Origin: Candidatus Versatilivorator sp.
GTDB lineage: Bacteria; Acidobacteriota; Terriglobia; Versatilivoradales; Versatilivoraceae
Length of the DNA stretch: 64,000 nt
Reading direction: 5' to 3'
Assembly: GCA_965207735.1 (NCBI GenBank)
Contig: OZ242296.1
Span: 3,008,001-3,072,000, forward strand
The translations under genes were made by a program, and so were the position numbers. The notes beneath the pieces are model-generated. The model was not told where the DNA came from and ran no database searches. It worked only from the letters and a program-made list of their open reading frames with translations. Below are positions 1 through 64,000 of the stretch, piece after piece; within the stretch, counting starts at the first letter, position 1; each line of letters begins with the position of its first letter.

Positions 1-1
1 G

Positions 2-1738
2 ATGGGTGTTTGGGCTCGGACGGACCGGTCCGGAAATTTCGCTGTCAGATACGGGACCCGGCCCAACAGGCTGGACTCTCTTTCACCGGTGGTGGAGACT
101 CGGGTCGACCAGGACAACACCGGCTGGATTCACCTCAAGGGCCTGGACGCAGGAACCCTATACCACTACCGGCTGGTCTGGCTGGACGGGACGGAGGAAC
201 ACCAGGGACCCGGCGGAACCTTCCGTACCCTTCCCAGTCCCCACGACATGCGCCACCCCCAACACAATCCGGAAGGACTCTTCAACTTCCGATTCGAATT
301 TGCCTGCGGCAACAACCAGAATACCGGCAGTCCGGGGGCTTTCGGGTCGAGCCTGCCCGCCTTCGCCACCATGCTCCGGGAACTTCAGGGCGACGACGCT
401 CGGGCGCGGATCGATTTCGCCATTCTCAACGGGGACTGGCTGTATGAGGAAAAACGCGAGTACCCGCCCGAGGACTGGCTGCGGCAGGTGGGACTCTCCG
501 CCGAACAGGCGCCGAGAGTAGTGGAGATGATGCCCAATATCGTGGGCGTCTGGGAGAACTACAAGCTCTACCTGGAACGGGGAGAGCATCTGGCCGACTG
601 GCATCGGGTGGTCCCCTCCTTCTTCACCTTCGACGACCACGAGATCCTTAATGACGTCTATGGAGCCGGCCAGGACGGTTACCGCAATCGGCGTCCCGTC
701 TTCCGGGACATCGCCCTCAAAGCCTGGTATGACTATCTGGGCTGGAGCAATCCGGTCGATCCTACCCAGGAGATTCTGTTCGGACGGGCGGCATTCAGGG
801 CCGGCAGTTCCATCCTGAACGATCCGGACGCCGACTTCAGCCAATTGAACCCCCGGGAGGCGGCCACCCTGCACGTGCACTGGGGAACCCCCGATGCCGG
901 CGTCATGGATGGCCCCAACGACCATGAGGGCGGCGACCCCAATGCCGGCGTGTACCGCATCGTCGAGGTGCTGGATGCCAGACGGTTGAAGATTCGGCCG
1001 GCCGCCAAGGCCGACGGCCAGGCCGCCTACTCCATTGGGCGGGTGTCGCACTTCCGGAAGTCCATCAGCAATGCCGACTTCTTCTTCCTGGACACCCGCA
1101 GCCATCGCATGATGCACGACGTGAGGCAGCCCCGGAAAAAGGGGCTTTCCATGATCGGCGCTCCACAGAAGGATTGGTTGAAGCGGGAGATGAAAGCCAG
1201 CCGGGCCGACCTGTTTTTCGTGGTCTCCTCGGTCAACTTCACCATCCCTCACGTGGGGGCCTATGGGCCGGAACCCATCCCCAACAAGGATGAGGCCTGG
1301 ACTGTGTTTCTGGAGGAGCGGGAGGATCTGATCCGGTTCTGGGACTCGCTGGGCAAGCCGGTCTTTGTCCTGACGGGCGACCTCCACAACAGTTTCGCCA
1401 TCAAGATCACCGACCGCGTCTGGGAGTTCGCTTCCGGACCCCACAACTCGAGCAACCACCCGCTGAGCAGCGAGGGCGGGCGTCCCACCAACGGCCCCTA
1501 CGATTCCCAGGGACGCCGGGTGGAGATACGCTGGTCCAGCTTCATGCAACCGGACACTCCACTCCCGATGCGAAACCGGCCGGTCTACTGCGTGGTGCAG
1601 GTCAACAACACCTTCAACAACCCGGTTGAGGAAGGAACCGACCGCTGGGTGGCCTACAGCCGTCCCCAGGTCATCTTTCAATACTACGACGGGCTCACCG
1701 GCGAGCTGCTCTACGCCGAATCCATCCTGGCGGGCTGA
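2..1738 (+). CDS. PhoD-like alkaline phosphatase D family metallophosphoesterase (probably 5'-truncated by window edge)
   Basis: NGDWLYE, FDDHE, FLDTR and LTGDLH motifs; N-terminal PhoD_N-like region (GLDAGTLYHYR). Confidence 0.85.
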   Translation: MGVWARTDRSGNFAVRYGTRPNRLDSLSPVVETRVDQDNTGWIHLKGLDAGTLYHYRLVWLDGTEEHQGPGGTFRTLPSPHDMRHPQHNPEGLFNFRFEFACGNNQNTGSPGAFGSSLPAFATMLRELQGDDARARIDFAILNGDWLYEEKREYPPEDWLRQVGLSAEQAPRVVEMMPNIVGVWENYKLYLERGEHLADWHRVVPSFFTFDDHEILNDVYGAGQDGYRNRRPVFRDIALKAWYDYLGWSNPVDPTQEILFGRAAFRAGSSILNDPDADFSQLNPREAATLHVHWGTPDAGVMDGPNDHEGGDPNAGVYRIVEVLDARRLKIRPAAKADGQAAYSIGRVSHFRKSISNADFFFLDTRSHRMMHDVRQPRKKGLSMIGAPQKDWLKREMKASRADLFFVVSSVNFTIPHVGAYGPEPIPNKDEAWTVFLEEREDLIRFWDSLGKPVFVLTGDLHNSFAIKITDRVWEFASGPHNSSNHPLSSEGGRPTNGPYDSQGRRVEIRWSSFMQPDTPLPMRNRPVYCVVQVNNTFNNPVEEGTDRWVAYSRPQVIFQYYDGLTGELLYAESILAG

Positions 1739-1863
1739 GGGGTAAGGGAAGCCGGGCGTGTGCGGTCGGAGCGTGACGACGAAGAGGAAATCAGTCTGTC
1801 ACCATGTCGGCCAGGCGGTGTTCTGAAAAGCCGGCTGGATCAGCAACCGAGACCAGGGAGGTC

Positions 1864-3006
1864 ATGATGAGAACTACTTGCTGGAAGGGTTCGTTACTTC
1901 TCGTCGTCCTGACGATTGGGACTGCCGGCTGCAGGATGTCCGAATCCCCCGGGGACGGCGTGCCCGAGCCACTGCAGAAGGTCACCGTCTTTACCAAGGG
2001 CGAGGCAGGATACCACTGCTTTCGCATTCCGGCGCTGGTGGTGACCCCCAAGGGAACGGTGCTGGCATTCGCCGAGGGACGCAGGGACAGTTGCCGCGAC
2101 GATGCCGACATCGACCTGGTTCTGAAGCGCAGCACCGATCAGGGACTTACCTGGAGCCCCCTTCGGGTTCTGTTCGACGACGGCGATCTGTCTGTGAATC
2201 AGCCCGTGCCCGTGGTGAACCGGGAAACGGGAGAGGTGGTCTTCGTCTTTTGCAAGAACAACCAACGGGTGTTCATCTCCAAGAGCGGCGACGAAGGGAC
2301 AACCTGGAGTCAGCCGCGAGAGATCACCGAACAGGCCGCCGATCCCTCCTGGAGCTATCTGGGCGCGGGTCCGGGGCACGGCATCCAGCTTTCAAGCGGC
2401 CGGCTGCTGGTTTCGAGCTGGGGAGACCTGTCCCCTGGGCCCAGAACCTGGCGGCCGGCCGGTTGGGGCAAGGTGCAGTTCTCCTATGCCATGTACAGCG
2501 ACGACCACGGCCAGACCTGGCAGCGCAGCCAACCGCTGGATATCGACCTCTCGGACGAGTCGATGTCGGTGGAAACGGTGGATGGGCGTATCTACATGAA
2601 CATGCGCAGCCGGCAGAAAAAGCACCTGCGAGCTTATGCGTGGAGCGACGACGGCGGAGAATCCTGGTCGGAGGTCAACTTCGACCCGGGGATGCCGGAG
2701 CCCTCGGTGCAGGGCAGCGTGGTTCGCTTCACCACTGCCGACCAGCACGGCAGAAATCGTGTCCTGCTTGCCCACCCGTCGAGCCAGACCGAACGCGCCC
2801 TACTGACGGTGCGGATGAGCTACGACGAGTGCCGGACCTGGCCGGTGGCCAAACTTCTCCATCAGGAATATTCCGGCTATTCGGATCTGGCCATCGCCCC
2901 GGACATGACGGTGCTGTGCTTGTACGAGTCCGAATGGCACGCCAGGATGATCCTGGCCCGCTTCACCCTGGACTGGCTGACCGACGGCGCCGACAGTCTA
3001 CGGTGA
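1864..3006 (+). CDS. Exo-alpha-sialidase family (GH33-like) lipoprotein
   Basis: FRIP motif, several Asp-boxes (STDQGLTW, SDDHGQTW, SDDGGESW), GYSDL...LYE end; lipobox TAGC; start at ATG 1864. Confidence 0.9.
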   Translation: MMRTTCWKGSLLLVVLTIGTAGCRMSESPGDGVPEPLQKVTVFTKGEAGYHCFRIPALVVTPKGTVLAFAEGRRDSCRDDADIDLVLKRSTDQGLTWSPLRVLFDDGDLSVNQPVPVVNRETGEVVFVFCKNNQRVFISKSGDEGTTWSQPREITEQAADPSWSYLGAGPGHGIQLSSGRLLVSSWGDLSPGPRTWRPAGWGKVQFSYAMYSDDHGQTWQRSQPLDIDLSDESMSVETVDGRIYMNMRSRQKKHLRAYAWSDDGGESWSEVNFDPGMPEPSVQGSVVRFTTADQHGRNRVLLAHPSSQTERALLTVRMSYDECRTWPVAKLLHQEYSGYSDLAIAPDMTVLCLYESEWHARMILARFTLDWLTDGADSLR

Positions 3007-3822
3007 GGCGATCAGCAGACGATCGTTCAGTCCCTGCAGCGGTCTGGAGTTCGGCGCCGAGATCCCCTCGAATTTAGCGATCTGCTCCGTGCTCACTTCG
3101 ATCGCGTTCGCCATTACGAACCAGTTCACGCCTTCACTGCAGGGCGGAGTGGTCAGCGAGCCCTTGTAATGAGAGTAGGCGCCCGCCTCGGAAGGCAGCA
3201 TGGCCGAGGCATCGATGGTCGTTTCGGCGATCTCGGCTTCCGGCCCGGCTTCCTCCGGCATGTTGGCGAATACCGAAGCCAGCGGATCGTTCTGTCCGCC
3301 CGCCTGCATCATCACTCCGACCACCGCCAGAGATCCGTCTGCGTCCCCATGCACGAAATGCACCTCCATCGGTGTGCGCGTGCCGGCGATGGCGTGCTCG
3401 CTCGGTGCATGGAAATGGAATTGCAAGAGGTTGAAGGGTTTGCCCGCCACCGTCAGAACACTTCCGGGTGCATAGTTCACCTGGACGGTGTGGCCGTGGT
3501 TGACGATCTTCAGCGGCGAGGGCTTGTAGTCGAAGATCAAGTCCGGCCCCTTGGCGGGAACGGCATCCACGATATCGATCGGTGATTGCATGCGCCCGTC
3601 GCTGCAGGCGGCATAGTCGGGTGACAGCGAGCCCCAGTTTTCGGGACCCGCGGATCCGGAATAGCTCCACGCGGCAGAGCCCGCGTGACCGTTCTCCTCT
3701 TGGCCGTGTCCGGAACCATGGCTCCTGTCTTCAGCCCCGTGGTGGCAGCCGAACGACCAGAAAGAAATGGCCATGATTGCCCCAATGGCGATCGGGGCTG
3801 CGATACGATTGCTCATCGGCAT
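2998..3822 (-). CDS. cah: Alpha-class carbonic anhydrase, lipoprotein
   Basis: QSPIDI, QFHFH, SEH, EVHFVH, YKGSLTTPPCSEGVNW; lipobox SFGC; RBS GAGGAG before ATG 3822. Confidence 0.95.
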   Translation of the reverse strand: MPMSNRIAAPIAIGAIMAISFWSFGCHHGAEDRSHGSGHGQEENGHAGSAAWSYSGSAGPENWGSLSPDYAACSDGRMQSPIDIVDAVPAKGPDLIFDYKPSPLKIVNHGHTVQVNYAPGSVLTVAGKPFNLLQFHFHAPSEHAIAGTRTPMEVHFVHGDADGSLAVVGVMMQAGGQNDPLASVFANMPEEAGPEAEIAETTIDASAMLPSEAGAYSHYKGSLTTPPCSEGVNWFVMANAIEVSTEQIAKFEGISAPNSRPLQGLNDRLLIASP

Positions 3823-4105
3823 CCTCTCCTCAGGTTCCGCCCCAGGTGCGTTCCCGGCCCATCCCAGCGATCGGCGACACGAACCGGGAGGGCCGTGGCC
3901 TGGAGCCACTCAGAACATTTCACTCAACGTTGAGTAAAATGATCTTAAAACGGAATCGACTACAGAAGAAAGAACCTATTGAGCTCGTGCTGCAATTTTA
4001 AAGGGGTTCGAGCGCCAAGCCCGCATTTCTTGCCTGATCTGCAGGGGAATTGTCCACCACACGGCCATTGCATTCCGGGTGGCAAGAGACACAAGGAGAG
4101 AGGTC

Positions 4106-4945
4106 ATGCAGCGAGCGATCGCCGTCGTGTCAGTGCTGCTGAGTTGCTTCGCAGTTGCCGCGGCGCAGTCTTCACCGGAGAACCTGGTGGAGCAGCACCT
4201 GTTGCGTGCGGATAGGCTGATGGAATCCGGGGACCCCAAAGGCGCGCTCGAGCTGATGAAAAAGATCATGTTGCTGCAGATGGCGTTCGGTGTGACATTG
4301 CCGGACGAGTTCCCCTTGGATCACGCGAGGATAGCTTTGTCGGCAGGCTCCATCGGGGAGGCCATCGATGCCGCCAACGGGTATCTGGTGCAGGCGGGGA
4401 GTGAAGGCCGGTTCTACCGGCAAGCACTGGAGCTATTGGAGAAGGCCGGGCGGATGGAGCAGCTTCAGACCTGGTTCGGCGCCGAGAAAATGTGTGTCGG
4501 CCAGCCGAAGGGCGCCTCGTGCTGGATGGAGGTGACCGGCAAGCCCGACTGCCATGTATGGAACCACAATCTGCAACCGGACGAATTCGTGACCTGGACG
4601 GGGAAGTGTGCCGAAGGGAAGGCTTACGGGGAGGGAACGACCCGATGGGTCTATGACGCAGGCAAGAAGACTTTGGAAGCAACCGGAAGTCTCAAAGAAG
4701 GCAAGGTGCACGGCCAATGGGTCTTGCGCTGGCCGGACGGGAAAGTTGAGGAAGGCTCGTATGCGGATTGGAAGCGGCAAGGCCGGTGGGTCATCCGCAA
4801 TGCGGACGGAGACGTCGAGGAAGGCTCCTATGTAAAGGGGAAGAAACACGGCCAGTGGGTCATTCGCAAGGCAAACGGGGAGGTTGAACATCTGACCTTT
4901 GATAATGACGAGAGGATGGGGAGGCCCAGTCGGAGCCGGAACTAG
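4106..4945 (+). CDS. Secreted protein with N-terminal helical (TPR-like) domain and MORN-like repeats
   Basis: Signal peptide; WTGKCAEGKAYGEG followed by ~23-aa repeats (HGQWVLRWPDGKVEEGSY, QGRWVIRNADGDVEEGSY). Confidence 0.75.
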   Translation: MQRAIAVVSVLLSCFAVAAAQSSPENLVEQHLLRADRLMESGDPKGALELMKKIMLLQMAFGVTLPDEFPLDHARIALSAGSIGEAIDAANGYLVQAGSEGRFYRQALELLEKAGRMEQLQTWFGAEKMCVGQPKGASCWMEVTGKPDCHVWNHNLQPDEFVTWTGKCAEGKAYGEGTTRWVYDAGKKTLEATGSLKEGKVHGQWVLRWPDGKVEEGSYADWKRQGRWVIRNADGDVEEGSYVKGKKHGQWVIRKANGEVEHLTFDNDERMGRPSRSRN

Positions 4946-5005
4946 GCCGGAAGCGCCACGGCAAGGAGTTACCAGGACAAACTGTGAAGAAACTCGAGGA
5001 AAAGG

Positions 5006-6067
5006 ATGATTCATGATCGCAGAAGATTTGTGGGCCGAAGCCTCCAGGCCGGCCTGGCATCGACGTTATTGGCAACGACGGGTTCGGTGGAGGCGCCTGC
5101 CGGTCCCGGTGACCGGACAGCCCCCTACCGGTTCAAGCTGGCCATGTGGATCGATGAGTTGCGGGATCGGGACGAACTGACCCTGGAGCAGGAGTTGGAA
5201 GTCGCCAGGGAAATCGGGATCGAGCACGTCTGGTTCCAATCCGTCCCGGGCGTGAGGCCGATTCCCGAGATGAGCGATGCCGAAGTGGACCGCGTGGGCG
5301 AGCGCCTGGCCCGCTATGGGCGCAAGCTGCTCATGCTCAGCGGCTGGATTCCTTTCCATAACCTGCCGCTGCTGGACCTGGACGTCAAGACCATGACTCG
5401 GCATCCCGAATTTCTCAAGGAATTCAATGCCGTGGTTCGGTCCATGCAGATTGCCGCCCGGTTGGGCGCGCCGGCGGTACTCTCTTACAGCTTCGTCTGG
5501 CCGGGGGAGCGCGGCTACGGGGGACCTACCTGGCCCATGCGCTGGGCGACCCGGGGCGGCATCATCGCCGAAATGGACATGGAGAAGCTGGTCAAGGCCT
5601 TCACCCTGATGCTGGAACAGGCCGAGAAGTACGATGTCGACCTGGTGCTGGGCATGCGGCCCTTCAACTACGTCAGCTCGACCGGGAATTTCCGCCGGCT
5701 GGCCGAGCGCCTGGGTTCCAGGAGGCTCAAGGTCCAGTGGTCCCCCGCCGACGCCCTGCTTTCCGCCGAGTGGGACCAGGCCACCGCGGGCTTCCTCAAT
5801 CTGAAGCCCTACCTCCATAGCCTCCACATGAAGGACGTCCAGGTCCTGGACGGACCCGGGGCCGAGTTCGGCTGGCGCGCCCTGGGAGACGGGCAGGTGG
5901 ACTACCTCACGATCCTGCGCAACCTGCGCCGGCACCGCTCCGATGCGGTTCTGGCCCTGGCCACCCACTTCAGACCGCCCAGCGGATCGCTGATCGAGGC
6001 CATGCACATCAACTACGCCAACATGAAGGCGCTAATCGCAAAGGTGGAGAAGGGGACCGCCGTGTGA
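5006..6067 (+). CDS. Sugar phosphate isomerase/epimerase (AP-endonuclease-2 TIM barrel), Tat-like signal
   Basis: DRRRFV twin-Arg; LHMKD and LGDGQVDY motifs. Confidence 0.8.
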   Translation: MIHDRRRFVGRSLQAGLASTLLATTGSVEAPAGPGDRTAPYRFKLAMWIDELRDRDELTLEQELEVAREIGIEHVWFQSVPGVRPIPEMSDAEVDRVGERLARYGRKLLMLSGWIPFHNLPLLDLDVKTMTRHPEFLKEFNAVVRSMQIAARLGAPAVLSYSFVWPGERGYGGPTWPMRWATRGGIIAEMDMEKLVKAFTLMLEQAEKYDVDLVLGMRPFNYVSSTGNFRRLAERLGSRRLKVQWSPADALLSAEWDQATAGFLNLKPYLHSLHMKDVQVLDGPGAEFGWRALGDGQVDYLTILRNLRRHRSDAVLALATHFRPPSGSLIEAMHINYANMKALIAKVEKGTAV

Positions 6068-6119
6068 TCCCCGCCGGGGGCGGCGGCTTTCTCCCCCCAA
6101 CCGCAACATCGGGACGACA

Positions 6120-6147
6120 CCCCTGGCAGCGCGGGCGTCCCGCGCCC
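6120..6147. repeat. REP-like palindrome (left partner of 8176-8204)
   Basis: gcagcgcgggcgtcccgc; degenerate inverse of the copy at 8176 and similar to 35691. Confidence 0.6.
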
Positions 6148-6217
6148 CCATCTTCTCCCTTGGGTTGCCGCTCAGTTTCCCCGCGATGCCGCTGCAGGTC
6201 CATCCGGGTGAAATAGA

Positions 6218-8146
6218 CCGAAGTTCCTGACCCACCGACAAGATAACTCCTTTATCTTCAATCATCAATCAGGAATCTCAGGTTGTCTTGCCTGGGAACA
6301 TCCTGATGAGCTCGAAGGCCCTTTGCTGTAGCGGGGTCGGCTCGGTCAATCGCTGGACTCGCGGACCATCGGGTTCGGAGGGCAATCGGCACTGGTGGCG
6401 GGCCCGCGTCGCCATCTGCGCCATCAACGTCTCCAGGCTCTGCAGCGGCAAGCCGTCCTCGGTGAGGCGTTTGCTCTTCTTCCGTTTGGCGGAGTCCGAC
6501 GGCTGGGCCGCCAGCACCGGGTCTCGCCGTGCCCGTTCCGCTTCCAACTCCTCGTCATCGAACAGCAACGGAGCCAGGGCCAGCCGCAGATGCCACTGAA
6601 CGTAATAGGCCAGCAGGCACAGGAACAGATGAGCCCGCACCCGGCTCTCCACCCGATGACGGATGGGGCGGATGTGCAGGTCGACGGTCTTGAGGGAGCG
6701 GAAGGCCCGCTCCACCCGCGTCAGGTCCTTGTAGCGGCGCACCACCGCGGCTGTTGGCAGGCGATCGGCTGGCTCGCTGGTCCTCAGCATGTAGAACCCG
6801 TCCAGTTGCGCCTCCCGGATGATGGCGTCGGTGCGCCGTTCATAGTGGAAGGACCCGTCTGCGATCTGGGTCCGGAAGTGTTTGGCCACCTGGAAGCGGT
6901 TCTTGACCCGGCCGACTTTCTCGGCGATCTCGGTCGCCGACAAGGGCGTGCGGGTCCGTCTGGCCACCTGGCGGGCGATTCCGGCCAGCGCCTCCTCGGT
7001 GGCTGTCAGCAAAGCCTCCCGCTTCCGCCGCCGATGCTCGGCCAGCAGCGGGTTGTGGCAGACGATGAGCCTCTCGCCCGGATAGTCCGGGCTGCGGACT
7101 TCGGCCAGATGACGCTCGTCGAACAGGGAGAGCTGAACCGCCTCGCTCTCCACCAGACGGCGTATCTGGTGGTGGCGCAGGGCTGAGACCCACCCCACTC
7201 CCGGATGACGCTTCAGATGGCTGATCTGCGTCTCGGTCAGCAGCCCGCGGTCCCCCACCAGCACCACCCGCTCCAGACCAAACCGACCCCGCACCTTCTC
7301 CACCTGATCCCCCACCGTGGTCGGATCCCCCGTGTTGCCGGCATAGGCCTGCACCGACAGCGGCCGCCCCATCTGGTCGGCCAGCACCCCGTAGACCACC
7401 ATGGGCCGGTCCCGCCTGCCGTCCCGGTTGTGGCCGAACTGCATCAGCGAGCAGGTCTGGCCTTCGTAGTAACTGCTGCTGACGTCATAGAGCACCGCAT
7501 CCCCTTCCGCCAGGTGCCGCTTGGCCAGCTTGCGCTCAATCCGGTCCTGACGCTCCAGCAACCAGTCCATGGCCTCATAGAGATCGTCCTCGTCGGTGTC
7601 CTCAAGGGACAGTTCCTCACCCAACGTGGTGGTGTGCCAAAGACGGGTGGTGGCCAGCTTGGAGGCCGGATAGAGCAGACGCTGCAGGATCATGGCCAAG
7701 ACCCGGTCCCGTTGGGGAGAGGGTCGGGAATCGATCAGCGCCGGCAGCTTCAGCTGCCGCACCACTTCCAGCAGCAACTCGACGTGGCCATGAGGCAGGG
7801 AGCGTTCGATGGCGAAGAGTTGGTCGGGATGGACCAGGGGTTCGTTCTTGAGCACGCGCCGGAGGCGCTCGATCTTGTCCTTGGGCCAATGGGAGAGATT
7901 GGCCAGGGTGCGTTTATGGACCTTTTTACCCTCACGGCGGCCTTCGCGCAGGAGGATGGCAGGGGGAGAGTTGCGGTTGGGGACGGTTTCGACGTACATG
8001 GGACTACGATATCACATACAACTATCATGTCAAGATAAATGCTAATCATATACATGGGAACAACACTCCACACGCCTCAATCCTCTTCCCCAAGAAAACA
8101 AATGGCTTAAGGCGATTTTTTGGGTGTAAAATGGGAGGAACTTCGG
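6218..8146 (-). mobile_element. IS1634-family insertion sequence, complete
   Basis: Perfect 11-bp TIR CCGAAGTTCCT (6218-6228) / AGGAACTTCGG (8136-8146); 6-bp TSD AATAGA at 6212-6217 and 8147-8152. Confidence 0.93.
6278..7999 (-). CDS. IS1634 family DDE transposase
   Basis: 573 aa; LYDVSSSYYEG, VGDRG, VERAFRSLK, RPIRHR...RVRAH. Confidence 0.93.
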   Translation of the reverse strand: MYVETVPNRNSPPAILLREGRREGKKVHKRTLANLSHWPKDKIERLRRVLKNEPLVHPDQLFAIERSLPHGHVELLLEVVRQLKLPALIDSRPSPQRDRVLAMILQRLLYPASKLATTRLWHTTTLGEELSLEDTDEDDLYEAMDWLLERQDRIERKLAKRHLAEGDAVLYDVSSSYYEGQTCSLMQFGHNRDGRRDRPMVVYGVLADQMGRPLSVQAYAGNTGDPTTVGDQVEKVRGRFGLERVVLVGDRGLLTETQISHLKRHPGVGWVSALRHHQIRRLVESEAVQLSLFDERHLAEVRSPDYPGERLIVCHNPLLAEHRRRKREALLTATEEALAGIARQVARRTRTPLSATEIAEKVGRVKNRFQVAKHFRTQIADGSFHYERRTDAIIREAQLDGFYMLRTSEPADRLPTAAVVRRYKDLTRVERAFRSLKTVDLHIRPIRHRVESRVRAHLFLCLLAYYVQWHLRLALAPLLFDDEELEAERARRDPVLAAQPSDSAKRKKSKRLTEDGLPLQSLETLMAQMATRARHQCRLPSEPDGPRVQRLTEPTPLQQRAFELIRMFPGKTT

Positions 8147-8175
8147 AATAGATGGGCGAGGATGCGGGGGCTTTG

Positions 8176-8204
8176 TGCGGGCGGGACGCCCGCGCTCCCG
8201 GGGG
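8176..8204. repeat. REP-like palindrome
   Basis: tgcgggcgggacgcccgcgctcccgg, near-identical to 35819-35848. Confidence 0.8.
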
Positions 8205-8230
8205 GCACCGGCGCGGCTCGTGGCCCGGTT

Positions 8231-9106
8231 CTACCCGAGCAGTCGCTGCACCCAGGCGATGTCCCGGCGCAGGACCTGGCGGGGGTCGGCTTCGCCCTGG
8301 TACTCGATGGACAGGCAGCCGTCGTAATCCAGGCGTTGGAGCTCGGCCAGCAGGGGCTCGAGATCCACCACGCCATCCCGCAGGGAAGTCCCCTGGAAAC
8401 GACATCCCCGGGTGGAGTCCAGAAAGCGGCCGGCCGGCTCACCGCGTTCCAGCGGGCGAGCGTTCTTCAGATGAACGTGGGCCAGGTAGGGCGCCATTTC
8501 GGACAGAGCGGCCAGCGGGGATTCGTGGACGAAAAGGGATGCTGCAGTGTCGAAGATCAGGCGGAAGGCGGGGGAATCGATCCGGCGGGCGATGTCAGCG
8601 CAGTCGCTCCCCCGCCCCATGAGGGGTTGAACCGGCGGATAGTCGATGTTCTCGGCCACCAGGGTGATGCCGATGGATTGCGCGTGGGCCGCACAGGCCG
8701 CCAGTCCTTCCACCAGCCATGATCGCTGCTCGGCCAGCGGAACCTCCAGCTTGACGGTTCCCGGCACGATCATGGCCAGCCGGGCGCCCATCTCGGCCGT
8801 CCTGTCCAGCAGCCTGAAGGTGCGTTCGGCGGCCTCCCGGAGCGAGCCCGAGGGAACGATCAGGTCCGAATGGAAGATATAGCAGGCCAGCGGCAGACCG
8901 GCCTCGGCGGCCATCTGTTTGAGCTGCCGGGCCGTGCAGTCCTCCCAGTAGGGGTGCATGAGCTCCAGCCCGTCGGCGCCGAGCTCGCCGCAGACCGAGG
9001 CCACCTCCTCCAGGGTGAGGAAGCCGGCCCGGGTCCGGGGATTGAGATAGCCCTCCCGCAAAACCCAGTCGAAGTTGTAGTCGATCAGCAGAATGGGGGA
9101 GGGCAC
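8231..9106 (-). CDS. Sugar phosphate isomerase/epimerase TIM barrel
   Basis: AENID, FDTA, HVHLKN, LSIEY metal ligands. Confidence 0.85.
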   Translation of the reverse strand: MPSPILLIDYNFDWVLREGYLNPRTRAGFLTLEEVASVCGELGADGLELMHPYWEDCTARQLKQMAAEAGLPLACYIFHSDLIVPSGSLREAAERTFRLLDRTAEMGARLAMIVPGTVKLEVPLAEQRSWLVEGLAACAAHAQSIGITLVAENIDYPPVQPLMGRGSDCADIARRIDSPAFRLIFDTAASLFVHESPLAALSEMAPYLAHVHLKNARPLERGEPAGRFLDSTRGCRFQGTSLRDGVVDLEPLLAELQRLDYDGCLSIEYQGEADPRQVLRRDIAWVQRLLG

Positions 9107-9181
9107 GGTGGTGGATTCCGGTCTGCCGGCCGGGCGGCTGGTCTCCAGAAGGGAAATGATGCTGCGGCAGGTTCCGCCGGC

Positions 9182-9985
9182 TCAGCCCCTGCGGCGGTCT
9201 TCGGAGAAGTCGAAGTCCGACATGTCGGGGGTGCAGCCCCGCAGCGTCCAGCCGCCGTCCACCGTCAGAATCTGGCCTGTGACATAGGCGGCTTCGTCGC
9301 TGGCCAGGAAGACACAGGGGCCCACGTAGTCCTCCACCTGCCCGACTCTGCCGGCAGGAGTGACGGCGGCCCACTTGGGGTCGAAGTCGGGGTCGTAGGC
9401 GCGATTGCGATCGTTGCTGGTGGCTGCCGGAGCCAGGCAGTTGACCCGGACCCGCGGCGCCAGTTCCAGGGCCAGTTGCCGGGTCAGGGCTTCCAGGCCC
9501 GCCTTGGCCATGGTGTAGCTGGAGTGGAAGGGGATGATCTGCCTGACGGCAATGGAGCTGATGTTGATGATGGACCCGCCACCGCTTTCCATCATCCCGC
9601 GGGCCGCGGCCATGGAACCGAAGAAAGGGCCTCTCAGGATGGTCGAGACCACGTCCTCGAAGTCCTCCTCGGTCACTTCGAAGAAAGGACCGAAGCGGGT
9701 GCGGGCGGCGTTGTTGACGAGAACGTCCAGGCGGCCGAAGCGACGGCAGACGGCCTCCACCATGCCTTCGAAGTCCTGTTTGGAGCCGATGTCGGCCTGG
9801 AAGAGATCGGCCTCGCCGCCGGCCTCCGACACCTGCCGGACGGTCTGCTCCGCTCCCTCGGGGTCGGTCTTGAAGTTGACCGCCACCCGGGCGCCCTCGG
9901 CCCCCAGCCCGATGACCAGGCCCCGGCCAATGCCCTTGCTGGCGCCAGTGATCAGGGCCACTTTACCGGCAAGCCTGCTACCCAT
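9182..9985 (-). CDS. SDR family oxidoreductase
   Basis: TGASKGIG, NNAA, YTMAK (YxxxK). Confidence 0.92.
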   Translation of the reverse strand: MGSRLAGKVALITGASKGIGRGLVIGLGAEGARVAVNFKTDPEGAEQTVRQVSEAGGEADLFQADIGSKQDFEGMVEAVCRRFGRLDVLVNNAARTRFGPFFEVTEEDFEDVVSTILRGPFFGSMAAARGMMESGGGSIINISSIAVRQIIPFHSSYTMAKAGLEALTRQLALELAPRVRVNCLAPAATSNDRNRAYDPDFDPKWAAVTPAGRVGQVEDYVGPCVFLASDEAAYVTGQILTVDGGWTLRGCTPDMSDFDFSEDRRRG

Positions 9986-10100
9986 GGAAATCCTCCTTGA
10001 ACCGTTGCATCCGGAGACCGCCGCAGCGCCGCCGGAACGAGATTGAGCTTTTGAGTCGAAACAACATGTACATCGACAATCAACATCTCATGAACCCGTT

Positions 10101-10150
10101 TCTTCGTGTTCCCTTGTCGTTCTTCGTGCCCCTTCGTGGATATCTTTTTT
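10101..10150. repeat. CTTCGTG short-period repeat module
   Basis: cttcgtgttccc...cttcgtgccccttcgtggata; related to 36472-36512 and, inverted, 41637-41656. Confidence 0.6.
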
Positions 10151-10186
10151 CATTGGGTTTCGGTCTGAGGCACAGCTTCGCCGAAG

Positions 10187-11044
10187 CTACAGCCCCACGC
10201 CGGCCTCTTCAGCCACGCGGCGGATAAATCCGGCGGCCTCGGCGAACTCCGGCTCGGTGGCCAGGTGCTCGATGATCAGGGGCGTTTCGGGAGACAGCCC
10301 CTCGATGCGGCGCAGGTAGGTGTGGTAGTCCAGCACGCCCCGCCCCGGCAGGACCTCCTGGATGGCCACCGTCCTGGAATCCAGGGCGTGGTGGATGTCC
10401 TTGGCGTGACAGGAGCGGATCCAGGGTCCCAGCAGGTCGAAGCAGCGGTCGATCACCTGGCCGGTGGAATAGAAGTCGTGGGGGTCCCGGATGGCGTTGG
10501 CCGGGTCCAGGTGCACGGCCAGCCCCGGCCGGTCCACCGCCTGCAGAATCCTCAGGTACACCTCCGGTCCGTCCAGCAGGGTCCAGGGAGACATCTCCAG
10601 CGTCAAGCGGGTGCGGCGGGGCTTGACCTCGTCCAGGACCTTCCTGACCCACTCGACCACCGCCCCGAAGGCCCTGTCACCGAAATTGTCGGGGTGGTGG
10701 CCCACGTGGGCGAAGGGCGAGCCGCTGGGGTCGAAGGAGCCGACCACGGTGGCGCAGCAGACCGCTTCCAGCTCGTCGGCAACGGCCAGCGTCTCGGCAA
10801 TTTTCTTCAGGTTCGCCCGCCGTTTTCCGTCGTCGGGATCCAGCGGGTTGACCCAGGCGGCCACCTCGGCCACCACGATGTCGGCGGCGGCGAAGGTCCG
10901 CTTGATCTCGGCAAGCTCGTCCCCGGCGCCGGCGAAGGCTTCAGGCCAACTGACAGCCCGATACCCCTGCTTGCGGCACTCCTCCACGTAGTCCCGGGAA
11001 TCCCTGGACCGGAGGTAGTCCTCGATGGTGGCCCCGAGCCTCAT
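10187..11044 (-). CDS. Sugar phosphate isomerase/epimerase TIM barrel
   Basis: LEMSPW, HLDPAN, CHAKD, IIEH. Confidence 0.85.
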   Translation of the reverse strand: MRLGATIEDYLRSRDSRDYVEECRKQGYRAVSWPEAFAGAGDELAEIKRTFAAADIVVAEVAAWVNPLDPDDGKRRANLKKIAETLAVADELEAVCCATVVGSFDPSGSPFAHVGHHPDNFGDRAFGAVVEWVRKVLDEVKPRRTRLTLEMSPWTLLDGPEVYLRILQAVDRPGLAVHLDPANAIRDPHDFYSTGQVIDRCFDLLGPWIRSCHAKDIHHALDSRTVAIQEVLPGRGVLDYHTYLRRIEGLSPETPLIIEHLATEPEFAEAAGFIRRVAEEAGVGL

Positions 11045-11075
11045 TCCACTCTCCTTTGCCGAGCGCCTTCAGGCG

Positions 11076-13493
11076 TCAGGCTTGTGGCTTGAGGATGCCG
11101 ATAGGCTCCCCCAGGTTCACCACCGTACCCTCGGGAGCAACCACATGAGCCAGAATGCCGTCGGCCGGCGCCTCGATCTCGGTGAGAGCCTTGTCGGTCT
11201 CCACCTCGACCACGGCCTGTCCATTCTTCACCGCATCTCCTACTTCCACCAGCCAGCGCATGACGGTGGCCTTGGTGATGGTCAGGTCCTGGTGGGGCAT
11301 GGTGATGGGGATGCCGCCTTCCACCGGCGGCGGTTGCGGTGCTTCCAGGGTTTCCCGCGGGGTGTCCTCAGACGCTTTGGAGGGAGATGGAGCGGACGCG
11401 AGTGGTGTGGTCGCCGCCGGGGCGGGTACCGATGAAGCGGCTGCCCTGCGCTCCAGGCGCCTGGGCGTGGGCGCGACTCCGGCCAGAACGGACTCGGCGG
11501 CGCGGCGGATACGGTCCACGGTGAGGGAGATGGCTGCTTCCAGGGGAGGACTGAAGGGATGGGCCACCGGCTCGGTATGCAGTCGGCCCACCGGGGCATC
11601 CAGCAGGTCGAAGCCCTGCTCCATCACCGCGGCTGCGATCTCGCCTCCCAGCCCGCACATGGAGAATGCCTCGTCCACCACCAGCAGGTGATGGGTCTTG
11701 GACAGGCTTTGGATAAGGGTGTCCACGTCCAGCGGAACGATGGTGCGCAGGTCGATCACCTCGCAACCAACCCCCCGGGATTGCAGTTGGTCGGCCGCCT
11801 CCAGGCATCGATGCACCAGCGCCCCGCAGGTGGCCAGCGTCAGGTCGTTCCCCGGGCGCGCCACGGCCGCTTGACCGAAGGGGACCACCCATTCCCCGGC
11901 CGGCACCTCGTCCTCACTGGACAGCAGCACCTTGGGCTCCATGATGATGACCGGATCGTCGGTGCGCAGCGCGGCAGTGAACAGTCCCTTGGCATCGGCC
12001 GCGTTGGAGGGAACCGCCACCATCAGGCCGGGACAGTGGGCCCAGATGGGATAGTAGGCGCCGCTGTGGTGGGGGCCGGCGCTCTTGATGACCCCCATGG
12101 GGGCCCGAATCAGGAGCGGCACGCTGAACTGGCCGTTACTCATGTAGCGCAGCTTGGCCGCCTGCTGAATGATCTGGGAAGCCGCCTCGAACATGAAGTC
12201 GCTGAACATCAGGTCGCTGACGGCGCGGCAGCCCCGGGCCGCCGCCCCGAAAGCAGCCCCGGTAAAGCCCAGCTCGCAGATGGGGGTATCGATCATGCGA
12301 TCGCCGCCGAACTCTTCCCACATCCCCTTGGTGTGGGCGAAGCTGCCGCCGCGCTGGCCGATGCCTTCGCCGAAGTAGATGAGGTTGGGGCTGCGCCTCA
12401 TCTCGGAGGCGATGGCGTCCCGGGTGGCCTCCAGCCAACCCTGTTTACGGGTTTCAGGTCGCGGCGATTGTCCCTCGGGCGCCCCGATCAGGGGACCCCA
12501 GACGGAATCGTGGACGGTGGACTCTGCCGGCAGCGGCGAATCCAGCGCGAACTTTTCGGCCTCGTCCATCCGCGACTCAATCCGGGACTCCAAGGCATCC
12601 AACTCGGCTTTGCTGGCCGTGCCGGTCCGGGTCAGGCGCCGGCCCAGGCGAAGAATAGGGCACTTCCGCTTCCACTGGTCGATCTCCTCCTGGGACCGAT
12701 AGGTGCCCGCCAGGGGTTCACCCTCGTGATGCCCCACCGTGCGATAGGTGCGGGCTTCAATCAGGGTGGGTCCCTGCCCTTCCCGGGCGCGTGCCGCCGC
12801 CTTCCCCATGACCCGATGGACGGCCAGCACGTCGTTGCCGTCCACGGTTTCCCCGGGGATGCCGTAGGCGGCCGCGCGGCTGGCGATGCGGGTGTTGCGG
12901 GTGGACGTGGCCAGTGGCGTGCTGGTGGCGTAGAGATTGTTTTCACAGACGAACACGACCGGCGCCGACAGGGTGGCCGCCAGGTTGAGGGACTCGTGAA
13001 AGGCGCCGTGGCTGACGGCTCCGTCGCCGAAGAAGGCCACCGCAATGCCGCCGTTGCCACGCCCCTTTTCCGCCAGCGCGGCGCCCACCGCGGCCGGAAT
13101 GCCGGCTCCGACCAGACCGTTGGTCCCCAGCAGACCGGTCTCGGCGTCGTACAGGTGCATGCTTCCCCCCCGGCCTCCATTGCATCCCGTGGATCGGCCG
13201 GCCAGCTCGGCCAGAGCCTTCTGGGGCGACAGCCCCTTGGCCAGCGCATGGCCGTGCCCGCGATGAGTGCTGGTGATCACGTCCTGATTGCTCAGGTGGG
13301 CGCACACCCCGACGGCAGTGGCTTCCTCGCCCACGTAGAGGTGTATGAAGCCGGGAATCTTCCCGCCCCGGTAGAGACGCTGCACCCGCAGCTCGAAAAG
13401 GCGGATCAATACCATCCGCTCGTAGAGCCGGAGCTGGGCGGCCTTGTCCACCGTCGAGGCCGACCCACTTTCATGCTTCCCAGGTCGAGTCAT
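11076..13493 (-). CDS. 2-oxoacid/acetoin dehydrogenase E1alpha-E1beta fusion with C-terminal lipoyl domain
   Basis: GFIHLYVGEEA, THRGHGH, GDGA...N TPP motif, DTPICE, C-terminal VETDKA lipoyl lysine. Confidence 0.92.
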   Translation of the reverse strand: MTRPGKHESGSASTVDKAAQLRLYERMVLIRLFELRVQRLYRGGKIPGFIHLYVGEEATAVGVCAHLSNQDVITSTHRGHGHALAKGLSPQKALAELAGRSTGCNGGRGGSMHLYDAETGLLGTNGLVGAGIPAAVGAALAEKGRGNGGIAVAFFGDGAVSHGAFHESLNLAATLSAPVVFVCENNLYATSTPLATSTRNTRIASRAAAYGIPGETVDGNDVLAVHRVMGKAAARAREGQGPTLIEARTYRTVGHHEGEPLAGTYRSQEEIDQWKRKCPILRLGRRLTRTGTASKAELDALESRIESRMDEAEKFALDSPLPAESTVHDSVWGPLIGAPEGQSPRPETRKQGWLEATRDAIASEMRRSPNLIYFGEGIGQRGGSFAHTKGMWEEFGGDRMIDTPICELGFTGAAFGAAARGCRAVSDLMFSDFMFEAASQIIQQAAKLRYMSNGQFSVPLLIRAPMGVIKSAGPHHSGAYYPIWAHCPGLMVAVPSNAADAKGLFTAALRTDDPVIIMEPKVLLSSEDEVPAGEWVVPFGQAAVARPGNDLTLATCGALVHRCLEAADQLQSRGVGCEVIDLRTIVPLDVDTLIQSLSKTHHLLVVDEAFSMCGLGGEIAAAVMEQGFDLLDAPVGRLHTEPVAHPFSPPLEAAISLTVDRIRRAAESVLAGVAPTPRRLERRAAASSVPAPAATTPLASAPSPSKASEDTPRETLEAPQPPPVEGGIPITMPHQDLTITKATVMRWLVEVGDAVKNGQAVVEVETDKALTEIEAPADGILAHVVAPEGTVVNLGEPIGILKPQA

Positions 13494-14284
13494 TGGGCCA
13501 TGAACCCCCCATCCACAAAGAGCACGTGCCCCGTCACCATGAGCGAGGCCTGTGAAATCAGAAACAGGCAGGGTCCCACCAGGTCGGCGGGTTCCGCCAG
13601 GCGTCCCGCCGGAATCCGTGACAGGATCTTCTCCAGCAGGGCCTCACGGTTTTCGAGGGCGGGGTTTTCCAGCACCGAGTCCAGCATCGGCGTGCGCACC
13701 TGGCAGGGGGCGATGGCGTTGACGCGAATCCCGAAGGGAGCCCATTCCACCGCCAACTCCCGGACCAGGGCGTTGACGCCCGCCTTGGAGGCGGCGTAGG
13801 CGCCCGTGCCCCGCCCAAAGGCTGCCGACGAGGCAATGCTGCTGAAATGCACCAGGCTGCCGCCGCGCCCCTGTTCGAGCAACACTCTTCCTACCGCCCG
13901 AGACACCAGGAAGCTGCCCCCCAGGCTGGTATGAATCGACTGGTCGAACTGCTGCTGGGTCATGCGCACGATGGGATTCAGTTGCTGCTTGACCGTCAGG
14001 TTGACGGCGAAGTCCAGGCTTCCCAGAAAGGCAACCGCCTGCTCCACCGCCCGGTCCACCTCATCCTCGCGATTGACATCGCATCCCATCCCGATGGCCC
14101 GGCCTCCCATATCCTGGATTCTCTCGGCGCCCTCGGCCGCCGCGGCCTCCCGAAGGTCGCACAGCGCCAGTTCGGCGCCGCCTCGGGCCATGCGATCGCA
14201 CAGCACCGTTCCGATGCCGCCGGCCGCCCCGAAGACAATGCCCTTGCGACCGTCTATCGCAAATAGCGTTGAAGTGTCGCTCAT
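13490..14284 (-). CDS. SDR family oxidoreductase
   Basis: GAAGGIG, YAASK; 4-bp overlap with downstream E1 fusion gene. Confidence 0.9.
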   Translation of the reverse strand: MSDTSTLFAIDGRKGIVFGAAGGIGTVLCDRMARGGAELALCDLREAAAAEGAERIQDMGGRAIGMGCDVNREDEVDRAVEQAVAFLGSLDFAVNLTVKQQLNPIVRMTQQQFDQSIHTSLGGSFLVSRAVGRVLLEQGRGGSLVHFSSIASSAAFGRGTGAYAASKAGVNALVRELAVEWAPFGIRVNAIAPCQVRTPMLDSVLENPALENREALLEKILSRIPAGRLAEPADLVGPCLFLISQASLMVTGHVLFVDGGFMAQ

Positions 14285-14580
14285 GGAGTTTACCGAGGCG
14301 TATTCTAGCAGAATGTCCCCGGGGCGGGGATTTTCAGTCGGAATCGGACCGCCGCCTGGCCTTCAACCTCCCGTGGTTTGGTGGTATACTGTGTCGGGTT
14401 GATTCTCTCCCTGAAATCCCGTTTAACTCCCTCCCCAAGAGTCATTTGTTGGACTCAGAGAACCGATGTCGCCCGCCTGCGGGGAGCCATGCGTACTGGC
14501 TTCCGCCTCTGGGACCCTCCCTCCCCAGTGGTCTGCGGTCGGGCATGTGAGACAATGAACCCGGAACGGTTGGAGGGAGC

Positions 14581-14808
14581 ATGAGCGGAGAAATGATGGC
14601 CATCCTGTCGGTGGGGATAGGCTTGGGCCTGCTATCGACCGGCCTGTTCGCCTGGCTGCGGGCCGACATGGTGAAAGTAGAGGAGCGGCTGCGGGCTGAC
14701 GTCAAGCAGTTAGCCGACCGGATCGGACGGCTCGAATACGGTCAGGCCAAGCTGGAGGGACTGCTGGAAGGCTTGAGGGAGGCGATCACCGGCCGGGCCG
14801 CCAGTTGA
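14581..14808 (+). CDS. Small N-terminally anchored coiled-coil protein
   Basis: GGAGGG RBS; one TM helix then heptad pattern (RLEYGQAKLEGLLEGLRE). Confidence 0.7.
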   Translation: MSGEMMAILSVGIGLGLLSTGLFAWLRADMVKVEERLRADVKQLADRIGRLEYGQAKLEGLLEGLREAITGRAAS

Positions 14809-14893
14809 AAGACCGGGGCTGGAAGAATTGTCGGGCGCGCAGGAATTTCCTTTCCTCAAGGGGGTCGCAGGAAGCGGCGCAGCCACAGCCGGA

Positions 14894-16594
14894 TCAGGGC
14901 CGGCGGTAGCGCACCTCCACCTCCAGTTTCTCGATCAGGATGGGTTCGGCTGCCTTCGGCCGGGGCTGGGTGAGGCGGAGACCGACCAGGTTAGAGCCGG
15001 GGGCAAACAGGTCCGGCGACAGCCGGTCGAAGACCAGCCAGCCACCCTTGGAGCTGGGCTTGCCCAGGTGGGCGTTGTTCAGCCGGGCTTCGATCAGGTT
15101 CTCGATTCCCCTGGCGGCAGGGATGTTCGCCAGGCGGCTGTCGGGATGGCCGATGGTGGCCACGGTAACTTCCTGGAGGCGCTTTTCCTGGGGCAGCCCC
15201 TCGGCCGAGGAGTCCGATAGCAGCAAGCGTAGCGAGAGCCCTTCCAAGTGTTCGCGCTCGGCGGCCAGGTCGTCGGCGACGGAGACGGTCAGAAGACTAT
15301 CGGCCTTGCCGTCGTTGGCCAGCGGAGCCGGCAGCGGGGCCAGCATGTTGGTGTTGAAATACATCCAGCGAGGCGTGGTCCAGTCCTGGGGGTTGGGAAT
15401 GACGGTGGGACCGTGCCCGCCGCCGCGGCGCTGCACTACGAATCGCTTGTTCTTGCGGTGCAGGGTCTGGGGGCTGCCGATTTCCCGGTAGGCCGTCAGG
15501 TGGGTATCCCAAACCCCGCGAAAGGGAAAATCCGGAGCATGGTTGAAGTTGAAGGTCTGGATGCCGTCCGCGCCCTGGCGCCACCAGTTGGCGGCCACGC
15601 CGCGATAGATGTCGATGGGAGGCGTGGCGTAGCCGTCTGAAGCGTGGTGGTCATCCACGCTGGGGTAAAGCTTGACGTGGGTGCCGGCGGTGATGCGGCG
15701 AAAGGCGGCGATGTCCACGTCGAAGCTGCGAATTCCCAGCGCCAGCACGTCCACCAACCCCTCGCTGACCCAGGTCTCGATATCCAGCCCGTCGAAGCGG
15801 CAGCCTTCCAGGTTTTCAGGGATTCGAGCTCCGACGAGCAGGGGCCGGCCCCGTTTCCGGGCCACTTCCTGGGTGATGGCTCGGAACTCCCGCATGAAGT
15901 CGGTCATCTTGTCCCGGTTGGCCCAGGCCTTGCCGGGGGGCAGCACGGGGCACACCCTGGCGAAGTCCAGCGAGATGCCGTCGTAGTCGAACCGCTCCGC
16001 GATTTCCCTCAAAATGCTCAACTTGTAACGGCGCACTTCGGGAATGGCGTAGTTCCACAGGCCGACCGGACCGGGCCAGGTGTGGATCAGCCATTCCGGG
16101 TGCTTCAGCTTCATGGGGACCTTGCGAAAGGGCCCCAGGTCGTTGTCGGAGCCGTTGATGCGAAAGTTGTAGAAGGCCTCGATACCCCGTTTCCTGGACT
16201 CCTCGGCAAAGATGGCGGCGATGTCGATGCCCTGCTCCTTCCAGCGCCGGTAACCCTCGCTGTCGTAGAGCGGCATGATCCGGCTGGGCCAGGGTGAGAC
16301 ATTGCCTTCCCCCCAGCACCACCAGACGCTGTCGATCTGAACATCGGCTGCGTCGATGACGTGGAATTTCCACTTCACCAGTTCGGCCGGATCTCGGCCC
16401 CCGAAACCGCGGTCGCCGGAAATGGTGTCGAAGTTGATGATGATGCGGCGGTCCCGGCCGGCGGCGGCGATGTGTTCGTCGGACAGTTGCACCGGCCTGG
16501 CGGCGTCTGCTGCGCGTGGTTCGGGCGCCGCGGCGGGGTGCGGGAGGACCAGGATCAAAAAGGCGGAAAGCGAAAAAGTTCGAAGAAGGGACAT
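14894..16594 (-). CDS. Secreted glycoside-hydrolase-like TIM barrel protein (GHL10-like)
   Basis: Signal peptide; HPEW, WNYAIPEVR, DYDGISLDF, GADGIQTFNF. Confidence 0.65.
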   Translation of the reverse strand: MSLLRTFSLSAFLILVLPHPAAAPEPRAADAARPVQLSDEHIAAAGRDRRIIINFDTISGDRGFGGRDPAELVKWKFHVIDAADVQIDSVWWCWGEGNVSPWPSRIMPLYDSEGYRRWKEQGIDIAAIFAEESRKRGIEAFYNFRINGSDNDLGPFRKVPMKLKHPEWLIHTWPGPVGLWNYAIPEVRRYKLSILREIAERFDYDGISLDFARVCPVLPPGKAWANRDKMTDFMREFRAITQEVARKRGRPLLVGARIPENLEGCRFDGLDIETWVSEGLVDVLALGIRSFDVDIAAFRRITAGTHVKLYPSVDDHHASDGYATPPIDIYRGVAANWWRQGADGIQTFNFNHAPDFPFRGVWDTHLTAYREIGSPQTLHRKNKRFVVQRRGGGHGPTVIPNPQDWTTPRWMYFNTNMLAPLPAPLANDGKADSLLTVSVADDLAAEREHLEGLSLRLLLSDSSAEGLPQEKRLQEVTVATIGHPDSRLANIPAARGIENLIEARLNNAHLGKPSSKGGWLVFDRLSPDLFAPGSNLVGLRLTQPRPKAAEPILIEKLEVEVRYRRP

Positions 16595-16661
16595 GAGGGG
16601 CCTCTTGCACCGGCATCCTGAAGGGGCGGCGCACGTTGCGGCGGGATGAGACGCCCGCCGG

Positions 16662-18626
16662 CTATAGATAGGTCCACACGATGACCGAGATCCCCAGGAA
16701 GAAGGCGCCGCAAATCAGCAGGCCGGCCTGCATGAACCAGGGCGGTCGAAGCCGGGCCGGCAGCAGGGTGCGGTTGACGTAGAGGGTGTGCAGACCCGTG
16801 CAACCCAGCGCCACGTTCCCCAGCACCGCGCCGATGATGGCCAGTTGGAGGGGCTCGAACAGGGACAGCCAGACCAGGCCCCAAACGGCGTAAATGCCCA
16901 GGATGGTGTAGTAGATGTAACGTACTTGGGGACCTCGAAGACTTTGGGCCCGCCGGCTGCTCGACCAGACCACGTCGGTCCAGCGCCGTGCTATGGCTTC
17001 TCCCGAGAAGATCTGACCCGGAGCCAGAATCAGGAACCCGCACAGCAGAGTGGCGGGCCAGAGCAGCCACTGGAGATCCGGGTACCTGCGGGCCGCGCCG
17101 TCGGCGATCATGGCTGCCGCGCGGTGCCCCTCCACCGGCACGTTCCGAAGAAATTCCATAGACACCAGGCAGGGCAGGGCCATCCCCAGGAAGCAGCAGA
17201 ATGTCCACACCACCAGTTGGTCCCGCCTGACGTAACGCATCCAGCCGCGCCAACGCCCCATATTCGCCTCGTCCAGAGGAAAGGTCTTCCCGACGTGCAG
17301 GAGCGTCACCGAACTGCCGCCCACGGCGCTGGGAATGGCTCCCACCAGCTTGCCCATCCCCCAGCCTTTGTCGCGGGCGTAGTTGGAACAGAGAGCGTTG
17401 GAGGTGCCTCCGATGCCGGCAATGGCGGCGAAGGCGGCCAGAATAGCCCAGTTGAGGTCGGGCAATCGGCCGTGTTCCCACAGATAGCCCAGCATGCCCA
17501 CTCTCTCCACACCCTGGTAGGCGACCAGTTCCTTGGCGCGGCCGGCTACCGCGGCAGGAAGATCCTCAAGGCGATCGTAGGATTGGGTCTGTCCGGATTG
17601 CCGGACCTCGATCCTGTCCGGCTTCCAGGTGCGATCGGCCAGGACCTGCCCGGCCAGCCGCAGCCGGACACCGTCCTGGGTGTCCTCCACGAAAAAGCGG
17701 TCCTCCCGGGCGAGGGAGGCTGCGCGGTCGACCAGGCCTTGACGCACCGCCGCCAGTTCGGCCGGCACGGAAGCATGCATACCGAATCGCTTCGCCTCCC
17801 GGCCCCGTGCGGCCACGAACTCGGTGACCAGCGTCTGGTCGGGTTCAACGGTTCCCTTGATGGTGTAGCGGCCGCCGCCGCTGGACTCGCTCAGCTCGAA
17901 ATGGGGCCCCACGACGATGGTATCGGCCCGCAATGGCAAGGCTCCGAACCGGAAGAAACCGGTCACCACCTCGTAAACGTTGGAATAGGAGGCCGTGAAG
18001 AGTGCCAGGATGCAGAGGAAGCCCAGCACCAGGATGACCTTGAAGGACATCAGGCGTTCAATGCTGCGATAGATGGTGCCGCCGAATATCAGGGGGAGAA
18101 ACGCCAGCAGGAAAACGCTGTAGCCGAGCAGTTTGACCAGCCGCACCTCGGACACGGAGGTTCCCAACAACTGCACGGTCCCGTCGCCCGGCAGGTGGCC
18201 CAGAAGGGCCGCCGCCAGCGGCACGGCGGCCGTGGCCGCCATGAAGGGCCAGATATTGCTGACATCCATCAGAAGGTACCAGGCCGTCCACACTTTCCGC
18301 CCCGGCCAGGTCCGCAAATAGCCCACGTAGATCGGCTCGCCGCAGTAGAGGGCGTAGCGCATCACCTCCAGGTTGACGAAGAGTTGGCAGAGAATGCTGA
18401 TGGTGGCCAGCCAGAGGATGGTGCCGCCGTACTGACTGGCAACCACCGGCCCGAAAAGCCACTCCCCGGCGCCGATGGCGACCCCGGCCATCATCATGCC
18501 GGGACCGATCAAGGCCACCCAGCTACGAAGCCCCATTGCCGGCGGGGCCGGGAGGTTGGCCATGGTCCAGCCCGGAAGTTTTCCCGCGGCCACGGTGTCG
18601 GTTCTTGCGGAAGGAGTATCGTTCAT
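16662..18626 (-). CDS. Nramp-related (LeuT-fold) transporter with large soluble insertion
   Basis: IGPG...IGAGEW start, many TM helices, ~150-aa hydrophilic insert. Confidence 0.75.
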   Translation of the reverse strand: MNDTPSARTDTVAAGKLPGWTMANLPAPPAMGLRSWVALIGPGMMMAGVAIGAGEWLFGPVVASQYGGTILWLATISILCQLFVNLEVMRYALYCGEPIYVGYLRTWPGRKVWTAWYLLMDVSNIWPFMAATAAVPLAAALLGHLPGDGTVQLLGTSVSEVRLVKLLGYSVFLLAFLPLIFGGTIYRSIERLMSFKVILVLGFLCILALFTASYSNVYEVVTGFFRFGALPLRADTIVVGPHFELSESSGGGRYTIKGTVEPDQTLVTEFVAARGREAKRFGMHASVPAELAAVRQGLVDRAASLAREDRFFVEDTQDGVRLRLAGQVLADRTWKPDRIEVRQSGQTQSYDRLEDLPAAVAGRAKELVAYQGVERVGMLGYLWEHGRLPDLNWAILAAFAAIAGIGGTSNALCSNYARDKGWGMGKLVGAIPSAVGGSSVTLLHVGKTFPLDEANMGRWRGWMRYVRRDQLVVWTFCCFLGMALPCLVSMEFLRNVPVEGHRAAAMIADGAARRYPDLQWLLWPATLLCGFLILAPGQIFSGEAIARRWTDVVWSSSRRAQSLRGPQVRYIYYTILGIYAVWGLVWLSLFEPLQLAIIGAVLGNVALGCTGLHTLYVNRTLLPARLRPPWFMQAGLLICGAFFLGISVIVWTYL

Positions 18627-18660
18627 GAGGAAAGGGAACCTCGCGTCCCGGGTCCAGGGG

Positions 18661-19719
18661 TCAACTCAAGGCAACCGTTTTTCCCGTGCGAGCCGATTCG
18701 TACAGCGCCAGCACACTTCGGAGGAGGGCACGGCTGAGATCCAGCGAAACCACCGGGGCGGCGCCGTCCAGGATACAGGCTTCCATGGCTTTGACTTCCG
18801 CCTCATAGGAATCCACGGCCGGAATCCGGATAATTTCCTGACCGCGGTCTGTGCCGGTGAAGGTCAAGCGCCCTTCTTTAGGGGGATTTCCCGGCCATTC
18901 CGCTCCCGACAGGTGGTCCATGACGGTCAGCATTCCCCGCGTGCCGATGATCTGGGCTCCGCGGCGAGGAGGCGACTGCATACCACAGGAGATTTGCGCC
19001 ACCATCCTGTTCGGGAACCGCATCTGGCCGATCAGGGTGAGATCCACACCCGTGGGCCCAACCGTTTGCTGAGCCCAGACCTCGCTGGGAGGTGTCCCGC
19101 CCGCCAGGGCGATGGCGAAGGCGTTGGGATAGACGCCCACGTCCCACAATCCGCCGCCGGCCAGTTCCGGTTGCAAACGGATGTTGCCGCGGTCTTCCGG
19201 GGGCAGACAGAAGGCATCCCAGCACGTCACCAGTTCCACCTCGCCCAGGCGTCCCTCTGCCATCATCCGCTTGATGGTTTGGATCTGCGGATGATGGAGA
19301 AAGGAGAATGCTTCGAAGATCGTGACCCCGTGTTCCCGGGCAGCCGTTTCCACTACCTGCAGATCCTCCAGGCTGGTCACCAGCGGTTTTTCGCACATGA
19401 CGTGCTTGCCGGCTCGGGCGGCGCGAATGGTCCATTCGGCGTGCAGGGTGTTGGGCAGCGGGTTATAGATAACGTCGATCTCCGGGTCCTCAACCAGCTC
19501 CTCGTAGCTGCCGTAGGCCCTTGGAATCTGGTTGTCCGCGGCATAGGCCGCGGCCTTTTCCAGGCCGCGGCTGGCCACCGCAGCCAAGCGGCTGCGGGCG
19601 GAGCGCTGCATGGGGCCCACCATGGCGACGTTGATCCAGGCCGTCGACAGCAGGCCCCAGCGGACTTTGTCGGTGGCGAGCGCGGTGGCGGCCAAGGCAA
19701 CCTTCCCCGGTCGCTGCAT
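18661..19719 (-). CDS. Gfo/Idh/MocA oxidoreductase
   Basis: AGKHVMCEKP, GGGLWDVGVY. Confidence 0.92.
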   Translation of the reverse strand: MQRPGKVALAATALATDKVRWGLLSTAWINVAMVGPMQRSARSRLAAVASRGLEKAAAYAADNQIPRAYGSYEELVEDPEIDVIYNPLPNTLHAEWTIRAARAGKHVMCEKPLVTSLEDLQVVETAAREHGVTIFEAFSFLHHPQIQTIKRMMAEGRLGEVELVTCWDAFCLPPEDRGNIRLQPELAGGGLWDVGVYPNAFAIALAGGTPPSEVWAQQTVGPTGVDLTLIGQMRFPNRMVAQISCGMQSPPRRGAQIIGTRGMLTVMDHLSGAEWPGNPPKEGRLTFTGTDRGQEIIRIPAVDSYEAEVKAMEACILDGAAPVVSLDLSRALLRSVLALYESARTGKTVALS

Positions 19720-19927
19720 TTGCCCCCGGCCGATATGCCGCAGGCGAGCAGGAACGATCGATGTGTGAAGATCCGGAACTCACGGCATCATAGGTGGCCG
19801 CCTGGGGACTGTCAAGGCGGGGAGCGGCCTCCCCCGGTTCGACAGAAACCGGCGAGTCCATTTGAGGTATGATCTGAAAAACGATCAGATCCGACCCCTT
19901 TCGAGCACCCATGGGAGGAGCGACATC

Positions 19928-21013
19928 GTGTCTATCTTTCGGCAAATCCGCCTCGTCCTGGTTCTGATGGGCTTGAGCTGGCTGCAGCTTGCCCCGGGCT
20001 TCAGCCAAGCCCGTTCAGCCTCGGATTGGCTGGCTCATGACCCCGACCGGCCCCGGCCGCCGGTGGTGTCGCCGGCGCGCCAATCCCTGCCGGTGACTCC
20101 TCCCGAGGATGCCGTGGTGCTGTTCAATGGGACCAGTCTGGAGGGATGGAGAAGCGAGGACGGCGGGCCGGCGGGCTGGAGAGTCGAGGACGGGGCCATG
20201 ATTTCAGTGCCCGAAAGCGGCTACTTGTATACCTCCCGTGCCTTCGGGGACGTACAGCTTCACGTGGAATGGGCGGCTCCCCTTCCGGTGGAGGGCAGCA
20301 GTCAGGGGCGCGGCAACAGCGGCGTCTACCTGATGTCCAAGTACGAAGTCCAGGTTCTCGACTCCTACCAGAACGATACCTATCCCGACGGTCAGGCGGG
20401 CGCCGTCTACGGGCAGTATCCCCCACTGGTGAACGCCAGTCTTCCCCCCGGGGAGTGGCAGGCCTACGACATCATCTTTCGCCGCCCCCGCTTTCACCGG
20501 GACGGACGGCTGGCCTCGCCGGCCCGGATGACGGTCATTCACAATGGAATCCTGGTGCAGGACAACGTCGAGCTCTGGGGACCCACGGCCTGGCTGCAGC
20601 ATGCGCCCTACACCTACCACCCCGACAAGCTGCCGCTTGCCCTGCAGGACCACGGCAACCCGGTCCGGTTCCGCAATATCTGGCTGCGGGAACTGCCGGA
20701 GCATGCCGAGCCCGAGCCGCCCCCCCGCCCTGGCCCGCCTGCCATCTCTCTGGCCCCCGGAGTGCTGAAGCGCTATGCCGGCCGTTACCGGACCTCGGAC
20801 GGACACGAGTTCGTGATCTCCCTGCACGGGGACCACCTGAGGGCGTTTTTTTATCGGCAACCGGAGATCGAGCTGGTGCCCCGCTCGGAAAGGGAGTTCG
20901 CCCTGCGCTGGACGGCGGCCCGAGTGCTGTTCGAACTGGATGGGGAGGGGCGTCCCACCGCACTCATCTTCGAGATCGGGGGCGACCGGCGTCGGGTCAA
21001 GCGGGTTGACTGA
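19928..21013 (+). CDS. DUF1080 (3-keto-disaccharide hydrolase-like) protein with C-terminal DUF3471-like domain
   Basis: LFNG.SL.GW, GNSGVY, YEVQVLD, LQDHGNPVRFRNIW; LKRYAGRY domain; GTG start after GGAGGAG. Confidence 0.85.
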   Translation: MSIFRQIRLVLVLMGLSWLQLAPGFSQARSASDWLAHDPDRPRPPVVSPARQSLPVTPPEDAVVLFNGTSLEGWRSEDGGPAGWRVEDGAMISVPESGYLYTSRAFGDVQLHVEWAAPLPVEGSSQGRGNSGVYLMSKYEVQVLDSYQNDTYPDGQAGAVYGQYPPLVNASLPPGEWQAYDIIFRRPRFHRDGRLASPARMTVIHNGILVQDNVELWGPTAWLQHAPYTYHPDKLPLALQDHGNPVRFRNIWLRELPEHAEPEPPPRPGPPAISLAPGVLKRYAGRYRTSDGHEFVISLHGDHLRAFFYRQPEIELVPRSEREFALRWTAARVLFELDGEGRPTALIFEIGGDRRRVKRVD

Positions 21014-21025
21014 AGGTAAAGACGC

Positions 21026-21118
21026 ATGACAGGCAATATCGAGGTATTTTGTCGGGATAAAGGATACGAGCCGGCGATCATCTGTACACCGGAGGAACTC
21101 TTGGAGGGTGCAATATGA
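21026..21118 (+). pseudogene. C-terminal fragment of a PIN-domain toxin
   Basis: Reads IEVFCRDKGYEPAIICTPEELLEG*, like PIN C-termini; ATGA overlap with next gene. Confidence 0.6.
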
Positions 21119-21306
21119 GGGACGATCCCATCGTCGCAGAAGTACGGCGGATCAGGCATGAGCATGCAGCGCGGTTCAAGTACGATTTGGACTCGATCGT
21201 GAAAGATCTCAAAGCGCAAGAGCGGGCAAGCGGCCGATCATACATCAACTTGCCCCCGCGTCGTTTGGCCGTTCGGCAGACGAGGCCACCGGCTGCAACC
21301 GACTGA
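21115..21306 (+). CDS. Small putative antitoxin (DPIVxEVR family)
   Basis: MRDDPIVAEVRRIRHEHAARFKYDL; coupled to PIN remnant. Confidence 0.7.
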   Translation: MRDDPIVAEVRRIRHEHAARFKYDLDSIVKDLKAQERASGRSYINLPPRRLAVRQTRPPAATD

Positions 21307-21470
21307 CATCCCTCCTCACTCCGGTTCGTTTGAGCTTGATAGGTAAACGGAACTGAGAACGTACAGCCTATCGACGCCAATGCCTCTCAATGAGCCACTG
21401 GGCGCGGATGGCGATTCTTGAGGAACAGCTTGAACAGATCAGCAATGAGAATATTCAAAGAATGCGGCAG

Positions 21471-21515
21471 TCATCACTGTCTCCACGGTAGAATCTAACG
21501 AAAAATTCTACCCTA
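21471..21515 (-). repeat. Second copy of vapB operator/RBS/start region
   Basis: 38/46 identity by hand alignment to 24634-24679; GGTAGAAT-N10-ATTCTACC palindrome. Confidence 0.7.
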
Positions 21516-23843
21516 AGCTCCAACTGTCTGCGACCGGTAGATGATTCGCATCAGGTGCAACTCGTCATAACTGACGCTCTTGTCGAAGGCATCGAAAACC
21601 GGCCGCAGGAAATCCGCGCCTAATTCATCGAAGGCTGCCAGCACCTGTTCTTGCACCTCTGATGACAACTGTGACTCGGCCCGAAACCGTTCTACCGGGA
21701 GCACATTCCCCGATTGTACGTCCCTTTCCAAATGAGAGATGATCGTCTGGCGTTTCACTCCATAGGCCTGCATCAGTTGGGTCACCGATTCTCCGTCCCG
21801 GAATCGTTCTCCGACTTCCCGGCTGCGAGAATTCATGGGTTTTGAAGCGGAAGTTGGGCGACGGGACGGTCTTGGATGCTCTGACAGCCCCTGTTCCCGG
21901 CAATAAGCGGCGATGATGGGTAAGAAGAGGTCGGCGTATCTTGTAACTTTCGCCTGTCCGATACCGTGCAGTCTCTCCAACGTCGTTTCGGAGTGAGGGA
22001 AATAGGTTGCCATCTCTTGCAGGGACCGGTCGGAGAAGATCACATAGGGTGGAACGTTGGCAGTATCCGCCAGCTCCTTGCGCTTGGTGCGGAGCTGTTC
22101 GAAGAGTTGACGGTCGTACGCGGCGGTTTCGCCGGACGGAACACCGCGGCCGGAAGACTTCCGGCCTGTTTCCACCGGTGTCCCCGACACCTTTTTCCCC
22201 CTGAGAACAGCCCACCCCGTCTGCGTCAACTTGACGCTGCCGTGTTCCATGTGTCGCGCAAGGAGCTTCTGTTGGATGAGCTGTTGCGCCAGGAGTTTCC
22301 ATTGTTCGGCGGAATACTCCTTGCCTATGCCATAAGTCGAGAGACGGTCATGTCGTTGCCTTATCACCTTTATTGCCCGCGAACCGCGCAACACATCGAT
22401 GATGTGACCGATGCCGAAAACCTGGTCCGTTCGCACAATGCAGGAGAGAAATTTTTGTGCCGGAACGGTCAAGTCAACCTGCTCCTCTTCTTTCTTGAGG
22501 CAGTTGTCGCAGGCTCGGCAGTTTTCCGATTGGTACACCTCTCCGAAATAGGCTAACAATTCGCTTCGGCGGCATTCGCCCGAGGTCGCCCAATTCACCA
22601 TGGCTTTCAAGCGCTCTCGCCGTCCCTCGCTTTCAGAGACCGCACCCTGCCGGATGAAGTATTGGATGGTGTCTACGTCGCCATAGCTGAACAGCAGCAG
22701 ACAATCTGCCCGAAGTCCGTCTCGACCGGCGCGCCCGATTTCCTGGTAGTAGCTTTCAACGCTCTGGGGCAAATCCACATGGAGCACAAAGCGCACGTCC
22801 GGCTTGTCGATACCCATGCCAAAGGCAATCGTCGCCACCATGACCCTTACGTTGTCGCGGATGAAGGCCTGCTGGTTGTTCTTGCGAGTTTCATCCTCAA
22901 GGCCGGCATGATAGGGCAATGCGGAGAACCCCTGCTCCACCAGTGCCTCGTGCAGCCAGTCCACTTGTCGACGGGTGGCACAGTAGATGATTCCCGACTG
23001 GTTGGGATGGGCTGCGAGGAAATCGAGCGATTGTCGCAGCAGGTTTGTCTTCGGCTCGACGGCGATAAAGAGGTTTGAGCGATCGAAGCTGGCAATGAAC
23101 TGGTTTTCATTGCGGAGACCCAATGTTTGCCTGATGTCGGTTTGGACACGGGGGGTCGCCGTTGCCGTCAGGGCAACGCATACGGCGTGTGGAAATCGCT
23201 TCCGTACAGAGTCCAGTTGGCGGTATTCCGGGCGAAAATCGTGTCCCCACTGCGAAATACAGTGGGCTTCATCAATGGCCAGGCAGTCCAGCCGACAGTC
23301 GTCGAGGAGGCGCAATGTTTCAGGACGCAGAAGCGATTCGGGCGCAAGGTAGAGCAGCTTCACCTCGCCCGTTCTGAGCCAATCGACGGTCGAAACATAT
23401 TCGTCGTGGTTGAGGGTGCTGTTGATAAAAACGGCAGCTACCCCGAACTGCAGCAACTGTGTCACCTGGTCCTGCATGAGTGAAATGAGCGGCGATACCA
23501 CCACCGTCAGCCCGTCGAAGAACAGCGCCGGCAGTTGGTAGCACAGGGACTTGCCCCCGCCGGTGGGCATGATGATCAAGGTGTCGCGCCCTTTCCGAAC
23601 GTTCTCGGTGATCTCCAGCTGTAGCGGTCGAAATTCGTCGTAGCCGAAGACGGTCTTGAGGACCTGTTGGGGAGACTGCGTGGTGGATGGTGAATTTCGG
23701 TTGGCGACTGGGGGAATGCAGTGGTCATGGACCGGTTTGCGCCCCCTTTCCGTTTCAGTAGGGTCTGGTGCCCGGCCGGATTCCTCCGGCGAACCGGCTT
23801 CGTCAATTCCGTAGACACCACTAGCCACAATCTTGGGTTTCAT
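21513..23843 (-). CDS. recQ: DNA helicase RecQ with HRDC and C-terminal HTH
   Basis: [25 protein letters not shown] Zn cysteines, PPYVIFSD (HRDC); true start may be downstream. Confidence 0.96.
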
Positions 23844-23996
23844 CGCTCTCCTCTCTTAATCGGTACGGCTTGAGGGAGTGAAATGAATGGCCAAACAGGA
23901 ACTGTTGGCCGGCAGTGAGTCGGTCAAGGATTTCAGACTGTAAACGGGAATGGGTGGGTGACGGGACATTCTTGCGGAAGTGTTCCAGTGCTCCGG

Positions 23997-24383
23997 TCAC
24001 GCCGGCTCAATGTCGGTTTGGGCAATATTCTTGCCCTTGAACAAAAGGGGTTCCCCCGTGGTTTCCGCAAGCGCGTAGGCAAAGCAGTCACCGAAGTTCA
24101 ACCTTGCCGGATGGTTGCCTCTGCCGAAACGCCGCCACGCCAGCCGGGCGACCTCCACCTGTCGAGGCGTGACCGGCACCAGCTCGATTCCTGCCGTTTC
24201 CAGAAAGACCTCAAGTTCATAACCCGCAGCCAAACCCCCGCGGCTCTCCACGACAATAGAGGTTTCCAGAAGACTGGCCGCTGACATTCGGCAAGCTTGA
24301 GCGGCTGCTATCGTCTTTTCGTAATACTCCGCGTCCCGCTCACCGAACAGGATCGCGAGAACCACGGATGAATCGAGGATCAC
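23997..24383 (-). CDS. vapC: VapC PIN-domain toxin
   Basis: MILDSS, LNFGDCFAYALA, LLFKG. Confidence 0.93.
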   Translation of the reverse strand: MILDSSVVLAILFGERDAEYYEKTIAAAQACRMSAASLLETSIVVESRGGLAAGYELEVFLETAGIELVPVTPRQVEVARLAWRRFGRGNHPARLNFGDCFAYALAETTGEPLLFKGKNIAQTDIEPA

Positions 24384-24640
24384 TTGGGCAGGCCCCGCTC
24401 GTCGTAAAGCAGGTCACCATGTTCCAGGGAGGAGGCCCCCTCTCCCACCAGCTTGGCACAGCGTTGTCCGATGGCATGCAACTCTTGAGCAAGGGCATCG
24501 ACACTACGTCGGCGCTTCTCTCGAGCCAGCCGTTCCCGTAGCGCAACGGTAATGGCGCCTGTCTTGGTCTCGCCGGTAAGCTCGGCAAGCTCCCCGGCGA
24601 GTTGGCAGGCCTCTTCATTCTTGATGTTGAGACTCATCAC
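24380..24640 (-). CDS. vapB: VapB antitoxin (Rv0623-like)
   Basis: MSLNIKN...A.ELA..TGE.KT.A, LLYDERGLPK; 4-bp overlap with vapC. Confidence 0.9.
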   Translation of the reverse strand: MMSLNIKNEEACQLAGELAELTGETKTGAITVALRERLAREKRRRSVDALAQELHAIGQRCAKLVGEGASSLEHGDLLYDERGLPK

Positions 24641-24647
24641 TGCCTCC

Positions 24648-24678
24648 AGGGTAGAATTCTCATTTACAATTCTACCCT
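24648..24678 (-). promoter_or_regulatory. vapBC operator/promoter palindrome
   Basis: Perfect 11-bp inverted repeat AGGGTAGAATT-N9-AATTCTACCCT just upstream of GGAGG RBS; contains TAGAAT -10-like hexamer. Confidence 0.75.
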
Positions 24679-24890
24679 AGGCATCCAACCGAATGCGACC
24701 AAGTTGCCGCGTCAGGGAGAAGGGGCGCCCGTACGTCCCGGATCGAAAGCGCAGCCGGTGTGTTCTCCGAATGACGCACCGGCGCCCTCTCGCGGGCGGG
24801 GAACGTCACAGCCAAACTGTAGAAGCATTGCAGGGGACAGGGAGGGAGTGCTGTACCTGCGGTCCGACTCGAAATGGTCGTCAGCCTGCC

Positions 24891-26396
24891 TCAGACCAGA
24901 ATTTCTTTCATCACCCGGCCGCCCAGGTCGGTGAGGCGTTTGAAGCGTCCGGCGTGGTAATAGGTGAGCTGCATGTCATCCAGCCCCATGCAGTGCAGGA
25001 TGGTGGCATGCAGGTCGTGCAGATGGTAGACGTTTTCGGCGGCATTGATGCCCAGTTCGTCGGTGGCGCCGACTACCGTGCCTCCCTTGATGCCGGCCCC
25101 GGCGAACCACATGATCATGGCGTCCTTGTTGTGGTCGCGGCCCGGGTTGGACCGGAAGAAGTCCATCGAGTTGTCGGCGGTGCGGCCGAATTCCCCGCCC
25201 CAGACCACCAGGGTTTCGTCCAGCAGGCCCCGCTGCTTGAGGTCCTTGAGGAGACCGGCCACCGGCTGGTCGGTTTCCAGGCCCCGTTTGCGGTGCTCCA
25301 GGGCGATATTCTCGTGGGAGTCCCAGCCTTCGCAGTAGATCTGGACGAAGCGCACCCCCCTTTCCACCAGGCGGCGGGCCATCAGGCACTTGCGGGCCAT
25401 GTGCTCCGACATGGCGTGGTTGAGCCCGTAGAGCTCCTTGATGTCCTCCGGCTCCTTGTCGATGTCCAGGGCCTCGGGGACGGCGAACTGCATGCGGAAG
25501 GCCAGCTCGTAGTTCCGCATGCGCCCCAGCAGGTCGCTGTTGGAGGGGTGGGACCCCAACAACCTTCGGTTGAGCCGGTTGAGCAGTCCGATGCTGGCCT
25601 CCTGCCGCTGCGGCGTCACTCCTTGCGGGGGTTCCAGGTCCACAATCGGGACCCCCTCGGAGCTCAACAGGGTCCCCTGGCACACGGCCGGCAGGTAGCC
25701 GTTGGAGTAGTTGACGGCTCCTCCCTCGATCCCCCGGCGCTTGTCGGGCAAGACCACGAAGGCCGGCAGGTTCTGGTTCTCGGTGCCCAGGCCGTAGACC
25801 GCCCAGGAGCCCAGGGACGGGCTGCCGGGAATGGGAAGTCCGGTGTTCATCAGGAAGCTGCCCACCGGGTGGCTGCTGGAATCGGTGTGGAGGGACCTGA
25901 CCACGGCCATATCGTCAACGCAGGTAGCCAAGTGGGGAAAGATCTCGGAGACTTCGGTGCCACTCTTGCCGTGCCGGGCGAACTTGAAGGGGCTCCCGAC
26001 GTAGATGCGCTTTTCCAGGCTGCCGTAAATGCGGGTCACCGGGGTGCCGTGGAAGCGGGACAGCGCCGGCTTGGGGTCGAAGGTGTCCATCTGGCTGGGA
26101 GCACCGAACATGAAAAGAAAGATGCAGGACTTGGCCTTGCCGGGCAGGTGGGGAGGCTTGGGGGCCAGAGGATTGCCGGTGGTCTTGGAGGCGGCCAGCA
26201 GGCCCTCCTGGCAAAGCATGGAGGAAAGCGCCACCGATCCCAACCCCTTGCCGAGTCGGTAGACGAATTCCCTCCGGCCCAATCCCGGGTCGTTTGCGGC
26301 CGGCACGGGCTCCAGGTCGCTGCAGAGCTGCACTCCGTTGTTTCGCAGGAGCCATTGGCCCTTGCCGACTCTTGACGGTTGCCTGTCGTATTTCAT
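24891..26396 (-). CDS. DUF1501 domain protein (Tat-like signal)
   Basis: GRREFV, AKSCIFLFM.GAPSQMDTFDPKP, GEFGRT, GRDHN. Confidence 0.9.
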   Translation of the reverse strand: MKYDRQPSRVGKGQWLLRNNGVQLCSDLEPVPAANDPGLGRREFVYRLGKGLGSVALSSMLCQEGLLAASKTTGNPLAPKPPHLPGKAKSCIFLFMFGAPSQMDTFDPKPALSRFHGTPVTRIYGSLEKRIYVGSPFKFARHGKSGTEVSEIFPHLATCVDDMAVVRSLHTDSSSHPVGSFLMNTGLPIPGSPSLGSWAVYGLGTENQNLPAFVVLPDKRRGIEGGAVNYSNGYLPAVCQGTLLSSEGVPIVDLEPPQGVTPQRQEASIGLLNRLNRRLLGSHPSNSDLLGRMRNYELAFRMQFAVPEALDIDKEPEDIKELYGLNHAMSEHMARKCLMARRLVERGVRFVQIYCEGWDSHENIALEHRKRGLETDQPVAGLLKDLKQRGLLDETLVVWGGEFGRTADNSMDFFRSNPGRDHNKDAMIMWFAGAGIKGGTVVGATDELGINAAENVYHLHDLHATILHCMGLDDMQLTYYHAGRFKRLTDLGGRVMKEILV

Positions 26397-26411
26397 AATT
26401 ACGAACGCCTT

Positions 26412-28919
26412 TTACTCCAGATAGATGAATTCGTTCATGTTCAGCAACACCAGGCAGAGCTCCTGCAAGCTTCCCTGCTGTCCTTTCAGCCCCGAGGCGG
26501 CCCCGGAGGAATCGCCCAGCGCAGCAGGAGTCAGGGTGAGCCGGCGCGGCGCCGGCTGCAGGAAAACCAGGCAATCCACCGCTTCCGAGGGATCGGGATC
26601 CCGCTGCAAGGCCAACTGGAAGGCTCGCTTGACCTGCAGGGCCACATCCTCCCCAACCTCTTGTCGAATGCGACCTGCCATGGCCCCGGCCTGCTGGTGG
26701 GCGAAGGCTCCGTTGAACAGCGAGAAGACCTGGCTGGTGACGGTGGTGACGTTTCGGACGGCGCACCTCTCGGAGGTGTTGGGTCCGTCGAATACGGTCA
26801 TCATCGGGAGTTGGAAGGACCGCATCTGCAGCATGTAGATGCTGCGACGGTTCCTGTCTTCCTGGGGAGAGGGCTCCCACCAGGTGCGAGAGCGCTTCTG
26901 CCACTCATCCTCGGCGGCCGGAAGGAAGGGCGGTCCGCCCATGACCGGGTTCAGGTTGCCGCTTACGGACATCAGGCTGTCCCGAATGACCTCGGCCTCG
27001 GCCCGAATGGGGCTGCGCTTCCACAGCAACTGGTTGGCTGAGTCGATCTCCTCGAACGCCGCGTTCTCCGGGTTCTCCACCGACTGGCGATAGACGCTCG
27101 AATGCAGGATCAGGCGGTGCATTTCCTTGACGCTCCAGCCTCCCTCCACAAACTGCCAGGCGAGCCAGTCGAGAAGATCCTGATGGTGGGTGCCGCTGCC
27201 GTTCCTGCCGAAATCGCTGGCCGTCCTCACCAGTCCCTGGCCGAAGTGGTGCTGCCAGATGCGGTTGACCATGACCCGGGCCGTCAGGGGATTGTCCCGG
27301 CTGGCGATCCACTCCGCCAGCAGCTTGCGCCGGCTGCGCCCCAGCCCGTCCAGGTTGGCGGGCTTGGAATGGCCGGTAACCGCGCTCAGGAACCCCGGTT
27401 TGACCTCGTCGCCCCTAAGCTTGAGATTGCCCCCCTTCAGGACATAGGTGGCCACCGCGCTGGTCAAGGGAGCGTCGGAGGTAAGGTAGGCCATCGCCTT
27501 GTAGTAGTCGGGGCTGCTGGGATTGGCGAAGCGGGCCGTCTGCCGTGTGATCAGAGCCAGCCGATCCTTTTCCTCCCGGGTGTAGAAGTCCCCCTTGGCG
27601 AAGGGCATCCGCTTGAGATCGGGGACGACCCAGTCCTTGAGGTCCTGAGGACTCATCAGGGTGTAGTGCGGCGCTTCCCGCTTTTTAAGCTCGGCCCTGA
27701 AGGCCTCGGCGGCCTGTTTGCGCTCATCAAGCACCTGGTCCCAGGCCTCCGACTTTTGTTTCCACCAATCGGGTTGCTGAAGAGGGGCTTCGTACTGGGT
27801 GAATTTCAGGGGCTTGGCGCTGAATGTCAGAGGAGCGAAGAAGGCTTCCAGCCGGTAGTAATCGCGGGTGGGAATGGGGTCGTACTTGTGGTCGTGGCAG
27901 CGGGCACATCCCAGCGTAACCCCCAGAAAGGTCTCGCCGGTAGTGTCCACCACGTCGATCAGGACGTCCCGCCGGCCTTCCGCGGCGCTGCGTTCCACCC
28001 GCACTCCCAGCGTCAGGAAGGAGGCCCCGATTCTCCCTTCCTCCCCATAAGCCGGAAAGGCATCTCCCGCCAACTGTTCCTTGATGAAGCGGTCGTAGGG
28101 ACGGTCCTGGTTGAAGGCCCGGATGACGTAGTCCCGGTAGCGCCACATGTGGGCGCGCGGGTATTCCAGCCCGCCGCCCCGCGTGTCGGCGTAGCGCACC
28201 AGGTCCAGCCAGTGCCGTCCCCAACGCTCGCCGTAGCGGGAGTCGGCCAGCAGCCGCTCGACAGCCCGGGAGTAGGCCTCGGACGACGAATCCTGCAGGA
28301 AGCGGGCCATGTCCTCGGGAGTCGGAGGCAGTCCGATCAACCCGAAATAGAGCCGCCGCAGCAAGGCCCGGCGGGAAGCGGGGGGCGCCGGCTGCAGTTC
28401 CTTCTTCTCCAATCGCGCCAGGATGAAAGCGTCGATGGGGTTGGCCACCCAATCCTGCTGCCTGACTTGGGGAACATCCGGCTCCTTCAACTCAGTCCAG
28501 GGCCAACCGGGCTTGTCCTGCTGCGTTCCCCCGGCCTCTTCAGAGACCGCCATCCCGTCGATCCATCGGGCAACCAGATCGATTTCCTCCGCGGACAGGG
28601 CACTGCCGCCCAAGGGCATGGCCGGCTGCCTCTCCCCCCGCAGGCGAAGCATCAGCGGACTGTCGGCGCTGTTCCCGGCAATGACGGCCGGTCCGTCCAG
28701 AGCGCCTCCCTTCAGCACCGATTCCACGGTTTCCAGAATCAGGCCGCTACGGTGGGATTGGGAACTGTGGCAACTGCCGCAGTTGCTCTCCAGAATGGGC
28801 CGGACATCCTGCGCGAAGCCGGGAGCGGCATCGGTCGGGTTGGAGGCGCCCAGACTGCTTCCATTCAGAAACAGGCCGAACAGGCCCAGGCCGAGCCAGT
28901 TCAGGTGGAACCTCGACAC
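26412..28919 (-). CDS. Planctomycete cytochrome c / DUF1549 / DUF1553 protein
   Basis: CGSCH and CARCH heme motifs, NPIDAFI, GERWGRHWLD, TARVMVNRIWQHHFG; start estimated at GTG before signal peptide. Confidence 0.9.
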   Translation of the reverse strand: MSRFHLNWLGLGLFGLFLNGSSLGASNPTDAAPGFAQDVRPILESNCGSCHSSQSHRSGLILETVESVLKGGALDGPAVIAGNSADSPLMLRLRGERQPAMPLGGSALSAEEIDLVARWIDGMAVSEEAGGTQQDKPGWPWTELKEPDVPQVRQQDWVANPIDAFILARLEKKELQPAPPASRRALLRRLYFGLIGLPPTPEDMARFLQDSSSEAYSRAVERLLADSRYGERWGRHWLDLVRYADTRGGGLEYPRAHMWRYRDYVIRAFNQDRPYDRFIKEQLAGDAFPAYGEEGRIGASFLTLGVRVERSAAEGRRDVLIDVVDTTGETFLGVTLGCARCHDHKYDPIPTRDYYRLEAFFAPLTFSAKPLKFTQYEAPLQQPDWWKQKSEAWDQVLDERKQAAEAFRAELKKREAPHYTLMSPQDLKDWVVPDLKRMPFAKGDFYTREEKDRLALITRQTARFANPSSPDYYKAMAYLTSDAPLTSAVATYVLKGGNLKLRGDEVKPGFLSAVTGHSKPANLDGLGRSRRKLLAEWIASRDNPLTARVMVNRIWQHHFGQGLVRTASDFGRNGSGTHHQDLLDWLAWQFVEGGWSVKEMHRLILHSSVYRQSVENPENAAFEEIDSANQLLWKRSPIRAEAEVIRDSLMSVSGNLNPVMGGPPFLPAAEDEWQKRSRTWWEPSPQEDRNRRSIYMLQMRSFQLPMMTVFDGPNTSERCAVRNVTTVTSQVFSLFNGAFAHQQAGAMAGRIRQEVGEDVALQVKRAFQLALQRDPDPSEAVDCLVFLQPAPRRLTLTPAALGDSSGAASGLKGQQGSLQELCLVLLNMNEFIYLE

Positions 28920-29292
28920 TTTGCGGTCTGGCGTGCTCGACCGATGCAGGCAGGTCAAGGCTCGAAGTGTTGGTGCGCTGGAAACCACCCCGATACCCCC
29001 TCTTGGGCTGAATTTGGGAACATTGAAATGTGTCACACTCCCCCGGCGGTTGTCAAGCGCAACAGGGAAAGCACAGCGGCCCATCGGACGGGGCGCCGGG
29101 ACGGTGAAGGACGCCGGCGGCGAACCGGCCACAATGGCTTGACCTGCCTTCCCCAACTGCGCCAAACTAGCGTTTTTCAGTGAGCAGTGACCGGGCAAGA
29201 AGGGCAGCTTGCCCCAAACCCTTACCAGGGAGTGCGCCGCTGGCGTTTGTCTCCGGGACCTGGAGCGCACCGCACCCAACGGAGGAAACGGC

Positions 29293-30510
29293 ATGAACCC
29301 AAAACGGGAACAGTTGCTGTCGGACGGATACGTGATCCTGCGCCAGGTCGTTCCCCCCGAACAACTGGATCGTTTGCGCAGCGATATCGAGACGGTGGTG
29401 GCTCGCCAGCGAGCCGGCGACCCCCAATGGGACACGACGCCGCAGCCGCGGGCTTCCATCGTAGACCAGGTGGATGCGGAGACCATCGGCGCCTTCGAGT
29501 TCCTGTTGCACCCCAACACCCACGGGGTCAGCGCCGAGGTGCTGGACTGCCCGACGGAGGCGGTGGCCTCCAACCAGGCCCTGGTCATCTGCAATCCCGA
29601 ATTTACGCCGGAAGCCCCCCCGCGGCCGGGACAGAACTGGGGGACCGATCCCCGCAACTGGCACCGTGACGTGCGGCCCGACCGGGATGGACCTCTGAGT
29701 GCGCACATCGAGGATCAGCTGGCCAACGGTCCCGGCTACGTGCAGTGGAATATCGCTCTTTACGAGGACCACATCCTCTACGTGGTCCCGGGCAGCCACC
29801 GCCGGCTGAGCACCGAGATCGAGTCCTCCCACCTGCAGGGGGAGCGCGGAACCACCAGTCCGGTTCCCGAGAGCCGGCCCGTGGAACTGGGGCCGGGGGA
29901 CGGCGTGGTCTACAACAACCTGATGCTGCACTGGGGCAGCAAGTACGGCCCCGAGAAGAAACGCCGCACCGTCCACCTGGGCTATCGCTCCTTCGGCCGC
30001 ACCTTTCCGCGCCAGCAGTGCAACCTGCCCATGGGCTTCTGGAACCGGTTCGCGGCAGGGACGCCGCAACGGCGGGTGGCTGAACACTGGTTCGGACTCT
30101 TTCAAACCGAGTTTGCCACCATCGAGGAGACCTTCCGAGCGGTTCTCTCGGGAAACGGGCAGGAGTTTCGGGCCGGACTGAGCCGCCTGCATCCGCCGGA
30201 AAACGGCCGGAGGACCTGCCTGATCCTGTTGGCCAAGCTGGCCCTGTCACTCCACAGGCAGAGAGGCTTGCCGGGGGATGAGGGCACCGGCCAGTCGGTT
30301 TACGATTGGCAGCTTCAGGAACTGGTTTCCCGTTTCACCGACCGGGAACTGGAACGCTTGTGGCGGCGTTTCGAGCCCATCGACGAGGCCCTGCGAAGCG
30401 GCGCCTCCAGGCATGTCTCCGGTTTCCTGGGACCGACCACCGACTACGAGTTCGAGCAGGTGCCGGCGGGGATGACGGCCGAGGGGATATGCGCCGAGGT
30501 TCTGGGTTAG
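29293..30510 (+). CDS. Phytanoyl-CoA dioxygenase (PhyH) family protein with C-terminal extension
   Basis: DGYVIL, WHRD, VPGSHRR, HWG; GGAGG RBS. Confidence 0.85.
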   Translation: MNPKREQLLSDGYVILRQVVPPEQLDRLRSDIETVVARQRAGDPQWDTTPQPRASIVDQVDAETIGAFEFLLHPNTHGVSAEVLDCPTEAVASNQALVICNPEFTPEAPPRPGQNWGTDPRNWHRDVRPDRDGPLSAHIEDQLANGPGYVQWNIALYEDHILYVVPGSHRRLSTEIESSHLQGERGTTSPVPESRPVELGPGDGVVYNNLMLHWGSKYGPEKKRRTVHLGYRSFGRTFPRQQCNLPMGFWNRFAAGTPQRRVAEHWFGLFQTEFATIEETFRAVLSGNGQEFRAGLSRLHPPENGRRTCLILLAKLALSLHRQRGLPGDEGTGQSVYDWQLQELVSRFTDRELERLWRRFEPIDEALRSGASRHVSGFLGPTTDYEFEQVPAGMTAEGICAEVLG

Positions 30511-30630
30511 CCGTATTGGTTCTTCCATTCCGGCCCGACGCTGCTTCCCGCCTGATACCGGCTTTCATTGAGCCAAGATAGGAAACTGAAGGCAGTCGCA
30601 ATCAGACGCAACACTGAAGGAGGTTGTCCC

Positions 30631-31956
30631 ATGACCACTCGACGTGCGTTTCTCAAGCAACTTGGCGCCGTTTCGGCAGTCTCGCCACTGATAGCGAGTG
30701 CGCTGCCGGCCCGGCCTTCTCCCAAGGACAACGACGCCATGGCCCGGGCGCTCAAGGAGTTCGAGCCTCGGGGCTGGAAGCGGCACATGCTCATTCAGGG
30801 AGACGGCAAGGGAGGCTGGGTGGTTCGGAAGGCCGAGATTAATTTCCATCACTACACCCCTCCGGGCCGCCGCCCCCATCCCCTCCAGGGACAGGGGATC
30901 TGGGCTTTCGGCGTGGTCGAGATGGACAACGGCGAGCTGGTCCTGCTGGCCAGTTGGGACACCGACAGTGACCAGACTCACGGGACCGACCCGACCTGTG
31001 AGGACTTCAAGGGACCCATCGCCTGCGAGAAGCTGATGATCGCCTTCAGCAGCGACAAGGGGCAGACCTGGACCAACTTCCGCAGGATCGAGGGAGGCGA
31101 AGGGCGTCCGGTGCAGTTGACCTATCTGGGCAAGGGGAACCTGATGTTCCAGACCGACCGGGTGAGTCCCATCCTGCAGTACTTCAGCAGCGACTACGGG
31201 CGGACCTGGGAAACCAACGAGTTGCCGCTAAGCTCGGACGGGAAACTCTTCTCACCCTGTGACAGCAACAACCTGGTCGACCGCGATGCCGAGGGCGTCG
31301 CCGTCCGACTCGCCCAGATCGGCTACCAGTGGCCGGCGGAACCGTCCATCGGAATGGTGCGCTGGTCCGAGGACGGTGGCCGGACCTGGGGCAAGGAGGT
31401 CGCGCCGCCCCAGTGGCAGTGGCCGGTGGAATATCGCGGACGCACCTACACCGTGGCCACCAACGAAGGCTCTTTGGTGCGGGCCGCCAACGGCTCGCTG
31501 GTAGCGGCCCTCAGGACCGATCTTCATCCCCGGATTCGGACCCTCAACAACGGGGGTCTGGCGGGTACGGTTGTGTCCATCTCCAAGGATGAGGGACTCA
31601 CCTGGTCGCCGATCAAGGTGCTCTTCGAGGCCGGACGCCACCACCCTCACCTGCTGCGACTGCCCAATGGCGACATCGTGATGACGGTCATCCTGAGACA
31701 GGACGTGGAAAACGGCAAGCTGGTCAGCTACCGCCGCGGCTGCGAAGCGGTGATCAGCCGCGACAACGGCCAGAGCTGGGACGTGGCCCACCGCTACATC
31801 CTGGACGACTTCGAGTACTCCAACGGCCTTCCCCTGAGCACGGCCACCGGCCACCTCTACTCCACCCTGCTCGACGACGGCCACATCCTCACCTGCTACG
31901 GGCACTATCCCTCCAAGGGCGCCTGCCTGATTCGCTGGAAGCCCACCGCGGCCTGA
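30631..31956 (+). CDS. Tat-exported BNR/Asp-box beta-propeller (sialidase-like) protein
   Basis: TRRAFLK; five Asp-boxes; no FRIP motif. Confidence 0.8.
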   Translation: MTTRRAFLKQLGAVSAVSPLIASALPARPSPKDNDAMARALKEFEPRGWKRHMLIQGDGKGGWVVRKAEINFHHYTPPGRRPHPLQGQGIWAFGVVEMDNGELVLLASWDTDSDQTHGTDPTCEDFKGPIACEKLMIAFSSDKGQTWTNFRRIEGGEGRPVQLTYLGKGNLMFQTDRVSPILQYFSSDYGRTWETNELPLSSDGKLFSPCDSNNLVDRDAEGVAVRLAQIGYQWPAEPSIGMVRWSEDGGRTWGKEVAPPQWQWPVEYRGRTYTVATNEGSLVRAANGSLVAALRTDLHPRIRTLNNGGLAGTVVSISKDEGLTWSPIKVLFEAGRHHPHLLRLPNGDIVMTVILRQDVENGKLVSYRRGCEAVISRDNGQSWDVAHRYILDDFEYSNGLPLSTATGHLYSTLLDDGHILTCYGHYPSKGACLIRWKPTAA

Positions 31957-31993
31957 GGGATGGCGATCAGGATCGCCGGTACAGCGGGAGCCC

Positions 31994-33553
31994 GTGATGA
32001 TGCAGAAGGTATCGTTGGAACGGCAAAGCGACCTGCCAAGCCACAGGATGGATTTTCGGCGAAAGACGGGTTTTGCGAGAGACCCGGCCATCGCTCACCC
32101 CATTCGACTCCTCTTTGCCGCTGCTTTCGTGGTCGGCGCCTCCTGTTCAGCATTTGTCTTTGGCCAGGCCAAGGACCCTCTGGACTCCTCGAAGGTGCTG
32201 AAACTGACCACCTTCGCCACCCATTCTTCAGCCACCGCGCCGGAAATCGCCATCGACCTGACCCACCCAAGGGATGGGTCCGGAAGAATCTTTGTCAGCA
32301 CCAACGAGGGCAGGGTCCATGCCTTCTCGTCCAGCGGAAAGACCCTTGGAACCTTCCTGGATTTCAACACGGCTCAAGTTGCCGACTTTGTAGCTGCTCT
32401 GGATTTCACAACCAACGGGCTCTCCTACATGGCGTTCCATCCGGACTACGCCAGAGCCGGCGCTCCGGGAGAAGGAAAGCTTTACACCTTCTACAAGAGC
32501 CGGATGCCGGGAACCCGCGCCCCGGACTACAGCGGAGCCGCACTTGCGACAAGGCCGGGAGACGTGCTCAGTCAGTACGTCCTGGTCGAATGGACCGTCG
32601 ACAGGAACGATCCCAACCGTATCGATAGCGAATCCCGTCGCGAGGTGATCAGGATCGAATTCAGTGGTCCGGGCGACACCGTCCACTCGGTCGGAGAGAT
32701 CAGCTTCAACCCGTTCAGCAGGCCGGGCCAGGCCGACTACGGGAATCTCTACCTCACACTGGGCGACGCCTTTGCCGGAGGGGCTTTGAAGAACTTCCAG
32801 TTCGTGCAGGACCGGGACAATCCGTTCGGCAAGGTGCTGCGCATCAACCCGCTTCAGAAGGGCGACGCCCCTTATTCCGTCCCTCCAGACAATCCATTCC
32901 AGGATGGCGGACCCCTGCTTGACGACGACGACAATGCGGAAGAGATCTTCGCCTGGGGCCTGCGCTATCCCCAGAACTTCAGCTTCGCCAGGGACACTCG
33001 AAACAACCACCGTTTGATCGTATTCGACATCGGCGCCACCGACTTCGAAGAAGTCAACATCGTGGACCTGGGCGACAACCACGGCTGGACGCGCTACCGC
33101 GGCCCGGTCGAAGCGAACCCAAAAACAATACTGAGCCTGCCACCCCGGTCCAGGCTCGAGTTTCCCGCTGCCGTTTATGACCACACCATACCGACCCTTC
33201 CCGGCGAGACCCCCGCAAAGGGAAGCGCGGCCATTACCGGCGGGTTCGTGGTCTCGGATCCTGAAGATCCGGGTTTCCAAGAACAGCTGATCTTCGGCGA
33301 CCTGGCTCGCTGTGCCTTCTTCCACGCCGACTTCGAGGAGTTGCTGGCAGCCGACGCAGCCGATACCCAAGCGCCCGTGCGCGTGATGGCGGTGAGCGTC
33401 GACGGTAGTGCCCCCGGACTCTTCTGTGACTCGATCGGCAAGGATCGCGGCGATGCCCGCTTTGGCGTGGATGAGAGGGGCCGACTCTTCCTGATCAGCA
33501 AACAGACCAACACAATCTTTCTCACCAACCTGATCGCCGACCAGTCGCCCTGA
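31994..33553 (+). CDS. PQQ-dependent glucose/sorbosone dehydrogenase-like propeller
   Basis: AFHPDY, LGD, GKVLRINP, YSVPPDNPF, AWGLR.P, EEVN, ITGGFV; start may be 32048. Confidence 0.85.
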   Translation: MMMQKVSLERQSDLPSHRMDFRRKTGFARDPAIAHPIRLLFAAAFVVGASCSAFVFGQAKDPLDSSKVLKLTTFATHSSATAPEIAIDLTHPRDGSGRIFVSTNEGRVHAFSSSGKTLGTFLDFNTAQVADFVAALDFTTNGLSYMAFHPDYARAGAPGEGKLYTFYKSRMPGTRAPDYSGAALATRPGDVLSQYVLVEWTVDRNDPNRIDSESRREVIRIEFSGPGDTVHSVGEISFNPFSRPGQADYGNLYLTLGDAFAGGALKNFQFVQDRDNPFGKVLRINPLQKGDAPYSVPPDNPFQDGGPLLDDDDNAEEIFAWGLRYPQNFSFARDTRNNHRLIVFDIGATDFEEVNIVDLGDNHGWTRYRGPVEANPKTILSLPPRSRLEFPAAVYDHTIPTLPGETPAKGSAAITGGFVVSDPEDPGFQEQLIFGDLARCAFFHADFEELLAADAADTQAPVRVMAVSVDGSAPGLFCDSIGKDRGDARFGVDERGRLFLISKQTNTIFLTNLIADQSP

Positions 33554-33572
33554 CCCCAGGATGGGTGCACGG

Positions 33573-35084
33573 CTATCGATCCCCGCGGGGCCGGACCGCG
33601 CTGACCAGTTGCGCGTAGAGTAGTGTCACCAGGCAGGAGGAGGGGATGATCCACATGAAGGACAACGGGCGATCTTCGGGGAAGACGCCGAAAGTATGCC
33701 CCCAGCCCACCACCAGGCCGAAGAGCATGCCCGCGCAGGTGGCCTGAACGGCGATGGGGCCGGTGCAGCGCCTCACCCAGATGGCCGCCAGGAACAACCC
33801 GCCCAACCCGCCCACCGGGAAGCTGCTCACCCGTTGGGCCAGCTCCAGCAGATTGCCCCGGATGTGTTCCGGGATCAGAAACAGCGCCAGGCACATCAGG
33901 ATCGACAACAAACCCACGGCCACGGTAAGCCCGCGGGCCAGCAGGAGCTGGGCCGCGGGTGCCAACGGCGTCGCACGCCAGCGTTCCACGTAGTCCACGC
34001 TGATGACGGTAGCCACCGAGTTCATCCCCGAGTCCAGGCTGGACATGGCGGCGCTGAACAGGGCCGCCACCACCAGCCCCGCCAGACCGCGCGGGAGCTG
34101 CGAGCGAATGAAGTAGGGAAAGGTCTGGTCGGCGTCGGCCGGAGGCTGGCCCTGGTAATAAGTGTAGAGAGCTATGCCCACAGCCACCAGCGCCAGCGTC
34201 ACCAGCAAGCCGGAAATCAGGTCGCAGGCGCTGGACCAGCGGGCCGCTCTCGCCGAAGCGGTGGACATCAGCCGCTGGACAGCCACCTGGTCGCCGGCAT
34301 AGGTGCAGACGTACCAGAAAAAGCCCAGCAGGCCCATTCCCACCAGCGTAACCCGTTCGTAGGGGTCGAAGCTGAAAATGGGCTGGACCGGCCGATCGGC
34401 GGCGTCGATGGCCTGCCACCAGGCAACCGGCCCCGTTCCGGTTTCGGCAACCACATAGGCCACGGTGAAGAGGGCGCCGCCGAAGAGAATGAAGAACTGG
34501 GCCACGTCGGTCCAGATCACGGCGCGCATCCCGCCCAGGGTGGTGTAGACCACCGCGATCACCCCGATGCCCGCCAGGATGAGCAGCCGGTCCAGCTGGG
34601 TGATCTGCGCCAGCGCCAGGGTCGAGGAAAAGAGCACCAGCCCCATCCAGTTCAGGCGAACGACCAGGAAGATGGCGGAGGCGAACATGCGGGTGCCGAC
34701 GTCGAACCGCTGCTCCAGATACTCGTAGATGCTGGTGACCCGCAGGCGCAGAAAGACCGGCACCAGCCCGTAGGCGATGACCAGGTAGATGAGGGGATAG
34801 AAGACCAGGCCGCCCATGGCCCCCATGACGCCGTACTTGATGACCTCGCCGGGTGTGGCCAGGTAGCTGACGGTAGAGGTCAAAGTGGCCATCAGGCTCA
34901 GCCCCACCGCGAACCAGGGCATGCGGCGTCCCCCGAGGAAATACTCTTCCGCGGAGTGTTGGCGGCGGGAGAAGATCAGGGCCATCCACACGGTAGCCAC
35001 CAAATAGGCCCCGATCATGGAGTAGTCCAGCCATTGAAGTTGGTGGAAGGCAGCCTCGACCGCGGTGGGAGCCTCGAGCGGCAT
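33573..35084 (-). CDS. Sodium:solute symporter (SiaT/NanT-like group possible)
   Basis: YFLGGR, SIYEYLEQRF, GGMRAVIWTD, DQVAVQR, AAMSSLDS. Confidence 0.9.
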   Translation of the reverse strand: MPLEAPTAVEAAFHQLQWLDYSMIGAYLVATVWMALIFSRRQHSAEEYFLGGRRMPWFAVGLSLMATLTSTVSYLATPGEVIKYGVMGAMGGLVFYPLIYLVIAYGLVPVFLRLRVTSIYEYLEQRFDVGTRMFASAIFLVVRLNWMGLVLFSSTLALAQITQLDRLLILAGIGVIAVVYTTLGGMRAVIWTDVAQFFILFGGALFTVAYVVAETGTGPVAWWQAIDAADRPVQPIFSFDPYERVTLVGMGLLGFFWYVCTYAGDQVAVQRLMSTASARAARWSSACDLISGLLVTLALVAVGIALYTYYQGQPPADADQTFPYFIRSQLPRGLAGLVVAALFSAAMSSLDSGMNSVATVISVDYVERWRATPLAPAAQLLLARGLTVAVGLLSILMCLALFLIPEHIRGNLLELAQRVSSFPVGGLGGLFLAAIWVRRCTGPIAVQATCAGMLFGLVVGWGHTFGVFPEDRPLSFMWIIPSSCLVTLLYAQLVSAVRPRGDR

Positions 35085-35397
35085 GGCGGTTTTCTCGGGG
35101 CAAGGTGGTAGCCGGATCCCGGGCGGCTGATATCGATAGGACCATAGACGGCGCGGGCGGATGGAACTACAGGTTAGCCACGCCCCCATCCCACAGAACG
35201 GGACGGATCATACAGAGTTAAAAACCGGAAGTTCATGGCCTGTCGGGAACAAGGGCTTTGTCGTGCTAATTCGGATTGCTGCGTAATTGAACATTGATGC
35301 ACAGGATAGACAGGATTAACAGGAAAAGACTCTGCGCCACAGGAATCTGACTGGTTGATGATCGAGCGCGCCTTTGTGGATAACTCCTTTTTCTCTT

Positions 35398-35572
35398 GAG
35401 GCGTTTGCAAAATGCGGCAGCGGGATTCTTGCCGGGAATGGCCACAAAAGGCACAAAAACACAAAAAGAGCGGAACGAATCAAGAATTCGTTTTGTGCCT
35501 TTTGTGGTGAACCCGCAATTCCCACCGGGTCGCACCCGATATTGAAAAAGGCAGAACATCACGTTTGCCGGC
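35398..35572. mobile_element. Truncated inverted copy of the 35930-36267 MITE
   Basis: Aligns with the reverse complement of 35966-36267 apart from an internal deletion. Confidence 0.7.
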
Positions 35573-35690
35573 GAATTCAAAGACGAACCACGAATGGACA
35601 CGAATAGGGATGGACCCCCTTCAATGACCAACCGCGCCCGAATGTATCTGCGATATCGTGACCTTGATATCCCGACGTCATGGGAGGGAG

Positions 35691-35848
35691 CCACCCGGGA
35701 GCGCGGGCGTCCCGCCCGCAACCTTATTCGTGCAAGCAGCCTGCGATCCAGGGGCATTCCCTCGAACAGTGCACCAAACCGGCCTTTGCAGGGTTCGCTA
35801 CTATGGTGCCAAGTCCTATGCGGGCGAGACGCCCGCGCTCCCGGGTGG
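35691..35848. repeat. REP doublet (REPIN-like)
   Basis: ccacccgggagcgcgggcgtcccgcccgca ... tgcgggcgagacgcccgcgctcccgggtgg, ~30-bp inverted pair, each arm itself palindromic. Confidence 0.85.
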
Positions 35849-35929
35849 GCGTTCTCCCATTCACTCTTGCTCCTCAAGAGAGCGTGTCGGGTTGCCGGGC
35901 CGCAGCCCTGCCGTGCAGGTCATGCGAAA

Positions 35930-36267
35930 GAGCCTCTTGCAATATCGGCAGTGGGACAGGTCGTTTTGCCGGCAATCGTGATGTTCTGCCTATTTCAATA
36001 GTCGGGTGCGACTTGGTGAAAAAGGGGAGTTCACCACAAAAAGCACAAAAGGCACAAAACGGATTTCGTGATTTCGAGTCTTGGCAATCCGAAGTTGATC
36101 CCCATGGCGACGGGTTGACCGGATGTATGCAGATAGCGCGGAACTTGTGCGACGGGTTCGGGAGTCAACGTCTTGCAGGCTTTCAGTGTTCTGCTCTTTT
36201 TGTGTTTTTTGTGCCTTTTGTGGCCATTTCCGGCAAAGGTCACGCTGCCGAATTTTGCAAAAGGCTC
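35930..36267. mobile_element. Non-coding MITE-like element (338 bp)
   Basis: Imperfect ~22-bp TIRs GAGCCTCTTGCAATATCGGCAG / CTGCCGAATTTTGCAAAAGGCTC; internal CACAAAA and TTTTGTG arrays; no clear TSD. Confidence 0.7.
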
Positions 36268-36599
36268 ATCATTACGTCGGCTTGTGCGTCACTTCGGCTC
36301 ACCGGCATTTGCTGCCGCCGCTTCGCCGCTCTCAAGGAAGCCGGCTAAAGCAGCATATTCTCAGGTAAGTCCGGCCCCCGCCCTGGTGTGCGGATCATAC
36401 ATAGAGTGAAACAATCAGAAATCGATCAACCCTTCGTGAACTTGGTACCCCGTCGCGGTCAACCTCAGCGCCTTCGTGCCCCTTCGTGGTCCTTCGTGAC
36501 CCTTCGTGGATAAGTCTTTTTCTTTTGTCGTTTTGTCGTTTGTCGGTTGTTTCAGACAAGTCCCGCCCCCGCCCCCCACGACGGGCGGATCATTCGAGG

Positions 36600-36800
36600 G
36601 TGAAACAACGGATCATTGTGAAAGAATAAGCACCTGGCGAGACTCCGGCAGCTACGCCCCGTTCCAGCATTGGTGCCCCGTGCCCCAAGACAAGTCTGGG
36701 TCCGAGCAGGTCATCATTCATTAGTGAGGCTTCCCGGGAAGCTCTCCTCAAGGCAAGAATCCGAACGACCACGCCAACTCGGGCCGGAGCCCTCGCCCTG
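36600..36800. ncRNA. Candidate IS110 bridge/seek RNA
   Basis: Closing stem 36636-36649/36783-36797; AGACAAGTC and AGGCAAG segments matching the two junctions; ends and strand unknown. Confidence 0.55.
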
Positions 36801-36815
36801 GAGGAGGCCAATCTC

Positions 36816-38222
36816 ATGCAAAAGAGCAGGAAAGTCAACACGAAGGCGAAGAAGACCCCGAAGAAGAAGCGCAGCCGTTCGACAGCCTTGTCGCGGATCC
36901 ACCCCGAGGTGGCAGGGATCGACCTGGGGAGTCGGGAGCACTGGGTGTGCGCTCCGGAGGTGACCCCAGGGAAGCCGAACGTGCGCACCTTCGGCACCAC
37001 CATGGAGCAGTTGCAGCAACTGGCCGACTGGTTGCTGGAGCAAGGGGTGGAGTCGGTGGCGATGGAGAGCACCAACGTGTATTGGATTCCCCTCTACGAA
37101 CTGCTGGAGTCCTGCGGCATCGAGGTCTTGCTGGTCAACGCCCGGCAGTTGCGCTACGTTCCGGGCCGCAAGACCGACATGCGGGACTGCCAGTGGATCC
37201 AGTTGCTGCACAGTTGCGGCTTGCTGCGGGGATCCTTCCGTCCGCACGAGGCGATCGTCCGGGTTCGGACCCTGCACCGGCAACTGAGCACTCTGGGGGC
37301 CGAGAGTACCCGCTTTGTGCAGTGGATGCAGAAGGCGCTGGATCAGATGAACGTCCAGATCCATCGTGCGGTCACCGATCTGACCGGTCAGACGGGGATG
37401 GCGATCGTGCGGGCGATTGTCGACGGCGAACGGGACCCGGTCCGTCTGGCGGGTCTGCGGGACCGACGGTGCAAGAAGTCCAGCCGGGAGTTTGCCGAGC
37501 ACCTCAGAGGCAACTGGCGAGAAGAGCATCTGTTCAACCTCAAGTCGGCGCTGAAGCTCTACGACATGACTCAACGCGAGATTGCGGCCTATGAGGCCCG
37601 CATCCTGGAGGAAATCCAGGCGCTGCAACCGGTGGAGCGCCACGACCAGCCCGTGCCGAAGCATCCCAATGCGATCAAGGAAAAGGCGATTCGCCGCCGC
37701 GGTGGGCACCACCTGCGCACCGAACTGTGGCGCTTTGCCGGAGTCGATCTGACGCGTATCGACGGCATCGGCACCGAAGCGGCCCTGACCCTGCTGACTG
37801 AGGCCGGCCTCGACCTGACGGCCTTCCCCTCGGAGAAGCACTTTGTATCCTGGCTGCGCCTGGCTCCAAAAACGGCCGTCTCCGCAGGCAAGCCGCTCCA
37901 CTACAAGAAGGCCAACAGCACCGGGTCTACTCGCGCCGCCGCCGTCCTGCGCATGGCAGCCGTCTCTCTGAAGCACTCCAAGACCGCTCTGGGGGCCGCC
38001 TTCCGTCGCAAGGCCCGCCACAAGGGATGGAGTGTCGCCGTCTTCTCCATGGCTCGCCGGCTGGCCGTTCTCGTCTACCGCATGCTGCGCTACGGCCAGG
38101 ACTACATCGACATCGGGGAAGCGTGCTACGAGGACCGGTTCCGGCGACGACGCCTCGCGGGCCTCAAAGATGCCGCTAAGTCTCTTGGTTTCAACCTCGT
38201 TCCACAAATCGCAGCCGCTTGA
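36816..38222 (+). CDS. IS110 family transposase/recombinase
   Basis: DEDD residues (GIDLG, AMESTNVYW, KTDMRD); C-terminal SAGK serine; GGAGG RBS. Confidence 0.95.
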   Translation: MQKSRKVNTKAKKTPKKKRSRSTALSRIHPEVAGIDLGSREHWVCAPEVTPGKPNVRTFGTTMEQLQQLADWLLEQGVESVAMESTNVYWIPLYELLESCGIEVLLVNARQLRYVPGRKTDMRDCQWIQLLHSCGLLRGSFRPHEAIVRVRTLHRQLSTLGAESTRFVQWMQKALDQMNVQIHRAVTDLTGQTGMAIVRAIVDGERDPVRLAGLRDRRCKKSSREFAEHLRGNWREEHLFNLKSALKLYDMTQREIAAYEARILEEIQALQPVERHDQPVPKHPNAIKEKAIRRRGGHHLRTELWRFAGVDLTRIDGIGTEAALTLLTEAGLDLTAFPSEKHFVSWLRLAPKTAVSAGKPLHYKKANSTGSTRAAAVLRMAAVSLKHSKTALGAAFRRKARHKGWSVAVFSMARRLAVLVYRMLRYGQDYIDIGEACYEDRFRRRRLAGLKDAAKSLGFNLVPQIAAA

Positions 38223-38301
38223 ACTGCGGGGTTGTTTCAGGCAAGCGCGAACGCCCGATTGCCAGCTCGCAGGCCGGGGACGGCACTCAACTACTTGTGC
38301 C

Positions 38302-39099
38302 TCAGGAGCTTGAGGCAGGCTGGATCTCTCGAATCCGCCTGGCGACCTCCGATGCGTGCCGGTAGAGGGTGATCCAGTCGCCGTCCACCGCGATCCAGGA
38401 AAGCCCCAGGGCCAGCCAGCGCCGGATGCCCTGCGGGTCGTAGCCGGTGGAATGGCCAACGGGGATCCCCTTCCGGATGGCTGCCCGGTAAATCTTCTCG
38501 CAGGCGGCCGTCACCTCCGGATGTCCGGCATGGCCGCCCAGCCCCATGCTGGCGCTCAGGTCGCCCGGTCCGGCCACGATGCTGTCCAGGCCCGGAATGT
38601 CCAGGATGGCGTCGATCTCTTCCACGGCCTGGATGTGCTCGATCTGGAGTATCAGCAGCATCTGCCGGTCGATCTCGGCCAGGTATTGCGGCGGCGCCAC
38701 AGCTCCGAACCGCACCCCTCGGGCCGGACCGAACCCGCGCACGCCCCGGGGCGGGTAGTGGAAACTGGCCACGGCCCGTTTGGCATCGTGAATGCTTTCG
38801 ATGCGGGGAACGATGACGGCGGCGGGGTGCAGTTCCAGGTAGGGCTTCATGACCACCGGATCGTTGGAAGGCACCCTCACGAAAGCGGCGGCGCCCGCGC
38901 CTCGCGCAGCCCGGATGTGGTCCAGCGCCTGGGAGAGGCTGATGGCCGAGTGCTCGCAGTCGATCCACACGAAGTCGTAGCCCGCCTCCCCGAACAGTTC
39001 GCTCACGGCCGCATCGGTCAGGGCGACCGCCGTGCCCAGGGAGAGCTCTCCCCGCTTCCACTGGTCTCTGATCTTCTCGATCTGGTTCATGGTCTCCAT
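38302..39099 (-). CDS. HpcH/HpaI class II aldolase
   Basis: WIDCEH, YPPRGVRG, QIEH, GPGDLS. Confidence 0.92.
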   Translation of the reverse strand: METMNQIEKIRDQWKRGELSLGTAVALTDAAVSELFGEAGYDFVWIDCEHSAISLSQALDHIRAARGAGAAAFVRVPSNDPVVMKPYLELHPAAVIVPRIESIHDAKRAVASFHYPPRGVRGFGPARGVRFGAVAPPQYLAEIDRQMLLILQIEHIQAVEEIDAILDIPGLDSIVAGPGDLSASMGLGGHAGHPEVTAACEKIYRAAIRKGIPVGHSTGYDPQGIRRWLALGLSWIAVDGDWITLYRHASEVARRIREIQPASSS

Positions 39100-39160
39100 T
39101 CTCGCTTTCCGGACGACACGATCGTTTCCCCGGCCGGCGGGCGATTCCCGCCAAGGCCCT

Positions 39161-39976
39161 TCAATTCAGGGCTTCCACCCGCTGGCTCTGGCTCAGCAAC
39201 TGCTTTCCCCGATCCGACAGTTCCTCGTAGTCCCGCGCCGCCATCCGGATAGGGTGGTTGCGGGAATCGTACCAGGAAAGCCGGTAGCTGATGTCCAGCT
39301 CCATGCGGGCATGGTCGGAGCGGTTGGGCGTCCCCCGATGGATCACCCGCGCATCGCAAATGTAGGCGGAGCCGCGCTTCAGGTTCAGGCGCATCCTGGA
39401 AGGATAGCGCCCCGACTCGATCATTCGGTTCAATTCCCGGCCCCCGCCCGACCCCGGCATATGGCTCAGTTCGGGCACGCCGCAGTGATGGGTGCTGGGC
39501 AAAAGCTCGAAGCTGCCGTTCTGCTCGTTGGTGTCCACCAGGGCAACCTTCAGCGACAGGGCCGGAAAGACCGGCAACACCACGTTGGCCGCAAACAGCT
39601 CGCCGTCCCGGTGCCAGTTCATGACGCCGCATCCCGGGCAGGGATGGTAGGAGATATAGTCGCTGATCAGGAAATCGCTGCTGCCCCACAACCGTTCCAG
39701 CAACTGAAGGACGGTGGCGTTTTCATAGAGGGCTGGATCGGCGAACGGCATCCTCCAGGGCGTTTCGATCTTGTAGCGCAGCGGCTCGGTGACGCGGCCG
39801 CGGCCGGTGTCCAGATCCCCGCTCAGGACCTTGCAGTCGCGGGACCGAACCCGCTCCAGCATGGGCAGCAATTCCGCGTGAAGCGCTTCGACCTTGCTGG
39901 ACGGGATGAAGTCCTCGAAGACCACGTAGCCGTTGATCAGGAATTCCTGGATCAGTTGATCGATCGGAACCGGCAT
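39161..39976 (-). CDS. Phytanoyl-CoA dioxygenase (PhyH) family protein
   Basis: NGYVVF, WHRD, NGSFELLPSTH, HRGTPNRS. Confidence 0.88.
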   Translation of the reverse strand: MPVPIDQLIQEFLINGYVVFEDFIPSSKVEALHAELLPMLERVRSRDCKVLSGDLDTGRGRVTEPLRYKIETPWRMPFADPALYENATVLQLLERLWGSSDFLISDYISYHPCPGCGVMNWHRDGELFAANVVLPVFPALSLKVALVDTNEQNGSFELLPSTHHCGVPELSHMPGSGGGRELNRMIESGRYPSRMRLNLKRGSAYICDARVIHRGTPNRSDHARMELDISYRLSWYDSRNHPIRMAARDYEELSDRGKQLLSQSQRVEALN

Positions 39977-40255
39977 GCTGTCCTAACCTGAAACACCCCT
40001 GTTTCACCCTGTATCACCGGCCCCGTTATATGGAGAAACGGCGACCCGGCCAAGTGAAAAGTGAATAGTGGCTAGTGGAGAGTGAAGAGCTATTGGATCG
40101 ACACGCAAAGCATCTTGTCGGTTTCGGCGCAGTCTCTCTAGTAAGCGCAGTCAGGTCATCAAGCGCTTGTCCGTTCCCGAAACCCTCGGCTGGCCGCTCT
40201 CCTCTCTCCACTCGTCAGGAGTCTACCTGTTTGGCGGTGTTGGGGACAACCTGGG

Positions 40256-41560
40256 CTAATTCAGCATCTCCGCCGCCGACTTGATCGACTCCACCGCGCC
40301 CCACAGGGCCAGAACGAACAGAAATCCCATGAGAAGATTCTCCCACCAGCGGTTACGGTAGCGCGGGCCGATCAGGCGCGGGCTGGCCGTGATCCACCAG
40401 AGGCCGCCGGCCAGGGCCGGAATGAGGACCACCATCAGGGTATTGACCAGCAGCGTCAGCCTGACGAAGTCGGCACGCTCGGTGAAGATCCAGACCAGCG
40501 GCGAGACCAGGGTCCAGACCGCCACCAGCCGGTAGACGGGATGGAGGCGGTGGTCGGAAGGGGGCGCTTCCGGGGTCCGCCAGCGCCGGTAGGCGTGGCT
40601 GGCCAGACAGCCCAGCCCCAGGCCGCAGCCGAGCAGCGAGGTGTAGACGGCGCCGAACAGACCCAGGAAGAACAGCAACCGCCCGCCGTTGCCGAGCACG
40701 ATCCCCAGCAACCCGGTCAGGTCGTCCAGAGTCCCGATGCGGCTGCCGCCGGCGTGCACCAGCTCGGCCCCCAGGGTCCAGACCGCCAGGTTGAAGAGAA
40801 TCATGGCCCCAATCGCCAGCATGAAGTCGTAGGTCTGCACCCGCCGGTAGGCCGGTCCCCGCCAACCCTTCTGTTCCAGAAAGTAGGGATAGACCAGGTT
40901 CATCAGCGAGCCTCCCACCGCGCCCACCATGGCCATGGCCACCACCATGGCGCCGAAGGGGCCCTGCCGGGCCGGAAGCTGGAAAGTCAGGATACCCTTG
41001 AAGATGCCTGCCAGGTCGGGGCCCACCCAGATGGCGGTGCCGAGGAGGGAGACCGTCATCAGGACCATGAACGCTTTGAAGACCCACTCGACACGGGCGT
41101 ACACCGGCCGGAAGATAATGACCAGTCCGACGGCGACCCAGACCAGTGCCCACTGCCACTCGCGGCCCACCCCGGTCAACTCCACCATGATCTCCCCGAC
41201 ACCGGCCACCATGTAGGTCCCGTTGATGTGGGCGACGATCACCGCTACCACTAGTAGAAAGGGGGCGTACCAGGGGTGGAGCCGGACCAGGCCGTCCAGC
41301 ACCCCCTCTCCGTGGGGATTACAGAGCTGATACTTGGCGATAGTGCTGACAAAGAAGAACCGCATCAGGAGGGCAAACACCATGGCCCACATGAGCGTGT
41401 AGCCGTAGTTGCCCCCGGAGATGCCGGCCGATAGGATGTCTCCGGATCCCAGCCAGGTCAGAACGACCACGAATCCCGGACCGAAGGACTTCACATAATC
41501 CGTAAAGCTGTGGGGAATCGGAGCCGGAGGCGTGGCGTCATCGAGCCTGGACGTGGCCAT
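40256..41560 (-). CDS. Nramp-related (LeuT-fold) transporter
   Basis: GPG...LGSGD, YGYTLMW, many TM helices; lacks canonical DPGN. Confidence 0.8.
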   Translation of the reverse strand: MATSRLDDATPPAPIPHSFTDYVKSFGPGFVVVLTWLGSGDILSAGISGGNYGYTLMWAMVFALLMRFFFVSTIAKYQLCNPHGEGVLDGLVRLHPWYAPFLLVVAVIVAHINGTYMVAGVGEIMVELTGVGREWQWALVWVAVGLVIIFRPVYARVEWVFKAFMVLMTVSLLGTAIWVGPDLAGIFKGILTFQLPARQGPFGAMVVAMAMVGAVGGSLMNLVYPYFLEQKGWRGPAYRRVQTYDFMLAIGAMILFNLAVWTLGAELVHAGGSRIGTLDDLTGLLGIVLGNGGRLLFFLGLFGAVYTSLLGCGLGLGCLASHAYRRWRTPEAPPSDHRLHPVYRLVAVWTLVSPLVWIFTERADFVRLTLLVNTLMVVLIPALAGGLWWITASPRLIGPRYRNRWWENLLMGFLFVLALWGAVESIKSAAEMLN

Positions 41561-41767
41561 GGTGGGAACCGTCTTTCCTCCCTGCTTGCCTGAACCAACC
41601 CAGTATCGCGCTGCATGCGACGGGGTGAAACGAGTGATCCACGAAGGGGCACCAAGCGTGACGGCACTGCCCCATGGCACGGGCTGCGGCCCGGCAAGCC
41701 GGCGCGTGCCCCCTTGAGGAGCAAGAGCGCTGGGAGAAGGCGCTCCCGGGGGGCTTCCGGCCGTTGT

Positions 41768-43036
41768 TTACCGGCCCCGGAACCCGGCTTCCAACTCGTC
41801 CAGGTCGAACCGGTAGAAAGTGATCTCGCCGTACCTGGAAGCCCTACCTTTCGCCGTTTCCACCACCATGCCGATGGTGCCGTCGGCCAATCGCTGTATG
41901 ACCGAATAGGCGGCAAATCCGTTGTTGAATTGAACCGGATTGGTGAACGTTTTTCCTTCGTCGTAACTGGTCCAGACCGTGATGTTGTTGCGGTTGAGGC
42001 CGCCTTCCCCGCGCGGTCCGGAAAAAAGGATCCGATCGCGGTCGTGGCCTGCGCGTTTGGCGGAATAGCGGACCAGAGAGCCGTCTACTTCCGTGATGGG
42101 TATGGAGTCCGGATTGTCGTGTCCCCAGGTGACGCCGCCATCGGTGCTGGTGTGGCGGCGGCGGAACTTGCCGCTGGTTTGCCGAGCGTCCAGCACCACT
42201 CTGCCGTCGATCAACTCGACGACTTCATCTTCGTTGGCCTCAGGTCCCGGTGTGACGCTGCCGACCTGCCAACTCTTACCCTGGTCGTCGGAATAAAAGA
42301 CGAACGGCTCGACCCTAACCGGTCCGTCTGCCGTGCTCGAACCGCCGCGCTTGGCTGGAATAACGAGCCTGCCGTTGCGCGATGTGTCACCGTCCTGCCA
42401 TTGGAGTTGGATGCCGCTACCCGGACCGGGCTCGGCATACCGCCAGTAGAGACCGTCATTGGTCTCGTGCGGCTCGTCCGGATAGGCAACCTGCTTGCGG
42501 TCCGACCAGGTCCGGCCGTTATCGGTGCTCGAACGGAGCCACAGGACCTGGTTGCGGTCCTTCGGGTGCGCGCTTTGACCAGGGGCCACGGTACGGGTGG
42601 CAAAGTCCGGCCATTGCCCGTAGAACAAGAACACTGTCCCGGTCTTGGTCTCGAGCACCGGGGTCGGGTCGGCGAAATCGAGCAAGTCACCACCCGGGCG
42701 GAATCCGGAATCGATGACGACCATCGGCTGCCAGGTTCGACCGTTATCGGTGCTCCGGCGCATTACCAGATCGATGGGGGCGTTCTCGTCGCGACGCGGG
42801 TCACTACCGTCGCCGCGGCGCCCCTCGGCGAAGACCAATACCGACCCATCCTGCGTCACAGTCATGCCCGGAATGCGGAACGTGTGGTAACCCTCTTCGT
42901 GCGTGACATAGACTCCTTTGGGGGAAACGAACGGTACTGACACCGAAATGACCTCTGCGGCCGCCGGAAATGAGACCCAGATCGACAGCATTACAAATAT
43001 GACAACTCTGCGGATGTATCCTCTCAACTGCGCCAT
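41768..43036 (-). CDS. Exo-alpha-sialidase family (GH33-like), secreted
   Basis: FRIP, EGR, Asp-boxes STDNGRTW x2, SDDQGKSW, SYDEGKTF, AYS. Confidence 0.9.
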   Translation of the reverse strand: MAQLRGYIRRVVIFVMLSIWVSFPAAAEVISVSVPFVSPKGVYVTHEEGYHTFRIPGMTVTQDGSVLVFAEGRRGDGSDPRRDENAPIDLVMRRSTDNGRTWQPMVVIDSGFRPGGDLLDFADPTPVLETKTGTVFLFYGQWPDFATRTVAPGQSAHPKDRNQVLWLRSSTDNGRTWSDRKQVAYPDEPHETNDGLYWRYAEPGPGSGIQLQWQDGDTSRNGRLVIPAKRGGSSTADGPVRVEPFVFYSDDQGKSWQVGSVTPGPEANEDEVVELIDGRVVLDARQTSGKFRRRHTSTDGGVTWGHDNPDSIPITEVDGSLVRYSAKRAGHDRDRILFSGPRGEGGLNRNNITVWTSYDEGKTFTNPVQFNNGFAAYSVIQRLADGTIGMVVETAKGRASRYGEITFYRFDLDELEAGFRGR

Positions 43037-43220
43037 GCTTACCTCCCCGGCGTGGGTTCCCACAGCCTGCACCCGCGATGAACCATGTCCTGTAGATTAC
43101 TTCCGTTCTACGGCGTGCCGATCCAGAATACCAGAATGGGTGCCTTTCAAGAATCCGGTTGACCCGGGCGGCGGAAGGAAGCACTCTTTGGACCCCTACC
43201 CGAACCATAGGAGAAGGCAG

Positions 43221-43835
43221 ATGAAGAGATCCCAGGGACTGCGGCAACGACGGTCAATTTCGTCGATGATACTGGTCGGTTTCATGTGGTGCACAGGCAC
43301 TGTAGCGGCGACCGGAGATCCGGACCGCTTCGACTTCAAACTGATGGCCACCAGCCGGACCTCCACCATGGAGAAGGAGATGAACCAGGCCTCGGCAATG
43401 GGCTTCAGGTTTGCCGCCGTCATGGGGGGAGAAACATCATTTGGGGGTTCCGAAGTCGTGGTCATCATGCAGAAGGGACAGGAAGGTGCTTCCGGCGGCT
43501 ATCAATACCGGCTGTTAGCCACCAACAAGACGTCCACCATGCAGAAAGAAATGAACCAGGCCGCCGGGGAAGGATTTGGGTATGCCGGGCAGACCGTCTT
43601 TGAAACACGCTTTGGCGGCAAGGAGACGGTAGTGATCATGGAGCGCGACGCAGCCGCCGGAGCGGGTCAGGCCAAGTACGAGTACAAGCTGCTGGCCACC
43701 AACAAGACGTCCACCATGCAGAAGGAGTTGACTCTGGAGGGTGAAAACGGTTTCGAACTGGCGGGAATGACGGTATCCAGGACGACTTTCGGAGGAGAGG
43801 AATTGGTATCTATCCTGCAGCGGCCGGTCAGGTAG
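43221..43835 (+). CDS. Secreted protein of three ~57-aa repeats (DUF4177-like)
   Basis: Y.Y(K/R)LLAT.KTSTMQKE...G.....FGG.E x3; AGGAG RBS. Confidence 0.75.
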   Translation: MKRSQGLRQRRSISSMILVGFMWCTGTVAATGDPDRFDFKLMATSRTSTMEKEMNQASAMGFRFAAVMGGETSFGGSEVVVIMQKGQEGASGGYQYRLLATNKTSTMQKEMNQAAGEGFGYAGQTVFETRFGGKETVVIMERDAAAGAGQAKYEYKLLATNKTSTMQKELTLEGENGFELAGMTVSRTTFGGEELVSILQRPVR

Positions 43836-43983
43836 GAGGTGGCCCGGAACGATCTGTCCTTTTCAGGGATACCATCGCAACCAACGGCCCCGCCTTCTTT
43901 CCGATCCTCCGACTCCTATGGGCACGTGGTCACCTGCGATGGTCACCCCCCAACTCCCGCTGCCGCGATCGATCGCCCGAGAT

Positions 43984-46704
43984 CTACCAAAAAGCGTAGC
44001 GGATGCGTACGCCGACTCGCCGCGGGGTGAGGACGTTGGCGAAGTAGCGTCGTGACCTGAAGCCGTCCTGGGTGCGGCCGATAAGGCCGGGGGTCTGGCG
44101 GACGCTGGTCACGGCGTACTCGTCGAGCAGGTTGTCGGCATAGAACGTCAGCGTCCAGTCGTTCCTCGAGAGCGACGCCGACAGGTTGTGAAGATCGTAA
44201 GCCGGCAGCCTCTCGCCGCCGGCGCGCAACCCGATCCGAGTGAGCACCTCACCGACGTAGGTGTAGCCGTACAGCAACTGGAGTAGGGTCCTGTCGCCCA
44301 GCAGCATGGAGTGGCTGGCCAGCAGGCTGCCCTGATGTCGGGGCGCCCCGGACAGTCGGTCGCCCTTGAAGGCGTCCGCGCCGCCGTCCAGCAGGCCGGG
44401 CGAGTCCTGGCTCAGCTCTGCATGGGTGTAGGACCACGATCCGCGCAGGCGCAAACCGTTCGTGACACCGGCCGCCCCGTTGAACTCGATGCCGCGGCTC
44501 ACCGCCCCGGCGCCGTTCAGCGTGATCGGCTGGGAGCTGAAGGGTGTGAGCCCCGCCACCTGGATGTCCTTCCAGTCCACCTGGAAGAGCGTGCCGCCGG
44601 CATTGAATCTTCCGTCCTGCCAGGAGCGGCGCATCCCGACCTCGTAGTTGGTGGTGGTATCGGGCCGGATCAGCGCCTGATCTTCATAGATGCAACCCGA
44701 CTGCGGGGGATCGTTGCCCGGGTCCGCGTCGGTGAGAAGGGCAATCTCTTCGTCGGTACACACCCGGAAGTTGTTGCCGCCGCCGATGCGGTACCCTTCC
44801 GAGCGGGTGAAGTAGGCGTTCGACTGCTCGTCGAACCGGTAGCTGAGGCTTGCCTTGAACAGCATGCCACGGTCGTTGGACTCGTAGTCGGTGAAGGGCG
44901 AGTTGTAAATGGGCGTGTAGGGGAACTCGGTGAGACTGCCGGTCTCGATGCGGTAACCGAACCAACGCCCGCCGGCCGTCACGCGCCACCGTTTGCCCAG
45001 GTCACGAGATATTTCCCCGAACAGCGCCCGCTCTCCCACGGTCTCGTTCCCGAGCGCATAGTACTCGACCGGCTCCGACACCGGCTTTCCGTCCAGGATC
45101 GGCGTTACGCCCGAGAATTCCGTCAGCCCGGGCGTAAACTCGAAGCTGGTGCCGCTGCTGTCGAAGTTGTTGAAGAAAACGCCGCCGACCCAACCCCACG
45201 GCCCTTCGCCGGTCGAGACCAGCCGCGTCTCCCAGTTGAAGCGCTCCTCCCGCTCATCCTCCCGCGTGTAGGCGGCAAAGGAGCGAAACTGAGATGTCAG
45301 GTCGGTGACCGAGATCCCCGGATCGACCGCCCGGGCCTGGGTCAGAGCCGGGAACTCGCCCGGCAGCAGCCCCGCGATGCTGAACGCCTGGATCAGCAGG
45401 TCGGTCTGGTCGCGCTGCCCCTGTTCGCCGTAGAGCGAATAGCCAACCGCGGTGGTCAGTTCCACGCCGCCCGGCGCCCAGGTCAGTTCCAGGCTCCACA
45501 GTTGGTTCTTGCGGTCGTTCGGTTCCAGAAAGCGGTGCGCGGAAACATAGCGGCCGGTGTCGAACGACCGAGCGTGATTGATCTGGCGCCCTCCGACCTG
45601 CTGATCCTGCAGGTGATAGGCCATCAGGGCCGACAGGTTCGGGGTCGCCTCCCACAGCAGGGAGAGCCGGGCCGAGACGGTCTCCTCCGTGTTGGCATCC
45701 GCTTCACGTCGTAGGTTCTCGCCCACCGCCTCCGGATCGTTCAGGTCCGGCTCCGGCTCGGAAACGCCCGGCGTGCGCAGCAGGTAGTCGTAGTCGATGA
45801 AGCCGGGGTCGGCATAGCGGTCGATGGAGCCGCGAAACGCCAGCTTGCGGGAAATCAGCGGCAGGTTGAAGGTGAGGCCTGCATCCGTGCCCGGGGCGCC
45901 GCCGTGAGCCAGCGCGAACAGGTCGCCGCGGACCTCGAAGGTCCGTCGCTCCGTGTCCGGCCGGCGCGGCAGGTAGCGCACGGCCCCCGCCAGGGTACCG
46001 GCGCCGTACAGCGTTCCCTGGGGTCCCAGCAATACCTCCACCCGCTCGATGTCGCTGAGCCGCAGATCGACCGCCAGGGGAATGTCCCCCAGGTAGGTGG
46101 CGACGCCGTTGTTGTAGTTGTTGCCGGTGAACTCCGACCCGTTCAACGAGTCCGTGTTCAGACCGCGGGCGATGATGACATTGCTCCCCCGCGCCCCTTG
46201 GTCCACAACCGTCAGGCCGGGCGTCCAGCGGGCCAGTTCCGTCAGGTTCCCGATGGCCCGCCGCTCGAGATCGTCGCCGGTCACCGCCGAAACGCTCATC
46301 GGCACTTGCTGCAGCGGTTCCTCGAAGCGGGTGGCTGTCACCACCACCGCTTCCTCGAATGGGGCGAGACGCAGGGTTATGGCCGGCAGTACCACCGGAT
46401 CGGCCCCGACGTTGACGTCCTCCAGGCTTACCGTGCCGAAGCCGCTCCGGGACACAGTCACCGTGTAGGTGCCGGGAACCAGGCCAGTGAACCCGAACCG
46501 GCCACCCGCGTCAGTCTGCACCTGGCGCGGTGTGTCCGGACCGCCGCTCAGCCTGACCTTGGCGCCGGGCAACACCGCGCCGGTCGCATCCACGACCATG
46601 CCCGCAATCTGACCCGATTGAGAGGCGGACCCAGCGATCGCGCAGACAAGCAGTCCTAGCGTCACTGCACATGCGATTGCCGCGCCCGTCGTTCCCGTTT
46701 TCAT
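43984..46704 (-). CDS. TonB-dependent receptor with N-terminal CarboxypepD_reg-like domain
   Basis: G.VVDATGAVLPGA, VVVTATR, IERVEVLLGPQGTLYG, aromatic C-terminus. Confidence 0.93.
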   Translation of the reverse strand: MKTGTTGAAIACAVTLGLLVCAIAGSASQSGQIAGMVVDATGAVLPGAKVRLSGGPDTPRQVQTDAGGRFGFTGLVPGTYTVTVSRSGFGTVSLEDVNVGADPVVLPAITLRLAPFEEAVVVTATRFEEPLQQVPMSVSAVTGDDLERRAIGNLTELARWTPGLTVVDQGARGSNVIIARGLNTDSLNGSEFTGNNYNNGVATYLGDIPLAVDLRLSDIERVEVLLGPQGTLYGAGTLAGAVRYLPRRPDTERRTFEVRGDLFALAHGGAPGTDAGLTFNLPLISRKLAFRGSIDRYADPGFIDYDYLLRTPGVSEPEPDLNDPEAVGENLRREADANTEETVSARLSLLWEATPNLSALMAYHLQDQQVGGRQINHARSFDTGRYVSAHRFLEPNDRKNQLWSLELTWAPGGVELTTAVGYSLYGEQGQRDQTDLLIQAFSIAGLLPGEFPALTQARAVDPGISVTDLTSQFRSFAAYTREDEREERFNWETRLVSTGEGPWGWVGGVFFNNFDSSGTSFEFTPGLTEFSGVTPILDGKPVSEPVEYYALGNETVGERALFGEISRDLGKRWRVTAGGRWFGYRIETGSLTEFPYTPIYNSPFTDYESNDRGMLFKASLSYRFDEQSNAYFTRSEGYRIGGGNNFRVCTDEEIALLTDADPGNDPPQSGCIYEDQALIRPDTTTNYEVGMRRSWQDGRFNAGGTLFQVDWKDIQVAGLTPFSSQPITLNGAGAVSRGIEFNGAAGVTNGLRLRGSWSYTHAELSQDSPGLLDGGADAFKGDRLSGAPRHQGSLLASHSMLLGDRTLLQLLYGYTYVGEVLTRIGLRAGGERLPAYDLHNLSASLSRNDWTLTFYADNLLDEYAVTSVRQTPGLIGRTQDGFRSRRYFANVLTPRRVGVRIRYAFW

Positions 46705-47059
46705 GGCTATGTGAAGTTTGAGGTGACTCCGTCTTTCAGCCGCTGAACGACAGAGCTACGGTGTATTCTTGAACTTGCCATTCTGTAGCAACCGGAGGTG
46801 CTTTCCAGTGACTCTGAGAATCAAGGATAACCACGGCCGATCCCTCCACGTCCGGCAACTCGATTTCTCGCCTCATAATAACACCGGCAACCGCCTGTCC
46901 TTCCTCAAAGCCGAGCTCGATATAGCGTCCCCATGGCCTCCCTGCACCGAATGGAGAGGCGAGGGGCCAGGTGGCGGCCCCTCGGGAAATTTCGTTGATG
47001 CGGTGGGACGGCCCGCGCCCATCGAGTGGGCCGACACCCAGATAGCGCTCTCAATGCCC

Positions 47060-47215
47060 AATGGCATGGGGAAGTCTGGTTTGCGTTGGGCGAGCCTGAG
47101 CGTGCGATTGAATCCCTGGTCCGCTACTTGCAGTTGCGGGGACGGGACGCCGATCGATATGAGGAAGCCCTGGATTTGCTAAACCGGGCCGAAGCCGAAA
47201 AGGCGAGGGATGCGG
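47060..47215 (+). pseudogene. Fragment of the helical domain also found in the 4106-4945 protein
   Basis: GEPERAIESLVRYLQLRGRDADRYEEALDLL vs GSIGEAIDAANGYLVQAGSEGRFYRQALELL. Confidence 0.5.
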
Positions 47216-47379
47216 GAACTGTCCGGTGGAGGTCGATATCCAGGTGGGGCGGTCACGGACCCTGTGAGCACCCGCACAGGCAGGGGGCGGGTGGCCAGGG
47301 GCGGCAGTTGGAGCGACTGCGAAAGGATTGTCGGACAAGCCTGGAAAGGGTGTCTGCGCGAATAGGGAAAGCGCCAATG

Positions 47380-47402
47380 AAAAAAGCCGTCGCTGGGACG
47401 GC
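47380..47402 (-). terminator. Intrinsic terminator after tRNA
   Basis: GCCGTC-ccagc-GACGGC-TTTTTT on minus strand. Confidence 0.8.
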
Positions 47403-47416
47403 CCTGGAGGGAGAAT

Positions 47417-47493
<77 letters not shown>

Positions 47494-47498
47494 CCGAG

Positions 47499-47527
47499 AT
47501 ATTATTTTCCGGGGGGTTGGGAGTCAA
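47499..47527 (-). promoter_or_regulatory. Sigma70 promoter for tRNA
   Basis: TTGACT-N17-TAATAT, 5 nt before the tRNA 5' end. Confidence 0.7.
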
Positions 47528-47970
47528 GGAGTTTGTTGGGGAGGCAGGGCCGTCGAGTCGTCTCCACCGGCCGCGGCGCCGGGGGAATCCTGGGGGTCTG
47601 GCTTGGGGACGATCTTGATTTCGCCTTCGCGAACCAGGCCCAACTCTTCACGAGCGATCTTCTCGATGGTGGCGGGGTCGGTCTTCAGGGATTCGATCTC
47701 CTCCATCACGTTCCGGTTTCCCGATTCGAGGGCCTCCTTTTCCCGGACCAGGGACTGTATATCCTCCTCCAGCCGTTCCATTTTCAGGTGGCCGGTCGGA
47801 CCGAATATGGCCTGCACCGCCAACCCCAGCAACAACAGACCCATAACGACCGCCAGAACGGATCTCAGCACGGAGGATTTTTTGCCGGAAGCCAAAATTT
47901 TCCTTGTTGCTCCTGTTGGAAGCATCCGGCGGGTCTTCCCCGCCCGGCTGCGTTCCGATGAAGCTTCCAT
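47524..47970 (-). CDS. ftsB: Septum formation initiator FtsB/DivIC
   Basis: TM, FG..G, coiled coil, IEKIAREELGLVREGE. Confidence 0.85.
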   Translation of the reverse strand: MEASSERSRAGKTRRMLPTGATRKILASGKKSSVLRSVLAVVMGLLLLGLAVQAIFGPTGHLKMERLEEDIQSLVREKEALESGNRNVMEEIESLKTDPATIEKIAREELGLVREGEIKIVPKPDPQDSPGAAAGGDDSTALPPQQTP

Positions 47971-48108
47971 CGATGTAACCGGCCCGCAAAGCAGTAAGCT
48001 AGTCTAGCCCAAAACGGATATAATGAGAATCCCTTTGACCGGTATCCGGTGGGCCAATGACAGCGCCAACTCCGGCCTCGCCGGAATGCCCGGCGGGAGG
48101 AGACAGCC

Positions 48109-48435
48109 ATGACAGACAAGGTGGTGGTTCTGGTCAACTGCTCCAACCTGGAGGAGGCCGAGCAGATCGGAAGGCAACTGGTGGCCAAGCGGCTGGCGGC
48201 CTGCGTCAACCTGGTACCCGGGGTGCGTTCCTGGTATTGGTGGGAAGACAAGGTGGTCGAAGACAACGAAGTCATGGTCATGATCAAGACCTCTCGCGAG
48301 CGGCTGGCCGACCTTGAAAAGGAAGTGGTCCGTCTCCACTCCTATGCAGTTCCCGAAGTGATTGCTCTGCAGGTGGTGGACGGCTCTCGGAATTACCTGA
48401 ATTGGATCGAATTCTCCCTCAGCGGAAAACCGTGA
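48109..48435 (+). CDS. cutA: Divalent-cation tolerance protein CutA
   Basis: LAACVN, S.Y.W, IKT, HSYAVPE. Confidence 0.95.
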   Translation: MTDKVVVLVNCSNLEEAEQIGRQLVAKRLAACVNLVPGVRSWYWWEDKVVEDNEVMVMIKTSRERLADLEKEVVRLHSYAVPEVIALQVVDGSRNYLNWIEFSLSGKP

Positions 48436-48516
48436 CCTGCGTGGTCGTGCGCCTCGCGTGGCGCACGAAGCAGTAGGGTCCCGCTTTCAGGGATGCAAGA
48501 ATCAGGGGAACCATCC

Positions 48517-51500
48517 ATGGCCAAACTATCCATCGGGAAGTGCGGCGCTTGCTGTCTGGCGGCCGTTCTGGCGCTCCTGGGCGTTTTTTCCGGTCGAGCG
48601 GGCAGGGTCTCCGCCGACACCGGCGCCGACCGGGTCGAGGTTTCCCTTCAATCCGACAGCCGATGGGAAAGGACCTTCAACCTGGGCCGCGGCGAAGTCC
48701 GCGAGATTTCGGTGGCGGTCTCCCGTCCCTCCTCCCTGCCGCCCAACGGCCGGGTGGCGGTAAGCTGGCAGTTGAAAAACCCCAACGGGACCGACGGTGA
48801 GGACCTCTCCAGGGCGTCTTCCGGTTCCGAAAAAGGGGGGAGAAAGCCCGATGCCTTTGACATATACACCCGTCCCACCGCCCACTGGAGAAAAGTGCTC
48901 CATGCCCTGGATCCGGATGTCTTTCTGATCTATCGGGCTCCGGTGTCGGGAAGGTATGTCCTCAGCCTGGCTCCGGTCATCGATGAGGACCCGGTCTTCG
49001 GCGGGCCCCGCTGGCGCGAGCCCGGGACCGCGCCCCAGGTGGCCGCCTTCCCCCGCCACACGCCCTGGCCCACCGGCGCACGAGTATCCATGCTTGCCCG
49101 GGTCAAGCCGCTGGATCTCGAGGGGCCGCCCGGCCTTCATTTCCACTTCGAGCAGGAACCCAACGACACTCCCGAGCAGGCTCAGCCCATTCCCCTTCCC
49201 GAGGGCGAAGGTGTGCAGCGGGTCCTGGTGACTGCCGGGGCCGATGACGTCGAGTATTTCGACAACGGCAGGGTGGGCCGCTCCGGTGACGACTGGTTTC
49301 GCCTCGAGTTCACCGGCACCGAGCCCCGGTTGCTGACCTGCAATCTGACCCTTCCCGATCACACCCTGGCGGCACGCCTCAGATTCTACGCGCTGCCGGA
49401 CCCGACCAGCCGGGCCCGTCCGGCCCCTGACGAACCCTTCCGGGATCCGGCGGACCCTGCCCCCGACGAGATGGCGTTGCTGCCGCTGGTGGAGTACACC
49501 CGGGGGCGCAACGACAATGAGCGGGTTCACCAGCAGTCCGAGGACCACCGATCGGAAATCAACCGCCTGTTGCAGCCCGGCGGAGTTTACTTTCTGCGGG
49601 CAGAGGCCAACGCGCCGGGCTACGAGATCGAATTGCGACTGCTCCAACCGGCGCCCTACCGAGACCCCAGGATGGCGGTGCGCCAGGGCCTCTACGACCA
49701 CCTGGCCCAGGTGGATTCCTGGCTGACCAACCGCCCTCGAGGCGCCAGCGTGGAGCGCCGCATCCGCGACACCGGCAACCTGCTGGGAACCCACTGCATG
49801 AGCTGCCACACCCAGGCAGGGGTTTGGGGCTCGGCGGTCCCCGTGGAAAACGGATACCCGGTCGAAAACGTTCAGAACTTCCGGCGACTGGTCAACGTGA
49901 TGTATGAGTCGCTCAGGCCGACCAATTACCTCAAGGAGGCCGCCAACAATACCAGCCTGGCCCCCCTGGACGTCGGCGACGGTCCCGCCGGCACCCGGGT
50001 GGCCGGCCACAACGTCTGCACCGCCGAGCGGGCGCTACCTCCGCGCAAGCTCCATTCGAAACAACTGGTTCGCGCCGCCAACCATGTGCTTCAGACTGCC
50101 GATCCCGGCGGGATCAATGCCGCCGGTCCCGGTTCCAACGTGGGCAAGTCGGTCGTTTTCAGCTATGCCGGAGAGATCCTCCGCACCGCCTGGGACCGCA
50201 CCGGCCATCCCCGCTACTTCGCGGGCGTGGAGGAAAAGGCCCTGAAGCTGTTGGAGGTGCAGCCGAAGTACAGCGACGATCTCTCCCACCGCATCGAGTT
50301 CTTCCGCCGCTTCTTTCCCCAGGACTACCTCGAAGCCAGCCGCAAAGTGCATTCGGTTCAACAAGGACTTCCGCCTCGGCCTGCTCGGATCGAGCCGCCA
50401 CCGACGACCGATGAGTCCGAAGAAGAGCTGCCCCCGGCCGAGTTCCCGGACTATGAGCTCTTGTCGGAGGAGGCTGCCCTGGACCTGTGGCAGCGGATTC
50501 AAGGTCAGGTAGCCGAGGACGAGAAGCACCTGAGGGCCATCCAGAATCCGGACGGGTCCTGGGGGTTCGATCCCGGAAAGCCGCTCCCCGATGGCGCGGG
50601 GTGGAAGACTGACGGCGAGTCGGATCCGGCGCCCACGGCCCTGGCCCTGATAGCCCTGGAATCACTCGGCCATGGCGCCGGTGATCCGGCGGTGGACTCG
50701 GGCGTCCGGGCACTGCTTGGAATGCAAAAGCCCTACGGACTCTGGAATAAAAGCGCCAAGACCGGGTTCGTGACCACCGCCTATGTGCTGCACGCTCTTT
50801 CCCGGCTCTTTCCCGTTTCTCCGGAGGAGCCACCCCGGCAGCGATTCGAATTCACGCCCGAGGACTCCCTCAGGACCACCCTGGCCAAGGTCAGAGATCT
50901 GTCCCACTCGGAAGATCCCGAGCTGGCGGATCTGATGGTCCGGGCCGCAGCACACCATAGTCCCCTGGTGCGCTATTGGGGCGTCATGGGATTGGGAGGC
51001 ATCCACGGCAAGCATGGGGTGGACGCGCTGATCGCAGCCATGGGCGATCCGGTCAAGATGGTGCGGGATGCGGCCGCCTGGGCCATGGAACAGACGCTGC
51101 TGGACGATCGGGGGTTCGAAGAACTGTTCGAGGCTTACGAGACCGGCAACGACCGTGTGCGGGAAACCGTTCTCAAGGCTCTGGGAATGCGCGCCGATGC
51201 CGTTCTGACCCGCCCCGGCTTCGACCAGTCCCGCCTGACCCGGCTTCTGGCCGGGGCCCTCACCCGGGACCCGCACCCCGGCGTGCGGGCCTGGGCAGCC
51301 AAGGCTGCCTGGCAGTGGTGGGTCTGGAATCCTCCCCTGCGTCCCGCCATCCAGCAGGCCTGGCTGAGCAAGCTGGCGGCTCCCGAAACCGAGGCCCTGG
51401 TGGAACAGTGCCTGAGATACCAGAGCCACGCCCTGTTCATTGCCAACGGCCACAAGGCCAACAGCAGCAAGATCCACCAGTATCCCGAGCTGACCTCCCT

Positions 51501-53103
51501 GTTTCGGTCGCTGGAATCCCGGATGGACGACGCCGACCTGGCGCCGGCCGGGAAAGACCGCCTGGCCCGGCGGCTGGCGCAAATCGCGGCTACCTTTTAC
51601 AACACCTCCGGCGGCGATGGCGGCCCCGGGCAGATGGGATACATCACCCCGGGCGCCGGTGAAATGATGGGGAAAGCCGTTCTGCACTACTGGGATGCGG
51701 AGCAACAGGGGAATGGCTCCCAGGGAACCCGCCTGGCCCTGGAGGCGTCGGCCGGCATCCCCTACCCGGACTTGCAGGACCGTCTGATGAGTTTCGCCAC
51801 CGAAGGGCCCGAGGAGCTGCGAACCCTGGCCGCGGCTGCCCTGGCCGATCCCAGCGCCGTCACCCTGCCGGCGACGCAGGAACTGATCCATCCGATGGTG
51901 GAGCAGATTCATCGGGGGGCCCTGGACTATGACCGCCGCAAGACGCTGGCGGAGCCGGTGATCAAGCTGCTGAGCCGGGCCGGCTGGACCGTACCCGAGA
52001 CCCTGGAGCAACAGCAGATCCTCTATTCGTTGTTGGTGCCCTCCTACCAGGCCCCACCCGACTCGGAGTCGTTGCGGGAAATTGTCCAGGCAGCCGAGGA
52101 CGCGGTGCGAAGGGAGGATCCGTTAACCCCAGACTGGTTCATTGCCGATCGGATGGGGAAGATGCTGGCGGCCAACCCCGACTTCCAGACCCCGTTTCTG
52201 GCGCGGCTTTTTCCCGAAGCGGTCAGGAACCCCATGCAAGCTCATTTCTGGCTCCCCAACATCGATTGGCTCTCCACCTTCCAGGACGAGGTGCCGGTGG
52301 TGAGGTCGGCTCCGGCGGACGGCGAGGAGTCCTCCGGCCTGCCGCAGGAATTGCTGGAGGCCCGAGTCCGGGCGCGGGCACTGCTGCTGCAGCTTCTGCA
52401 GGTCGAGACTCCCGAGTTGAGCCGGCGAACGGCTGTCAAACTCTCCTATCTGACCCGCTATCGCCAGGACCCGGCCATTTTGGCAGCCTTGAAGGCCCTG
52501 GTCGACTCGGAAACCAACGAGAAAATCAAAGAGGCTGCCCGCAACGTTCTGCGTTCGGAGCCGGATGTCTGGATGGCGGATCTCCGGGAGGCGGTCGGGA
52601 ATGAGCCCATGGCGGAGCGGTTGGGGCTCAGGGAGGGCGCGTCGCTTCCGGAGGAGTTTCTGGCCAGCTTTCGCTTTTTCCAGGACCACCTGGCTCCGGA
52701 ACTCAACCGACCGCAGCGCCACGACCAGATGGCCTGCATGAGCTGTCATGGAGTGCCCGGACGGGTACCGTCCATGGAGTTGGCACGCCCTGACGGCAAC
52801 GGCTACCTTTCCACTGCCAAAATGCTGAAAAACTACCTGATCCTGCAGGAGCGGGTGGATCCGGACAATCTCGAGAAGAGCAAGCTGCTGCGCAAGCCTC
52901 TCAACATTCAGACGGTCAAGGAGGATGGCCATCAGGGAGGCAGGCGCTATACCCCATCCGACCGCGGGTATCGGATCCTGCGGCAGTGGGCGCTGGATCT
53001 GCCTGGTGTTCTGCCTCAGGTACAGGCAAGGGGTGGCGGACCGACCCAGGCTCAGGAAGCCGCCGAGCCTGAAAGCGAGCCCGAGGACACTTCCAATCCC
53101 TAA
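48517..53103 (+). CDS. 1528-aa secreted multidomain protein: PPC-like domain, two CxxCH, QW-like motifs, HEAT repeats
   Basis: Signal peptide; EQEPNDT; CMSCH x2; IQNPDGSWG and MQKPYGLW; HEAT-like DPVKMVRDAAAWA, DPHPGVRAWAA. Confidence 0.8.
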   Translation: MAKLSIGKCGACCLAAVLALLGVFSGRAGRVSADTGADRVEVSLQSDSRWERTFNLGRGEVREISVAVSRPSSLPPNGRVAVSWQLKNPNGTDGEDLSRASSGSEKGGRKPDAFDIYTRPTAHWRKVLHALDPDVFLIYRAPVSGRYVLSLAPVIDEDPVFGGPRWREPGTAPQVAAFPRHTPWPTGARVSMLARVKPLDLEGPPGLHFHFEQEPNDTPEQAQPIPLPEGEGVQRVLVTAGADDVEYFDNGRVGRSGDDWFRLEFTGTEPRLLTCNLTLPDHTLAARLRFYALPDPTSRARPAPDEPFRDPADPAPDEMALLPLVEYTRGRNDNERVHQQSEDHRSEINRLLQPGGVYFLRAEANAPGYEIELRLLQPAPYRDPRMAVRQGLYDHLAQVDSWLTNRPRGASVERRIRDTGNLLGTHCMSCHTQAGVWGSAVPVENGYPVENVQNFRRLVNVMYESLRPTNYLKEAANNTSLAPLDVGDGPAGTRVAGHNVCTAERALPPRKLHSKQLVRAANHVLQTADPGGINAAGPGSNVGKSVVFSYAGEILRTAWDRTGHPRYFAGVEEKALKLLEVQPKYSDDLSHRIEFFRRFFPQDYLEASRKVHSVQQGLPPRPARIEPPPTTDESEEELPPAEFPDYELLSEEAALDLWQRIQGQVAEDEKHLRAIQNPDGSWGFDPGKPLPDGAGWKTDGESDPAPTALALIALESLGHGAGDPAVDSGVRALLGMQKPYGLWNKSAKTGFVTTAYVLHALSRLFPVSPEEPPRQRFEFTPEDSLRTTLAKVRDLSHSEDPELADLMVRAAAHHSPLVRYWGVMGLGGIHGKHGVDALIAAMGDPVKMVRDAAAWAMEQTLLDDRGFEELFEAYETGNDRVRETVLKALGMRADAVLTRPGFDQSRLTRLLAGALTRDPHPGVRAWAAKAAWQWWVWNPPLRPAIQQAWLSKLAAPETEALVEQCLRYQSHALFIANGHKANSSKIHQYPELTSLFRSLESRMDDADLAPAGKDRLARRLAQIAATFYNTSGGDGGPGQMGYITPGAGEMMGKAVLHYWDAEQQGNGSQGTRLALEASAGIPYPDLQDRLMSFATEGPEELRTLAAAALADPSAVTLPATQELIHPMVEQIHRGALDYDRRKTLAEPVIKLLSRAGWTVPETLEQQQILYSLLVPSYQAPPDSESLREIVQAAEDAVRREDPLTPDWFIADRMGKMLAANPDFQTPFLARLFPEAVRNPMQAHFWLPNIDWLSTFQDEVPVVRSAPADGEESSGLPQELLEARVRARALLLQLLQVETPELSRRTAVKLSYLTRYRQDPAILAALKALVDSETNEKIKEAARNVLRSEPDVWMADLREAVGNEPMAERLGLREGASLPEEFLASFRFFQDHLAPELNRPQRHDQMACMSCHGVPGRVPSMELARPDGNGYLSTAKMLKNYLILQERVDPDNLEKSKLLRKPLNIQTVKEDGHQGGRRYTPSDRGYRILRQWALDLPGVLPQVQARGGGPTQAQEAAEPESEPEDTSNP

Positions 53104-55088
53104 AAATGAGGAGAAGCCGTCATGCGGCTGAGTTTGGCGACCTTCCTCGAGGAGGGAGCCGGCGACTCTTCCAGGTAGGTATACCCCCGAAGACCCGACT
53201 CGTAGAAGCGGAGAAGCCGTCCCGACTCCTCCAGCGAGATCTTCTTGTCGCGAACGGCGCGCTCGATGTCCCGGCGCATGAGCGACAGCAGCTCGTCGGT
53301 ATGGTACTCCACGTAGCTGAGCACGTCTTTGACCCGGTCTCCCTTGACCACGTGGTCCACCCGTACCTCGCCGCTCGGTTCCAGGCTCACGTGGACGGCA
53401 TTGGTGTCCCCCAGCAGATTGTGCATGTCCCCCAGAATCTCCTGATAGGCCCCCACCAGAAACACCGCCAGGTAGTAGGGTTTCCCCGTAAAGGAGTGGA
53501 GCGGGAGGACCGGCCTGACACCCTGGGAATCGATGAAGCGGTCCACCCGTCCGTCGGAGTCGCAGGTGATATCCGCCAGGATGGCCCGCCGGGTCGGTTC
53601 CTGGTTCAGGCGGTGAATGGGTGTGATGGGGAAGAGATGGTCGATGGCCCAACTGTCCGGCATCGACTGGAAGATGGAATAGTTGCAGAAATAGGTGTCG
53701 GAGATAAGGGCTTCCAGGTTGCTGACCTCCTCGGGCACGTGGTCCAGGTTGCGAACGATCCCCAGCAGGGCGCGGCAGATGGACCAGTAGAGGCTCTCGC
53801 TGATGCTGCGCTGCTCCAGGCTGAGGTACCCCAGGTTGAAGAGGTTGAGGATGTCCTCCCGGAGCTGAACCGCGTCGTGATAGGCCTCCAGAAAGTTTTG
53901 CCCGCTAAGGTTGTGGGCGATCCAGTGGAGGTCCGACAGAGGTTGGGGAGAATCCTGCGGCAGCGACTCGGGGATGCGGAATCCCTCGAACCCCGACACC
54001 CCCAGCACGTTGAAGACCAGGACGCTGTGATAGGCCACCACGGCCCGGCCCGACTCCGAGACGATGGTGGGGTGGGGGACTCCGGCCTCGTCGCAGACCG
54101 ACTTGAGGCGGAAGACGATATCGTTGGCGTACTCCTGGAGGGTGTAGTTCACCGAGGACTCGAAGCTGGACTGGGAGCCGTCATAGTCGATCCCCAGCCC
54201 CCCGCCCACATCCAGCATTTCCAGGCCGGCTCCGGCCTGGATCAACTCCGCGTAGACTCGCGCCGCCTCGGTGATGGCTTCCTTGATCTTTCGAATGTTG
54301 GTCACCTGGCTGCCCATGTGGAAGTGCAGCAGACGCAGGCAGTCGGCCATATCCCGCTCACCCAGGTATCGGAGCGCCTCCACCACCTCGGTAGCCGTCA
54401 ATCCGAACTTGGAGCGATAGCCGGCCGATGACTCCCAGCGACCGGCCCCTCGGCTGGCCAGCTTCACCCGCACTCCGATTCGCGGCTTCACCCGAAGCTT
54501 GTCCGCGTACTTGACGATGAGCTCCAGCTCGGTGAAGCGTTCCACCACCGGAATGACCTTCTTGCCGATCTTTTGGGCCAGCATGACCGTCTCGATGAAT
54601 TCGTCGTCCTTGAACCCGTTGCAGACAATGGGAACGTCCCTGCCGTGAGTGACGGCCAGAACGGCCAGCAGCTCCGGCTTGGAGCCGGCTTCCAGTCCCA
54701 CCTGGTATTCCCGGCCGAAGTCCAGGATTTCCTGCACCACGTGCCGCTGCTGGTTCACCTTGATGGGGTAGACGCAGCGATAGGCGCCCTCGTACTCGAA
54801 CTCGTCGATGGCCTTCTCGAACGCCTGGTGAATCTCGGCGAGTCGATGCCGGAGGATGTCGGTGAACCGAATCAGGATGGGCAGCGAAATGCCGCGGGTC
54901 AGCAACTGGTCCGTCAGGCTCTTGAGGTCGATGGACCGACCGGGGTCCTTGTCGGGGTGAACGGTAATGTGCCCTTTCCGGTTGATGGAAAAGTAGCCCT
55001 GTCCCCATTTCGCGATGTGGTAGGCGTCCAGGGAATCCTGAATGGTCCAGCGCTTGACCGGCTCCACCCGTGGTTGCAGCTTGGGCAT
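53100..55088 (-). CDS. speA: Biosynthetic arginine decarboxylase
   Basis: VYPIKVNQ PLP lysine, EAGSKPEL, HFHMGSQ, DVGGGLG, DITCDSDG. Confidence 0.97.
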   Translation of the reverse strand: MPKLQPRVEPVKRWTIQDSLDAYHIAKWGQGYFSINRKGHITVHPDKDPGRSIDLKSLTDQLLTRGISLPILIRFTDILRHRLAEIHQAFEKAIDEFEYEGAYRCVYPIKVNQQRHVVQEILDFGREYQVGLEAGSKPELLAVLAVTHGRDVPIVCNGFKDDEFIETVMLAQKIGKKVIPVVERFTELELIVKYADKLRVKPRIGVRVKLASRGAGRWESSAGYRSKFGLTATEVVEALRYLGERDMADCLRLLHFHMGSQVTNIRKIKEAITEAARVYAELIQAGAGLEMLDVGGGLGIDYDGSQSSFESSVNYTLQEYANDIVFRLKSVCDEAGVPHPTIVSESGRAVVAYHSVLVFNVLGVSGFEGFRIPESLPQDSPQPLSDLHWIAHNLSGQNFLEAYHDAVQLREDILNLFNLGYLSLEQRSISESLYWSICRALLGIVRNLDHVPEEVSNLEALISDTYFCNYSIFQSMPDSWAIDHLFPITPIHRLNQEPTRRAILADITCDSDGRVDRFIDSQGVRPVLPLHSFTGKPYYLAVFLVGAYQEILGDMHNLLGDTNAVHVSLEPSGEVRVDHVVKGDRVKDVLSYVEYHTDELLSLMRRDIERAVRDKKISLEESGRLLRFYESGLRGYTYLEESPAPSSRKVAKLSRMTASPHF

Positions 55089-55174
55089 GAGGTCTCCTCG
55101 GAGGGACCGGCCTGTTTCCAGATCCCCCGATGCCATTTAAGAACGCATTGAATCCGGCGGCAACAAAAAAGGAC

Positions 55175-56035
55175 TCAGTTGACGAGCTCGTCCAGTCCCA
55201 GGGCTACCATGAGCAGAATACTGACGTAACCGTTGACCGTGAAGAAGGCGGCATTGACCCGGGTGAGGTCATTGGGGCGAACCAGTCGGTGCTCGTGCCA
55301 CAGCAATCCGGCCACCAGCAGGATGCCGAGCAGGCTGATCCAGCCGAGACCTTGAACCCGAACCAGGGCCAGCAGGGCCAGAAGCATGCCGATGTGCAGC
55401 CAGCGGGACACCCTCAGCCCCCGTTCGACGCCGTAACCCTCGGGGATGGAAAAGAGGGCTTGCCGGCGATCGAAGTCCACATCCTGACAGGCGTAGATGA
55501 TGTCGAACCCGGCTGTCCAGAGCAGTACCGCCAGGCCCAGGAGCAGGGGCGGCCAGCCGATCTCGCCGCGCACGGCAATCCAGGAGCCCAGCGGGGCCAG
55601 CCCCAGACAGAACCCCAGGTAGAGATGGGAGAGCCGGGTGAACCGCTTGGTGTAGGAGTAGAGGAGCAGAAAGAGCAGTACCGGGAAGGACAGGCGGAAG
55701 CAGAGCGGGTTGAGCTGGTAGGCCGCCAGGACGAAAACGGATGCCGAGGCCAGGGTGAAGACGGTGACGAACAATCGACTGAGGTGCCCGGCAGGCAGGG
55801 CCCGGCTGTTGGTCCGGGGATTCAAGGCGTCGATCCGAACGTCCGCCAGCCGGTTGAAGGCCATGGCCACGCTGCGGGCTCCCACCATGGCCACCACGAT
55901 CCACAGAACCTTGCGGCCGCCGGGCCATCCCTCTGCCGCCAGCAGCGCGCTCAGCAGGGCAAAGGGGAGCGCAAAGACCGTGTGCTCGAACTTGATCATG
56001 TCCAGGGTGATCTTTGTGCTGGAGAAAAGGCTCAT
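55175..56035 (-). CDS. UbiA-family polyprenyltransferase (MqnP-like)
   Basis: [29 protein letters not shown]. Confidence 0.9.
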
Positions 56036-56118
56036 GTCAGCTTGATGTTCGACGAGCGAGCAACGATGGCGGGAGGGCTCTTCGGCCGGAGACGGAAAGA
56101 GAGAATTCCGGCCAACCC

Positions 56119-56730
56119 TCAACCCCCTTTGTCTCCCGTCCAGCGGAAGGCCGCTTCCGGGTTCAGCCCCAGGTGCTGCATCACCCGGTAGAGAAACTGG
56201 TCGATGATCCCCTCGAGGGTGGTATCTCCATGGTAAAAGGAGGGAGTGGCCGAAAACACCACCGCCCCCGCCAGGGTTGCCAGACGCATGTTCTCCAGGT
56301 GGATGAGATTGAAGGGGGTGTCCCGAACCACCAGCACCAGCTTGCGTCTCTCCTTGAGCATGACATCGGCGGCGCGCTGAATCAGGTTCCGGGAGATGCC
56401 GTGGGCAATGCTGCCCAGGGTTCCCATGCTGCAGGGAACGACCGCCATGGAGTCTACCGGGTGGGATCCGCTGGCGATCTTGGCCCCGATATCGTCGTTG
56501 CTGAGCACCTCGATCTTGCGGTGATGGCTCCCCGCCAGCTTCTCGCCCAGGTTACTAAGAGTGAGGGGTCTGAGATCCAGCTCATCGTTGAGGACGCGCA
56601 GGGCGGCTCCGGAAACAACCAGGTTGATGCGGGAAACAGCCGGCTCGGCGGCCAGCAGGTTCAGCAGGCGATAGGGATAAATGGCTCCGCTGGCTCCCGT
56701 GATGGCGAGGGTGATCTCCAAGTCTTTCAT
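56119..56730 (-). CDS. ubiX: Flavin prenyltransferase UbiX
   Basis: ITGASG, IASGS, PCSMGT, RAADV.LKERR. Confidence 0.93.
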
Positions 56731-57037
56731 ACCCGGTGGGTCGTGGAGTGCATGGGTCCTTCGGACCAGGGTTCCGAGACAGGATACTCGGACCTGCAAC
56801 TTCCCTTCAATGGTACATCAACTCCTGAATCGTCGGCCAGCCGCCGTTTGTCAGCGGGTCTCCGGGCACGAATCGCGGTTCGAAGGCTGCACCGGGAATC
56901 TGCTTGACTTCCGTCGATTGCTGATTTCTGATTGTCGATTGAAGAATTGCCACAAGGGACTTTGCTTCAAATCCAAAATTCGAGATCTGAAGACCTTGGC
57001 TCATCTGTCAATGTCGTTTCGACTCAAAGCGGGCTAG

Positions 57038-58149
57038 CCCGCATTTCTCACCAGGGGGCATGATCATGGCGCAGGATTTTTCCCTTCAGCGCGTGCTCGC
57101 GACCGAAGAGCGTAGCGGTCACTACGCGCGAGGGAGCATGTGCGCGCTGAAGGGAAAAAGACAAGCCAAGGCATGCCCAGCGCGGTCTGTTACCCGAAAG
57201 CCCTTCCCATGGAGCCAATCAAAGTACTGAAGATAAACTACTTGTCGTCATGGCACCAGCGGCCTGGGTAGAGTCGAGGACTGGCGCGTTGACTATAGGG
57301 TCCGGTGGCTATTCCGTCGCTTTCGCTTCGGGCCTCAGTCCGGCTCCCTTATCACGTTTCCAGTCCCCGCTCTCCGAACCGGACGTGCGGTTTTCCCGCA
57401 TCTCGGCTCTCCAGTGGGATCATGCGTCTCGCACACAGGTCCCCGCTCGCATCCGTGGACGACTCCTATGGGATTGGCACCCGTCCCCCACTCCATCCAC
57501 TTCCGCTCCCGGGTTGCCGCCAGGCCTGTTGATGCCCTGACGACGCCGTCCTCCTCCGACGACCCTTTCACTTTTGCATGTGATGCTTCCGGAGTCTCCG
57601 GCCCTTTTTTGGTCGGGGTTTCAGGCTTTCGCCACTCCCGGGACCCTTCCCCCTTCGGTCACCGCTCCTCACCTGAGGCCCCTTCCCTCCACCGGTATTA
57701 CCCGGCTTCTCCGGTACTACAGGCCTCTCCGCCACCCTGTCGGCCTAGACTGACTCTCGCGAGCTTCCGGTTCGGTGCGTGCCTCACCACCCACAGGGCT
57801 TCCCATGTTGCTGCCTTCTTCCCCTTCCATGCGTGCCAGCGCCACTACCCCGGCGGGTCCAAAGGGGTGCCCGCGTCGCTCGCTTCCCCCTCCGTCTTCG
57901 GCCTTCCCCATTTCTCAGGTGGGTCGGCCCCCGCATTGCCCGTTTCGAGGCCTGCTCGACGTTCACTCGCGTTCCGGCCCGCATGCTCGCTGAACCGCCT
58001 TAAGCGGCCCTTTGACACCAGAGGGCTTCAGACCATATCGTTACCTCCATGATCCGCCCTGGCTGCTACCAACCGGAGCGACAGTTGTTGGACGGGTTTC
58101 GCACCCGTTGGAAGAAGGCGCCTTTCCATGGCGCACTGAGAAATGCGGG
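57038..58149. mobile_element. 243-bp hairpin MITE (CTAG flanks) interrupted by a group II intron
   Basis: Left TIR CCCGCATTTCTCACCAGG; right TIR is a perfect 18-bp match once 57268-58136 is removed; CTAG on both sides. Confidence 0.85.
57268..58136 (-). ncRNA. ORF-less group II intron (IIB-like, probably bacterial class E/F)
   Basis: 5' GTGCGC, 3' CTCGACTCTAC; domain V GAGCCGAGATGCGGGAAAACCGCACGTCCGGTTC; domain III-like GTAGTACCGGAGAAGCCGGGTAA; no RT ORF. Confidence 0.93.
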
Positions 58150-58174
58150 CTAGCTATCTGGCCGGAGACTTCCC

Positions 58175-58921
58175 ATGAATGAAAAGACCCTCAGAAACCT
58201 GCTGGAGGAGATCAAGGGTGGCAAGCTCTCGGTCGACCAGGGGCTGGAGCAGTTGCGGCACCTGCCTTTCGAGGACCTGGGATTCGCCAAGATCGATCAC
58301 CACCGCTCCCTCCGCCAGGGGTTTGCCGAGGTGGTGTTCGGACAGGGCAAGACGGCGGACCAGATCGAGACCATCGTCAAGCGGATGCTTCCCCACAAGC
58401 ACAACATCCTGGTGACTCGCAGCCAGGAGGAGGTCTTCGGGCGAATCCGGTCCCTGTCTCCCAAGGCCCGCTTCCACCGGGAGTCCGGGACAATTGTGAT
58501 TCTGCAGGACGAGGAGATTCGAGGCAAGGGAACCATTCTGGTGGTTTCGGCGGGAACCGCCGACATCCCGGTGGCCCAGGAAGCGGTGGTGACCGCCCAG
58601 GCCATGGGAAATCGCGTGGAGACCCTCTACGACGTGGGGGTGGCCGGCATCCACCGCTTGCTGGACGCTCGCGAAAAGCTCCTGGCGGCTCGAGTGGTGA
58701 TCGTGGCTGCCGGCATGGAGGGAGCTCTCCCCAGCGTGGTCGGCGGACTGGTCTCGGCGCCGGTGGTGGCGGTGCCCACCAGCGTCGGATACGGCGCCAG
58801 CTTCGGCGGGGTGGCGGCCTTATTGGGAATGCTCAACAGTTGTGCCTCCAACGTGAGCGTGGTCAACATCGACAATGGGTATGGGGCGGGATTTGTGGCC
58901 AGTCTCATCAACCGTTTGTGA
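58175..58921 (+). CDS. larB: Nickel-pincer cofactor biosynthesis protein LarB
   Basis: [40 protein letters not shown]. Confidence 0.93.
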
Positions 58922-59011
58922 ACCGATGGCCTTTCGATGACCAGCTGCGGCTTGAGTCCCCTGAGGGCTTTTGCTATTCTCTGATTGCCGGTCACCAAGG
59001 AAAAACAACAC

Positions 59012-59761
59012 ATGTCGGGACATTCCAAATGGCATAGCATCAGGCACAAGAAAGGTGCGGCCGATGCCAGGCGGGGCAAGCTGTTCACCAACCTGATCAA
59101 GGAAATCACCGTGGCCGCGCGGCTGGGCGGCGGGGACCCGGACGGCAACCCCAGGCTCCGGGCGGCCATGGCGGCGGCCAAGTCCGCCAACATGCCCGGG
59201 GAGAACATCAAGCGGGCCGTGCAGAAGGGAACGGGCGAGCTGCCGGGGCTCAGCTACGAAGACGCGGTCTACGAGGGCTACGGCCCCGGCGGCGTGGCCA
59301 TCCTGGTCGAGGCCGTGACCGACAACAAGAACCGGACCGTGTCGGATATCCGCCACGTCTTTTCCAAATTCGGGGGCAACCTGGGGCAGTCGGGGTGTGT
59401 GGCCCATCTGTTCCAAAGACAGGGCTTGATTCTCATCGACAAGTCCAGCACCAGCGAAGACGACTTGATGTCGGTGGCTCTGGAGGCCGGAGCCGAGGAT
59501 ATGAGGGAAGCGGGCGAGGTTTACGAAATCTACACCTCACCGCAGGACTATGACGCGGTGCTGGAGGAGATCCGGCGTCACAACCTGGAGGTGGCGTCGG
59601 CTGACCTTTCCATGATCCCCCAGACCACCATGCAGCTTGCGGGGAAGCCGGCCCAGCAGATGCTGCGGCTGATGGAATCGTTGGAAGACCACGACGACGT
59701 GCAAAAGGTCTTCGCCAACTTCGACATCGAGGATGCGGAACTGGAGGCTGCCGCCTCGTAG
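59012..59761 (+). CDS. yebC: YebC/PmpR family protein
   Basis: MSGHSKW, YEGYGPGG, TDNKNRT, DDVQKV. Confidence 0.97.
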   Translation: MSGHSKWHSIRHKKGAADARRGKLFTNLIKEITVAARLGGGDPDGNPRLRAAMAAAKSANMPGENIKRAVQKGTGELPGLSYEDAVYEGYGPGGVAILVEAVTDNKNRTVSDIRHVFSKFGGNLGQSGCVAHLFQRQGLILIDKSSTSEDDLMSVALEAGAEDMREAGEVYEIYTSPQDYDAVLEEIRRHNLEVASADLSMIPQTTMQLAGKPAQQMLRLMESLEDHDDVQKVFANFDIEDAELEAAAS

Positions 59762-59848
59762 GGCGACACCGGGACCGTGGCGTGGATAAATCCTGGAAGA
59801 ACCGCCGGTGGATGGTTTGCCGGAAGATGCCGGCGACCACGGGGTCCC

Positions 59849-60379
59849 ATGAGAGTTTTGGGTATCGATTGCGGTTCACGGTCGACCGGATACGGCATTA
59901 TCGACAGTGAGGGAGGGCGTCAGCAGCCGGTCGTCTTCGGGGCCATTTCTCTTCCCGCCAAACACTCCCTTGGCACTCGGCTGGTGACCGTTCACCAGCG
60001 GCTTCGCCAACTCATCGACTCCTACACCCCTCAGGTTGCTGCTGTAGAGGACCAGTTCTATCTCACCAACTTCAAGAGCGTCATGAAGCTCGGCCAGGTC
60101 AAGGGTGTGGTGATCTGCACGACGGTCCTGGCGGGCATTCCCATCGTGGAGTACAGTCCCTTGGAGATCAAGAACGCCGTCACCGGATATGGCCGGGCGG
60201 ACAAGCAGCAGGTTCAGGCCATGGTCGGACGGCTGCTGGGACTGGCCAGCCCCCCCAAGCCCCACGACGCGGCCGATGCACTGGCTCTGGCCCTGTGTCA
60301 TGCTCAGGTCATGACCACTGAAAGCCGCATCAGGAGAGGGATCTCCAAGACCAATGTTCCCCTTTCCCCCCGAAGCTGA
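59849..60379 (+). CDS. ruvC: Holliday junction resolvase RuvC
   Basis: LGID.G, VE, EYSP..IK.AVTGYG.ADK, DAADALA. Confidence 0.95.
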   Translation: MRVLGIDCGSRSTGYGIIDSEGGRQQPVVFGAISLPAKHSLGTRLVTVHQRLRQLIDSYTPQVAAVEDQFYLTNFKSVMKLGQVKGVVICTTVLAGIPIVEYSPLEIKNAVTGYGRADKQQVQAMVGRLLGLASPPKPHDAADALALALCHAQVMTTESRIRRGISKTNVPLSPRS

Positions 60380-60383
60380 GTCC

Positions 60384-61046
60384 ATGCGCCCGTCCCGAGT
60401 CCATTCAGCCTGGCTGCTGTCGCTCGCACTGCTCCTTTTGTCCGACGGTTTGAGCGGCGCCGGACAGCCCACTCGTGTGTTCTGGCAAAAGGACTACTCC
60501 CGGGGCAGGACCGAGTTGCACCGCATTGAAGTGGAGACGGATGGAAAGACCCGGTACGTGCTGAGACTGGGAGGCGGAGAGCCGGTGGAGGTGGATTTTC
60601 AGCTCAAGTCCCACATTCTCCAACGCCTCCTGGATATGTTCGTCCAGGCCGACTTTCTGAACCGGGACAAGAACTTCGTGAGCTCACGGCGGGTGGCCGA
60701 TACCGGAACGCGCACCATACGCCTGGTGAGCGGCCCCCAAACGCGCGAAGTGGTGTTTCGGCACACCGAGGACAAGACCTTTCGCAAGATCGTGACTTTT
60801 TTCGATCACCTCTCCGCTCAGGAGAGATTCCTCCTCGATTTGAAGCTGACCTTGAAGCACGACCGGCTGGGGATTCCCAGGAAATTGGATCTACTGCGAG
60901 GATTCCTGGACAGAAAAACAATTGTGGATCCCCAACGGTTCTCGCCCATCCTGAAGAGAATTTCCCAGGACACCTCCTTGATGAACCTGGCCCGCAAGAC
61001 CGCCCGAAGACTCCTCAGACAAATCGACCGCCGTCCCTCCGGCTAG
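60384..61046 (+). CDS. Secreted hypothetical protein
   Basis: Signal peptide; directly follows ruvC on the same strand. Confidence 0.65.
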   Translation: MRPSRVHSAWLLSLALLLLSDGLSGAGQPTRVFWQKDYSRGRTELHRIEVETDGKTRYVLRLGGGEPVEVDFQLKSHILQRLLDMFVQADFLNRDKNFVSSRRVADTGTRTIRLVSGPQTREVVFRHTEDKTFRKIVTFFDHLSAQERFLLDLKLTLKHDRLGIPRKLDLLRGFLDRKTIVDPQRFSPILKRISQDTSLMNLARKTARRLLRQIDRRPSG

Positions 61047-61061
61047 CCCGCATTTCTCACC
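61043..61061. repeat. Solo copy of MITE TIR / vacant intron target
   Basis: CTAGCCCGCATTTCTCACC identical to 57034-57052. Confidence 0.8.
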
Positions 61062-61902
61062 GGGGCGTTCGGCTGCCAGATCCGGGCGCCTTGGGGTAGA
61101 TGGCGATGCCGGCGTAACCCACCACTTCGTTCCTTCCTCCGCCGGCATCTCCCGAGGTCGCATAATGGACCAGCTCGGCCCGGCAGGTCTCGGCCGAGGC
61201 CTCGGTTCCATACAGCATGGCGATGGTCGGTCCGTAGCCGCACATGCTGATGGACTCTTTCCGGACCACCTCGTAGAGTCCCGGGGCGTCCAGGGAGAGG
61301 ATCCTGGAGATGGCCTTGCGGTCCTTGATACGTGTCACCTCATCGGGCTCGAAATGGTTCATGTCACTGCTGGCGACCACCAGGACCGACTGTCCTGGCA
61401 GGTCCCGCAAGGCCTGCGCGATAGCTGTTCCCAGGCGCCGGAAGGTGGGGAAGTCGTGACGGCCCAGGGCGATGGGCACCAGGCGAAGATCAGGCCTGAG
61501 ATGCAACAGGAAGGGAAGCTGCACCTCCAGCGAGTGCTCTAAGCGGTGAGCTTCGGAATCTTCCCTCAGAAAGGGGCAGTGGTGCAGCAGTCTTCGGGCC
61601 AGCTCTTCATCGATAGGGATGCGGCCGAGGGGAGTCTCCCACTCACCTTGAACCATGATCGAGAGGGAGGCTCCCATGCCGGTATGGTTGGGGCAGAGGA
61701 TCAGGACTCGCTCGGGAATCTCGATTGCGGAGTAAACGGCTCCGGCGACGCCTCCGGAATAGAAGTAGCCGGCATGAGGCACCACCACGCCACGGGCCCG
61801 GAGTCGCGTTCGGGAGGGCCCCAGGTGCTCCAGCAGGTCGCGCCGGAGCCGGTCGGGTTGAGAGGGATAGAAACGGCCGGCAACGGCGGCTTTTCGCAAC
61901 AT
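61057..61902 (-). CDS. amrB: AmmeMemoRadiSam system protein B (MEMO1 family)
   Basis: R.AAVAGRFYP, PHAGY.YSG, EHSLEVQLPF, SSDMNH, SMCG. Confidence 0.93.
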   Translation of the reverse strand: MLRKAAVAGRFYPSQPDRLRRDLLEHLGPSRTRLRARGVVVPHAGYFYSGGVAGAVYSAIEIPERVLILCPNHTGMGASLSIMVQGEWETPLGRIPIDEELARRLLHHCPFLREDSEAHRLEHSLEVQLPFLLHLRPDLRLVPIALGRHDFPTFRRLGTAIAQALRDLPGQSVLVVASSDMNHFEPDEVTRIKDRKAISRILSLDAPGLYEVVRKESISMCGYGPTIAMLYGTEASAETCRAELVHYATSGDAGGGRNEVVGYAGIAIYPKAPGSGSRTPR

Positions 61903-62121
61903 GGAGCTTTCGACCGCGGAGTGGTTCAGGGGTTGCCCCGGCGGGTGTTCAGCCCGTCGGGGCGACGACGGTGACTGTTGCGGACCACCGGGAGGAAGGC
62001 GACAACTCTGATCTCACCGGAATCGTGGGCTCGCCGGCGGGAAATCGCGGGCAGGAAAAGGGGAGGCCCGCGCCGGTCCGGCACCTCGCCCGGAGACCGC
62101 CGGTTTCAGTATCGCTTCAGG

Positions 62122-63264
62122 TCAACTCTTGACGGCGCGATAGCCGGCGCGGGTTCTCGCCTTGACCTTCTTGACGCGATTCCCGTTCGCGTCAACGATC
62201 TCCACCTTGATCTTGCGGAACTTCCCGTTTCGGTTGGCATTGGTCGAAACGTAGCCCAAGCTGTACTGGTTCCTCAGCTCGATCCCGACCTGTTGCAGGA
62301 TGGCGGGGTGGTCCTGTTGCCAGCGGGGGAACCAGGCTTTGCCGCCGGTGACCTTGGCAAAGGTCTTGAGTTGATTGTCGGCCTGCAGATAGGTCAACCG
62401 GCTGATGGCCCCCATGTAGGGTTCCTGGTTCATGCGCCCTCTCTGGCCGATACCCAGGCAGTAGATGACGGCGTCGGTCGCCTGAACCCGCTTCAAGGCG
62501 GAGCCGAAAGTGATCCTGCTGAAGGTGTCCACGCCGGTGCTGACCAGGAGCACAGCCTTCTTGCCATCCACTTCGTCCAGGCGGTCCAGGGTGAACTTGA
62601 GAGCGTCGAAGAGGTTGGATTCCTGAGAGACGGGAAAGGCGATGCGGGAGAGCGACCCGAAGAGCTCGCGCTTGTCCTGGGTGAAGTCGGACAGAATGTT
62701 GGGGTTCAGGTTATAGGCCACCACCGCCGCCCAGTCGTCGGCCCGCAGCATCCGGATAAAATGGGCCGCCGGCATCACTGAGTCGTCGTACCACCACCAA
62801 GCCAGGTTCTTGGTGGACTCGAGTACCATCACCACCGTCAGCGGCGCCGAGGTGGGGCTGAAGTTGGTGACTTTCTGCTCGACCTTGTCCTCGTAGACCT
62901 TGAAGTTCTCGGCGGCCAGTTCGGGGATGAAATTCCCCGTCTTCTTGTCGGTGACGACCACATCCAGATTGACCAGCTCGATGTCGACCGCCAGGGTGAA
63001 GTTGTCTTCGGGCTTGGAGCCCTTGGGCCGGGCCGGGTTCAGGCGGCGTTTTCTCGGTCTGGGCTTCCGCTTGCGTACGATCACCGGGTCGGACTGCTGC
63101 TGCTGGGGACCACCCTTCTCTACCCGCTTGCCCTCTTCTCCCCGCTCCGGTTGGGAGGTTTCCTTTTCCCCCAGGCCCGCCGACAAGCGACTGCCACCCA
63201 GGATCATGCCCAGCGCCAAGGCTGCAAAGAGTGCGATTTGTCTGATCCGACACCAAGTCTTCAT
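62122..63264 (-). CDS. Acidobacterial VWA domain protein
   Basis: V.LVNLDVVVTDK, FKVYED, TGG.A, ELRNQYSLGY, GKFRKIKV, R.GY. Confidence 0.88.
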   Translation of the reverse strand: MKTWCRIRQIALFAALALGMILGGSRLSAGLGEKETSQPERGEEGKRVEKGGPQQQQSDPVIVRKRKPRPRKRRLNPARPKGSKPEDNFTLAVDIELVNLDVVVTDKKTGNFIPELAAENFKVYEDKVEQKVTNFSPTSAPLTVVMVLESTKNLAWWWYDDSVMPAAHFIRMLRADDWAAVVAYNLNPNILSDFTQDKRELFGSLSRIAFPVSQESNLFDALKFTLDRLDEVDGKKAVLLVSTGVDTFSRITFGSALKRVQATDAVIYCLGIGQRGRMNQEPYMGAISRLTYLQADNQLKTFAKVTGGKAWFPRWQQDHPAILQQVGIELRNQYSLGYVSTNANRNGKFRKIKVEIVDANGNRVKKVKARTRAGYRAVKS

Positions 63265-63360
63265 GGCTTCGTTCCACCCTTGTTTTCGGATTTCGTTCTA
63301 TCTGAAATCTTAAGCCAGGCCTGCTTGCGAGTCAACACCGCCGGACGAGGCTTCGTATTG

Positions 63361-63999
63361 CTAATCCTCTCCCAGCTTGAAATCCACTTCGGGAACCCCC
63401 TTCAATGCCTCCTTCATGTAATCCTTGACTCTCTCCACTAGCTTTTTTTCCGACACGCGAATAGCCTCGCGGGTGACTCCATACCGATCCGCGATGGCCT
63501 GAAGGGTCAGGGGCTCTTCGGCGATCAGTCTCTGCCGGAGGATGACCCGGTCCCTCTCGCCGAGGCCTTCGGAGAACCGGGCGAACTTGGACTCGATGAG
63601 GTCCTTCAACTCTCCGGCCGCCAGCTTTTCGTCGATCAGGTCCTCGGCGGTGGCCAGGGTCTCCAGATAGTAGAGGTCGGAGTCGCCGGAGGTGGGAGCG
63701 TCCAGGGAAAGGTCGTGCGCCCGAATGCTGTTTTCGACGTCGATCACGTCCCCTTCGCTCACATTGAGGTTATGGGCGATCAGCCTGGGAGTGGGCACGA
63801 CACCCTGGGCCTCCAGCCTCTGCTTCTCCTTGCGCAGATTCATCAGGAGCTTGCGCCGATCGTTGGTGGTTCCCACGCGCACGATGCGAAAATTGTCCAG
63901 GATGAACTTGATGATGTAGGCCTTGATCCACCAGGAGGCGTAGGTGGACAGACGCGCGCCGCGGTCGGGATCGAATTTCCTGACAGCCTGGAGCAGACC
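63361..63999 (-). CDS. rpoH: Sigma-70 family factor, RpoH-like (5'-truncated by window)
   Basis: AVRKFDPDRGARLSTYASWWIKAYI, VRVGTT..RRKL..NLR (RpoH-box-like), TLQ.IA..YGVTRE. Confidence 0.75.
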   Translation of the reverse strand, partial: GLLQAVRKFDPDRGARLSTYASWWIKAYIIKFILDNFRIVRVGTTNDRRKLLMNLRKEKQRLEAQGVVPTPRLIAHNLNVSEGDVIDVENSIRAHDLSLDAPTSGDSDLYYLETLATAEDLIDEKLAAGELKDLIESKFARFSEGLGERDRVILRQRLIAEEPLTLQAIADRYGVTREAIRVSEKKLVERVKDYMKEALKGVPEVDFKLGED

Positions 64000-64000
64000 C

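What the first reader, a model, noticed from the sequence alone, without database searches (positions are those of the whole stretch)
36545..36815. IS110 leader carries segments matching both donor and target junctions, in an unusual layout
Seen: AGACAAGTC (36688-36696) equals the element side of the left junction (36554-36562). AGGCAAG (36751-36757) equals the flank side of the right junction (38239-38245). Both start at the same AG (CT on the other strand) and lie 3' of predicted hairpins inside a closing stem (36636-36649/36783-36797). TGAAACAAC (36601-36609) is the inverse of the shared core. Known: IS621 bridge RNA has a target loop then a donor loop, with a CT core. Here the plus-strand order is donor then target and the matches are to the right halves, so the RNA may be antisense to the transposase or use a different geometry. 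I could not identify the second guide strand of each loop.
Basis: partly seen in the sequence, partly recalled or inferred. Interest (0 to 1): 0.7.

Follow-up and report, generated by a model that had tools for sequence, protein, structure and literature searches.

The report
Bridge RNA guides in IS110 leader
Two short words in the non-coding leader of this IS110-type jumping gene change in step with the DNA beside the element's left end and with the element's own right end across dozens of relatives, so they are very likely the target and donor guides of a bridge RNA of the known kind, in the usual target-then-donor order rather than the unusual layout first proposed.

Summary
The element is 36561-38245.

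- **First word:** 36688-94 equals the left flank (5 nt + AG). It is exact in 46 of 64 loci, with 27 different words and 0 of 2000 shuffles as good.
- **Second word:** 36751-57 equals the element's right end (5 nt + AG). It is exact in 52 of 55 loci.
- **Layout:** the order is target loop then donor loop, on the transposase-sense strand, as in IS621.
- **Fold:** a two-loop fold is supported by 13 compensatory pairs in 55 sequences.

There are real departures from IS621:
- Both guides lie on the 3' strand of their loops.
- The core reads AG on the RNA-sense strand (CT opposite).
- No core-adjacent second guide was found.
- The donor loop's 5' strand copies a box 29-35 nt inside the left end, past a hairpin.
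- The ends carry a 9-bp subterminal inverted repeat.

The target word nearly equals the element's own right end. A 182-bp repeat sharing both ends has about 200 copies. The scan has noted similar "mirror" and "folded donor" bridge RNAs on other DNA. Verdict: a new variant of a known kind.

The parts
36370..36560 (+). One copy of a ~182-190-bp repeat (U) that shares both ends with the IS. It starts with a hairpin, a GATCAT box and GTGAAACAAT, and ends with GGTTGTTTCAGACAAG. The IS is inserted at its right edge.
36554..36558 (+). Left target, 5 nt (AGACA). Flank-derived: this stretch varies among the 10 copies independently of IS lineage.
36559..36560 (+). Core dinucleotide AG at the left junction (CT on the - strand)
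   Evidence: It is the only sequence shared by left and right junctions in lineages whose target differs from the IS end
36561..38245 (+). IS110-family insertion sequence, 1685 bp, with the left core counted to the flank and the right core to the element
   Evidence: There are 10 copies in the genome.
36563..36588 (+). Hairpin just inside the left end (CCGCCC ... GGGCGG), kept by compensatory changes in relatives
   Evidence: alignment read by eye
36589..36595 (+). Left-end box ATCATTC, 29-35 nt inside the element, copied in sense in the donor loop
36601..36609 (+). Inner arm of the subterminal inverted repeat (TGAAACAAC)
36636..36797 (+). Structured core of the predicted bridge RNA, from the closing stem P1 5' strand (36636-49) to its 3' strand (36783-97)
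36656..36701 (+). Target-binding module. Basal stem 36656-59/36698-701, hypervariable 5' loop strand 36660-71, distal hairpin 36672-75/36683-85, 3' loop strand 36686-97.
36688..36694 (+). Target guide AGACAAG: same letters as the left flank's last 5 nt plus the AG core
36695..36695 (+). Handshake-like position: equals the first base of the element's left end in 32 of 38 lineage/junction pairs
36702..36782 (+). Donor-binding module. Basal stem 36702-06/36778-82 plus 36710-11/36773-74, 5' loop strand 36712-22, distal hairpin 36723-32/36739-48, 3' loop strand 36749-72.
36713..36720 (+). Sense copy (AUCAUUCA) of the left-end box on the 5' strand of the donor loop
36751..36757 (+). Donor guide AGGCAAG: same letters as the last 5 nt of the element's right end plus the AG core
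36816..38222 (+). Transposase/recombinase gene, 468 aa, with DEDD_Tnp_IS110 and Transposase_20 domains
38231..38239 (+). Outer arm of the subterminal inverted repeat (GTTGTTTCA) in the right end
38239..38245 (+). Right end of the element: left donor 5 nt (AGGCA) plus core AG. The flank starts at 38246.

Best explanation
The leader of this IS110-family element (36561-38245) very likely encodes a sense-strand bridge RNA. Its first internal loop would carry the target guide (36688-94, the letters of the left flank's last 5 nt plus an AG core). Its second loop would carry the donor guide (36751-57, the letters of the element's last 5 nt plus AG).

Shown by sequence comparison:
- the crossover dinucleotide
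- the two guide-to-DNA correspondences
- a two-module fold with compensatory changes
- a one-base 'handshake' correspondence (36695 with the first base of the left end)
- a sense copy of a left-end box in the donor loop
- a covarying 9-bp subterminal inverted repeat

Inferred:
- An RNA is made from the + strand, binds the 468-aa recombinase, and pairs these segments with the - strand of target and donor.
- Read on the - strand the core is CT, as in IS621. Each guide then corresponds to IS621's 3'-side guide (RTG or RDG: core + 5 nt) followed by a handshake position. The RNA-plus-recombinase cassette would therefore be inverted relative to the polarity of the recombination site compared with IS621. 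This is the order seen in IS1111-type seekRNAs.
- In this lineage the target word (AGRCAAG) is nearly the same as the element's own right end. Each insertion would then recreate a target. This would explain head-to-tail IS dimers in relatives and tandem arrays of a 182-bp end-sharing repeat.
For: **Family.** Pfam PF01548 (E 2.7e-22) and PF02371 (E 8.8e-12).

**Boundaries.**
- There are 10 copies at 97-100% identity.
- At the left junction, GGTTGTTTCAG and the next R base vary with the site. At the right junction they are constant with IS lineage.
- In L037-L045 the left junction reads ..GTGGTCAG|CCCAGCC and the right reads ..CAGACAAG|TGATCAG, sharing only AG.

**Own-genome covariation.** 36753 equals the right-end R in 10 of 10. 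36690 equals the left-flank R in 7 of 10.

**Relatives.**
- 74 of 133 loci scanned carry the scaffold.
- The locus's own target word is found exactly in the 105-nt left-junction zone in 46 of 64 loci, with 27 distinct words. The group mean is 0.824 against 0.041 in shuffles, 0 of 2000 as high.
- The locus's own donor word is found exactly near the right end in 52 of 55 loci, with 9 distinct words. The mean is 0.956 against 0.123, 0 of 2000 as high.

**Handshake.** The base after the core in the target guide equals the first left-end base in 32 of 38, with 0 of 5000 shuffles as high. The next base shows no signal (11 of 38).

**Fold.**
- 55 distinct sequences and 29 pairs give 96.9% of cells paired, with 13 pairs changed on both sides and 0 of 500 shuffles as high. 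Slid controls reach at most 61.3%.
- Both words lie 3' of the distal hairpins.

**Strand.** 66 G-U cells against 20 A-C cells.

**Published geometry.**
- In IS621 the 5' loop strand pairs with the bottom strand and the 3' strand with the top strand, and HSG position 81 covaries with donor position 7 (PMC11208160 and PMC11208158, passages).
- In IS1111 seekRNAs the top-strand complement is 5' of the bottom-strand match. In the IS110 member ISEc21 the order is reversed (PMC11187229, passages).

**Self-targeting.**
- TTTCAGRCAAG occurs 210 times against 2.3 expected.
- 68 units have a median length of 182 nt.
- The right end abuts the left end directly in L028 and L055.
Against: - No transcript has been shown with strand or ends. 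The only RNA evidence is unstranded contigs from four metatranscriptome runs of three studies, which cover the leader and the gene and could include DNA.
- No sigma-70-like promoter was found at the integrated junction or at a head-to-tail junction.
- Rfam has no match, and no solved structure matches by sequence at E <= 0.001.
- A second, core-adjacent guide was not found on either loop. The target loop's 5' strand against the right target scored 1.76 of 7 paired, against 1.92 in shuffles. The donor loop scored 1.16 against 1.16. The covariation matrix shows no antisense diagonal.
- Five variable letters plus AG give little specificity. All 10 insertions here lie at sites that also carry GTTTC upstream, so something else must contribute.
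- The matrix was computed on 46 loci chosen by their guide matches, so its diagonals are partly circular. avoid this.
- Exceptions: L035 (donor word 6 of 7), L050 (5 of 7 at its right end), L052 (target word 6 of 9), and 18 of 64 loci without an exact target-word match.
- The 'inverted cassette' reading rests on analogy with IS621 structures, not on any test here.
Confidence: 0.85

Rival explanations
1. The first word reads the donor (element side of the left junction) and the second reads the target (flank side of the right junction). Both match right halves from a shared AG at their start, so the RNA is antisense or uses a new geometry.
For: The strings match as stated. In this copy the first word extends 2 nt into the element (AGACAAG+TC), which looks donor-like.
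Against: - The left copy of GGTTGTTTCAG and the following R vary with the insertion site, while the right copy is constant.
- The second word follows the right-end R in 10 of 10 copies, including the L005/L007 sublineage.
- In lineages whose target is unrelated to the IS end, the first word follows the left flank (GGTCAG, CCCTAG, CCGTAAG and others). The second word follows the IS right end.
- G-U cells outnumber A-C cells 66 to 20.
Confidence: 0.03
2. The words are DNA-level relics or protein sites and not RNA guides. On this view the stretch from the first word to the box copy is a duplicated copy of the element's left terminus, kept similar by recombination or by binding the same protein.
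For: The stretch 36691-36726 runs parallel to the left terminus: CAAG|TC, a GC-rich stem, then ATCATTC...GTGA. All matches are in sense. The box copy covaries with the terminus. No transcript has been shown.
Against: - The first word covaries with the flank outside the element, which no internal duplication explains (27 distinct words).
- The region has a conserved fold with 13 pairs changed on both sides.
- The family is experimentally known to use such RNAs (PMC11208160 and PMC11187229, passages).
Confidence: 0.04
3. The geometry is plainly that of IS621. The two sense words are the ordinary left guides (LTG, LDG) on the 5' strands of loops whose true fold differs from the one derived here, and the right guides are very short or degenerate.
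For: As in IS621, the words equal left side plus core on the RNA-sense strand, in target-then-donor order. IS621's right target guide has only 2 non-core letters, which would be hard to detect.
Against: - The helices with compensatory changes place each word 3' of a distal hairpin and directly 5' of the basal stem's 3' strand.
- The base after the core follows the donor's first left-end base. That is the behaviour of IS621's 3'-side guide plus handshake, not of its left guide.
- The core on the RNA-sense strand is AG, not CT.
Confidence: 0.08

Closest known systems
IS621 bridge RNA and recombinase (IS110 group; Durrant et al. 2024, PMC11208160; Hiraizumi et al. 2024, PMC11208158; passages read)
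   Same: - DEDD plus Tnp-domain recombinase.
- Long non-coding left end upstream of the gene.
- RNA with a target module followed by a donor module, each built as a basal stem, an internal loop and a distal hairpin.
- Guides that include a 2-nt core.
- Variable target guide and more conserved donor guide.
- A handshake position next to the core.
- Insertion without duplication beyond the core.
   Different: - The readable guides are on the 3' loop strands yet have the sense of the left side plus core.
- The core is AG on the RNA-sense strand (CT opposite).
- No core-adjacent second guide was detected.
- The donor loop's 5' strand copies a box 29-35 nt inside the left end, past a hairpin.
- The subterminal inverted repeat is 9 bp, against 2-3 bp reported for the IS110 group.
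- The recombinase is 468 aa, and there is no PDB sequence match at E <= 0.001.
IS1111-family seekRNAs (ISEc11, ISKpn4, ISPst6, ISPa11; Siddiquee et al. 2024, PMC11187229; passages read)
   Same: The bottom-strand (sense) match lies 3' in the target-reading RNA. Subterminal inverted repeats are present. Some members have REP-like or structured targets.
   Different: - The non-coding region is upstream of the gene, not downstream.
- The inverted-repeat arm on the left side lies about 40 nt inside the end, not 3-7 bp.
- The transposase is 468 aa, against 330-350 aa given for IS1111 types.
- No top-strand complement was found.
ISPpu10 'sequence-structure dual match' (Na et al., bioRxiv 10.64898/2026.03.19.712850; abstract only)
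   Same: An IS110 element whose repeated target carries a GC-rich stem-loop next to the RNA-matched site. Here many targets, and the element's own left end, carry a GC-rich hairpin 2 nt from the core.
   Different: There the stem-loop is described as a 5' extension of the target that acts as a specificity gate. Here the hairpin's role is untested, and it is also part of the donor.

Membership tests
IS110 family insertion sequence | Recombinase with an N-terminal DEDD (RuvC-like) domain and a C-terminal Transposase_20 domain | tested here: met
   PF01548 over residues 33-178 (E 2.7e-22) and PF02371 over residues 312-389 (E 8.8e-12). Catalytic residues were not checked individually.
IS110 family insertion sequence | Site-specific insertion with only a short core repeated at both junctions | tested here: met
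   All 10 copies lie after ..TTTCA(G/A)RC(A/G)AG. Only AG is shared in lineages with unrelated targets.
IS110 family insertion sequence | Circular intermediate with a promoter rebuilt across the right-left junction | tested here: inconclusive
   Head-to-tail junctions exist in relatives (L028 and L055), but the sigma-70 scan found none at such a junction or in the window. No circle data are available.
Bridge RNA / seekRNA (general) | Structured RNA gene in the long non-coding end with two internal-loop modules | tested here: met
   55 sequences, 29 pairs, 96.9% paired, 13 pairs with changes on both sides, 0 of 500 shuffles as high. Transcription itself is not shown.
Bridge RNA / seekRNA (general) | Loop segments that covary with target and with donor DNA | tested here: met
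   Target word exact in 46 of 64 loci and donor word in 52 of 55, each with 0 of 2000 shuffles as high. Own-genome copies agree in 7 of 10 and 10 of 10.
IS621-type bridge RNA geometry | The 5' loop strand has the sense of left side plus core, and the 3' loop strand is complementary to core plus right side | tested here: not met
   The sense guides lie on the 3' strands. There is no complement to core plus right side (no antisense diagonal).
IS621-type bridge RNA geometry | CT core on the RNA-sense strand | tested here: not met
   The core is AG on the + strand and CT on the - strand.
IS621-type bridge RNA geometry | Handshake position beside the 3'-side target guide that covaries with the donor base next to the core | tested here: met
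   36695 equals the first left-end base in 32 of 38, 0 of 5000 shuffles as high. This holds when the site is read on the - strand.
IS1111-type element | Long non-coding region and RNA downstream of the transposase gene | tested here: not met
   The leader is 255 nt upstream. Only 23 nt follow the stop codon.
IS1111-type element | Subterminal inverted repeats of 11-13 bp lying 7 and 3 bp from the ends | tested here: not met
   The repeat is 9 bp. The right arm ends 6 nt from the end, and the left arm starts 41 nt inside. It covaries across 27 distinct arms (0 of 2000 shuffles as high).
IS1111-type element | The bottom-strand match lies 3' of the top-strand complement in the target-reading RNA | tested here: inconclusive
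   The bottom-strand match is on the 3' loop strand, but no top-strand complement was found.

The most novel reading that the evidence does not exclude
This clade reads both substrates through one DNA strand only.
- The donor loop grips the element's joined ends as a folded or hairpin-interrupted strand. One loop strand would pair at the core and the other at a box beyond a hairpin.
- The RNA donor module is a circularly permuted mimic of that junction.
- The RNA-recombinase cassette is inverted relative to the site polarity of IS621.
- Because the target word equals the element's own right end, the system targets itself. It has amplified a 182-bp transposase-less derivative to about 200 copies in head-to-tail arrays. 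That would be RNA-guided MITE amplification.
Probability: 0.3. Interest if true: 0.75.

Novelty: new variant of a known kind. Interest (0 to 1): 0.55.

Why it matters
Bridge and seek RNAs are being engineered as programmable recombinases, and most rules come from IS621 and a few relatives. This clade has at least 55 distinct RNA sequences from several phyla of soil and marine bacteria. It appears to offer a natural example in which several things differ:
- the readable guides sit on the other loop strand
- the core is read on the other DNA strand
- donor recognition involves a distal box past a hairpin

If confirmed, this would widen the design rules, with a short 5+2-nt target guide plus a structural or distal determinant. 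It would also link the IS110 and IS1111 arrangements.

The self-targeting logic would be an RNA-guided route to tandem repeat arrays and MITE-like families. It could explain part of the repeat load of this genome: 210 copies of an 11-mer where 2.3 are expected.

Tried and rejected
- **Single-sequence folds.** Folds of 36600-36815 on either strand were no better than shuffles (z +1.39 and +0.68) and were uninformative.
- **Databases.** Rfam gave no hit at E <= 1. PDB sequence search gave no hit at E <= 0.001.
- **Promoters.** Sigma-70 scans found none in the window or at the L028 head-to-tail junction.
- **Partner for the target loop's hypervariable 5' strand (36660-71).**
  - Longest-common-word tests against left flank, right flank, core plus right flank, left end and right end, on both strands, found nothing. 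With 26 distinct variants, the best result was sense against the distal left flank, matched by 58 of 1000 shuffles.
  - The position-specific antisense test against right flank +1..+7 was negative.
  - A position-specific sense match to left flank -12..-6 scored 2.93 of 7 against 2.12, with 0 of 2000 shuffles as high and 14 offsets tried. It is driven by two lineage groups, this one included (GUU(C/U)CAG against GTTTCAG). I treat it as a weak lead, not a guide.
- **Tertiary helix.** A helix between 36660-64 and 36763-67 had 48.6% of cells paired and was no better than slid controls, so it was rejected.
- **GGCGAGACT (36636-44).** I considered it as a complement of core plus left end, but it does not covary (read by eye) and it is part of stem P1.
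- **IS boundary.** I considered an IS starting after 36612, with the repeat intact. This was rejected because the right flanks differ among copies, and some carry their own copy of the hairpin-box segment.
- **RNA-library contigs (X15-X18).** They cover the leader and the gene but give no strand, ends or level. One contig stops at 36695 next to adapter-like letters. I draw nothing from this.
- **Earlier notes of the scan.** Nothing was recorded near this place or by sequence.

Full report
**1. Observation**

The strings are all present at the stated coordinates:
- AGACAAGTC at 36688-96 and 36554-62
- AGGCAAG at 36751-57 and 38239-45
- TGAAACAAC at 36601-09, the reverse complement of GTTGTTTCA at 36546-54 and 38231-39

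A 468-aa ORF (36816-38222) carries the two IS110 Pfam domains. The word AGRCAAG is not rare in the window, with 18 copies against 14.4 expected. Counting alone is therefore only suggestive, and the case rests on comparison.

**2. Where the element ends**

The genome holds 10 copies at 97-100% identity. Aligning their junctions gave three results.
- The left copy of GGTTGTTTCAG varies with the site: GTTTG.. in L004 and L010, ..CAA in L006. So do the following R and, in L010, the third base of RCAAG. The sequence is constant from TCCCGCC onward.
- At the right junction, CTGCGGGGTTGTTTCAG is constant and R follows IS lineage. Sequence diverges immediately after RCAAG.
- The crossover therefore lies at the end of RCAAG.

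Relatives settle the point. In the 80%-identity lineage (L037-L045) the left junction is ..GTGGTCAG|CCCAGCC and the right is ..TTTCAGACAAG|TGATCAG. In L046-L055 the two junctions likewise share only AG. The core is AG at 36559-60 and 38244-45, and the element is 36561-38245 (1685 bp). That turned 'left flank + core' into 'element side' and 'right end + core' into 'flank side'.

**3. The two words are guides**

Within this genome, the polymorphic R inside the second word (36753) equals the R of the right end in 10 of 10 copies. It is A only in the sister copies L005 and L007. The R inside the first word (36690) equals the R of the left flank in 7 of 10 copies.

Across 130 loci fetched from genomes and metagenomes, plus three of this genome's own copies, 74 of 133 scanned loci carry the same RNA scaffold. 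Two tests that do not use the words to find the junctions were run.

| Word | Search zone | Exact matches | Distinct words | Group mean vs shuffles | Shuffles as high |
|---|---|---|---|---|---|
| Target (first) | 105-nt left-junction zone | 46 of 64 loci | 27 | 0.824 vs 0.041 | 0 of 2000 |
| Donor (second) | 420-nt right-end zone | 52 of 55 loci | 9 | 0.956 vs 0.123 | 0 of 2000 |

The matches sit just before a GC-rich hairpin on the left and just after GTTTC on the right.

Exceptions:
- L035: donor word 6 of 7
- L050: 5 of 7 at its right end
- L029: right end missing
- L052: target word 6 of 9
- 18 of 64 loci have no exact target-word match

A column-by-position matrix shows clean sense diagonals, 36688-92 with target -7..-3 and 36751-55 with donor -7..-3, and no antisense diagonal. 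That set of 46 loci was chosen by guide matches, so it is only illustrative.

The first word is therefore the target guide and the second is the donor guide. The first is variable and the second conserved, as reported for IS110 RNAs (PMC11208160, passage).

**4. Fold and strand**

An alignment of 55 distinct sequences gives a consensus that I tested as written.
- 29 pairs in 6 helices, with 96.9% of cells paired.
- 13 pairs changed on both sides, with 0 of 500 shuffles as high on every measure.
- Slid controls reached at most 61.3% paired.

In window coordinates the helices are:

| Element | 5' strand | 3' strand |
|---|---|---|
| P1 closing stem | 36643-49 | 36783-89 |
| P1 outer extension (not among the 29 tested pairs) | 36636-41 | 36792-97 |
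| Target module, basal stem | 36656-59 | 36698-701 |
| Target module, distal hairpin | 36672-75 | 36683-85 |
| Donor module, basal stem | 36702-06 | 36778-82 |
| Donor module, basal stem (second part) | 36710-11 | 36773-74 |
| Donor module, distal hairpin | 36723-32 | 36739-48 |

Each word lies on the 3' strand of its internal loop. The supported helices contain 66 G-U cells, which would be A-C on the other strand, against 20 A-C cells. This favours a + strand RNA.

The order is target module then donor module, as in IS621.

**5. What differs from IS621**

In IS621 the 5' loop strand has the sense of left side plus core, and the 3' strand is complementary to core plus right side. The core on the RNA-sense strand is CT. 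Here the sense words are on the 3' strands and the core is AG.

The base after the core in the target guide (36695) equals the first base of the left end in 32 of 38 lineage/junction pairs, with 0 of 5000 shuffles as high. The next base carries no signal, at 11 of 38.

Read on the - strand, the core is CT. The target guide then pairs with CT plus 5 nt to its 3' side, and the extra base pairs with the donor base just 5' of the core. This is the relation reported for IS621's RTG plus handshake position 81 with donor position 7.

I therefore infer that the chemistry is the same, but the RNA-recombinase cassette is inverted relative to the site's polarity. The published IS1111-type seekRNAs have the same order, with the bottom-strand match 3', but their RNA lies downstream of the gene.

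**6. The other loop strands**

*Donor loop.* Its 5' strand carries AUCAUUCA (36713-20). This is a sense copy of a box (36589-95) that lies 29-35 nt inside the left end, just past a conserved hairpin (36563-88).
- The two change together: ATCGTTCA, ATCCTTC, CCTATCA, CATACA, ATTTTTCA, GATCATCCA and others.
- 29 distinct variants give a mean common word of 7.3 against 5.43 in shuffles, with 0 of 500 as high. The antisense control gives 5.12 against 4.93.

If this is base pairing, both donor-loop strands read the - strand on either side of the hairpin. The donor would then be read folded or with the hairpin looped out. The donor module would look like a circularly permuted RNA copy of the joined ends, with the distal hairpin in place of the inverted-repeat stem and the basal stem in place of the end hairpin. 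This is inference.

*Target loop.* Its 5' strand (36660-71) is hypervariable even between 95%-identical elements. I found no partner for it. There is only a weak sense similarity to left flank -12..-6 in two lineage groups.

No core-adjacent complement to the right target or the left end exists.

**7. Ends**

GTTGTTTCA (38231-39) and TGAAACAAC (36601-09) form a subterminal inverted repeat. Its variable positions covary, as in AGGTTTCA, AAGTTTCA, GTGTTTCA and GTAGTTTCC. There are 27 distinct arms, scoring 7.63 against 6.07 in shuffles, with 0 of 2000 as high.

**8. Surroundings: a self-targeting family**

The IS in the window sits at the right edge of one copy (36370-36560) of a repeat. That repeat begins like the IS left end (hairpin, box, GTGAAACAAT) and ends like its right end (GGTTGTTTCAGACAAG).

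Genome-wide counts:
- TTTCAGRCAAG occurs 210 times against 2.3 expected. Of these, 115 are followed by the box and GAAAC.
- Successive sites are 180-199 nt apart 61 times and 60-69 nt apart 14 times. The 68 units have a median length of 182 nt.
- Of 201 left-end-like starts, 107 are not preceded by another element's TTTC. Of those 107, 85 are preceded by AG and 57 are within 2 mismatches of AGRCAAG. Several of these left flanks are themselves repeated, so they are not all independent.

In this lineage the target word (AGACAAG or AGGCAAG) differs from the donor word by at most the R base. In L006, L008, L009 and L010 the two are identical.

I infer that each insertion recreates a target. This would produce head-to-tail IS dimers (L028 and L055) and tandem arrays of an end-sharing, transposase-less derivative. 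Slippage or unequal crossing-over could also grow arrays, so mobility of the repeat is not shown.

**9. Expression**

No sigma-70-like promoter was found. Contigs from four metatranscriptome runs of three studies cover the leader and the gene at 90-99% identity. They show the same A/G variants at 36690 and 36753. They give no strand and may include DNA.

**10. Comparison and novelty**

The element is an IS110-family member with a bridge/seek RNA, a kind known since 2024. It fails the IS621-type tests for guide strand and core strand. It fails the IS1111-type tests for RNA position and repeat position.

A target-side stem-loop determinant has been reported for ISPpu10 (abstract only).

Notes of this scan on other genomes describe a 'mirror-arranged' archaeal bridge RNA and a 'folded donor'. 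They are unchecked leads, but they suggest these arrangements recur.

I could not see the figures of the 2024 papers that show other IS110-group RNAs, so the arrangement may already be drawn there.

I rate the finding a new variant of a known kind, interest 0.55.

Noticed in passing
window 36370-36560; genome-wide in G000: A ~182-bp repeat that shares about 45 nt with the IS left end and 16 nt with its right end. There are 201 left-end-like starts in the genome, often in head-to-tail arrays of 2-7 sites. It is probably a transposase-less derivative of the IS.
   Followed up: partly
G000, 14 site pairs 60-69 nt apart; also upstream of L022, L025 and L027: Mini-units of about 62-66 nt made only of the left-end hairpin, box and inner repeat arm followed directly by the outer repeat arm and AGRCAAG. 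In effect these are bare joined ends. A double-stranded circle of that size seems unlikely, so their origin is unexplained.
   Followed up: no
L028:2892-3000 and L055:1440-1500: Head-to-tail IS dimers in relatives. The right end of one copy abuts the left end of the next across a single AG.
   Followed up: partly
L037-L045 flanks: The 80%-identity lineage inserts into arrays of GTGATCA/GTGGTCA heptamers. Its target word is GGTCAG.
   Followed up: partly
window 36610-36624: A second, shortened copy of the box plus repeat arm (GGATCATT-GTGAAAG) lies directly after the first (36587-36606). Its function is unknown. It is conserved only among close relatives.
   Followed up: no
window 36420-36520 and 35200-36350: The repeat body is full of CCCTTCGTG-like short repeats. 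The 1.1 kb upstream holds other repeat families with similar CTTTTGTG/CTTCGTG words, so this intergenic region is almost entirely repetitive.
   Followed up: no
L025:1501-3554: One relative's recombinase match spans 2054 nt instead of about 1400, which suggests an insertion inside the gene.
   Followed up: no
window 36690 and 36753, in contigs of runs X17 and X18: RNA-library contigs from other samples carry G at 36690 and A at 36753. These are the same two guide positions that vary among the copies of this genome.
   Followed up: partly
window 36816-36905: The recombinase starts with a lysine/arginine-rich stretch of about 30 residues (MQKSRKVNTKAKKTPKKKRSRS...) ahead of the DEDD domain. The copies L005-L010 are 12 nt shorter somewhere between the two anchors used.
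   Followed up: no

Follow-up and report, generated by a model that had tools for sequence, protein, structure and literature searches.

A non-autonomous group II intron in the terminal repeats of IS1380-type elements, and the likely exchange of its targeting half with RT-bearing sister introns

Group II introns that home into the inverted repeats of insertion sequences, and ORF-less introns that ride on the RT of a sister intron, have each already been published. In Sinorhizobium meliloti GR4 the intron RmInt2 is reported, in the extracts of the papers cited here, to home into both inverted repeats of ISRm17 with a bias for the lagging-strand template (PMC4615759, PMC5894124). In Thermosynechococcus elongatus, TeI3 introns lacking an ORF are described as mobilised in trans by the IEP of a sister intron; the available portion of that account traces the ORF-less copies to one ORF deletion, has them outnumber the ORF-bearing ones, separates families by their EBS, places one family in the insertion sequence ISEL1, and ascribes retargeting to EBS mutation, each family forming a clade (PMC2882425). 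According to the excerpt of a review on which we rely, few bacterial introns are ORF-less, and related IEPs almost always occur alongside them (PMC4424553); the accessible part of another paper mentions a tract of gene conversion between subgroups of introns (PMC3522654). Our literature search, which took in a minority of the subscription papers, returned none that joins both habits or names IS1380 or MITE ends as targets, and no natural exchange of domain I. What the present locus adds to these two habits is evidence for an exchange of the targeting half of the intron.

The intron examined here resembles RmInt2, as portrayed in the extracts of PMC4615759, in being of an endonuclease-less IIB type, pairing through EBS1, EBS2 and EBS3, occupying both inverted repeats of an IS and favouring the lagging-strand template. 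The sequence CTAG stands at -16 to -13 in the selected target of RmInt2 and at -17 to -14 here (PMC4615759, same extracts), and we infer that in RmInt2 too it is the target-site duplication. As far as those extracts go, RmInt2 encodes its own class D RT, has seven copies and targets ISRm17, whereas the present intron is ORF-less, has 28 copies and targets ends of the IS1380 family, chiefly those of MITEs; LX3AX3PXLF[V/A]HW, which is quoted there as the C-terminal motif of class D, was missing by eye from the translations of the sister RTs described below (PMC4615759). The traits of the TeI3 ORF-less copies (one ORF deletion, numerical excess, families differing in EBS, residence in an IS) recur here, as do the lack of an IEP ORF, the IEP remnants and a close ORF-bearing intron in the same genome. 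The TeI IEPs carry an endonuclease domain (CL/IIB1) in the available portion of PMC2882425, whereas the one sister RT scanned here had no endonuclease match; and here, unlike TeI3, the 5' half groups with the RT sisters by target, while the ORF-less 3' halves all belong to one lineage.

The window analysed is the whole stretch of 64,000 nucleotides (G000:C1:3008001-3072000), part of a single 5.26-Mb contig of the genome that we call G000. The spacer between its divergent ubiX and larB genes is occupied by a MITE of 243 bp (without the intron), bounded at 57038-58149 by CTAG on either side, into which an intron running antisense to larB is inserted 13 bp inside the right end (Table 1). The earlier note, made from the letters alone, had reported an 869-nt ORF-less group II intron on the minus strand that splits the right TIR, and on both points it is borne out: the Rfam models group-II-D1D4-4 (58110-57967, 80.8 bits) and Intron_gpII (57411-57268, 41.2 bits) match domain I and domains V-VI, respectively, and removal of the intron restores the end that is present on empty copies. 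The outer 13 bp of the interrupted TIR still stand at the tip of the element, and perfect inverted arms of 18 nt lie at 57033-57050 and 58137-58154. The intron ends follow the pattern GUGYG...AY, domain V has its AGC triad, domain VI has a bulged A seven bases from the intron end, and the fold of these two domains has a z of -5.2. No RT-like ORF was found in the intron, the longest overlapping frame being an antisense one of 212 aa; the RT traces in domain IV were judged by eye against the RT sister introns, and a promoter scan of the intron gave one weak internal site. The intron presumably splices. The RNA runs consist of unstranded contigs from related organisms, with reads of several organisms at 88% likeness; a lariat or circle joint was not found in the contigs of four of the six runs (sponge and other metatranscriptomes), a spliced joint is in such data indistinguishable from empty DNA copies, and the summed depth over the intron, far above that over larB, comes from mixed organisms and unstranded contigs and is thus not usable as evidence.

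Table 1. Coordinates of the intron, its host element and neighbouring features in the window
Feature	Position	Strand	Remarks
ORF-less group II intron, IIB-type exon recognition	57268..58136	-	869 nt; GTGCG...CTCTAC
Domain IV, short, with decayed traces of RT start and end	57416..57676	-	limits approximate; common to ORF-less copies
Domain V	57376..57409	-	AGC triad 57408-57406
Domain VI, long, branched	57270..57373	-	bulged A at 57274
EBS1 UGAGAAA, ID3 loop	57911..57917	-	co-varies with IBS1; stem with compensatory changes
Likely EBS2 (C)GGGC	57938..57942	-	pairs GCCCG at -14..-10; between helices in the model
EBS3 G	57845	-	pairs first 3'-exon base C (57267)
Internal ID stem, first proposed EBS2	57976..57985	-	helix 1; two-sided changes in 3/9 pairs
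Internal ID stem, second proposed EBS2	57929..57934	-	helix 4; two-sided changes in 4/6 pairs
MITE body, left end unbroken (3' exon)	57038..57267	+	IS1380-type TIR beginning CCCGCATTTCTCACCAG; internal hairpin 57077-57159
Outer 13 bp of right TIR (5' exon)	58137..58149	-	IBS1 TTTCTCA at -7..-1; most of IBS2
Left target-site duplication CTAG	57034..57037		
Right target-site duplication CTAG	58150..58153		inner base is position -14 of IBS2
larB	58175..58921	+	NF033503 above cut-off; start codon 21 bp beyond right duplication
ubiX-family flavin prenyltransferase	56119..56799	-	TIGR00421 above cut-off; divergent from larB
tRNA gene, CAT anticodon	47420-47493	-	

The same spacer is without an element in a close relative (G002), and in a further genome (G005, L035:1880-3150) there are two different IS1380-type elements of small size, together with an oppositely oriented copy of the intron, which is an independent insertion into the same spacer. 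The internal hairpin of the MITE is long and nearly perfect (DNA fold z of -4.1) and abundant in metagenome contigs. To the left of the element, positions 57026-57037 resemble the last five bases of another TIR followed by CTAG and are missing in G002; judging from these letters they may possibly be the footprint of an earlier element. Ends standing back to back occur elsewhere in G000 (2586490, 3557909 and 4913409), and a lone empty 13-bp target with CTAG lies at 61047-61059 of the window, at the start of a neighbouring gene.

Exon recognition was compared over 47 non-redundant pairs of intron and site from 15 genomes, the top matches of one 61-genome search, less the loci in which the search pattern missed the hairpin or that had no 5' flank. 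The proposed EBS1 hairpin (loop TGAGAAA) exists and folds into the ID3 position. Counting G-U, EBS1 and IBS1 pair at 7/7 positions in 23 rows, 6/7 in 15 and 5/7 in nine, and 13 versions of EBS1 co-vary with IBS1; since the 47 rows are related, these represent only few independent EBS changes. The two sites that had been put forward for EBS2 fared differently: both are internal stems with compensatory changes and are structural. A proposed EBS2 ATGCGGGC is unchanged across the three target types of G000 and paired inside the intron, and was rejected. EBS2, which the part of PMC8643678 cited here places within an internal ID loop, is to go by its pairing most likely CGGGC (57942-57938): at least three Watson-Crick pairs form in 45/47 rows (offset free between 9 and 14), and its third base tracks the target (G-C in 31, A-T in 12 and T-A in two of the 47). 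EBS3 pairs in 37 of the 39 rows that have a 3' exon (G-C 30, G-T three, T-A three, A-T one; two mismatches). Among the genomic sites a preference for C at IBS3 is not significant (28/151 filled versus 0/11, p=0.21). Recognition through all three elements, with a short EBS2 of 3-5 bp at a free offset, is that of subgroup IIB; subgroup IIC does not fit the 7-bp EBS1 with an EBS2, nor the flanks of the copies, which beyond -17 are mostly unrelated. The domain I model of 39 pairs, drawn from the same 20 sequences on which it was scored, has 95.5% of its cells paired and two-sided changes at 16 pairs, and none of 500 shuffles scored as high. Folded as a single sequence, distal domain I is no better than shuffles (z of +0.3), so that the structure model rests on co-variation.

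BLAST against the genome returned 29 ORF-less matches of full length, one at 90.5% identity and 28 at 99.6% or more, 22 of them identical. All 28 near-identical copies are preceded by CCCG(C/T)ATTTCTCA and followed by CC; a shared flank in 28/28 copies is far beyond chance, and no copy lies in a flank unrelated to the TIR. Nineteen copies sit in MITE ends, six in the ends of a 1698-bp IS1380-family element and three in other ends, which among the 162 genomic 13-mer sites amounts to 19/75 MITE ends, 6/40 IS ends and 3/47 others. The earlier note's view of the MITE as the target is therefore right in that MITE ends are used and too narrow in that the target is the IS1380-type end generally, on the autonomous IS, on MITEs of several sizes and on lone ends. 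Its expectation of a transposase encoded elsewhere is satisfied by the 20 copies of the IS1380-family element, which has short TIRs, 4-bp YTAR duplications, a match to NF033539 (410.6 bits against a cut-off of 180), the Pfam domain DDE_Tnp_1_4 and a 455-aa transposase frame. The MITEs (35 full-length copies of about 243 bp) are short and non-coding, with IS-type TIRs and a duplication, and no match to the IS1380 element was found in their interior beyond the ends. From the common ends it may be surmised that an IS1380 transposase mobilises them; as divergence among the MITEs exceeds that among the IS copies, that transposase may be an older relative. Among 22 two-ended intron-bearing elements whose empty sites were rebuilt, one fell, by a rough test, within a coding-like frame that stays open to either side, and several adjoin another IS. 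One intron-bearing IS1380 copy (L005:1327-6489, G000:C1 at about 690 kb) splits a gene that we take, from its domain pattern, to be comEC-like.

Two further observations concern these ends. At one MITE end (L072, G000:C1:572744-572986) five bases of the intron start replace the usual five exon bases, a scar that looks like the loss of an intron through a 3-base microhomology. An IS1182-family element with 13 copies in G000:C1 (e.g. L070:694-2016) uses CTAG and adjoins an IS1380-type end in 11/13 cases; where it does so by its transposase-start end (n=9), seven ends bear an intron against 21/142 other sites (Fisher p=1e-4, in a test run after the pattern was seen). Transcription, accessibility or age may underlie this excess.

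A target of this kind invites the thought that the copies are retained because they disable IS1380 and MITE ends and so damp transposition to the benefit of the host, a role that has been proposed, in the extract cited, for RmInt1 and RmInt2 (PMC5894124). Six of the 20 IS copies do bear an intron at one end; the other 14 are intron-free at both ends, however, the transposase frame is open in all 20, and one intron appears to have been lost again with its 5-base scar. Because selfish homing explains the data without it, we regard a host benefit as unlikely.

An RT encoded elsewhere, which the earlier note had also called for, is present: G000 contains 15 RT-bearing sister introns, the only RT relatives found by tblastn. 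All have YADD, and 14 have an unbroken frame of 456-459 codons, one being frameshifted; the copy scanned reached TIGR04416 and matched Pfam RVT_1 and GIIM. Their best plasmid matches are 45-54% identical and themselves unclassified. The sisters address three targets. Thirteen, with the loop UGUCUUU, lie in a tandem-like repeat; one, with the loop UGUAAUU, in a palindromic repeat; and one, at 5.005 Mb, shares the EBS1 of the window intron and occupies an end belonging to a related IS1380 element. The last is the sought-for sister with a matching EBS1 and the closest candidate helper, outnumbered 28 to 1 by ORF-less copies at the shared target. The palindromic site type also holds the 90.5% ORF-less copy and an internally deleted intron of which some 117 bases are left, still in its target (G000:C1:4260992-4261108, L073). 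As 22 copies are identical and tblastn gave no further RT relative, the sister RTs would act in trans, and they are the likely helpers of the ORF-less intron.

The ancestry of the ORF-less introns differs between their two halves. The palindrome-target ORF-less intron of G000 is 98.5% identical to the same-target RT sister over nt 1-400 and 68.9% over the last 150 nt, whereas its identity to the window intron is 85.7% over nt 1-400, 92.3% in domain IV and 98.7% over the last 150 nt; the window intron in turn shares 92.5% of nt 1-400, and 67.3% of the 3' end, with its own same-target RT sister. The tree of the 3' end unites the eight ORF-less rows in a single clade (99/95); two RT rows (L052, L020) are badly cut in this tree, and the pairwise identities are independent of them. 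In the tree of nt 1-400 the ORF-less rows group by target with the RT rows, and forcing seven of them together costs 138 log units (p-AU 6.8e-7, for a test named after an earlier tree had been seen). The switch in informative sites falls near nt 398-411 in G000 and near 320-345 in G004, and it is less sharp in G008. This mosaic of sequences is most simply read as recombination between the halves, in one direction or the other; the ORF-less 3' half (DIII/DIV-DVI) is likely to be one lineage that exchanged its 5' targeting half (DI-DII) with RT sisters. The same introns might have arisen with no such exchange, either by a separate ORF deletion in each target lineage or by retargeting solely through EBS point mutation, which is the published route in the available portion of PMC2882425, and single-base EBS variants do exist among the relatives. 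Yet ORF-less introns with three different targets are 92% alike in domain IV and 98.7% in domains V-VI, against 67-69% to the RT sisters, and their agreement with the same-target sister over the first 400 nt extends to dozens of sites outside the EBS. With the AU test and the runs of sites on either side of the switch also arguing against it, we hold an origin without exchange of halves to be quite improbable.

As to the mode of spread, the sense strand of the intron is the lagging-strand template in 22/28 copies against 44/123 empty sites (Fisher p=4.5e-5; 22-23/28 by local skew), and in 15/17 copies of the RT sisters. These calls are approximate, ori and ter having been placed from skew on lopsided replichores (1.5 versus 3.8 Mb), and co-orientation with host transcription could produce a similar bias, both effects being combined in the counts. 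Together with the lack of an endonuclease domain in the scanned RT, the bias is that of introns primed at the replication fork. The cumulative GC skew of G000 also has a local reversal near 3.5-3.9 Mb, which suggests inversions between repeats or misassembly. Each MITE had been supposed to offer two landing sites. Both ends are indeed used, but unequally, the lagging-template end being preferred, and both were filled in none of the 22 listed two-ended intron-bearing elements of G000 and in one element of G011. The earlier note's further suppositions, that landing there is harmless and that insertion breaks the TIR, are best held as conjecture, given the outer 13 bp kept at the tip and, in the window, an antisense intron close before the start codon of larB. 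The host MITEs are about 4% divergent and differ by 7-10/243 bases on average, although their introns are identical. Intron-bearing copies show no clustering on the tree of the MITEs (13 changes against a shuffled mean of 13.1). The strand bias and the identity of introns within divergent MITEs point to independent retrohoming. A different history, in which IS and MITE copies that already bore an intron kept transposing with the outer 13 bp of the TIR sufficing, would make use of the intact tip and duplication and could draw on the identity of 19/20 transposases for movement among IS copies; it would also account for two identical MITEs with an intron that lie 186 kb from each other, where 0/190 empty-empty pairs are identical. 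Against it stand the copies at either end of the IS and of the MITE, in shorter MITEs and in lone ends, in addition to the MITE divergence, the unclustered status and a bias that fits homing, and we consider such passenger spread highly improbable and as the main route already unlikely. The identical pair is unpredicted by independent homing and leaves room for occasional co-transposition or gene conversion. That the high copy number is an assembly artefact, as 22 identical copies might suggest, can practically be dismissed, because the flanks differ, the duplications match at both ends of most elements, related genomes have the same pattern, and in run X1 (which may be the source sample of the assembly) contig depth is about 241 over the intron against 9.1-9.5 over the flanks, a roughly 26-fold excess that matches the copy number.

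The same ORF-less intron in the same TIR is found in three other genomes (G005, G009, G011), and ORF-less relatives with other targets in five (G004, G008, G047, G048, G055). Close RT sisters occur in all five genomes searched for them (G004, G005, G008, G009, G011); sisters with the same EBS occur in G005, and none among the two loci examined in G011. A G011 locus (L089) has two RT-bearing introns head to tail, an arrangement also reported for RmInt2 in a plasmid assay in the extracts of PMC4615759. A variant end, TAACCCATCTTTAACA, is the target of those RT sisters whose EBS1 reads UGUUAAU/A (L047, L053-L058, L066, L084-L086); in L047 this end stands directly before the start of an IS1380 transposase; on this comparison the EBS1 version appears to track a TIR variant. 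G004 also contains 18 copies of another RT family, amplified there and distant from the first (33% identity, frame of 526 codons; L091). The nearest named transposases, at 81-84% identity, belong to Candidatus Versatilivorator (Acidobacteriota). A metagenome scan for the TIR-intron junction gave at least 120 stretches (about 210 by estimate), with YTAR preceding 98 among the matches listed; of the 64 listed that extend 330 nt or more downstream, an RT match occurred in 36 (a few of them misplaced) and an ID3 loop starting UGAGA in 25. A search for the domain V pattern gave no match in the IS1380 loci or the metagenome loci. When 80 IS1380 relatives were searched for adjoining introns, RT matches were found in four loci, of which L095 and L136 have theirs at or beside the IS end; L131 has an Rfam domain I match beside the IS, outside its TIR, and in a Bradyrhizobium MAG an intron with a 46%-identical RT occupies the same position of an IS1380 end.

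The window intron is thus real and recently amplified, and combines two published strategies on an IS1380/MITE target. The reading that we prefer, and to which we assign a probability of about 0.85, is that of a non-autonomous IIB-type intron in IS1380-type TIRs that would find each end by base pairing of EBS1, EBS2 and EBS3 and enter it by retrohoming on the lagging-strand template, primed at the fork. The endonuclease-less RT of the sister introns would act in trans on its spliced RNA, the MITE would be moved by the IS1380 transposase, and exchange of the 5' half (DI-DII) with the RT sisters by recombination would change the target. A more general picture, for which we put the chances at about even, is that the ORF-less intron is a reprogrammable chassis, whose protein-less 3' half repeatedly acquires the targeting half of a resident RT sister and with it the target repeat (IS1380 ends, palindromic or tandem), so that it would parasitise an intron which is itself the parasite of a MITE derived from an IS, all within a broad clade of introns that follows IS1380 ends from phylum to phylum.

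For the study of intron targeting these genomes constitute a natural experiment, in which 13 versions of EBS1 have matching targets, EBS2 and EBS3 can be read, and empty sites lie beside filled ones. Whether a split TIR still functions would decide between introns as a brake on the spread of the IS and introns as mere riders. Half-swapping, if confirmed, would give introns another way, in addition to EBS mutation, of acquiring a new target specificity; it would mean that DI and DIII-DVI are interchangeable modules, which would be useful for targetron design.
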